Shown here: piece after piece, positions 1 through 64,000 of the stretch | How positions within the stretch are numbered: the stretch's first letter is position 1 | Layout of the letters: each line of letters begins with the position of its first letter | Assembly: GCF_054482525.1 (NCBI RefSeq) | Contig: NZ_CM137006.1 | Length of the DNA stretch: 64,000 nucleotides | Direction: 5' to 3' (one strand) | Notes under the pieces: generated by a model | Told to the model about the DNA's origin: nothing | The model's database searches: none | Seen by the model: the letters and a program-made list of their open reading frames with translations, nothing else | Position numbers and translations under genes: made by a program

Positions 1-37
1 GGTTGAGTCACTGGTGCAGAAACTGGCACATGGCTAA
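1..37 (+). CDS. mtn: 3' end of MTA/SAH nucleosidase (partial; start lies outside window)
   Basis: Frame 2 reads ...[11 protein letters not shown] ending at TAA 35-37, overlapping the btuF start. Assignment rests on recalled mtn-btuF-yadS synteny; only 11 codons are visible. Confidence 0.4.
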
Positions 38-830
38 GTCACTGTTCAGGGCGCTGGTCGCCCTGTCTTTTCTCGCGCCGCTGTGGCTCAACGCCGCGCC
101 GCGCGTCATCACGCTTTCTCCCGCCAACACTGAACTTGCCTTTGCCGCCGGGATCACGCCGGTTGGGGTCAGCAGCTATTCCGACTATCCTCCACAAGCG
201 CAAAAGATTGAGCAGGTTTCCACCTGGCAGGGGATGAATCTGGAACGCATTGTGGCGCTGAAACCCGATCTGGTGATTGCCTGGCGTGGAGGTAATGCCG
301 AGCGGCAGGTTGACCAGCTGGCTTCGCTGGGAATAAAAGTGATGTGGGTCGATGCGACAAGCATTGAACAAATTGCCAATGCGTTACGTCAACTGGCCCC
401 CTGGAGTCCGCAACCAGACAAGGCCGAACAAGCCGCGCAATCCCTGCTGGACCAGTACGCGCAATTGAAAGCGCAATATGCTGATAAACCTAAAAAACGT
501 GTTTTTCTGCAATTCGGCATTAATCCGCCATTTACCAGTGGAAAAGAGTCGATTCAAAACCAGGTACTCGAAGTTTGTGGCGGAGAAAACATCTTTAAAG
601 ACAGCCGGGTTCCCTGGCCGCAAGTTAGCCGCGAACAGGTGTTAGCACGATCGCCACAGGCGATTGTCATTACAGGCGGACCGGACCAAATTCCTAAAAT
701 CAAACAATACTGGGGTGAACAGCTCAAAATTCCCGTTATTCCTCTCACGAGTGACTGGTTTGAACGTGCAAGCCCACGTATTATCCTCGCTGCACAACAG
801 CTCTGTAATGCGCTTTCACAGGTAGATTAG
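30..830 (+). CDS. btuF: Vitamin B12 periplasmic binding protein BtuF
   Basis: ORF 3..830 trimmed to ATG at 30 ([22 protein letters not shown] signal peptide); 266 aa, matches BtuF. Confidence 0.93.
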
Positions 831-867
831 CGCCTGACCTTTTCAGGTGCTCAGTGGGGATTGAACA

Positions 868-1491
868 ATGCTCGTCTATTGGCTGGATATAGTCGGCACA
901 GCGGTATTTGCCATCTCCGGCGTTTTGTTAGCCGGAAAATTGCGTATGGACCCTTTTGGTGTTCTGGTACTGGGCGTGGTTACCGCAGTAGGCGGCGGAA
1001 CAATTCGCGACATGGCGCTGGATCACGGCCCGGTATTTTGGGTGAAAGATCCCACCGATCTGGTCGTTGCAATGGTCACCAGCATGCTGACCATCGTGCT
1101 GGTGCGCCAGCCAAGACGCTTACCAAAATGGATGTTGCCGGTGCTGGACGCTGTTGGTCTGGCGGTGTTTGTCGGCATTGGCGTGAATAAAGCCTTTAAT
1201 GCGGAAGCCGGTCCGTTAATCGCGGTTTGTATGGGCGTCATTACTGGCGTTGGCGGCGGGATCATTCGTGATGTACTGGCCCGCGAAATCCCCATGATTT
1301 TACGTACAGAAATCTACGCAACAGCCTGTATTATCGGCGGTATTGTCCACGCTACGGCTTATTACACATTTTCCGTACCACTGGAAACAGCCAGTATGAT
1401 GGGCATGGTCGTGACGCTATTGATTCGGCTGGCGGCTATTCGTTGGCATCTTAAGCTACCGACGTTTGCGCTGGATGAGAATGGGCGTTGA
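868..1491 (+). CDS. yadS: UPF0126 inner membrane protein YadS
   Basis: 207-aa ORF with two internally repeated hydrophobic halves, each ending in a GGG(T/I)IRD motif. Confidence 0.9.
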   Translation: MLVYWLDIVGTAVFAISGVLLAGKLRMDPFGVLVLGVVTAVGGGTIRDMALDHGPVFWVKDPTDLVVAMVTSMLTIVLVRQPRRLPKWMLPVLDAVGLAVFVGIGVNKAFNAEAGPLIAVCMGVITGVGGGIIRDVLAREIPMILRTEIYATACIIGGIVHATAYYTFSVPLETASMMGMVVTLLIRLAAIRWHLKLPTFALDENGR

Positions 1492-1502
1492 AGAGAGAAG
1501 AT

Positions 1503-1525
1503 GTGCCGGATAGTTTATCCGGCAC
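1503..1525. terminator. Bidirectional hairpin between convergent yadS and erpA
   Basis: Perfect inverted repeat gtgccggata-gtt-tatccggcac (10-bp stem) between the two stop codons. Confidence 0.6.
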
Positions 1526-1537
1526 ATGAACAACAGA

Positions 1538-1882
1538 TTAGATACTAAAGGAAGAACCGCAACCGCAGGTGCTTTTCGCGTTCGGGTTGGTCACGATGAA
1601 ACGAGAACCTTCCAGACCTTCGGTATAATCAACGGAACCGCCGACCAGATATTGCAGGCTCATCGGATCAACCACCAGGCCAACGCCCTGTTTTTCGATG
1701 GTCATATCGCCTTCGTTCACCTGATCATCAAAGGTGAAACCATACTGGAAGCCGCTGCAACCGCCACCGGTGATATACACGCGTAATTTCAGATTCGGGT
1801 TATCTTCGTCAGCGATCAGGCTTTTAACTTTGTTGGCTGCTGCGTCGGTAAACTCCAGCGGCAGTGCTACGTCATCACTCAT
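1538..1882 (-). CDS. erpA: Iron-sulfur cluster insertion protein ErpA (A-type carrier)
   Basis: ORF 1538..1915 trimmed to [11 protein letters not shown]... (114 aa); C-terminal CGCGSSF cysteine motif. Confidence 0.93.
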
Positions 1883-1963
1883 ATTTTGCTCCAAACGACA
1901 TCGGCAATTGGGCAAATTCTAACCCAATAATAATCGCCATTATCTAATACCCTGGTATTTCGT

Positions 1964-3403
<1,440 letters not shown>

Positions 3404-3609
3404 TCATACAAATAAGATGACGGCATTTTACTCGCACGTTCCATGAAAATCCTTTGCAAAGCGTAATGTTTCAAATGCACAAAACTTTTATACTCTAAGA
3501 AATCAGGATTGCACCAGTACAAGCAGCCTGATGTTTGACGAGTATTTAACTTGTTATGAATAACATAGAATAGCAGCCATTCACTTTTTCTACGAATCAG
3601 GAACCCTCC

Positions 3610-4890
3610 ATGAGTAAGTCTGAAAATCTTTACAGCGCAGCGCGCGAGCTGATCCCTGGCGGTGTGAACTCCCCTGTTCGCGCCTTTACTGGCGTGGGCG
3701 GCACTCCACTGTTTATCGAAAAAGCGGACGGCGCTTATCTGTACGATGTTGATGGCAAAGCCTATATCGATTATGTCGGTTCCTGGGGGCCGATGGTGCT
3801 GGGCCATAACCATCCGGCGATCCGCAATGCCGTGATTGAAGCCGCCGAGCGTGGTTTAAGCTTTGGTGCACCGACCGAAATGGAAGTGAAAATGGCGCAA
3901 CTGGTGACCGAACTGGTCCCGACCATGGATATGGTGCGCATGGTGAACTCCGGCACTGAAGCGACGATGAGCGCCATCCGCCTGGCCCGTGGTTTTACCG
4001 GTCGCGACAAAATTATTAAATTTGAAGGTTGTTACCACGGTCACGCTGACTGCCTGCTGGTGAAAGCCGGTTCTGGTGCACTCACGTTAGGCCAGCCAAA
4101 CTCGCCGGGCGTTCCGGCAGATTTCGCCAAACATACCTTAACCTGTACTTATAACGATCTGGCCTCTGTACGCGCCGCGTTTGAGCAATACCCGCAAGAG
4201 ATTGCCTGTATTATCGTCGAGCCGGTGGCAGGCAATATGAACTGCGTTCCACCGCTGCCAGAGTTCCTGCCAGGTCTGCGCGCGCTGTGCGACGAATTTG
4301 GCGCGTTGCTGATCATCGATGAAGTGATGACCGGTTTTCGCGTAGCGCTAGCTGGCGCACAGGATTATTACGGTGTGGAACCGGATCTCACCTGCCTCGG
4401 CAAAATCATCGGCGGTGGAATGCCGGTAGGCGCATTCGGTGGTCGTCGTGATGTAATGGATGCGCTGGCCCCGACCGGTCCGATCTATCAGGCGGGTACG
4501 CTTTCCGGTAACCCGATTGCGATGGCTGCTGGTTTCGCCTGTCTGAATGAAGTCGCGCAGCCGGGTGTTCACGAAACGCTGGATGAGCTGACAACACGTC
4601 TGGCAGAAGGTCTGCTGGAAGCGGCAGAAGAAGCCGGAATTCCGCTGGTGGTAAACCACGTTGGCGGCATGTTCGGTATTTTCTTTACCGACGCCGAGTC
4701 CGTGACGTGCTATCAGGATGTAATGGCCTGTGACGTGGAACGCTTTAAGCGTTTCTTCCATATGATGCTGGACGAAGGTGTTTACCTGGCACCGTCAGCG
4801 TTTGAAGCGGGTTTTATGTCTGTGGCGCACAGCATGGAAGATATCAATAACACCATCGATGCTGCACGTCGGGTGTTTGCGAAGTTGTGA
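3610..4890 (+). CDS. hemL: Glutamate-1-semialdehyde 2,1-aminomutase
   Basis: 426-aa ORF, class III aminotransferase fold, recognised as HemL. Confidence 0.96.
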
Positions 4891-4897
4891 TGATTTT

Positions 4898-4918
4898 GCC
4901 TCGCCCACCGGGCGAGGC
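4898..4918. terminator. Bidirectional hairpin between convergent hemL and fhuB
   Basis: gcctcgccc-acc-gggcgaggc stem-loop in the 34-bp gap between the stops. Confidence 0.6.
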
Positions 4919-4924
4919 ATTCAA

Positions 4925-6907
4925 TTAACGGCTCTGCTTTCTCAACAAATAGATAAAATATGGCGCGCCGATAAAGGTCGACAGCAGCCCCGCTGGGATC
5001 TGGAATGGAAACAGCACCATCCGCCCACACCAGTCAGCGAACACCAGCAGTAATCCTCCCACCAGCGCCGAAATTACGATGTGTGGCATCGTCCGTCGAA
5101 AGCCCATCATCCGCGCAATATGCGGTGCCATTAAACCAACAAAACTCAACGGTCCAATGGTCATTGTCGCAGTCGCTGTCAGGCAAGCCGCTAACAGCAG
5201 CAGCGCAATTCGCGTCGGCGTCAGCGCCATCCCCACGGCTCGTGCGGTATCACCTCCCAGCGGTAAAATGGTCAGCCAGCGGCGGCACAGCGGGGTAATC
5301 GCCAGCAAAATCACCATCACAATTCCGGTACGCCAGACCTGCGCATCGGTCGCGTTGTAGGTCGAACCGGAAATCCAGGTCAGAACTTGCGCCATTCGCG
5401 GGTCACCACTTGCCTGCAACATCATCAAAAGCATGGTGAACGCGGTACTTAACGCCATCCCCGCCAGTAACATGCGGTGTGGGGAAAATCCACCGCGTCC
5501 GGCGGCGATCATAATGATCAACAGCGTCACCGCCGCGCCGAGACTGCCTGCAGGTAACAGCCAGCCAAAGGCATTACCCGGCACCAGAAACAGCATCAAC
5601 ACCACGCCAAACGCCGCGCCGGAGCTAATCCCCAGCACTTCCGGGCTTGCCATCGGGTTTCCGGTCAGCCGCTGAATAATACAGCCCGCCACCGCCAGCA
5701 TGACGCCCGCAAACAGCGCCGCCATAATTCGCGGCCAGCGCCAGGGCATTAAATCCTCGAGCAACGCCCCGCTCGCCCACGTCCAGCCGTGCGCATCACG
5801 ACCAAACGACAGCGCCACTACCACAGCCATCAACAGCAGCACGCCGCCCGCGAGGGCAAACGCCAGCACATGTTGGCGTTCAGTCGCGACACGATCGTTG
5901 ACCTTCATATCCGGCGCGCTAATGCTGCGTAAACGCGGCAGCAGCCACAGTAGCAGCGGCGCACCGATCAACGCAGTGACCGAACCGGTGGAAACTTCCA
6001 TCCACACGCGAGTCAGCCAGAGGATGATTTGATCAGAAAGCCACAGAATTAACGCACCAATCAGCGACGCCAGCATCAACCGTGGCAACAAACGCCGCGC
6101 CCCCAGCATTTTTGCCAGCAGTGGCGCGAACAACCCGATAAAGCCGATAATCCCCACTGCGTTCACCAGCAGCGCACTGATGACTATCGCCAGCGACAGC
6201 GCCGCCAGACGCGCGAGCGACAAGGCCAGCCCGAGGTTGCGCGCCACGCCATCATCAAGCCCCATCAGGGTTAACGGACGAAGTAGCAGTAACGTCAGCA
6301 TCACGCCGCCCAGCAGCTGCGGCCATAAACGCTCAACGCCGCCCCAGTCGGTTTGCGTCAGCGTTCCGGTGCTCCAGAGGAACATGCTTTGTAGCTGGTC
6401 GTGATGGAAGATAACCAGTAACTGATTGATTGCCCCGCAATAAAGGCTCACCACCAGCCCCGCGAGGATCAGCGTTACCGGAGAAAGCCGTTTCCCCCAC
6501 GCGACGCCAAAGACGATTAAGCCAACCACACAAGCCCCTGCCAGCGCAGCAAACTGGCTCGCCATCGCGCCGGGGATCGCCCAGAGCGTAGTGACGGTAA
6601 TCCCCAGTTGCGCGCCTGTAGCAACGCCAAGTGTCGTCGGTTCCGCCAGCGGGTTACGCAGCACTTGCTGAAACAGCACACCCACCAGCCCCAGGCCCGC
6701 GCCTACCAGCAGCGAAATCGCCAGACGCGGCAACAAGCTGTAGTGAAAAATCATCTGCTCGATGACGTCAATATCCGGCGACCAGGCAGCCTGCGCCCAC
6801 TGGCTACGCGGCAGCGCTTGCGAAAAGTTCATCCAGGTGAGCGCCGCTGCGACAATAACCAGCAGCGCCAGCAATAACGCCGGGAAAAGCGCAATTCGTT
6901 TACTCAC
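4925..6907 (-). CDS. fhuB: Ferric hydroxamate ABC transporter permease FhuB
   Basis: 660-aa duplicated FecCD-type permease; overlaps the fhuD stop. Confidence 0.95.
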   Translation of the reverse strand: MSKRIALFPALLLALLVIVAAALTWMNFSQALPRSQWAQAAWSPDIDVIEQMIFHYSLLPRLAISLLVGAGLGLVGVLFQQVLRNPLAEPTTLGVATGAQLGITVTTLWAIPGAMASQFAALAGACVVGLIVFGVAWGKRLSPVTLILAGLVVSLYCGAINQLLVIFHHDQLQSMFLWSTGTLTQTDWGGVERLWPQLLGGVMLTLLLLRPLTLMGLDDGVARNLGLALSLARLAALSLAIVISALLVNAVGIIGFIGLFAPLLAKMLGARRLLPRLMLASLIGALILWLSDQIILWLTRVWMEVSTGSVTALIGAPLLLWLLPRLRSISAPDMKVNDRVATERQHVLAFALAGGVLLLMAVVVALSFGRDAHGWTWASGALLEDLMPWRWPRIMAALFAGVMLAVAGCIIQRLTGNPMASPEVLGISSGAAFGVVLMLFLVPGNAFGWLLPAGSLGAAVTLLIIMIAAGRGGFSPHRMLLAGMALSTAFTMLLMMLQASGDPRMAQVLTWISGSTYNATDAQVWRTGIVMVILLAITPLCRRWLTILPLGGDTARAVGMALTPTRIALLLLAACLTATATMTIGPLSFVGLMAPHIARMMGFRRTMPHIVISALVGGLLLVFADWCGRMVLFPFQIPAGLLSTFIGAPYFIYLLRKQSR

Positions 6908-7794
6908 GCTTTACCTCCGATGGCGTTATCCAGAATACGCACAAAGTGCATTGCCGAAAGCGTCGCGCCATAGAACCAGACCGCCGGAACGCGCTGAAAA
7001 CGTCCTGCACGGACAAACGGCATGGCCTGCCACAGCGGGGTTGCCATTAGCGCATCCATGTCTTTGCTGTTGTCGTGATCAAAACAGAGCACATCAACGT
7101 CTTTATACGCTGCCAGACGATCGATACTGACGGCGGTACTGCCCCAGAAGTTGGTTTCCCCTTGCCAGGCATTTGGGATGCCGTACTCATCAAGAATTTC
7201 CTGGAACAAGCTGTTTGGACCGAAGACCAGCATATGGCGCGGATCGATAAGTGTCGTCAGCAATAACGGGCGTGCACCACGCTTCACAAAGCGGGGTTTC
7301 ATGCTGCGGATAAAGTCTTCATAGTGCGCTAAATGCGTTTCTGCTGCGCTTTGCAGGTTAAGTAAATCTGCCATTTCCGTCAGTGATTTACGCGCCATCG
7401 CCAGCGGCTGTTTGCCGTCGCTGAAGTTAAATCCGCGCCCCGGCGCAATACGTGCCAGCATTTCTGGTGAAGGGCCATATCCTGCCGACCAGACCATAAA
7501 CGACGGTTTCATTTCGGTCAGCAGTTCAAGGTTAGGTTCTGTACGCAAACCAACGTCAATCACTGAGTCCGGCAATGGTGGTTCGCTGACCCACAGGCGA
7601 TAGTTGATGGTGTCCGCCACGCCGTAAGGCACGATGCCGAGCGCCAGCAGTAATTCCACCGGCAACCACTCCAGCGCCACAATACGATTGGGATCAATAG
7701 CCGCCGCCTGGGCGGTATTCATCTGCCATAACAACGGAGAAAGCGCCATCGCCGTTAACAGTCGGCGGCGCGAAATAAGAGGTAAGCCGCTCAT
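6904..7794 (-). CDS. fhuD: Ferric hydroxamate periplasmic binding protein FhuD
   Basis: RR-containing signal peptide (MSGLPLISRRRLL...). Start taken at the second Met, which overlaps the fhuC stop as ATGA. Confidence 0.92.
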   Translation of the reverse strand: MSGLPLISRRRLLTAMALSPLLWQMNTAQAAAIDPNRIVALEWLPVELLLALGIVPYGVADTINYRLWVSEPPLPDSVIDVGLRTEPNLELLTEMKPSFMVWSAGYGPSPEMLARIAPGRGFNFSDGKQPLAMARKSLTEMADLLNLQSAAETHLAHYEDFIRSMKPRFVKRGARPLLLTTLIDPRHMLVFGPNSLFQEILDEYGIPNAWQGETNFWGSTAVSIDRLAAYKDVDVLCFDHDNSKDMDALMATPLWQAMPFVRAGRFQRVPAVWFYGATLSAMHFVRILDNAIGGKA

Positions 7795-8591
7795 CAATAA
7801 ACAAAACTCACAGGTGCAGCACCCGCCGGATGCGGCAGAATACCCATCGGGATGCCATAAATCATTTCGAGGGTTTCGCCGCGCATAATTTCCGCAGGCG
7901 TTCCCTGAGCAATCATTTCACCGCCGCGCAGGGCGACCAGATAATCACAGTAGCGTGCCGCCATATTGATATCGTGCAACACGGCAATGACCGTCAGGCC
8001 ACGCTCCTGACTTAAACGATGCACCAGCGCCAGCACATCAACCTGGTGGGCGATATCCAGCGCCGAGGTCGGTTCGTCGAGCAACAGACAACGGCTATCC
8101 TGCGCCACCAGCATGGCGATCCACGCCCGCTGACGTTCGCCGCCAGAGAGACTATCGACCAGCCGATGCGCCAGCGGTTTTAAGCCAACCAGCGAGATAG
8201 CTTCCTCGACCTTTTCGCGATCTGCCGCACCAAAGCGCCCCAGTGCGCCATGCCACGGGTAACGACCAATCGCCACCAGTTCACGCACTGTCATTCCTTC
8301 TGCCGGAGGAAGCTGCTGCGGCAAATAAGCCACTTTGCGGGCAAACGCTTTGCTGCTCCAGCTTTCCAGCGGCTGGGCATCAAGAAGAATCTCCCCTTCC
8401 GACGGCGGCTGATGACGGCCAAGCATTTTGAGCAGAGTGGATTTACCAGAACCGTTGTGACCAATCAGACCGGTCACTTTCCCGGCAGGAAAGGTTAACG
8501 ACAGCGGATGCAAAAGCGTGCGCCCGGGCACACGAAAGGAGATATTACGCAGTGCAAAAGTGGTATCGGAATGATTCGTGTATTCCTGCAT
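7794..8591 (-). CDS. fhuC: Ferric hydroxamate ABC transporter ATPase FhuC
   Basis: ORF 7794..8633 trimmed to MQEYTNHSD... (265 aa); Walker A GHNGSGKST. Confidence 0.93.
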   Translation of the reverse strand: MQEYTNHSDTTFALRNISFRVPGRTLLHPLSLTFPAGKVTGLIGHNGSGKSTLLKMLGRHQPPSEGEILLDAQPLESWSSKAFARKVAYLPQQLPPAEGMTVRELVAIGRYPWHGALGRFGAADREKVEEAISLVGLKPLAHRLVDSLSGGERQRAWIAMLVAQDSRCLLLDEPTSALDIAHQVDVLALVHRLSQERGLTVIAVLHDINMAARYCDYLVALRGGEMIAQGTPAEIMRGETLEMIYGIPMGILPHPAGAAPVSFVY

Positions 8592-8641
8592 AACAGCCAA
8601 CTTGTGAAACGGGCACGGAAATCCGTGCCCCAAAAGAGAAA

Positions 8642-10885
8642 TTAGAAGCGGAAGGTTGCGGTTGCAACGACCTGACGTTCTGCGCCCCAGAAGCAGCCAT
8701 AGGTGTTAAAGCAGCTGGCGACGTATTCACGATCGAACAGGTTGTTGACATGCAGCGCCACGTTGGAGCCAGCCATGCCGACTCGCGCCAGATCATAACG
8801 CACTAACGCATCCACGACCGTATAACTTCCCACTTTAAAGGAGTTAGCCGGATCACCATAGCTGGAGCCAGTATAACGACCACCGGTGCCCAGCGTCAGA
8901 CCTGAAAGCGGACCGTCAAAGAAGGTATAGTCAGCCCACAGCGAAGCCATGTGTTTTGGCACCTGTGCAGGCGTATTGCCTTTATAGGTAGTGTCGGTGG
9001 TGTATTCCGCATCGGTGTAAGTATAAGAACCGACTACGTTAACACTCGCCGACAGCGCCGCTTTCGCTTCGATTTCTACGCCACGAGCGCGGATCTCGCC
9101 ACCTTCAACCGAGAAGAAGGAACCCTCAGGGTCCGCCATCAGGTTGTTGGTTTTAGTGAGATTATACACGGCACCAGTAACCACAATTGGACGATCTTCC
9201 GGTACATATTTCACGCCGACTTCATACTGCTTACCTTTAGACGGTGCGAAAATATTACCATCCTTCCCAACTTGCGAAGAAGGTTCAAACGATTCGCTAT
9301 AGCTGAAGTAAGGTGTTACACCATTATCAAACAGGTAGTTAACACCACCACGCCAGGTAAACTGTTTGTCATCACGTTTATCGGTCGTTCCCGCTACGCG
9401 GTTAAGAGATTCTTGATCTGCCCAGTCGTAACGACCGCCCAGGGTGACCAGCACTTTATCCCACTGCGCCTGATCCTGAACATAAACGCCCGTTTGCTTC
9501 TGCTTATTCAGAATGCGGTACGGACCGGAGTTATCCGGGTCTTTCGCATTGAAGTCGAAATCGGTATTCACCGGATTGTACAGATCGAGCAGCGGTACGG
9601 AGTCGTCGTAACCAAACCAGGCGTTGATGTCATTACGCATACGCATAAAGTCGACACCGGTCAGCAGGGTGTGGTCGATATCGCCAGTGGCAAACTTGCT
9701 CTGCAACTGGGTATCAACGGAGAAGTTTTGCAGCTTCTCATCATCAACGACGTATTTACGTGCCAGATAATGGCCTTTATCCGCTGGCGCTAATGCCGCA
9801 CACTGTTTGCTGTAAGCATTCGCCGGATCGGAGCAGACGCCGTAACCATAAACGCTGTTTTGCGAAGTTTTGTTTTCAGCAAAGCGCAGGTTCTGACGCA
9901 CAGTAAAGGTGTCGTTAAATTCGTGATCGAAGCTGTAGCCCACCATCTTCTCATTACGTGAATAGGTGTTGTTCTTCGCCCCTTCATTAAAGTCTGTCGG
10001 CAGACGCTTACCGTTCGGTAGCGGCTCAACAGTTCCCTCTTTCGGCAACCAGCCGTAATAACCGGTTTCCGGCTCGTTCTGGAAGTAAGAAAGGAAGGTG
10101 AAATTGGTTTTATCATCCGGACGCCAGGTGAACGCCGGTGCAATAGCATAACGCTGCTCTTCTGAGCCTTTCTGCTGGGCATTGGCAGAACGCGCAAGAC
10201 CGGTCAGGCGATAAGAGTAAACACCGTCATCATCCAGCGCATCGCTAAAGTCAAAACCAGTCTGGAACAGGCTGTCAGTACCGGCTTTAAACTGAACTTC
10301 TTTCAGCGGTTCAGTAGTCGGACGCTTGCTGACCATATTCAACAGACCGCCAGGACTGCTTTTACCGTAAAGCACGGAAACCGGGCCACGCATAATTTCA
10401 GCGCGTTCCAGCATATACGGGTCAATGACCGCATCGTTATAGAAGTTGCCCTGCAACTTCAGGCCATTCAGATAGTTATTCTGGCTTTGGCCTTCTGCCG
10501 CAAAGCCGCGAATGATCAGGTGGTCATAGGTGTTGGATGCGCCACGCGTACCAACAGAGACACCCGGCGTGTAGCTAAGCGCTTCTTTTACCGACTTCGG
10601 CTGATGCAGCGCCATCTCTTCGGCGGTCACAACAGAAATAGACTGTGGCACTTTTTGAATCGGCGTATCGGTTTTAGTGCCGGTAGCTGACTGTCGCGCC
10701 GCAATAGTTGCAGCCGGCCCCCATGCGCTTTCTTGCGGCGCAGGTGCAGCGGTAACGGTGATAGTGTCTTCTTTCGGTTCAACCGCTGCCTGTGCATAAA
10801 CAGACATGCCGCTAACCGCTGTGGCTACTACAACTGCGATTTTACGCAGTGAATGTTTTGGCTGAGCAGTTTTGGAACGCGCCAT
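8642..10885 (-). CDS. fhuA: TonB-dependent ferrichrome outer membrane receptor FhuA
   Basis: 747 aa; TonB box DTITVTA near the N-terminus; C-terminal ...ATATFRF. Confidence 0.96.
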   Translation of the reverse strand: MARSKTAQPKHSLRKIAVVVATAVSGMSVYAQAAVEPKEDTITVTAAPAPQESAWGPAATIAARQSATGTKTDTPIQKVPQSISVVTAEEMALHQPKSVKEALSYTPGVSVGTRGASNTYDHLIIRGFAAEGQSQNNYLNGLKLQGNFYNDAVIDPYMLERAEIMRGPVSVLYGKSSPGGLLNMVSKRPTTEPLKEVQFKAGTDSLFQTGFDFSDALDDDGVYSYRLTGLARSANAQQKGSEEQRYAIAPAFTWRPDDKTNFTFLSYFQNEPETGYYGWLPKEGTVEPLPNGKRLPTDFNEGAKNNTYSRNEKMVGYSFDHEFNDTFTVRQNLRFAENKTSQNSVYGYGVCSDPANAYSKQCAALAPADKGHYLARKYVVDDEKLQNFSVDTQLQSKFATGDIDHTLLTGVDFMRMRNDINAWFGYDDSVPLLDLYNPVNTDFDFNAKDPDNSGPYRILNKQKQTGVYVQDQAQWDKVLVTLGGRYDWADQESLNRVAGTTDKRDDKQFTWRGGVNYLFDNGVTPYFSYSESFEPSSQVGKDGNIFAPSKGKQYEVGVKYVPEDRPIVVTGAVYNLTKTNNLMADPEGSFFSVEGGEIRARGVEIEAKAALSASVNVVGSYTYTDAEYTTDTTYKGNTPAQVPKHMASLWADYTFFDGPLSGLTLGTGGRYTGSSYGDPANSFKVGSYTVVDALVRYDLARVGMAGSNVALHVNNLFDREYVASCFNTYGCFWGAERQVVATATFRF

Positions 10886-10919
10886 TGGTATATCTCTGAT
10901 GTAAAGTGAATGATAACGT

Positions 10920-10945
10920 AAACGAGAATGATTATTATAAATATA
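10920..10945 (-). promoter_or_regulatory. Candidate Fur box in the fhuA promoter
   Basis: About 40-60 bp upstream of the fhuA ATG; the minus strand reads tataataatcattctc, resembling the Fur consensus GATAATGATAATCATTATC. fhuACDB is known to be Fur-regulated. Confidence 0.5.
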
Positions 10946-11063
10946 AGATAATATTCGAAACGCTGGCGGGTTCGCAAGCGGTACGCAATCTGAGCGTTCC
11001 TGAAGGGTTAATAAACAACCAGATGAAAAGAAAGGGTTAATACTTTAGGTGGGATGTTATTTT

Positions 11064-11088
11064 ACCGGATGGCAACTCGCCATCCGGT
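11064..11088 (-). terminator. Hairpin downstream of mrcB
   Basis: accggatgg-caactcg-ccatccggt stem-loop about 17 bp past the mrcB stop. Confidence 0.5.
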
Positions 11089-11104
11089 ATGTCACGCTTA
11101 GACG

Positions 11105-13627
11105 TTAATTACTACCAAACATATCCTTGATCCAACCGGCTACACCGTCGCTGTCTTTCTGCTCTTGCTGAGCAGGTTGCTGTTGCGGCGGCTGAGAAGA
11201 CTGATCAAACGGATTGCCTGACGGTTGCTGCTGCATCTCACTCTGCTGGCACAGCGATTGCGGATCGCTGGTCCAGACCGGCAAGACACGCATACCACCG
11301 CTGCAAACAAAGTTGCCGTCGTAGTCCACGCCCATATCTGCAATATCTTCTGGCGGAACAAGATTTAGCGGCGTTGGCGTCTGGTTAGCCAGATAACGCT
11401 GATAAATCGACATTGCCCCGCTGGCTCCATACAGTTTGGTCGGTTGGTTGTTATCACGGCCTACCCAGGTGATGGTCACCGTGCTGCCGTCAATGCCCGC
11501 AAACCAGGTATCTACGTTATTGTTGGTAGTCCCTGTTTTCCCTGCCAGATGCAGGTTCGGGTATTTCGCCCCAAGCTGACGACCCGTACCACGTTGTACC
11601 ACCTGCTGCATGGTCCATAGTGTCAGATATGCCGCCTGCGCCGGAACAGCGCGTTCTGCCTGCGGGAAGCTCTGATACAGCACCTTGCCATCTTCTGCGA
11701 TGACTGAACGCAGCGCAGAAAGCGGTGCACGGTTACCACCGCTGGCGATGGTCTGGAATGCCTGCGCCACTTCGATTGGCGTTAAGTTCAACGCCCCCAG
11801 CAGCATTGCCGGAACCGGATGCAGCTGATCTTTCGGTACGCCCAGTTTGATCCAGGTCTCCGTAACCGCAGGCAGCCCCAGCGCCATCCCCAGATTTACC
11901 GTCGGCACGTTCATCGAACGGGTCAACGCATCCACCAACATCACTCTGCCGCTTTCGCTATAACGACGGTCATCGTTCTGCGGTGACCAGACCTGGCCAT
12001 TTGGCTGACGCAGCGCGATTGGCGCATCCGCAATCCACGTATTCAGACGATAGATTTTCGGCTGGCTTAAAGCCGTCAGATAAGTCGCTGGTTTTGCAAG
12101 GGAACCAATCGAACGACGCGCCTGCATCGCACGGTTGTAGCCCGCAAACTGCGGCTCAGAACCACCGACCATCGCACGAACTTCACCGCTAAAGCGGTCA
12201 ACAACCACAATCGCGGTTTCAAGATCGCTCAACTTACGCTGTTTCTTCAGTGCCGGAATGCCTTCCACGGCGGCTTTTTCTGCCGCGTCCTGGGCCACCG
12301 AGTCAAAGGTAGTGAAGATCTTCACGCCGGAGAGATCTTTTACCTTATCGCCCAGTTTTGCCTGCAGCTCCTGACGCACCAGTTGCATAAAGGCTGGCTG
12401 TGGAGAGATCACCCCACCGCGCGGCTGAACCCCCAGCGGACGTGCACTCAACATGTCATAGAGTTCTTGATCAATAATCTGTTGCTGTTGCAGCAGACGC
12501 AGTACCAGATTACGTCGCTCCAGCGCCAGTTTCGGGTTACGCCACGGATTGTAGATGGACGCCCCTTTCACCATACCCACCAACAGCGCCTGCTGGTCGA
12601 GGCTCAATTCTTCTACTGGGCGACCAAAGTAATACAAGCTCGCCAGCGGGAAGCCGCGGATTTCGTTGTCGCCGCTCTGACCGAGATACACCTCGTTCAT
12701 ATACAGCTCAAGAATACGGTCTTTGCTGTAACGCGCGTCCATGATCAGCGCCATGTAAGCTTCGTTCGCTTTACGCCAGTAAGAGCGCTCGCTGGAGAGG
12801 AACAGGTTTTTCACCAGCTGTTGCGTCAGCGTACTCGCACCCTGCACCGTGCGTCCGGCGGTCAGGTTTGCCAGCACCGCACGTCCGATGGAGTAGAGAC
12901 TGATCCCATCATGCTCGTAGAAATGGCGGTCTTCTGTCGCCAGCAAAGTATCCACCAGCAAATCAGGGAAACCACTGCGCGGCACAAACAGACGTTGCTC
13001 ACCGTTTGGCGAGGAGATCATGGTGATCAGGCGCGGATCAAGACGGAAGAAACCAAACTGACGGTTGTTCTCCATATTGACGATGGTCGCCAGATGATCG
13101 CCATCAAAGGTCAGACGCGCACGCACCTGCCCTTCTTTACTGTCCGGGAAATCAAACGGACGGCGGATCATCTCAATGCTGTTGGCCTGCACGGTAAATT
13201 CGCCGGGACGGGTCATTTTCGACACCTGACGATACTGTGTTGCCTCCAGCAGCTTCACCATCTCGTTCTTGCTGATGGTCATGTCTGGCTCAAGGTTGAC
13301 CATTCGGCCATAAACTGCCGCGGGCAATTGCCAGACCTTGCCATCAATACGGCTGCGAATTTTTTGATCGAGATAAACGCCGTAAATGGCGATCAGCACG
13401 GCAAAAACGATAGCCAGTTTTAGCAGCAGCCATAGCCAGCCGCGTTTGCCACGAGGCTTACGCCCTTTGCCTTTGCCCTTACCTTTGCGCGGCATCGGTT
13501 CTTCATCCTCATAGTCATCATAATCGTCGTAATCGTCATCTTCGTAACGACGACGGCTTACCTTTTGTTTGACCGGACGCGTCGGTTTCCCTTTGCGTCC
13601 AATTGGCTCGCGGTCATTCCCGGCCAT
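11105..13627 (-). CDS. mrcB: Bifunctional penicillin-binding protein 1b (transglycosylase/transpeptidase)
   Basis: ORF 11105..13642 trimmed to [14 protein letters not shown]...; acidic D/Y tract, KG repeats, TM segment and Q-rich C-terminus typical of PBP1b. Confidence 0.95.
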
Positions 13628-13720
13628 GCTTTTTCTCCGCAATATTCAGGCGCAAAAGCCCGATTTTCTGTTCTTCTGTTGCAAGACAGAAGAAGATATC
13701 TCTCAAATTTGCTTTGGTCT

Positions 13721-16150
13721 TCACGAATACTTTTTCGTCCGTCGCGTCGGTGCAGTATTTGCCGGGTCGTCCGGCCAGACATGTTTGGGATAACGCCCTT
13801 TCATCTCCTTTTGCACCTCACGATACGCCCCTTTCCAGAAGGCCCCCAAATCACGCGTGATTTGCAGCGGCCTTTGGGCGGGTGAAAGCAACTCCAGCAC
13901 CAGCGGCACGCGCCCCTGAGCGATCGTCGGATTGGTGGCCTCACCAAACATCTCCTGCATTCTCACCGCCAGCGCGGGCGGATTATCTTCATGATAACGA
14001 ATGGCGATCCGGCTTCCCGTCGGCACAGTGTAATGCGCAGGCAATTCACTATCCAGACGTTGCTGCATTCCCCAATCAAGTAATCCGCGTAGTGCCTGAT
14101 AAATGTCGAGTGATTTCAGGCCGCGTAGTGAATGTACGCCAGTCATATGTGGCAGCAGCCACGTTTCCAGCGCCGCCAATAAACTTTCATCATCAACCGC
14201 TGGCCAGTCATATTCCGGCAACCACTTTGCGGCGCATAACAAACGCAAGCGTAGCTGTTCCGCTTCCGCCGTCCAGTTGAGCACGCTTAAACCTTTATCA
14301 CGAATGCCGTTAAGCATCGCCTGATGCAACTCGTCTTCCGAGGGTTTCGCCAGTGGCTGCACTTTCACCGTCAACTGACCGATTTGCAGCCGACGCCAGG
14401 CTTTCAGCGTGCCTTGCGCGTCATCCCATTCCACGGTGTCAGACTGCTGTACCAGCTGCGGACAGCGTTGTACTAACTCATCAATATCGACCGGTAGCGC
14501 CAGTAAAATCCGTGCATCCGGCGAGGCGCTGCCCTGCAATAATAACGGTGCGATCAACCATTCGTGGCGGCTTAGCGCATCGTCGGCATCGAGCATCGCC
14601 CCCATGCCGTTTGCCAGTTGATAGCGTCCATCTTGCCCACGGCGACGAGCAATGCGATCGGCATACGCCCCGGCAAGTAGCGGCGCGATAAGAGAACTGT
14701 CTGCCTCACCGCCGCGTACGTTTAAACGTTTTAACAGTTGCTGACTACGTTGCTGCCAGGCTGGTTGATTGCGCGAAAACGCCACGCCCAGGTCACTATT
14801 GCCCATCCGTGGCGGCTCTTCGAGAATGGCGGCAATTTTTGCCGCGGTAGCAGCTTCGTCGTCGTTCTTCGCGCTAACCAGCATTGCCGCTAAACGCGGA
14901 TCGTTACCCAGCGCTGCCATTTTTTGCCCTTGCGCACTAAGCCGTTCACCGTCCAGCGCCCCCAGCATCCGTAACATGCGTTTCGCGGCCAGTAGATTCA
15001 CCGTTGGCGGTTGATCCAGCCAGCTCATCTGCGCCGGATCGCTGCATCCCCATTGCAGTAATTCCATCAGCAAACCGGAAAGATCGCTTTGTAATATCTC
15101 CGGTTCACTTTGCGCGGCAGCGCGTTCTGCTTGTTCTTTGGCGATTAAATGCAGGCAGATACCCGGCTCCAGACGCCCGGCGCGCCCGGCACGCTGCGTC
15201 ATGGATGCCTGACTAACGCGTTGAGTAATCAGTCGCGTAAGCCCCGTGCGCGGATCAAAGCGCGCCACCCTTTCCTGAGCACAATCCACCACCAGACGAA
15301 TACCTTCAATGGTTAAACTGGTTTCAGCAATATTGGTCGCCAGCACCACTTTGCGCATTCCTTGCGGTGCCGGAAGGATCGCTTTTCGCTGATCGTTCAG
15401 CGACAACGCGCCATACAGCGGGCAGAGCAACACATCACTGCCGATGCGCGAAGCCAGTTGTTCCTGCACGCGCTGAATTTCTCCGACGCCAGGTAAAAAT
15501 AACAGTAATGATCCACTTTCCTGACGCAGCATTTCGGCGGTGGCTACCGCAACGGCTTCGTCAAAACGCTGATGCGCGGGCAGCGGTAAATAACGGCGTT
15601 CAACCGGAAACGAGCGCCCTTCTGAGATGACGACGGGCGCTTCTGGCAGCATTTGCTGCAAGCTGTCGTTGTCCAGCGTAGCCGACATAATCAGCAGTTT
15701 AAGGTCATCACGCAGACCTTGTTGCACATCGAGTAACAGCGCCAACGCCAAATCCGCCTGCAAGCTGCGCTCATGAAACTCATCGAGGATCACCAATCCA
15801 ACACCGCTCAGTTCCGGGTCACGCTGGATCATGCGCGTCAGCACGCCTTCGGTAACCACTTCCAGGCGGGTATTCGGCCCGACGCGGTTTTGCGCACGCA
15901 TCCGGTAGCCAACGGTATCGCCTGGCTTTTCGTTAAGCAGCTCCGCCAGTCGTTGCGCAACGTTACGCGCCGCCAAACGACGCGGCTCCAACAGGATAAT
16001 TTTCCCGTTAATGCCGGGATGCGCCAGCAGTTGCAGCGGCAGCCAGGTTGATTTCCCGGCCCCGGTCGGCGCACTTAATAACACCTGCGATGCACAATCG
16101 AGAGCGGTAAGTAATTCAGGTAAGACGGCAGCAACGGGCAACGACGACAC
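13721..16150 (-). CDS. hrpB: ATP-dependent RNA helicase HrpB (DEAH-box)
   Basis: ORF 13721..16195; Walker A GAGKST and DEFHERS motifs. Start placed at GTG (VSSLPVAAV...) to give 809 aa; the ATG at 16195 is the alternative. Confidence 0.88.
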   Translation of the reverse strand: MSSLPVAAVLPELLTALDCASQVLLSAPTGAGKSTWLPLQLLAHPGINGKIILLEPRRLAARNVAQRLAELLNEKPGDTVGYRMRAQNRVGPNTRLEVVTEGVLTRMIQRDPELSGVGLVILDEFHERSLQADLALALLLDVQQGLRDDLKLLIMSATLDNDSLQQMLPEAPVVISEGRSFPVERRYLPLPAHQRFDEAVAVATAEMLRQESGSLLLFLPGVGEIQRVQEQLASRIGSDVLLCPLYGALSLNDQRKAILPAPQGMRKVVLATNIAETSLTIEGIRLVVDCAQERVARFDPRTGLTRLITQRVSQASMTQRAGRAGRLEPGICLHLIAKEQAERAAAQSEPEILQSDLSGLLMELLQWGCSDPAQMSWLDQPPTVNLLAAKRMLRMLGALDGERLSAQGQKMAALGNDPRLAAMLVSAKNDDEAATAAKIAAILEEPPRMGNSDLGVAFSRNQPAWQQRSQQLLKRLNVRGGEADSSLIAPLLAGAYADRIARRRGQDGRYQLANGMGAMLDADDALSRHEWLIAPLLLQGSASPDARILLALPVDIDELVQRCPQLVQQSDTVEWDDAQGTLKAWRRLQIGQLTVKVQPLAKPSEDELHQAMLNGIRDKGLSVLNWTAEAEQLRLRLLCAAKWLPEYDWPAVDDESLLAALETWLLPHMTGVHSLRGLKSLDIYQALRGLLDWGMQQRLDSELPAHYTVPTGSRIAIRYHEDNPPALAVRMQEMFGEATNPTIAQGRVPLVLELLSPAQRPLQITRDLGAFWKGAYREVQKEMKGRYPKHVWPDDPANTAPTRRTKKYS

Positions 16151-16223
16151 AAAACGCTCCAGAGGGTTAACATTCTTCGCGGCACATTGTAGCATCGCGG
16201 TAATTCATAACCGAGTGCCTCAC

Positions 16224-17473
<1,250 letters not shown>

Positions 17474-17650
17474 TAAAGTATGTAACTGGTTAATTTACAT
17501 TCTGGTCGCGTGCGCAAATACGCTTTTCCTCACACAGTTGTCAAGTGTTACGTTTAGATAATTGCTATCCGGAAAAGCATCTGCTATTTATAGCGGCCTC
17601 ATTTTTCCCCCGAACATGGGGATCGATAGTGCGTGTTAAGGAGAAGCAAC

Positions 17651-18106
17651 ATGCAAGAAGGGCAAAACCGTAAAACATCGTCCCTGAGTATTCTCGCCAT
17701 CGCTGGGGTGGAACCATATCAGGAGAAGCCGGGCGAAGAGTATATGAATGAAGCCCAGCTGGCGCACTTCCGTCGTATTCTGGAAGCATGGCGTAATCAA
17801 CTCAGGGATGAAGTCGATCGCACCGTTACACATATGCAGGATGAAGCAGCCAACTTCCCGGACCCGGTAGACCGTGCAGCCCAGGAAGAAGAGTTCAGCC
17901 TCGAACTGCGTAACCGCGATCGCGAGCGTAAGCTGATCAAAAAGATCGAGAAGACGCTGAAAAAAGTGGAAGACGAAGATTTCGGCTACTGCGAGTCCTG
18001 CGGTGTTGAAATTGGTATTCGCCGTCTGGAAGCGCGCCCGACAGCCGATCTGTGCATCGACTGCAAAACGCTGGCTGAAATTCGCGAAAAACAAATGGCT
18101 GGCTAA
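17651..18106 (+). CDS. dksA: RNA polymerase-binding transcription factor DksA
   Basis: ORF trimmed to [19 protein letters not shown]... (151 aa); C4 zinc finger [26 protein letters not shown]. Confidence 0.95.
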
Positions 18107-18134
18107 TTACAGCCGTTCCATCACGTTTACCACA

Positions 18135-18162
18135 GGCGGGAAATGCTCCCGCCTTATTTTTT
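18135..18162 (+). terminator. Intrinsic terminator downstream of dksA
   Basis: ggcggga-aatgc-tcccgcc stem followed by ttatttttt; ends about 11 nt before the gluQ ATG. Confidence 0.6.
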
Positions 18163-18172
18163 GTTCAACGAG

Positions 18173-19069
18173 ATGACTGACACACACTATATTGGCCGCT
18201 TTGCCCCCTCTCCTTCCGGCGAGCTTCATTTTGGCTCTCTGATTGCCGCGCTTGGCAGCTATTTACAGGCTCGCGCCCAGCAAGGTCGCTGGCTGGTACG
18301 CATTGAAGATATCGACCCGCCTCGTGAAGTTCCCGGTGCCGCAGAGACTATCCTGCGCCAGCTGGAACATTACGGCCTGCACTGGGACGGCGATGTTCTC
18401 TGGCAATCGCAACGTCACCACGCCTATCGCGAAGCACTCGCCTGGTTACATGAGCAAGGATTAAGTTATTACTGCACCTGCACGCGTGCGCGTATTCAAA
18501 GCATTGGCGGTATTTACGACGGTCATTGCCGGGAATTGCATCATGGACCAGACAACGCCGCAGTACGTATCCGCCAGCAGCATCCGGTCACGCAATTTAC
18601 TGATCAGCTGCGCGGCATTATTCACGCCGACGAAAAACTGGCGCGGGAAGATTTTATTATTCATCGCCGTGATGGTTTGTTTGCCTATAACCTGGCGGTG
18701 GTGGTGGATGATCACTTCCAGGGCGTGAGCGAAATTGTCCGCGGGGCAGATTTGATCGAACCGACAGTGCGGCAAATCTCGCTGTACCAGCTTTTTGGCT
18801 GGAAAGTGCCAGATTACATCCATTTACCGCTGGCGCTTAATCCACAAGGCGCTAAACTTTCCAAGCAGAATCATGCGCCTGCGTTGCCGAAAGGCGATCC
18901 GCGCCCGGTACTAATCGCGGCACTTCAATTTCTGGGTCAGCAGGCAGAAGCACACTGGCAGGATTTCAGCGTCGAGCAAATCCTTCAGTCAGCCGTCAAA
19001 AACTGGCGGCTTACCGCCGTGCCTGAGTCGGCAATTGTAAATTCAACATTCTCAAATGCGTCATGCTGA
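18173..19069 (+). CDS. gluQ: Glutamyl-Q tRNA(Asp) synthetase
   Basis: Class I aaRS-like [14 protein letters not shown] motif. Start taken at [10 protein letters not shown]; the ORF track allows an upstream TTG at 18143. Confidence 0.88.
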
Positions 19070-19128
19070 GCTATGATTAGCCGCTATTTTTTTGTCCTGA
19101 ATGATGTTTGACACTACCGAGGTGTACT

Positions 19129-20526
19129 ATTTTTACCCGAGTCGCTAATTTTTGCCGCAAGGTGCTAAGCCGCGAGGAAAGCGAGGCTGAACAGGCAGTC
19201 GCCCGTCCACAGGTGACGGTGATCCCGCGTGAGCAGCATGCTATTTCCCGCAAAGATATCAGTGAAAATGCCCTGAAGGTAATGTACAGGCTCAATAAAG
19301 CGGGATACGAAGCCTGGCTGGTTGGCGGCGGCGTGCGCGACCTGTTACTTGGCAAAAAGCCGAAAGATTTTGACGTAACCACTAACGCCACGCCTGAACA
19401 GGTACGTAAACTGTTCCGTAACTGCCGCCTGGTGGGTCGCCGTTTCCGTCTGGCTCATGTGATGTTTGGCCCGGAGATTATCGAAGTTGCGACCTTCCGT
19501 GGACATCACGAAGGTAACGTCAGCGACCGCACGACCTCCCAACGCGGGCAAAACGGTATGTTGCTGCGCGACAACATTTTCGGCTCCATCGAAGAAGACG
19601 CCCAGCGCCGCGATTTCACTATCAACAGCCTGTATTACAGCGTGGCAGATTTTACCGTCCGTGATTACGTTGGCGGCATGAAGGATCTGAAAGACGGCGT
19701 TATCCGTCTGATTGGTAACCCGGAAACGCGCTACCGTGAAGATCCGGTACGGATGCTGCGCGCGGTACGTTTTGCCGCCAAATTGGGTATGCGTATCAGT
19801 CCTGAAACCGCAGAACCGATCCCTCGCCTGGCTACCCTGCTGAACGATATTCCTCCTGCACGTCTGTTTGAAGAATCTTTGAAACTGCTGCAAGCGGGCT
19901 ACGGTTACGAAACCTATAAGCTGCTGTGTGAATATCACCTGTTCCAGCCGCTGTTCCCGACCATTACCCGCTACTTCACGGAAAATGGCGACAGCCCGAT
20001 GGAGCGGATCATTGAACAGGTGCTGAAGAATACCGACACGCGTATCCATAACGATATGCGCGTGAACCCGGCGTTCCTGTTTGCCGCCATGTTCTGGTAC
20101 CCACTGCTGGAGACAGCACAGAAGATCGCCCAGGAAAGTGGCCTGACCTATCACGACGCTTTCGCGCTGGCGATGAACGACGTGCTGGACGAAGCCTGCC
20201 GTTCACTGGCAATCCCGAAACGTCTGACGACGTTAACCCGCGATATCTGGCAGTTGCAGTTGCGTATGTCCCGTCGTCAGGGTAAACGCGCCTGGAAACT
20301 GCTGGAGCATCCTAAGTTCCGTGCTGCTTATGACCTGTTGGCCTTGCGAGCTGAAGTTGAACGTAACGCTGAACTGCAGCGTCTTGTGAAATGGTGGGGT
20401 GAGTTCCAGGTTTCCGCGCCACCAGATCAAAAAGGGATGCTCAACGAGCTGGATGAAGAGCCGTCACCGCGTCGCCGTTCTCGTCGTCCACGCAAACGCG
20501 CACCGCGTCGTGAGGGTACCGCATGA
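19129..20526 (+). CDS. pcnB: Poly(A) polymerase I
   Basis: Nucleotidyltransferase motif [18 protein letters not shown]. Start placed at ATT 19129 ([11 protein letters not shown]...), the published non-canonical AUU start; the ORF track begins at TTG 19108. Confidence 0.9.
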
Positions 20527-21002
20527 CAGTGGCGTATATTGCCATAGGCAGCAATCTGGCCTCTCCACTGGAGCAGGTCAATGCTGCCCTGAAAGCATTA
20601 GGCGATATCCCTGAAAGCCGCATTCTTGCCGTTTCTTCGTTCTACCGCACCCCACCGCTGGGGCCGCAAGATCAACCCGATTACTTAAACGCAGCCGTGG
20701 CGCTGGAAACCTCTCTTGCACCTGAAGAGCTACTCAATCACACACAGCGTATCGAATTGCAGCAAGGTCGCGTCCGTAAAGCGGAACGCTGGGGACCGCG
20801 TACGCTGGATCTCGACATCATGCTGTTTGGTAATGAAGTGATAAATACCGAACGCCTGACCGTTCCGCACTACGATATGAAGAATCGTGGATTTATGCTG
20901 TGGCCACTGTTTGAAATTGCGCCGGAGTTGGTGTTTCCTGATGGGGAGACGTTGCGTCAAATCTTACATACAAGAGCATTTGACAAATTAAACAAATGGT
21001 AA
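20523..21002 (+). CDS. folK: 2-amino-4-hydroxy-6-hydroxymethyldihydropteridine pyrophosphokinase (HPPK)
   Basis: 159 aa, [12 protein letters not shown]...; its start overlaps the pcnB stop as ATGA. Confidence 0.93.
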
Positions 21003-21371
21003 TTTATTTATATTGCGAATATAAATATTTTCTGAAAATCACACCACCTCTCTTTCCTTAATAACGATTTTACTTTAAACATTTTTATAGAAAAATAATA
21101 TAAATTCCCGCAGATAAATATCAATCCCATCTCCATACCCTAACCAATTCCACTTGTGAACTTATTTTTACTTAATTTTGAATTAAGTAAATTTAATTTG
21201 TTTAAAAGCTTCTAAAGTGCACAATAGGCGACCTAATGAACAATGGTTGTAAATTTGGGTAACAAATATCATTGCTCATTAATATCTAACATTTGTTTCT
21301 CCTATTTGTGTCATGAATAGTCATTCTTCAAACATGTAGTCTGACTAATGGAATTTTATTCAAGGATTTTT

Positions 21372-21956
21372 ATGTCTAAAAAATTAGGTTTTGCCCTGTC
21401 TGGTCTTATGCTGGCAATGGTTGCAGGTACTGCTTCTGCTGATATGGACGGTGGTCAGTTAAATATCAGTGGCCTGGTTGTTGATAACACCTGTGAAACC
21501 CGTGTTGACGGCGGTAACAAAGATGGCCTGATCCTGCTGCAAACCGCAACTGTTGGTGAAATCGATGCAGGCGTACTCGAAACTACCGTTGGTGCCAAGG
21601 CTAAACCTTTCAGCATCACCGTTGATTGCAGCAAAGCAAACCCTGCACCGGGCAGCTCTGCCAAAATGACCTTCGGTTCCGTGTTCTTTGGTAACAGCAA
21701 AGGTACGCTGAACAACGATATGTCTATCAATAACCCATCTGACGGTGTGAATATTGCTCTGCACAACATTGACGGTTCCACTGTTAAGCAGGTAAAAATT
21801 AATAATCCTGGCGATGTTTACACTAAAGCACTGGACGCGACCACTAAATCTGTAACCTATGATTTTAAAGCATCCTATGTTCGAGCTGTAAATGACCAGA
21901 CGGCAACTGCTGGTTATGTAAAAACCAATACCGCATATACCGTTACTTATCAGTAA
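21372..21956 (+). CDS. yadN: Fimbrial major subunit-like protein YadN
   Basis: ORF 21348..21956 trimmed to [23 protein letters not shown] signal peptide; fimbrial subunit with conserved Cys pair. Confidence 0.85.
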
Positions 21957-22061
21957 TATTTCACCGAATTAATTGATTTAGTGAATACATAGGGAATAAC
22001 ATTGCCTGTAATTATGACAATGATTATTCCCTGTTCTAAATAATTCGATCAGGGATGGTTT

Positions 22062-22802
22062 ATGTTTTTTAATACAAAACATACTGTAGCATTATGCTTT
22101 GCAACCTGTTTAGCTTTTAGCTCTTCAGCTATTGCAGATATCGTCATTTCAGGTACACGCGTTATTTACACAAGCGATCAAAAAAGTGTCAATGTACGTC
22201 TGGAAAATAAAGGCAATAACCCATTGCTGGTCCAGAGTTGGTTAGATACCGGAGATGATAACGCCGAACCTGGCAGTATCAATGTCCCATTTACGGCGAC
22301 TCCCCCTGTTTCACGTATTGACGGCAAACGCGGTCAAACAATCAAGCTGATGTATACCGGCAGTTCTGCTTTACCCAAAGATCGGGAAAGTGTGTTTTGG
22401 TTCAATGTCCTCGAAGTTCCACCAAAACCCGACGCGGAAAAAATGGCTAACCAAAGCATGTTGCAACTGGCCTTCCGTACTCGCATCAAACTGTTTTATC
22501 GTCCGGAAGGACTCACCGGAATACCTTCCGATGCTCCGGCTGCACTGAAGTGGTCGTGGACAACATCCGGCGGCAAAGTGGCGCTTCGTGTCGTTAATCC
22601 TACCCCCTTCTACGTCTCTTTCAGCAGTGGTGACGTTGTCGCCAGCGGAAAACGTTATCCGTTAGACGTCAAAATGATCGCGCCACGCAGTGAAGATGCC
22701 ATCACAGTTAATGGGATCAGTAGCAAAGTGAGTTCTGCACAAGTTCACTTCTTTGCCATTAATGATTTTGGCGGCGCAATTGAAGGCAATGCCACTCTGT
22801 AA
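22062..22802 (+). CDS. yadV: Periplasmic fimbrial chaperone (PapD-like)
   Basis: 246-aa ORF with signal peptide, recognised as a PapD-fold pilus chaperone (also known as EcpD). Confidence 0.88.
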   Translation: MFFNTKHTVALCFATCLAFSSSAIADIVISGTRVIYTSDQKSVNVRLENKGNNPLLVQSWLDTGDDNAEPGSINVPFTATPPVSRIDGKRGQTIKLMYTGSSALPKDRESVFWFNVLEVPPKPDAEKMANQSMLQLAFRTRIKLFYRPEGLTGIPSDAPAALKWSWTTSGGKVALRVVNPTPFYVSFSSGDVVASGKRYPLDVKMIAPRSEDAITVNGISSKVSSAQVHFFAINDFGGAIEGNATL

Positions 22803-22836
22803 AGTCTTCAGGATCACACGCAGCAGGAAGCAAAAC

Positions 22837-64000: not shown

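Follow-up and report, generated by a model that had tools for sequence, protein, structure and literature searches.

The closest described counterpart of the gene considered here is mrcB of Escherichia coli K-12, which encodes PBP1b (MrcB/PonB, b0149, NP_414691.1), forms part of the hrpB-mrcB-fhuACDB locus and is annotated in MG1655 at NC_000913.3 164730..167264 (2535 nt, 844 aa). In the alpha isoform, an extended cytoplasmic N-terminus brings PBP1b to the division site, probably via FtsA binding; the first 14 residues are conserved, R6 being critical and R6, P8, I9, G10 and R11 implicated, the gamma isoform starts at Met46, and the N-terminal region is intrinsically disordered (PMC13423804, 2026). 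A second counterpart is MrcB of PCN033 (WP_000918204.1), a porcine ExPEC strain of phylogroup D and serogroup O11 (PMC4578781).

The stretch of DNA analysed here (the window; 64,000 nucleotides) matches the PCN033 chromosome at 99.98-99.99% identity; 8 SNPs and a single-base indel separate the two, all outside mrcB, and the mrcB genes are 100% identical, with no difference between the MrcB proteins. The minus-strand open reading frame at 11105..13642 holds the canonical start (MAGND...) at position 13627, which places the mrcB (ponB) coding sequence for PBP1b alpha, with its 840 codons plus stop, at 11105..13627. Mechanical extension of the frame reaches a TTG five codons upstream of the canonical ATG and yields 845 aa; the K-12 and PCN033 annotations share the same ATG. 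As in both of those annotations, the gene lies between hrpB, whose reading frame at 13721..16195 adjoins it, and fhuA, and an Rfam scan of the 64-kb window returned no match in or near mrcB.

The domain order is likewise that of the K-12 protein. Pfam matches comprise PBP1_TM (PF14812; cytoplasmic tail and single TM helix) at residues 1-78, scoring 87 bits (cut-off 27.8), the LpoB-docking UB2H domain (PF14814) at residues 112-196 (E 1.7e-25), the GT51 Transgly domain (PF00912) at residues 208-378 and the transpeptidase domain (PF00905) at residues 472-713. A hydrophobic stretch inside the PBP1_TM match marks the approximate TM helix, estimated to span residues ~63-86 (13370..13441, minus strand). 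In the protein alignment, the catalytic Glu (E232, in TEDRHF) and the SxxK serine (S509-L-A-K512) are both invariant relative to K-12. Because the product is near-identical to K-12 PBP1b, with a single substitution outside the tracts discussed below, PBP1b of the window, an intact and ordinary protein, is expected to function as the K-12 enzyme does, with glycosyltransferase, transpeptidase and penicillin-binding activities.

Differences from the K-12 protein are few, and length is foremost among them. The initial annotation had counted 840 aa from the canonical Met and given 844 aa for K-12 PBP1b, and both figures are correct, the former by translation of the reading frame and the latter by the NC_000913.3 annotation. 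It had tentatively attributed the shortfall to one 12-bp indel in a low-complexity tract of the interval 13457-13548, which corresponds to residues ~27-57 and holds the acidic D/Y tract, the gamma-start Met and the KGKGKGKG tract. Pairwise alignment with reference mrcB, which is not 840 codons long, does show the window to be shorter by a net 12 bp (4 aa), but in protein and DNA alignments alike the loss takes the form of two separate in-frame indels. The first (-3 bp) falls within the flagged acidic tract, where one GAT (Asp) is absent and DDDD becomes DDD (13532..13535, minus strand; GAT-GAC-GAT-GAT minus one GAT, with placement ambiguous within the GATGAT repeat). The second (-9 bp) lies some 2.3 kb outside the flagged interval, in the C-terminal Gln/Pro tract (junction 11189..11190, minus strand), where QPQQQPQQQP becomes QPPQQQP, that is, QQQ fewer; the K-12 codons CAG CCG CAG CAA CAG CCG CAA CAG CAA CCT correspond to CAG CCG CCG CAA CAG CAA CCT in the window. 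The KGKGKGKG tract does not differ from K-12. A single 12-bp indel in the D/Y or KG tract would suit the net difference, as well as the altered length of the acidic tract, but with only 3 bp missing from that tract, none from the KG tract and 9 bp from the distant Q/P tract, it is ruled out by the alignments and retains practically no probability.

Beyond the two indels, the sole protein difference is I782V (K-12 numbering; V781 in the window), and the nucleotide differences from K-12 across mrcB, about 61, are silent or near-silent. Comparisons with the K-12 literature need to allow for an offset of -1 past the acidic tract (E233 becoming E232, S510 becoming S509 and Met46 becoming Met45) and of -4 past the Q/P tract.

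The four-residue shortfall is, very probably, ordinary allelic variation, produced by two independent in-frame slippage-type indels in low-complexity, putatively disordered linkers. On the compositional level, the tracts are real outliers: when local entropy was compared with 2000 shuffles of the PBP1b protein, the acidic D/E/Y tract (residues 28-43; 13499..13546, minus strand), at 1.50 bits the lowest-entropy 16-residue segment in the protein, was matched by 0 of the 2000 shuffles, the KG tract (residues 48-55; 13463..13486, minus strand) by 11 and the C-terminal Gln/Pro tract (residues 812-823; 11159..11194, minus strand) by 7. The earlier description of the N-terminal tracts as encoded by short DNA repeats applies only loosely. 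The KG tract, a 6-nt repeat of K-12 length (AAAGGN x4), is detected by TRF as a period-6 array of 4.2 copies with 78% matches, and the acidic tract, a degenerate 9-nt codon repeat, appears in a repeat search as a period-9/12 family of 71-83% identity; the DNA-level repeat is interrupted because synonymous codons alternate (GAT/GAC, TAT/TAC, AAA/AAG, GGT/GGC/GGG). Furthermore, since PDB constructs of PBP1b cover only query residues 52/54/57-803, the acidic and Q/P tracts lie outside every solved structure, the latter beyond residue 803, the last in any construct. The extreme C-terminus that follows (residues 826-840, 15 residues; 11108..11152, minus strand) is unchanged, being identical to K-12 and nearly invariant in Enterobacter homologues; a literature search on the function of the PBP1b C-terminal tail returned nothing relevant.

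The same tracts vary throughout the species. Across 5,426 complete E. coli genomes, annotated mrcB is 100% identical over its whole length to that of the window in only three, namely PCN033, SCU-102 and 19KM1776, the next best match reaching 98.9%. Counts for individual tract alleles are approximate, having been read from identity bands in BLAST searches with queries of 88-91 nt. For the window's 91-nt acidic-tract segment, 151 genomes give an exact match, and 13 exactly match another sequence version of the short acidic allele, while the short acidic tract overall is carried by about 164-194 genomes (~194 align without the 3-nt gap), the remaining ~5,230 having the K-12 length. At the other end of the gene, the C-terminal tract is 9-12 bp shorter than in K-12 in 760 of the 5,422 genomes that match this region (14%). 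The common -9 allele, QPQQQQP, is exact in 162 and 571 genomes on two SNP backgrounds and the -12 allele, QPQQQP, in 28; the window's own QPPQQQP allele occurs in only 3 of the 5,422. The combination of QPPQQQP with DDD is rare (3 genomes), whereas each kind of change is widespread and already known.

Further lengths occur in individual strains and annotations. Strain PAR carries a +6 allele (QPQQQPQQQQQP), ETEC6335 has lost one Gln codon (-3) further upstream in the C-terminal region, and CFS3292, which has no SNPs relative to K-12 mrcB, lacks a 9-bp DYD unit. Annotated lengths of 840, 841, 843, 844 and 846 aa were encountered, and the same two tracts vary, in other combinations, in products of 841 aa (e.g., WP_000918160.1, WP_021546716.1), 843 aa (WP_020233397.1) and 846 aa (WP_064238370.1, the length found in PAR). 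Equal length does not imply the same allele, as the other 840-aa product (WP_116319268.1, WP_097246648.1) combines DDDD with QPQQQP, and the window DDD with QPPQQQP.

These counts bear on whether the shortfall could be a sequencing or assembly artefact, or a matter of start-codon choice. Low-complexity repeats are error-prone, a single-base indel does separate the window from the PCN033 RefSeq sequence elsewhere, and the upstream TTG that gives 845 aa is used as a start by some gene callers (P0039). Both changes nevertheless involve whole codons and keep the frame, three independently assembled genomes contain the identical gene, exact copies of the short acidic tract and short C-terminal tracts recur in the 151 and ~760 genomes noted above, and the canonical ATG is common to the reference annotations, which together make such an origin very improbable.

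In an alignment of 14 alleles, gap blocks are confined to columns 94-105, 2404-2406 and 2437-2453, all three in low-complexity tracts, and the ~2,300 nt between the tracts that encode the catalytic domains are free of gaps. Every indel encountered (3, 9, 9, 12, 3 and +6 nt) has a size that is a multiple of 3. The KG tract showed no length difference in the 15 E. coli alleles inspected, no frameshifting length was found in those 15 alleles or among the listed match lengths of the sampled genomes, and mrcB is annotated as an intact CDS in 15 of the 15 genomes checked. Short tandem codon repeats in the 5' part of a gene, beside an alternative start, might be read as contingency (phase-variable) repeats whose frequent length changes turn PBP1b on or off or exchange one isoform for the other. 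Unlike those of a phase-variable contingency locus, however, the repeats here are short and imperfect (no more than 4 degenerate units), all inspected alleles are in frame and intact, and tract lengths are stable within lineages, as the 571, 162 and 151 exact copies attest; high-frequency switching is almost certainly not what these tracts do. The closer parallel is codon-repeat polymorphism in disordered linkers, with which the mrcB variation shares its confinement to tracts, sizes in multiples of 3, short direct repeats at most junctions, recurrence and conserved flanks, and from which it departs in that the window's own 9-bp change is not a clean one-step derivative of the K-12 sequence.

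Most junctions would fit replication slippage between short direct repeats, which are present as GATGAT at the -3 allele, CAGCCGCA at 12-nt spacing at the -12 allele, GCAACAGC at 9-nt spacing at the common -9 allele and CAACAG at the +6 allele. As the window's own -9 junction shows only 2 nt of microhomology relative to K-12, it departs from a classical single slippage event on the K-12 sequence, and two steps probably led to it. The window Q/P allele equals the -12 allele plus one CCG triplet, and a single A-to-C change separates it from the common -9 allele as well. The most economical route to QPPQQQP would accordingly be the -12 allele followed by duplication of CCG; alternatively, the common -9 allele may have undergone a CAG to CCG substitution. 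Mutation rates are probably modest, the repeats being short and degenerate.

The closest relative, CFSAN061763, differs by 21 SNPs, one of them after nt 1782, and carries DDDD with the -12 allele; the next closest, strain 7/2, differs by ~35 SNPs, is identical over the first 464 nt and carries DDD with the full-length C-terminal tract, so that the window's two indels do not co-segregate in these strains. Moreover, indels of the same type are found on gene backgrounds separated by 63-105 SNPs, which points to recurrence, recombination or both. The SNP distribution is compatible with a recombination breakpoint joining a '7/2-like' 5' end to a 'CFSAN061763-like' 3' end, in numbers too small to decide the matter.

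Variation in the tracts extends beyond the genus. In a search of 5.8 billion proteins, every Escherichia sequence is merged into a single 90% cluster, and the nearest representatives outside Escherichia include both DDD and DDDD; a 91%-identical homologue (P0002) has DDD. Enterobacter homologues at 89-90% identity retain the N-terminal tip, an acidic D/E/Y tract, PMPRKGKG, the gamma-start Met and a C-terminal motif ending in [GS]N, with an acidic tract that varies by -2 and +2, a KG tract of 3 or 4 units and a Q/P tract that is the most variable of all. Such a pattern, in which end motifs are conserved and the spacers connecting them vary in length, is expected of flexible linkers, which suggests that the tracts act as such.

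Codons 1-14, the conserved tip of the alpha tail with its predicted role in FtsA binding (13586..13627, minus strand; PMC13423804), are identical to K-12, as are residues 1-27 as a whole and the gamma Met, with R6, P8, I9, G10 and R11 all unchanged. The gamma start, annotated in K-12 as PBP-1Bgamma at codon 46, corresponds to the ATG of Met45 at 13493..13495 (minus strand), and a GAGGA motif within the acidic-tract codons, 10 nt upstream of this ATG, is a putative ribosome-binding motif that may serve as its Shine-Dalgarno sequence. An in-frame internal ATG some 45 codons below the first start, with a ribosome-binding-like motif ahead of it, agrees with the alpha/gamma dual-isoform arrangement, and translation of gamma is predicted on that basis. 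Because the 3-bp indel lies ~30 nt upstream of GAGGA, the spacing between motif and ATG is unchanged.

Whether the 3-bp indel alters mRNA structure at the gamma start was considered as well. Folding of the region around the start in both acidic-tract alleles (91 and 94 nt), evaluated against shuffles, gave energies of -18.6 and -20.0 kcal/mol (z -0.76 and -1.05), weak values that do not differ from shuffled sequence, and the gamma AUG and GAGGA are predicted to be unpaired in both alleles. Given the low z-scores and the unpaired start region, an effect of the indel on this structure is unsupported.

These observations weigh on the idea that tract lengths are adaptive tuning knobs for the reach of FtsA binding, the alpha:gamma translation ratio or the reach of the C-terminal motif. 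The idea gains from the need for the alpha-specific tail in division-site recruitment (PMC13423804), from the position of the gamma start and the putative GAGGA in or beside acidic-tract codons, from the persistence of the tracts as tracts from E. coli to Enterobacter, and from a linker-length 'ruler' effect reported for the envelope protein Pal (PMC12826056). Yet only one residue of 16 has changed, at a distance that preserves the motif-to-ATG spacing, predicted RNA structure is weak with the gamma start open in both alleles, the residues with assigned function lie at positions 1-14 and are untouched (PMC13423804), and many lengths coexist in one species with no obvious pattern; adaptive tuning is quite unlikely. 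As a function is known for the alpha-specific tail (PMC13423804), variation in the acidic spacer's length and charge could conceivably tune, in a quantitative way, the FtsA recruitment by which the alpha isoform would fortify the division site, or shift the alpha:gamma ratio, and the Q/P spacer could comparably set the reach of the C-terminal motif, a proposition that we hold to be quite improbable. If it were true, lineage-specific mrcB alleles (e.g., that of this phylogroup D ExPEC strain) would carry small effects on osmotic robustness or beta-lactam tolerance.

Altogether, ordinary allelic variation offers the best account of the locus. Where the indels lie, how frequent they are in the population and that catalytic domains and flanking motifs are conserved is shown by the data, whereas we infer the slippage mechanism, the neutrality of the alleles and the spacer role of the tracts. 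The first indel removes one Asp from the putative acidic spacer of the alpha-specific cytoplasmic tail, on one side of which lies the conserved tip predicted to bind FtsA (residues 1-14) and on the other the basic KG segment close to the membrane, and the second shortens a putative periplasmic Gln/Pro spacer ahead of the conserved 15-residue C-terminal motif. Such spacers would tolerate small changes in length, and alleles would for that reason arise repeatedly by slippage (at GATGAT, CAGCCGCA, GCAACAGC, CAACAG and CCG), persist and be shuffled by recombination, with selection removing only frameshifts.

For the biology of PBP1b, the length variants are almost certainly harmless natural variation, and the 840-aa protein is to be read as a natural allele, neither a truncation nor an error, to which little biological weight attaches. 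The 844 aa of K-12 should not be taken as the length of the species, as about one in six complete genomes differs from it. Given the part of the alpha-specific tail in bringing PBP1b to the division site, the natural spacer lengths catalogued here, including DDD and DDDD, loss of the DYD unit and several Q/P lengths, are useful for dissecting the linkers, for which they supply ready-made, tolerated variants.

The stretch of the PCN033 chromosome (porcine ExPEC E. coli) at approximately 120.2–184.2 kb, running from guaC to the btuF/mtnN side, is the counterpart of window 1-64000, with 8 SNPs and a lone single-base indel between the window and the PCN033 record; the source of the window is therefore PCN033 itself or a strain very closely related to it, for example SCU-102 or 19KM1776. 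Relative to the PCN033 RefSeq chromosome, one additional C is present in CCACCGGG at window 23604, by which the gene for the yad-fimbrial outer-membrane usher is broken into two overlapping plus-strand ORFs (22753..23610, 285 aa, and 23582..25438, 618 aa), whereas in PCN033 the same gene is annotated as intact, at 2649 nt. The split usher represents either a real frameshift pseudogene, whether in the isolate or in this assembly version, or a sequencing error.

Elsewhere in the window, aceF contains internal direct repeats (approximately 51882-52750) of about 300 nt with about 80% identity; they are the already known tandem lipoyl domains carried by the E2 subunit of pyruvate dehydrogenase. The aroP–pdhR intergenic region carries the sRNA family tp2 (RF02030; 55446-55559, plus strand; 103 bits), the only Rfam match to reach the gathering threshold across the 64-kb window.

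At the extreme C-terminus of PBP1b, the mrcB product, the 15 residues at aa 826-840 (window 11108-11152, minus strand) show no variation among E. coli alleles and are nearly invariant in Enterobacter, unlike the Q/P tract immediately upstream, which is hypervariable. These residues are included in no crystallised PBP1b construct, and no function for them was found in the literature searched. In the search of E. coli genomes, three of approximately 5,424 mrcB matches fell on plasmid-labelled records and two genomes gave no mrcB match at all, cases that probably reflect mislabelled replicons or assembly issues.

The gene adjoining mrcB, fhuA, encodes the receptor for phages T1, T5 and phi80, and in two sampled genomes it is annotated as a pseudogene, frameshifted in ETEC6335 (locus L007, 2956-5198) and interrupted by an internal stop in PAR (locus L014, 2966-5209). 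In the urinary isolate WGS1363 (mrcB-region locus L004, 3072-5291), compared with the corresponding loci L002 and L003 (2951-5194), a fimbrial operon encoding a fimbrial protein, a chaperone and an usher lies downstream of mrcB in place of fhuA. This replacement makes the mrcB–fhuA junction, in some lineages, an insertion point for an accessory fimbrial cluster.

Follow-up and report, generated by a model that had tools for sequence, protein, structure and literature searches.

The stretch of DNA analysed here (64,000 nucleotides, referred to as the window) has the gene order sfsA-dksA-gluQ-pcnB, which is that of Escherichia coli. Its positions 17400-19300 share 100% identity with E. coli PCN033, and the complete genomes of E. 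coli that match this same region number 5,424 out of 5,426. The RefSeq annotation of the identical region in PCN033 lists sfsA, dksA, gluQRS and pcnB, thus the names dksA and gluQ that had been given to the two central genes in the original prediction are right. The dksA coding sequence lies on the + strand at 17651-18106, as found in both the list of open reading frames and the PCN033 annotation, it encodes 151 amino acids and ends with the stop codon TAA at 18104-18106. It is followed by a spacer of 27 nt (18107-18133) and then by a hairpin at 18134-18154 made up of the stem AGGCGGGA (18134-18141), the loop AATGC (18142-18146) and the stem TCCCGCCT (18147-18154). Directly after the hairpin is the U-tract TATTTTTT (18155-18162), part of the longer tail TATTTTTTGT at 18155-18164, and a linker of 10 nt (GTTCAACGAG, 18163-18172) without a Shine-Dalgarno sequence leads to the ATG of gluQ. 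The gene gluQ, also named gluQRS or yadB, occupies 18173-19069 on the + strand and encodes glutamyl-Q tRNA(Asp) synthetase (GluQRS) of 298 amino acids. The hairpin therefore starts 27 nt past the dksA stop and the run of T, the last of which is at 18162, ends 10 nt before the gluQ ATG; the A of this ATG is 11 nt after the last T, in agreement with the distance of about 11 nt from the terminator that had been claimed.

The start of gluQ is annotated in two ways. The start given by PGAP in the PCN033 RefSeq record falls exactly at 18173, with the ATG at 18173-18175, whereas the reference record of K-12 MG1655 (NC_000913.3, gluQ at 159186..160112 on the minus strand) starts the gene 30 nt earlier, at an in-frame ATG within the loop of the hairpin (18143-18145), giving a protein of 308 amino acids. 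A K-12 coordinate x corresponds to window position 18143 + (160112 - x), and the conflict between the two annotations covers window positions 18143-18175, that is 160112-160080 of NC_000913.3. The same two in-frame AUGs, 27 nt apart and with the first in the loop of a terminator of -14.7 kcal/mol, have been described in Shigella flexneri, where the N-terminus of GluQRS was found to be TDTQYIGRFAP and thus begins after the second Met (Caballero et al. 2012, BMC Microbiol 12:226; PMC3542578). This N-terminal sequencing rules out the loop ATG at 18143 as the true start of gluQ. The loop ATG also sits inside the stem-loop and is absent from 75 of 80 species, being found only in Escherichia (5 of the 80), and E. 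whittamii has ATA in its place.

The hairpin and U-tract at 18134-18162 fit the sequence definition of an intrinsic terminator. A terminator scan of 18134-18154 returned 8 pairs, 6 of them G-C pairs, around a loop of 5, the isolated hairpin folds with -14.5 kcal/mol, and when folded within a context of 101 nt the z-score is -2.89 relative to shuffled sequences. A count on both strands of sites that have 8 or more pairs, of which 6 or more are G-C, together with 6 or more T in 8 gave 4 in the 64-kb window compared to 0.17 in dinucleotide shuffles, such sites being about 24-fold rarer in the shuffles, and it is thus very unlikely that one would occur by chance in a single spacer of 66 nt. The GC-rich hairpin and T-run that had been noticed between dksA and gluQ are therefore borne out by the sequence, the scan and the shuffle test. 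Elsewhere in the 64 kb equally strong combinations of hairpin and T-run are present only at 43679-43702 (+) and 50846-50865; as the latter scores on both strands, it may stop transcription from either direction.

The arrangement is not confined to E. coli. A comparative set was made up of the 80 closest relatives, with one genome per species, all of them Enterobacteriaceae and ranging from Escherichia to Cedecea and Buttiauxella, within which the identity of GluQRS is 77-96%. dksA is found directly upstream of gluQ on the same strand in all 79 loci for which upstream DNA was available, with a spacer between the two genes of 56-151 nt. All 80 loci have a hairpin of the form GGCGGGA(G)-loop-(C)TCCCGCC between dksA and gluQ, and its end is always 12-29 nt from the gluQ ATG. 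The sequence that flanks the hairpin in the spacer cannot be aligned between genera, with the 27-nt segment before it unconserved outside Escherichia, and the sequence of the loop itself varies freely among species.

Whether it is the pairing that has been kept can be judged from the alignment of the hairpin, in which 85.6% of cells are paired with the given structure, compared to 48-58% when the 3' partners are slid along. The six G-C pairs of the core never vary in the 80 loci and, being invariant, are uninformative about structure. Changes on both sides are found in 5 of 11 pairs; the top pair is either A-U or G-C, and the basal extension takes the forms AGG/CCT, AAGG/CCTT, CAGG/CCTG and TATGG/CCATA. 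Of 500 shuffles only 16 reached the covariation score, which is modest but consistent support, and taken together the structure of the terminator has been maintained in evolution across the 80 loci of Enterobacteriaceae.

The tail of the hairpin has fared differently in one clade. In Enterobacter and Lelliottia the U-tract has degenerated to TTGTTACYGTTGAT with the ATG directly after it, whilst the stem is unchanged; this tail is a poor U-tract and leaves only 12-14 nt to the start codon (at about positions 1964-2000 of loci L031, L040, L043, L049, L050, L058 and L060, and likewise of L064, L068-L070, L072 and L075). As the U-tract of this clade is degenerate and the stem invariant, the efficiency of termination may not on its own explain the conservation of the hairpin. 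A separate form of variation is seen in some Citrobacter, Phytobacter and Kosakonia, in which the spacer between dksA and gluQ is longer (86-151 nt; L014, L016, L021, L025, L027, L029, L035, L038, L039, L046, L051, L054 and L065), several of these loci carrying, ahead of the conserved hairpin, an additional one that is G+C-rich, and in Phytobacter there is a variant of the stem, GTCGGGGAAAATTTCCCGTAT.

That transcription does terminate at this site, and that it does so incompletely, is known from published experiments. The original prediction, that gluQ depends on read-through of the dksA terminator, had named two ways to check it, mapping of 3' ends by Term-seq and a comparison of reporter fusions that have or lack the hairpin, and data of both kinds are in the literature. 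The hairpin and T-run are identical between the window strain and K-12, for which the Term-seq of Adams et al. 2021 places a 3' end inside the U-tract, at 160097(-) or window position 18158 (PMC7815308). In LB at OD 0.4 the reads at this end average 3,097,035, far above most of the entries shown in the same table, and in a second condition there are 254,767 (PMC7815308). Its intrinsic terminator score is 7.47, where 3.0 or above suggests intrinsic termination, and its Rho score of 1.16 ('No') marks it as Rho-independent (PMC7815308). The coverage in windows of 800 nt is 250 upstream and 62 downstream without bicyclomycin, and 250 and 72 with it (PMC7815308), thus coverage past the dksA terminator is about a quarter of that before it. 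The study labels the end as internal to gluQ because the K-12 annotation starts the gene at the loop ATG. Within the same data there are further 3' ends in dksA itself (160387, window 17868) and in its leader (160652, window 17603) (PMC7815308), the latter being just past a weak terminator-like site, CTGCTATTTATAGCGG followed by CCTCATTTTT, within window 17581-17603.

Reporter fusions are available for S. flexneri, where dksA and gluQ were also found on one transcript by RT-PCR (PMC3542578). A fusion that ends at the dksA stop was about 10-fold more active than one that includes the intergenic region, and mutations that disrupt the stem gave more than 2-fold higher lacZ activity (PMC3542578). 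The 10-fold effect is that of deleting the whole intergenic region, with mutation of the stem alone accounting for little over 2-fold, and the reporter and N-terminal evidence comes from plasmids in S. flexneri rather than from the window strain. Only baseline activity came from a lacZ fusion in which dksA coding sequence was followed by the terminator and by codons 1-5 of gluQ, but which lacked the dksA promoters (PMC3542578). Operon mapping by RNA-seq in K-12 is in keeping with this. Conway et al. 2014 illustrate complex operons with ligT-sfsA-dksA-yadB-pcnB-folK, in which a dksA-specific unit stops at an internal terminator and the primary unit reads through the whole operon (PMC4161252). 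Further afield, gluQ also follows dksA in Pseudomonas aeruginosa (PMC3542578), in which the major 3' end of dksA is found in its 3' UTR (PMC8297930). The dependence of gluQ on read-through from dksA, as predicted, is thus supported by the co-transcript, the inactive promoterless fusion and the Term-seq of K-12.

It could be argued that gluQ has a start of its own, from a cryptic or alternative-sigma promoter that overlaps the end of dksA or the hairpin, possibly giving a near-leaderless mRNA, with the terminator serving dksA only. The original prediction held that there is no room for such a promoter, which was loosely worded as one could overlap dksA or the hairpin; its wider claim that gluQ is without a promoter of its own does stand, as such a promoter is excluded, for the conditions that were used, by the published reporter data. 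There are features that would suit a separate start: RegulonDB has a computational sigma-24 site for gluQ (PMC3542578), the sequence TATTTT at 18155-18160 resembles a -10 hexamer, and the missing Shine-Dalgarno sequence would suit an mRNA that has no leader or a very short one, being compatible with it but not diagnostic of it. Yet no sigma-70-like pair of -35 and -10 elements that matches at least 7 of 12 positions and is able to fire was found between the hairpin and the ATG, although the absence of a motif is weak evidence. The sole sigma-E-like match nearby (17419-17447, GGAACTT-17-TCTTA) lies before dksA, within the 3' part of sfsA. The operon map of K-12 names no promoter for yadB, the next one named being S-159171 (PMC4161252), which by coordinate mapping falls at window 19084, downstream of gluQ. 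The baseline activity of the fusion lacking the dksA promoters is the most direct evidence against a promoter of this kind and argues against a leaderless mRNA as well (PMC3542578), and a separate start for gluQ is extremely unlikely. At the other end of the gene a promoter-like sequence, TTCTCA-17-TATGAT at 19049-19077, overlaps the end of gluQ, with the position of S-159171, which drives pcnB-folK, 7 nt after it; the RefSeq start of pcnB is an ATT at 19129, with GAGG upstream (-7.2 kcal/mol).

The initiation region of gluQ is also unusual. In the window the best duplex with the anti-Shine-Dalgarno is +1.5 kcal/mol, which is to say that there is no Shine-Dalgarno sequence, and none is found upstream of the gluQ ATG in any of the 80 species, in which the median is +1.2 and the best -3.4 kcal/mol. 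The median for gluQ is therefore weaker than that of random ATGs in the window (-2.2 kcal/mol), whereas dksA has a duplex of -9.2 kcal/mol in all 80 species (AAGGAG in the window). Caballero et al. likewise report no obvious Shine-Dalgarno at gluQ (PMC3542578). The rejected ATG in the loop has a duplex of -6.3 kcal/mol, but is sequestered in the stem.

With the hairpin always 12-29 nt before an AUG that lacks a Shine-Dalgarno, its main role might be in translation, either by blocking access of the 30S subunit to the gluQ start, an effect that the original prediction had ascribed to the terminator alongside its control of read-through, or as a structural standby or positioning element that replaces the Shine-Dalgarno. 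The AUG of the window strain is paired in the predicted fold, its probability of being unpaired being 0.02, and to open it would cost about 3 kcal/mol, compared to about 5 kcal/mol for positions -15..+15. However, the hairpin ends at -19 from the AUG and is thus outside the core 30S site of -15..+15, and the effects seen with the published reporters came from transcriptional fusions (PMC3542578). The predicted pairing of the AUG involves other sequences than the hairpin: in the 101-nt fold CAUC at 18119-18122, which follows the dksA stop, pairs with GAUG at 18172-18175, and CGUU pairs with AACG, suggesting an extended stem that might sequester the AUG and couple it to the dksA stop. This was considered as a conserved feature and rejected, because the partners of the AUG differ even within Escherichia, being the CAUC before the hairpin in the window strain and, weakly, the U-tract in K-12-type Escherichia (which have AAAG in place of AACG), and because pairing is below the shuffle expectation. 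Across the 80 species the pairing between the AUG and the segment before the hairpin has a median of 0.02 compared to a shuffle mean of 0.14, and exceeded the shuffles in only 3 of the 80. It is therefore very unlikely that the hairpin acts mainly on translation, and the clearer translational handicap of gluQ is its complete lack of a Shine-Dalgarno sequence rather than the hairpin.

A further explanation keeps the hairpin as a terminator but makes it a regulated attenuator, in which read-through is tuned by a protein, small RNA, ligand or the growth phase, so that gluQ would be induced under stress such as stationary phase or high osmolarity. What gives this some appeal is the RT-PCR in S. 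flexneri, where the product that spans the junction increased 20-fold in stationary phase while the amplicons of dksA and gluQ changed 1.3-fold (PMC3542578), and this change at the junction is a hint that read-through is regulated and not constitutive. Caballero et al. explicitly leave a riboswitch-like or protein-binding role possible (PMC3542578), and the stem is near-invariant in 80 species, including those with a decayed U-tract. The latter is ambiguous, as selection for the stability of the stem alone would also give invariant G-C pairs. A search of Rfam with 17000-19500, at E-values up to 1, returned no match at the hairpin and only a spurious snoRNA match inside dksA, and the riboswitch search of Caballero et al. 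was likewise negative (PMC3542578). Moreover the segment of 23-30 nt that links the dksA stop to the hairpin is not conserved between genera, thus there is no conserved antiterminator or aptamer in it, and it pairs with downstream sequence no better than shuffles do. A riboswitch is expected to have a conserved aptamer or antiterminator upstream of its terminator, and at dksA-gluQ there is neither. Regulated attenuation is for these reasons a distinctly unlikely account of the locus. A search of the literature for a small RNA derived from the dksA 3' UTR found none.

There is a weaker form of these proposals, that the hairpin has a second selected role besides termination, be it as the site of a factor that affects read-through with growth phase or as a structure that stands in for the Shine-Dalgarno or standby site when gluQ is translated. 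It is suggested by a stem (GGCGGGAG/CUCCCGCC) that is invariant despite decay of the U-tract and that lies 12-29 nt before an AUG with less Shine-Dalgarno character than random ones. Such a role is unlikely.

The reading that is preferred is that 18134-18162 is very probably a strong but leaky Rho-independent terminator of dksA, with gluQ expressed from read-through and translated from a start without a Shine-Dalgarno, such that GluQRS is made at a level far below that of DksA. Transcripts would start at the promoters of dksA and at the upstream thpR/sfsA promoters, and the majority would stop in the U-tract to give abundant monocistronic dksA mRNA. Some 10-25% of RNA polymerases would read through and transcribe gluQ, for which a promoter of its own is absent. 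In the read-through RNA the hairpin would lie 18 nt upstream of an AUG lacking a Shine-Dalgarno, so translation of gluQ would probably be intrinsically weak. The combination of terminator and poor start would keep GluQRS far below DksA and at the same time tie its transcription to the dksA promoters. The structure of the terminator, its 3' end in vivo, its Rho independence and its effect on expression are established, as are the co-transcription of the two genes, the lack of a promoter for gluQ and its true start. That the missing Shine-Dalgarno lowers translation of gluQ is probable, and a low and fixed ratio of DksA to GluQRS may well be the function that has been selected.

An arrangement of this kind explains how the same promoters can supply DksA, a factor of the stringent response, in large amounts but the synthetase that forms glutamyl-queuosine on tRNA(Asp) only in traces, and it couples the modification of tRNA to stringent and stress control. 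There is a practical consequence too, as the loop ATG of the terminator is still the gluQ start in the K-12 reference and genome-wide studies therefore label the dksA terminator as internal to gluQ.

The dksA-gluQ-rs operon of S. flexneri and E. coli (PMC3542578) is the same locus as that in the window, and as the published experiments on it support the main interpretation, a leaky dksA terminator that gates gluQ is already known, having been published in 2012 for Shigella and E. coli, with the later Term-seq and RNA-seq corroborating that account. The two are alike in having two in-frame ATGs 27 nt apart, no Shine-Dalgarno and dependence on the dksA promoters (PMC3542578), and the hairpin is -14.7 kcal/mol there compared to -14.5 kcal/mol here. 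The window strain differs from K-12 and Shigella in having N/H rather than K/Q, that is AACG instead of AAAG before the ATG and an N-terminus of TDTH instead of TDTQ, and there is no substantial difference between the window locus and that of S. flexneri. What the comparison made here adds is the presence of the hairpin in 80 species, the lack of a Shine-Dalgarno at gluQ in all of them and the restriction of the loop ATG to Escherichia.

The nearest analogues cited by Caballero et al. are dnaG, which has a terminator and an unusual Shine-Dalgarno, and recX, with about 10% read-through (PMC3542578). Both rpsU-dnaG-rpoD and recA-recX resemble dksA-gluQ in that a Rho-independent terminator separates a highly expressed gene from a promoterless one whose product is of low abundance. 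The genes themselves are different, and gluQ starts unusually near its U-tract, at a distance of 10 nt, and lacks a Shine-Dalgarno altogether. A likeness of another sort is with the preQ1 riboswitches of queuosine genes, which also have a terminator hairpin immediately upstream of a queuosine-linked coding sequence. In contrast to these riboswitches dksA-gluQ is without an aptamer, an alternative antiterminator or a match in Rfam, and the gluQ hairpin has a translated gene and an unconserved spacer of 27 nt upstream of it.

Follow-up and report, generated by a model that had tools for sequence, protein, structure and literature searches.

Our analysis indicates, with high confidence, that translation of pcnB, the gene for poly(A) polymerase I (PAP I), starts at the AUU codon at positions 19129-19131, where a strong Shine-Dalgarno sequence and a weak codon disfavoured by IF3 would together keep this toxic enzyme scarce. 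The window, by which we mean the whole stretch of DNA that was analysed, comprises 64,000 nt of contig NZ_CM137006.1 (assembly GCF_054482525.1), and its pcnB region was read base by base. The first-pass annotation had placed the N-terminus of PcnB at ATT 19129-19131 and had pointed to an upstream TTG at 19108 that is in frame and would add 7 residues. Direct reading of the bases confirmed the coordinates and frame of the former, the position and frame of the latter and the count of 7 extra residues, the product being 465 aa long if read from ATT and 472 aa long if read from TTG. The accompanying claim that initiation is non-canonical is supported by the RefSeq start in 3 strains, a 99-species comparison, profile alignment and the literature. 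Only the first residue called for refinement, since it would be fMet and not the Ile that ATT literally encodes. The features of the region are as follows.

17633-18106: dksA, from the list of open reading frames
18143-19069: gluQRS, from the same list, with its stop codon at 19067-19069
19049..19077, plus strand: sigma-70-like promoter (-35 TTCTCA, 17-nt spacer, -10 TATGAT), overlapping the gluQRS stop
19102-19104: TGA, the nearest in-frame stop upstream
19105-19107: TGT, between the in-frame TGA and TTG
19108-19110, plus strand: in-frame TTG that opens the mechanically called ORF
19108 to the stop at 20524-20526, plus strand: mechanically called ORF opening at TTG, 472 aa
19111-19128: six further codons, ACA CTA CCG AGG TGT ACT
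19119..19124, plus strand: Shine-Dalgarno GAGGTG, with a 4-nt spacer (TACT) before ATT
19129..19131, plus strand: ATT (AUU), assigned as the pcnB initiation codon from RefSeq, cross-species comparison, profile and literature
19129..20526, plus strand: pcnB coding sequence, poly(A) polymerase I, 465 aa plus stop (profile, PDB identity, RefSeq)
19132 onwards: codons TTT ACC CGA GTC GCT AAT TTT TGC CGC AAG
19162..19164, plus strand: in-frame GTG, codon 12 of the 465-aa form and start of the 454-aa form in some pipelines
19282..19284, plus strand: internal in-frame ATG (Met52), preceded by GAAGG
20523-21002: folK, from the list of open reading frames

Identity, reading frame and annotation of pcnB

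The sequence at 19129-20526 is the E. coli pcnB gene, encoding poly(A) polymerase I. Over the whole protein, the product scored 996.9 bits against the NCBIfam PcnB equivalog NF008634 (cut-off 702) and 523 against TIGR01942 (cut-off 305.65), while every CCA-adding enzyme model fell under its own cut-off on this product. All 415 of 415 aligned residues are identical to chain A of PDB 3AQM, which is E. coli PAP I. The gene order dksA-gluQRS-pcnB-folK was found both among the ORFs of the window and in the RefSeq annotation of an identical strain, and positions 18900-19500 share 100% identity with E. coli PCN033 and 97.5-99% identity with 5424 of 5426 complete E. coli genomes. The closest known system is pcnB of E. 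coli K-12 (b0143; Binns & Masters 2002, Mol Microbiol 44:1287), which has the same gene, synteny and start context. We found no relevant difference from it; the alleles differ, with WP_014639063.1 (PCN033-like) in the strain of the window and WP_010723084.1 in the K-12 derivative.

Two further observations concern the locus. The ATG of folK at 20523 overlaps the pcnB stop (ATGA, 20523-20526), an arrangement that would be compatible with translational coupling of folK to a weakly translated pcnB. Of the 5424 hits that the start region of pcnB gave in E. coli genomes, three lie on records labelled as plasmid rather than chromosome, and these are probably mislabelled replicons or assembly artefacts.

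Counted from the TTG at the head of the ORF, ATT 19129-19131 is codon 8, in the same frame and preceded by 7 codons (TTG ACA CTA CCG AGG TGT ACT). Given the TGA at 19102-19104, TTG 19108 is the only canonical in-frame start upstream of ATT in the window. RefSeq/PGAP places the start of the pcnB coding sequence at window position 19129 in all three strains compared, namely the identical PCN033, a K-12 derivative and one variant strain. The RefSeq coding sequence at 1730-3127 of locus L001 maps to window 19129-20526 (465 aa from ATT), and the RefSeq protein of the PCN033-like allele, WP_014639063.1, has the N-terminus MFTRVANF.... Position 1 of NF008634 aligns to residue 8 of the TTG ORF, which is the ATT codon. 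Public databases hold three N-terminal forms of this exact protein, with 465 aa (ATT), 472 aa (TTG) and 454 aa (GTG 19162), each of them found on at least 1000 contigs; their protein cluster also includes a 468-aa member. This disagreement on the pcnB start is systematic and comes from callers restricted to ATG, GTG and TTG. The practical value of the result lies in annotation: gene callers that accept only these three codons mis-start pcnB.

Conservation of the start region across Enterobacterales

We scanned one genome per species with a degenerate pattern for the codons of TRVANFCR and obtained at least 120 loci, 99 of which encode the conserved N-terminal peptide. These 99 Enterobacterales species form our comparison set and represent about 45 genera from the Enterobacteriaceae, Erwiniaceae, Yersiniaceae, Hafniaceae, Budviciaceae and Pectobacteriaceae, plus Arsenophonus; since the TRVANFCR peptide is required, the set covers only taxa with that PcnB N-terminus. 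Among the matches listed, 93 of the 99 species have ATT at the start position and 6 have ATC, with ATG, GTG and TTG in none, and GAGGTG occupies -10 to -5 with the same sequence and position in 99 of 99. A single ATT triplet is not improbable. Among the matches listed, the conservation of the start codon (ATT or ATC in 99/99) and of GAGGTG (99/99), set against a variability of 43-52% per column upstream, exceeds chance.

The pattern of variation changes at the same point. Across codons 2-16, variability per column was 0.018, 0.047 and 0.291 at the first, second and third codon positions (86 unique sequences among the matches listed), and from -30 to -11 the corresponding values were 0.52, 0.43 and 0.43 (again among the matches listed). 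Three-base coding periodicity thus sets in at ATT, with none upstream, among the matches listed. Since there is a coding signature downstream of ATT and none upstream, these findings indicate that translation begins at ATT and that TTG is an incidental part of the 5' UTR. Within E. coli, the 61 bases at window positions 19090-19150 are identical in 5415 of 5424 genomes, K-12 derivatives included, and this near-invariance gives comparison within the species no power to tell TTG from ATT.

The codons that follow the start show a pattern of their own. The second codon, TTT (19132-19134), is invariant, third base included, in the 86 unique species sequences among the matches listed, and synonymous sites of codons 2-4 are less variable than those further downstream (among the matches listed). 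This low variation in codons 2-4 suggests that the initiation region may be under constraint beyond its amino-acid sequence.

We also observed shifted and tandem forms of the start. All 6 of the 6 Pectobacteriaceae loci among the matches listed (Brenneria, Dickeya, Samsonia and Lonsdalea) carry ATC at the ancestral start and ATT one codon upstream (GAGGTGTATT ATC TTT). In this family, either AUC initiates or the AUU start has shifted by one codon in the direction of the Shine-Dalgarno sequence, and the ATT-ATC arrangement is probably the result of a single ancestral event. Two Arsenophonus loci carry a tandem ATT ATT. The same tandem arises in E. coli NZ_AP027764.1, the one genome inspected of the nine that differ in the 61-nt start region, where C19127T converts ACT, the codon in the spacer, to a second ATT. 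In some PcnB proteins, the conserved N-terminal segment is immediately followed by a long, charged insertion of low complexity with a high content of D, E, K and R; it was found at nine loci, from Rahnella, Serratia, some Yersinia, Rouxiella and Hafnia psychrotolerans, and it shifts the catalytic GGGVRD motif past residue 120.

Alternative starts and the 5' leader

Two in-frame codons downstream of ATT have been used or proposed as starts, GTG 19162 and an internal ATG. PMC2939334 discusses an ATG, '+1(b)', downstream of the sigma-S promoter pS1, together with western blots on which anti-PAP I gives two bands, without deciding the matter. We infer that this ATG is ATG 19282, and that it is also the start first proposed by Liu & Parkinson 1989. 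A minor short isoform made beside the AUU product from pS1 and the internal ATG appears unlikely to us, if still worth bearing in mind. Far less probable is that the main product starts at GTG 19162 (454 aa) or ATG 19282 (414 aa), with the ATT region as an untranslated leader. Such a start would fit the frequency of the 454-aa form in databases, the position of an ATG with a Shine-Dalgarno-like GAAGG after pS1, which itself lies downstream of ATT, and the two bands on western blots (PMC2939334). However, codons 2-16 are conserved as protein, with variation mostly at third positions, and so are translated (99 species among the matches listed); the match to the PcnB profile begins at ATT; and the activity of pS1 is confined to stationary phase in the absence of ppGpp (PMC2939334). 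Nor is GTG 19162 supported as a start in its own right, as the 11 preceding codons keep their protein sequence and vary only in a synonymous manner in the 99 species among the matches listed. Crystal structures are silent on the N-terminus, since the first residue of the constructs is number 35 or 36 in the TTG ORF.

The least credible alternative is that TTG 19108 starts a 472-aa protein in which ATT is an ordinary internal isoleucine codon. This TTG is a canonical start in the correct frame, it opens the mechanically listed ORF, its 472-aa product has been deposited on at least 1000 contigs, and E. coli, Citrobacter and several further Enterobacteriaceae carry the codon, but it lacks an upstream Shine-Dalgarno sequence (TTTTTTGTCCTGAATGATGT), the only one lying downstream of it, and neither the curated PcnB profile, which leaves residues 1-7 of the TTG ORF uncovered, nor the RefSeq start agrees with it. 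Among the matches listed, 30 of 99 species have TTG at this position, 5 have ATG, 5 have the stop codon TAG and the remainder have other sense codons. Going upstream from ATT, the first in-frame stop lies at a distance of 4 to 40 codons across the 99 species among the matches listed, and 54 of the 99 have no canonical in-frame start between that stop and ATT (among the matches listed). The seven putative codons also vary non-synonymously, with Thr, Pro, Ile, Asn or Ala at -1 and Cys or Trp at -2, and show no periodicity.

A promoter scan of 18850-19350 returned a single promoter-like match, the sigma-70-like element at 19049..19077. The major pcnB promoter, pB, is located upstream of ATT (PMC2939334), and the element at 19049..19077 is probably this published promoter. 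If it is pB, TTG 19108 lies within the leader. The motif CTATGATTAG (19071-19080), which holds the -10 element and directly follows the gluQRS stop, is kept in 88 of 99 species among the matches listed. Its distance to ATT ranges from 36 to 72 nt, and the stretch between the motif and the Shine-Dalgarno sequence varies in both length and composition (among the matches listed). We rejected TTGACA at 19108-19113 as a -35 element, as no -10 hexamer at 16-18 nt from it passed the scan. An out-of-frame ORF running across the pcnB start from ATG 19101 to TAA 19148 (15 codons) was likewise rejected, as it lacks a Shine-Dalgarno sequence and neither Citrobacter nor Enterobacter has the ATGs of E. coli; the cross-species count for this small ORF, 46 of 99 among the matches listed, is confounded by an ATG inside the conserved -10 motif.

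GAGGTG complements the 16S 3' end, CACCUC, over 6 nt. We found no occluding RNA structure in 19084-19170, where the minimum free energy was -10.9 kcal/mol (z = +1.16) and 181 of 200 shuffled sequences folded at least as well. Since the leader folds no better than shuffled sequence, occluding structure is not what limits pcnB expression, nor does any such structure mask TTG 19108. The ribosome-binding site of pcnB has been termed 'poor' (PMC3561954 and one other paper), a label at odds with an invariant 6-nt GAGGUG placed 4 nt before AUU at near-optimal spacing.

AUU initiation and the scarcity of poly(A) polymerase I

For AUU as the experimentally determined start, for its limiting effect on expression and for the involvement of IF3, we rely on published work and on what may be inferred from it. 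The AUU start of pcnB goes back to Binns & Masters 2002, as cited in PMC2939334, PMC3561954, PMC4245954, PMC5499595 and PMC9410913, and is said to limit PAP I synthesis (PMC3561954). The background given by the first-pass annotation, that E. coli pcnB starts at AUU and that this limits poly(A) polymerase, agrees with these citing papers. PMC3561954 further credits Binns & Masters with noting that PAP I homologues in many Proteobacteria are likely to start at AUU as well. pcnB and infC are the two E. coli genes confirmed to be AUU-initiated (PMC4245954, PMC5499595, PMC9410913, bioRxiv 10.1101/063800). In a reporter system, near-cognate codons including AUU initiate at about 1-2% of AUG (bioRxiv 10.1101/063800), IF3 discriminates against AUU (PMC9410913), and a cell contains about 30-50 molecules of PAP I, whose deregulation is lethal (PMC3561954). 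Neither a tetracycline ribosome-profiling study (TetRP) nor a 2026 N-terminomics study (TRAINSPOTTER) lists pcnB in its main text or supplements, and the gene is also missing from the main text of a retapamulin start-site preprint, as would be expected of a protein present at about 30-50 copies per cell.

Together, these reports suggest how initiation at this site may work. The strong and correctly spaced GAGGUG (19119-19124) would place the 30S subunit at AUU, where initiator fMet-tRNA would pair imperfectly with the codon and IF3 would discriminate against the resulting complexes. Inefficient initiation at AUU would then limit PAP I, an enzyme toxic in excess, to a few tens of copies per cell. 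The in-frame TTG 19108 merely belongs to the 5' UTR. The other AUU-initiated gene, infC, which encodes IF3 and lies outside the window, resembles pcnB in that a weak AUU follows a Shine-Dalgarno sequence and is subject to discrimination by IF3 (PMC5499595, PMC9410913, bioRxiv 10.1101/063800). The two differ in their circuitry, since infC forms a closed feedback loop in which its own product is the discriminator, whereas pcnB would be no more than a passive target of IF3 activity.

It is possible, though on balance doubtful, that AUU itself has been selected and not just any weak codon, so that AUU, paired with the invariant strong GAGGUG, would turn PAP I synthesis into a conserved readout of IF3 activity, and through it of growth rate, across the Enterobacterales. 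Selection specific to AUU is hinted at by the Pectobacteriaceae, as ATT lies directly upstream of ATC in 6 of 6 of their loci among the matches listed, as if AUU had been shifted along by one codon instead of disappearing. If this were true, only the coupling to IF3 and the relocation would be new, since the phylogenetic conservation of AUU was reportedly noted by Binns & Masters. The AUU start of pcnB itself has been known since 2002 and is correctly annotated in RefSeq, and our analysis adds no new biology to it. As one of two confirmed AUU starts in E. coli, pcnB is a textbook exception to the start-codon rules, and its AUU start explains how a toxic RNA-tailing enzyme stays scarce.

Follow-up and report, generated by a model that had tools for sequence, protein, structure and literature searches.

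The chaperone-usher fimbrial operons yad, sfm, elf/ycb and yeh of E. coli are reportedly cryptic and silenced by H-NS, a view that is said to go back to work by Korea in 2010 and Larsonneur in 2016. In K-12, yadN carries the flag “G, K, O”, which stands for the H-NS ChIP datasets of Grainger, Kahramanoglou and Oshima (PMC5797941 Table 2), and its expression increased 2.4-fold when SlyA was over-produced (PMC5797941). The K-12 yadN/folK spacer was also listed as the H-NS-associated “promoter island” 156927_379 (PMC3661553 Table 1). More recently, in a 2026 study, deletion of hns derepressed every yad gene in both CFT073 and EC958, and a Pyad-lux fusion was more than 100-fold up in CFT073 Δhns, an effect that was complemented; the study also cites published ChIP-seq data that place H-NS on the CFT073 yad locus (PMC13245861). 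The reporter fragment used in CFT073 corresponds to approximately 200 bp upstream of yadN and behaves as an H-NS-repressible, serum-responsive promoter, the serum induction persisting in Δhns through a trans factor that the study left unidentified (PMC13245861). According to the same paper, earlier K-12 work tied yad expression to temperature, oxygen and ArcA, and Yad is not phase-variable (PMC13245861). Besides, yadN expression rises upon inhibition of Rho, and LmiA, the only extra regulator tried by EMSA on PyadN, did not bind. The Reg-Seq paper has yadN among its listed genes and reports no result on it. In the published yad work that was found, no cis-elements were defined and neither the conserved block nor the dyad described below is mentioned. 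Yad fimbriae were recently shown to aid ExPEC in bloodstream and urinary infection.

The locus described here lies within a 64-kb stretch of DNA, hereafter the window, of which the 471 bp that were queried are 100% identical to E. coli PCN033. It is a yad chaperone-usher fimbrial locus whose orientation in the window is opposite to that of K-12, with the gene order gluQRS-pcnB-folK-yadN-yadV-htrE-yadMLKC-panBC, all on the + strand. The genes and the signals that frame the spacer between folK and yadN are as follows.

20523-21002, + strand: folK (RefSeq annotation of PCN033)
21000-21002, + strand: folK stop codon TAA, the end of the pcnB-folK unit (RefSeq annotation of PCN033)
21003-21371, no strand: folK-yadN spacer, the AT-rich, H-NS-silenced yad control region (GC content, distribution and literature)
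21348-21371, + strand: conserved leader just upstream of yadN (alignment of alleles)
21348-21354, + strand: ATGGAAT in the yadN leader
21362-21366, + strand: Shine-Dalgarno sequence AAGGA in the yadN leader
21372-21956, + strand: yadN, which opens the yad chaperone-usher operon and encodes its major subunit

With a GC content of 26.8% vs. 51.6% for the window, the 369-bp spacer is the lowest-GC stretch of its length in the whole 64 kb. The initial annotation, which had given it as 370 bp, was thus right in calling it very AT-rich. It had also proposed a likely H-NS-silenced fimbrial regulatory region, to be compared with published H-NS ChIP profiles, and this is borne out by the literature, yadN being bound in three K-12 datasets and the CFT073 locus being bound as well. 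This silencing was, however, already published for K-12, CFT073 and EC958, and the region as a whole, an H-NS-silenced yad control region, adds nothing new to what is known. The curved-DNA-like A/T tracts noted at the same time did not hold, with neither tract excess nor helical phasing in the spacer. Indeed, 10 tracts of A4+/T4+ are present vs. 8.3±2.5 expected from the composition (P=0.30), and no 10-11-bp periodicity of AA/TT appears in the spacer (autocorrelation of at most 0.13 at lags 9-11). A proU-type, high-affinity consensus for H-NS nucleation, TCGATAAATT, was reportedly derived by Lang in 2007. This consensus is not enriched in the spacer, where its best match reaches 7/10 at 21088-21097, outside the conserved block (P=1.0 in shuffles); the block itself scores 6/10 by hand, and only through its ATAAAT core.

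The distribution of the spacer was compared over 80 species representatives, among which the island is confined to E. coli-type genomes. In most genera, including Salmonella, Citrobacter, Klebsiella and Enterobacter, an unrelated panB leader directly follows folK, and in other species of Escherichia and Citrobacter the site is occupied by different fimbrial operons that lack the 23-bp block conserved in the spacer. As judged from this distribution, the spacer is horizontally acquired, lineage-restricted DNA set between conserved core genes. Since the other genera lack the block after folK, it belongs to the yad island, and a folK-linked 3' element kept beyond E. coli was ruled out, the sequence that follows folK in other genera being unrelated. 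A 42-aa ORF on the minus strand (21008-21136) was also discarded, as it sits in unconserved sequence.

Within E. coli, ten alleles of the spacer were aligned over 376 columns, i.e., PCN033, K-12, STLEFF_29 and WAT for clade A, AVS0747, DA33135, S1-ESP-03-A and SCPM-O-B-8794 for clades B/C, and HS13-1 and F11 for clade D. Spacer identity between clades is 46-57%, and 107 of the 376 aligned columns are invariant. In a census of 5,426 complete genomes, clade A accounted for 2,944 (~54%), clades B/C for ~1,072 and clade D for 560, and clades B/C, D and E together make up ~36% of the yad-bearing genomes. The elements of the spacer that emerged from this comparison are listed below.

21005-21014, no strand: left arm of palindrome 1, TATTTATATT, in the clade-A allele only
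21015-21017, no strand: centre of palindrome 1, GCG, which is ACG in many clade-A genomes (allele comparison)
21018-21027, no strand: right arm of palindrome 1, AATATAAATA, apparently ancestral and inside the conserved block
21017-21039, no strand: conserved block, GAATATAAATAWWTTCYGAAAAT, with 19 of 23 columns invariant in the 10 alleles
21027-21039, no strand: small palindrome ATTTTC-t-GAAAAT within the block, its core TTCYGAA being kept in all clades
21095-21124, minus strand: antisense sigma-70-like site TTGATA-16/18-TATATT/TATTAT, 10/12, specific to clade A
21167-21191, no strand: palindrome 2, TTTACTTAATT-ttg-AATTAAGTAAA, with 11-bp arms, at -205 to -181 from the yadN ATG
21249-21263, + strand: direct repeat GTAAA-N5-GTAAC, CpxR/OmpR-family-like, its aligned position being kept in all clades

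The 23-bp block stands out from this otherwise divergent spacer. Across alleles it follows the pattern GAATATAAATA-WW-TTC-Y-GAAAAT, in which the 11 bases of GAATATAAATA form the longest invariant run of the spacer (column-shuffle P=5e-5), and 21017-21039 is also the best 23-column window (column-shuffle P<5e-5); as the alleles are phylogenetically related, ~4-5 independent lineages stand behind these statistics. In all alleles, 13-14 nt separate the folK stop codon from the block, and although their number is constant these nucleotides vary freely, so that at least seven different left contexts flank one and the same block. Its first 16 bases form a quasi-palindrome, seen as GAATATA-aa-TATATTC in clade D. 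The block is unique in the window, even with up to 3 mismatches allowed, and single-copy per genome; among 47 metagenome matches to its pattern, 37 fall at the yad locus and 10 are unrelated chance matches. A repeated or mobile element, or a repeat marking the end of the island, was ruled out, block and dyad both being unique in the window and single-copy per genome. The block can also be read as a mini-ORF (ATG/GTG-AAT-ATA-AAT..., giving MNINKFRK in the clades other than A). This reading was ruled out because clade A has no start codon, no Shine-Dalgarno sequence precedes it, no synonymous-site pattern is seen and its length is variable.

The block overlaps the inverted repeat that the initial annotation had recognized beside the folK stop codon. 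This repeat, palindrome 1, is exact and proved to be one base longer per arm than claimed (10 vs. 9 bp). It reads TATTTATATT-gcg-AATATAAATA at 21005-21027, with a 3-nt spacer between its arms, and begins 2 nt past the TAA. By itself, palindrome 1 is only mildly unusual. When the folK-yadN spacer is shuffled with its dinucleotides preserved, perfect repeats with arms of at least 9 bp and at most 8 nt between them turn up with P=0.056, and those with arms of at least 10 bp with P=0.02. Within clade A, all 6 genome alleles have both arms intact, as do 26 of 27 metagenome contigs. Outside it, at least six unrelated sequences take the place of the left arm in clades B/C, D and E: TGTAACAGTAACGT, TTTAATGATTTCAT, TTATTTTTTGCAT and TTAGATAGCTGTGT stand at its position in other clades, and the metagenome scan added TTTATTAATTTCGT and TTTAATGATTTAGT. 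The palindrome is thus not conserved in the orthologous regions, and the proposal that it acts as a protein-binding unit is not supported, only the right arm being constrained. CFT073 belongs to clade D and carries the block without the left arm. As the left arm is unrelated outside clade A and the CFT073 promoter fragment does not contain the palindrome, palindrome 1 is probably not the functional unit. Moreover, the ~200 bp adjacent to yadN suffice for basal promoter activity, H-NS repression and serum induction, which makes both the block and palindrome 1 dispensable for them according to the only reporter data available, those of CFT073.

In clade A, the left arm reproduces the AATATAAATA of the block exactly as its reverse complement and lies immediately beside it. 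An imperfect relative of this left flank is found in L107 and in the clade-C alleles. The left arm would most likely derive from a pre-existing imperfect palindrome that was made perfect by chance or by template-switching during replication. Template-switching acts on quasi-palindromes in this way, chance and selection being possible as well.

Palindrome 2 had been missed by the initial annotation. Together with palindrome 1 it makes up two of the ten perfect repeats with arms of at least 10 bp in the 64 kb, and these two are the only ones composed of A/T only; two perfect repeats in one spacer are rare in shuffles (P=0.0002). This observation suggests that clade A could favour palindromy as such. 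The perfect arms of palindrome 2 extend to 15 bp in STLEFF_29, 13-15 bp in clade D and 17 bp in the L107 allele, and are 5-6 bp long in clade B/C (9 with G·U). A frame TTTAC-N15-GTAAA is common to clades A, D and E in an ungapped 50-nt alignment of ten alleles, around centres that differ wholly among alleles (ttg, attga, ttttcatat, ccctgat). Between clade D and clades A/E, a substitution and a 1-nt deletion are both mirrored in the two arms (CTTAA...TTAAG to CTAA...TTAG). The outer arm of clade B/C, TTTTRC/GTGGA, pairs only by G·U-type pairs on the + strand, and a G·A mismatch occurs in WAT, an allele that is common in clade A. Overall, 87 of 90 cells show pairing at the core 9 pairs; the shuffle controls are modest (5/500 and 10/500), and the number of independent lineages is small. 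In CFT073 the dyad is located at -214 to -180 from the yadN ATG; hence, the “~200 base” published reporter probably cuts through it. Palindrome 2 may thus bind a protein or form a structure, or its perfection may be maintained by template-switching.

The spacer was also scanned for sites of known regulators. None of 19 TF consensus sequences scored above dinucleotide shuffles in the spacer, a weak negative that covers among others Fur, Lrp, ArcA, IHF, CRP, FNR, CpxR, PmrA/BasR, PhoP, SlyA, H-NS, ArgR, OmpR, Fis, NagC-like, Nac, TyrR and RcsB. As regards promoters, the sigma-70 consensus scan gave 3 sites in the PCN033 spacer vs. 3.3 expected and none in that of CFT073 vs. 3.7 expected, and no sense-strand sigma-70 promoter is common to the clades in the three alleles scanned. 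The lack of a shared promoter in these sequences is consistent with one that is weak, activator-dependent or silenced. The regulator leads that remain are a PmrA/BasR-like match on dyad 2, the CpxR/OmpR-like repeat at 21249-21263 and the published effect of SlyA. On dyad 2, the PmrA/BasR-type YTTAAK-N5-YTTAAK is matched at 11/12 in the window and at 12/12 in clade B/C, which is to be taken as a lead only. The repeat at 21249-21263 matches GTAAANNNNNGTAAA at 9/10 (P=0.13) and an OmpR-like site at 10/12 (P=0.05), likewise a lead only, and it lies within the ~200-bp fragment that has promoter activity in CFT073.

The explanation that we favor, with moderate confidence in it as a whole, is that of an acquired, H-NS-silenced spacer in which the conserved 23-bp element is a putative DNA-level site at the distal edge and palindrome 1 a lineage-specific by-product, or embellishment, of that element. 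The invariance of the block across clades indicates that strong purifying selection acts on it in all yad alleles. It would be recognized at the DNA level by a nucleoid-associated protein or a regulator at the folK-side edge of the H-NS-bound tract, and it is not a transcription terminator. We infer this function from conservation alone. Considering the ~200-bp reporter, the block may also be unrelated to yad regulation or be relevant only in the chromosome, and its constant distance of 13-14 nt from the stop codon would also fit an element that acts as RNA within the folK 3' UTR, or else a promoter with its -35 element in the end of folK. Less well supported than this explanation are the readings of the region as palindromic operator, RNA 3'-end element, distal promoter or supercoil-responsive cruciform.

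A possible but unlikely reading is that the block and dyad 2 are operators for a putative regulator or anti-silencer that would counter H-NS in the chromosome and confer control by serum, temperature or oxygen. It is likewise improbable that palindrome 1, over its whole 23 bp, is the operator of a dimeric protein, which could repress or anti-silence yad or else regulate folK. Such a site would account for the perfect dyad symmetry around a 3-nt centre, for arms that are invariant in clade A while the centre varies between G and A, for the strong constraint on the right arm and for another perfect dyad, also with 3 nt between its arms, 160 bp downstream. However, clades B/C, D and E lack the left half-site, none of the TF consensus sequences scanned fits above shuffles and LmiA does not bind PyadN; besides, the 200-bp fragment with regulated promoter activity does not reach palindrome 1, which is located 345-367 bp upstream of the yadN ATG. 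Both A/T-only palindromes might instead be supercoiling-responsive cruciforms that couple yad to temperature and oxygen, to which its expression is reported to respond. They have perfect arms, 3-nt centres and A/T-rich flanks, and the complementarity of palindrome 2 appears to be kept across clades by the mirrored substitutions and the mirrored 1-nt indel. Nevertheless, arms of 10-11 bp are short for cruciform extrusion in vivo, palindrome 1 is absent from three clades and mirrored changes can arise neutrally through template-switching, and we regard cruciforms as very improbable.

At the RNA level, palindrome 1 or the conserved block could act in the pcnB-folK transcript as a weak intrinsic terminator, stabilise its 3' end, or serve in processing or Rho entry and so insulate yad. 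Some insulation is needed between the co-directional pcnB-folK and yad units, yadN goes up on Rho inhibition, and the block is held at a fixed distance from the stop codon by sequence that is itself variable. The RNA hairpin is followed by a U-rich tail, AUUUUCU (ATTTTCT in DNA), and the 32-nt segment folds better than shuffles (z=-3.6). This advantage is lost in a 51-nt context (z=-0.86), and the hairpin reaches only -4.3 kcal/mol without a single G-C pair; a comparable hairpin is absent in clades B, C and D, where values of -2.4 to -5.7 kcal/mol are obtained with z between -0.8 and +0.4. In addition, a terminator scan of the spacer called nothing in three alleles, Rfam 15 gave no match at E<=1 over 20800-21600 on both strands, the block is A/U-rich and not C-rich like rut sites, and, as weak evidence, the Term-seq supplement, which is possibly incomplete, contains no folK or yadN 3' end. 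A terminator was therefore ruled out on energy, composition and lack of conservation, in agreement with the initial judgment that the stem is too AT-rich for one, and an RNA element in the wider sense is improbable. We attach a similarly low probability to palindrome 1 being functionless chance and the block being kept for another purpose, e.g., a distal promoter with the -10 element TATAAA at 21020-21025 and its -35 in the end of folK. One such repeat has indeed a probability of 2-6%, the spacer is a published “promoter island” and the stop-to-block length is fixed with its sequence free, as a promoter spacing would be. Yet TGGTAA-17-TATAAA is a poor promoter (8/12, without the -7 T) that the scan did not report, the two perfect repeats together have P=0.0002, and a left arm that is the reverse complement of the block at 10 of 10 positions, exactly adjacent to it, is unlikely by chance alone.

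This comparison narrows the search in the yad control region to two short elements that appear to be under purifying selection, the remaining spacer evolving roughly neutrally. The eye-catching palindrome is not the conserved unit, which should spare an EMSA with the wrong probe. It also illustrates how, in AT-rich DNA, only one half of a perfect palindrome may be functional sequence, the other being a mirror copy specific to a lineage. If the operator reading of the block and the dyad were true, these elements would be a candidate target of the host-cue trans factor that the 2026 study left unidentified.

Among the cryptic E. coli chaperone-usher operons with H-NS-silenced promoters (yad, sfm, elf/ycb, yeh), the present locus is the yad member, in its PCN033 allele. 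It has the same gene order as the published yad locus and its spacer is 94% identical to that of K-12; the published H-NS binding and derepression come from strains other than PCN033. The spacer is likewise listed among the promoter islands of K-12 (PMC3661553), with which it has in common the association with H-NS and with horizontally acquired DNA. It differs from them in that a simple sigma-70 scan gives no excess of sites, the definition of the islands using a different algorithm. Like the fim and pap phase-variation regions, it is AT-rich DNA upstream of fimbrial genes and contains inverted repeats. Unlike in those regions, the arms are only 3 nt apart with no invertible segment between them, the repeats of the spacer contain no GATC, and the locus has no recombinase or local regulator gene. 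A fimS-like invertible switch was ruled out by the 3-nt distance between the arms, by the lack of a recombinase gene at the locus and by the statement that Yad is not phase-variable.

Palindrome 1 itself resembles Rho-independent terminators in its position directly past a stop codon and in its hairpin followed by a T-rich run, and differs from them by a stem without G-C pairs, a hairpin that is not conserved and a negative scan. Another parallel is the quasi-palindrome “correction” by replication template-switching that Ripley and Lovett are said to have described in E. coli. The mutational intermediates are not among the alleles observed here, and for the left arm such an origin would be a matter of inference; the likeness lies in one arm copying the conserved sequence next to it as an exact reverse complement, with an imperfect version in related alleles. 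As for the block, it shares with H-NS nucleation sites the properties of a short A/T-rich site with T-A steps and an ATAAAT core at the edge of a silenced tract. Such sites are usually not conserved base for base, in contrast to the block, which is kept in this way over 23 bp.

The AT-rich folK–yadN spacer contains a second perfect palindrome, composed of A and T only and located 160 bp downstream of the inverted repeat initially reported next to the folK stop. Complementarity of its arms appears to be preserved among divergent alleles through mirrored changes, and in these alleles the perfect arms reach up to 17 bp around unrelated centres.

Second palindrome of the spacer and its counterparts at loci from other genome or metagenome records
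21167-21191, window: second palindrome
490-539, L093: counterpart
6777-6826, L107: counterpart
17653-17619, L142, minus strand: counterpart

In the spacer alleles outside clade A, the clade of PCN033 and K-12, an ATG or GTG precedes the conserved block (21017-21039) and opens a tiny ORF (MNINKFRK...) of 6-15 amino acids or more.

Possible mini-ORF at the conserved block
21014-21040, window: mini-ORF position
Aligned positions in comparison loci L004, L010, L012, L013, L093 and L107: mini-ORF position

Because clade A carries GCG or ACG at the start position, the mini-ORF has no Shine-Dalgarno sequence and its length is variable, it is probably not coding. At the other end of the spacer (21348-21371), an in-frame ATG lies 24 nt 5' of the annotated yadN start, within an invariant ATGGAAT, and the annotated start itself has a good Shine-Dalgarno sequence (AAGGA, 21362-21366).

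In strains PSJ-12 and 23CRST024 (L003 3104-3880 and L005 3056-3814), an IS1 element lies 50 nt past the folK stop or within the last folK codons, and a deletion removes everything from IS1 to a remnant of yadC. The AT-rich spacer has thus been hit by IS1 more than once, and the yad operon is lost by this route. In strain A19 (L008), an IS3 element is found within yadN. In other species of Escherichia, Citrobacter and Pseudocitrobacter, the folK-panB site is occupied by different fimbrial operons (3' of folK in L014, L017, L018, L024, L025, L032, L048, L050, L062, L063 and L076), with major subunits that share only 38-56% identity with YadN. This site looks like a hot spot for chaperone-usher island exchange. 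The folK genes of Enterobacter, Leclercia and Lelliottia have an inverted repeat of their own behind them, e.g. CGATTAGCCA...TGGTTAATCG, and a strongly conserved TTGCCTAAAATCATTGTTCCC stands between this repeat and panB. These elements may represent a terminator and a leader element of panB that have no relation to the E. coli sequence.

Elements following folK in Enterobacter, Leclercia and Lelliottia
10-45 nt past the folK stop, L029, L042, L044, L061 and others: inverted repeat and TTGCCTAAAATCATTGTTCCC

PCN033, usually described as phylogroup D, has a clade A spacer 94% identical to that of K-12. Since a 2026 survey (PMC13245861) found Yad in just 5% of the genomes of that phylogroup, this suggests that its yad locus was acquired by recombination. 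The usher gene htrE (~22789-25438) has one additional C at 23604 (ACCACCGGGTG in the window versus ACCACGGGTG in RefSeq NZ_CP006632.1), which places a stop after codon 273 and leaves the usher split between two ORFs, 22753-23610 and 23582-25438; the RefSeq annotation gives an intact usher of 882 amino acids. Either the assembly versions differ here, or the extra C is a sequencing error, or the frameshift is real and would inactivate Yad assembly. The tip adhesin gene yadC is annotated by RefSeq as a pseudogene ('missing N-terminus'; L001 15358-16599, window ~27307-28548); hence, the operon may be defective in PCN033, however it is regulated.

Closer to yadN, a direct repeat, GTAAA-TTTGG-GTAAC (21249-21263), keeps its aligned position in every allele clade and falls inside the ~200 bp with regulated promoter activity in CFT073. 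This repeat resembles a box for response regulators of the CpxR/OmpR family.
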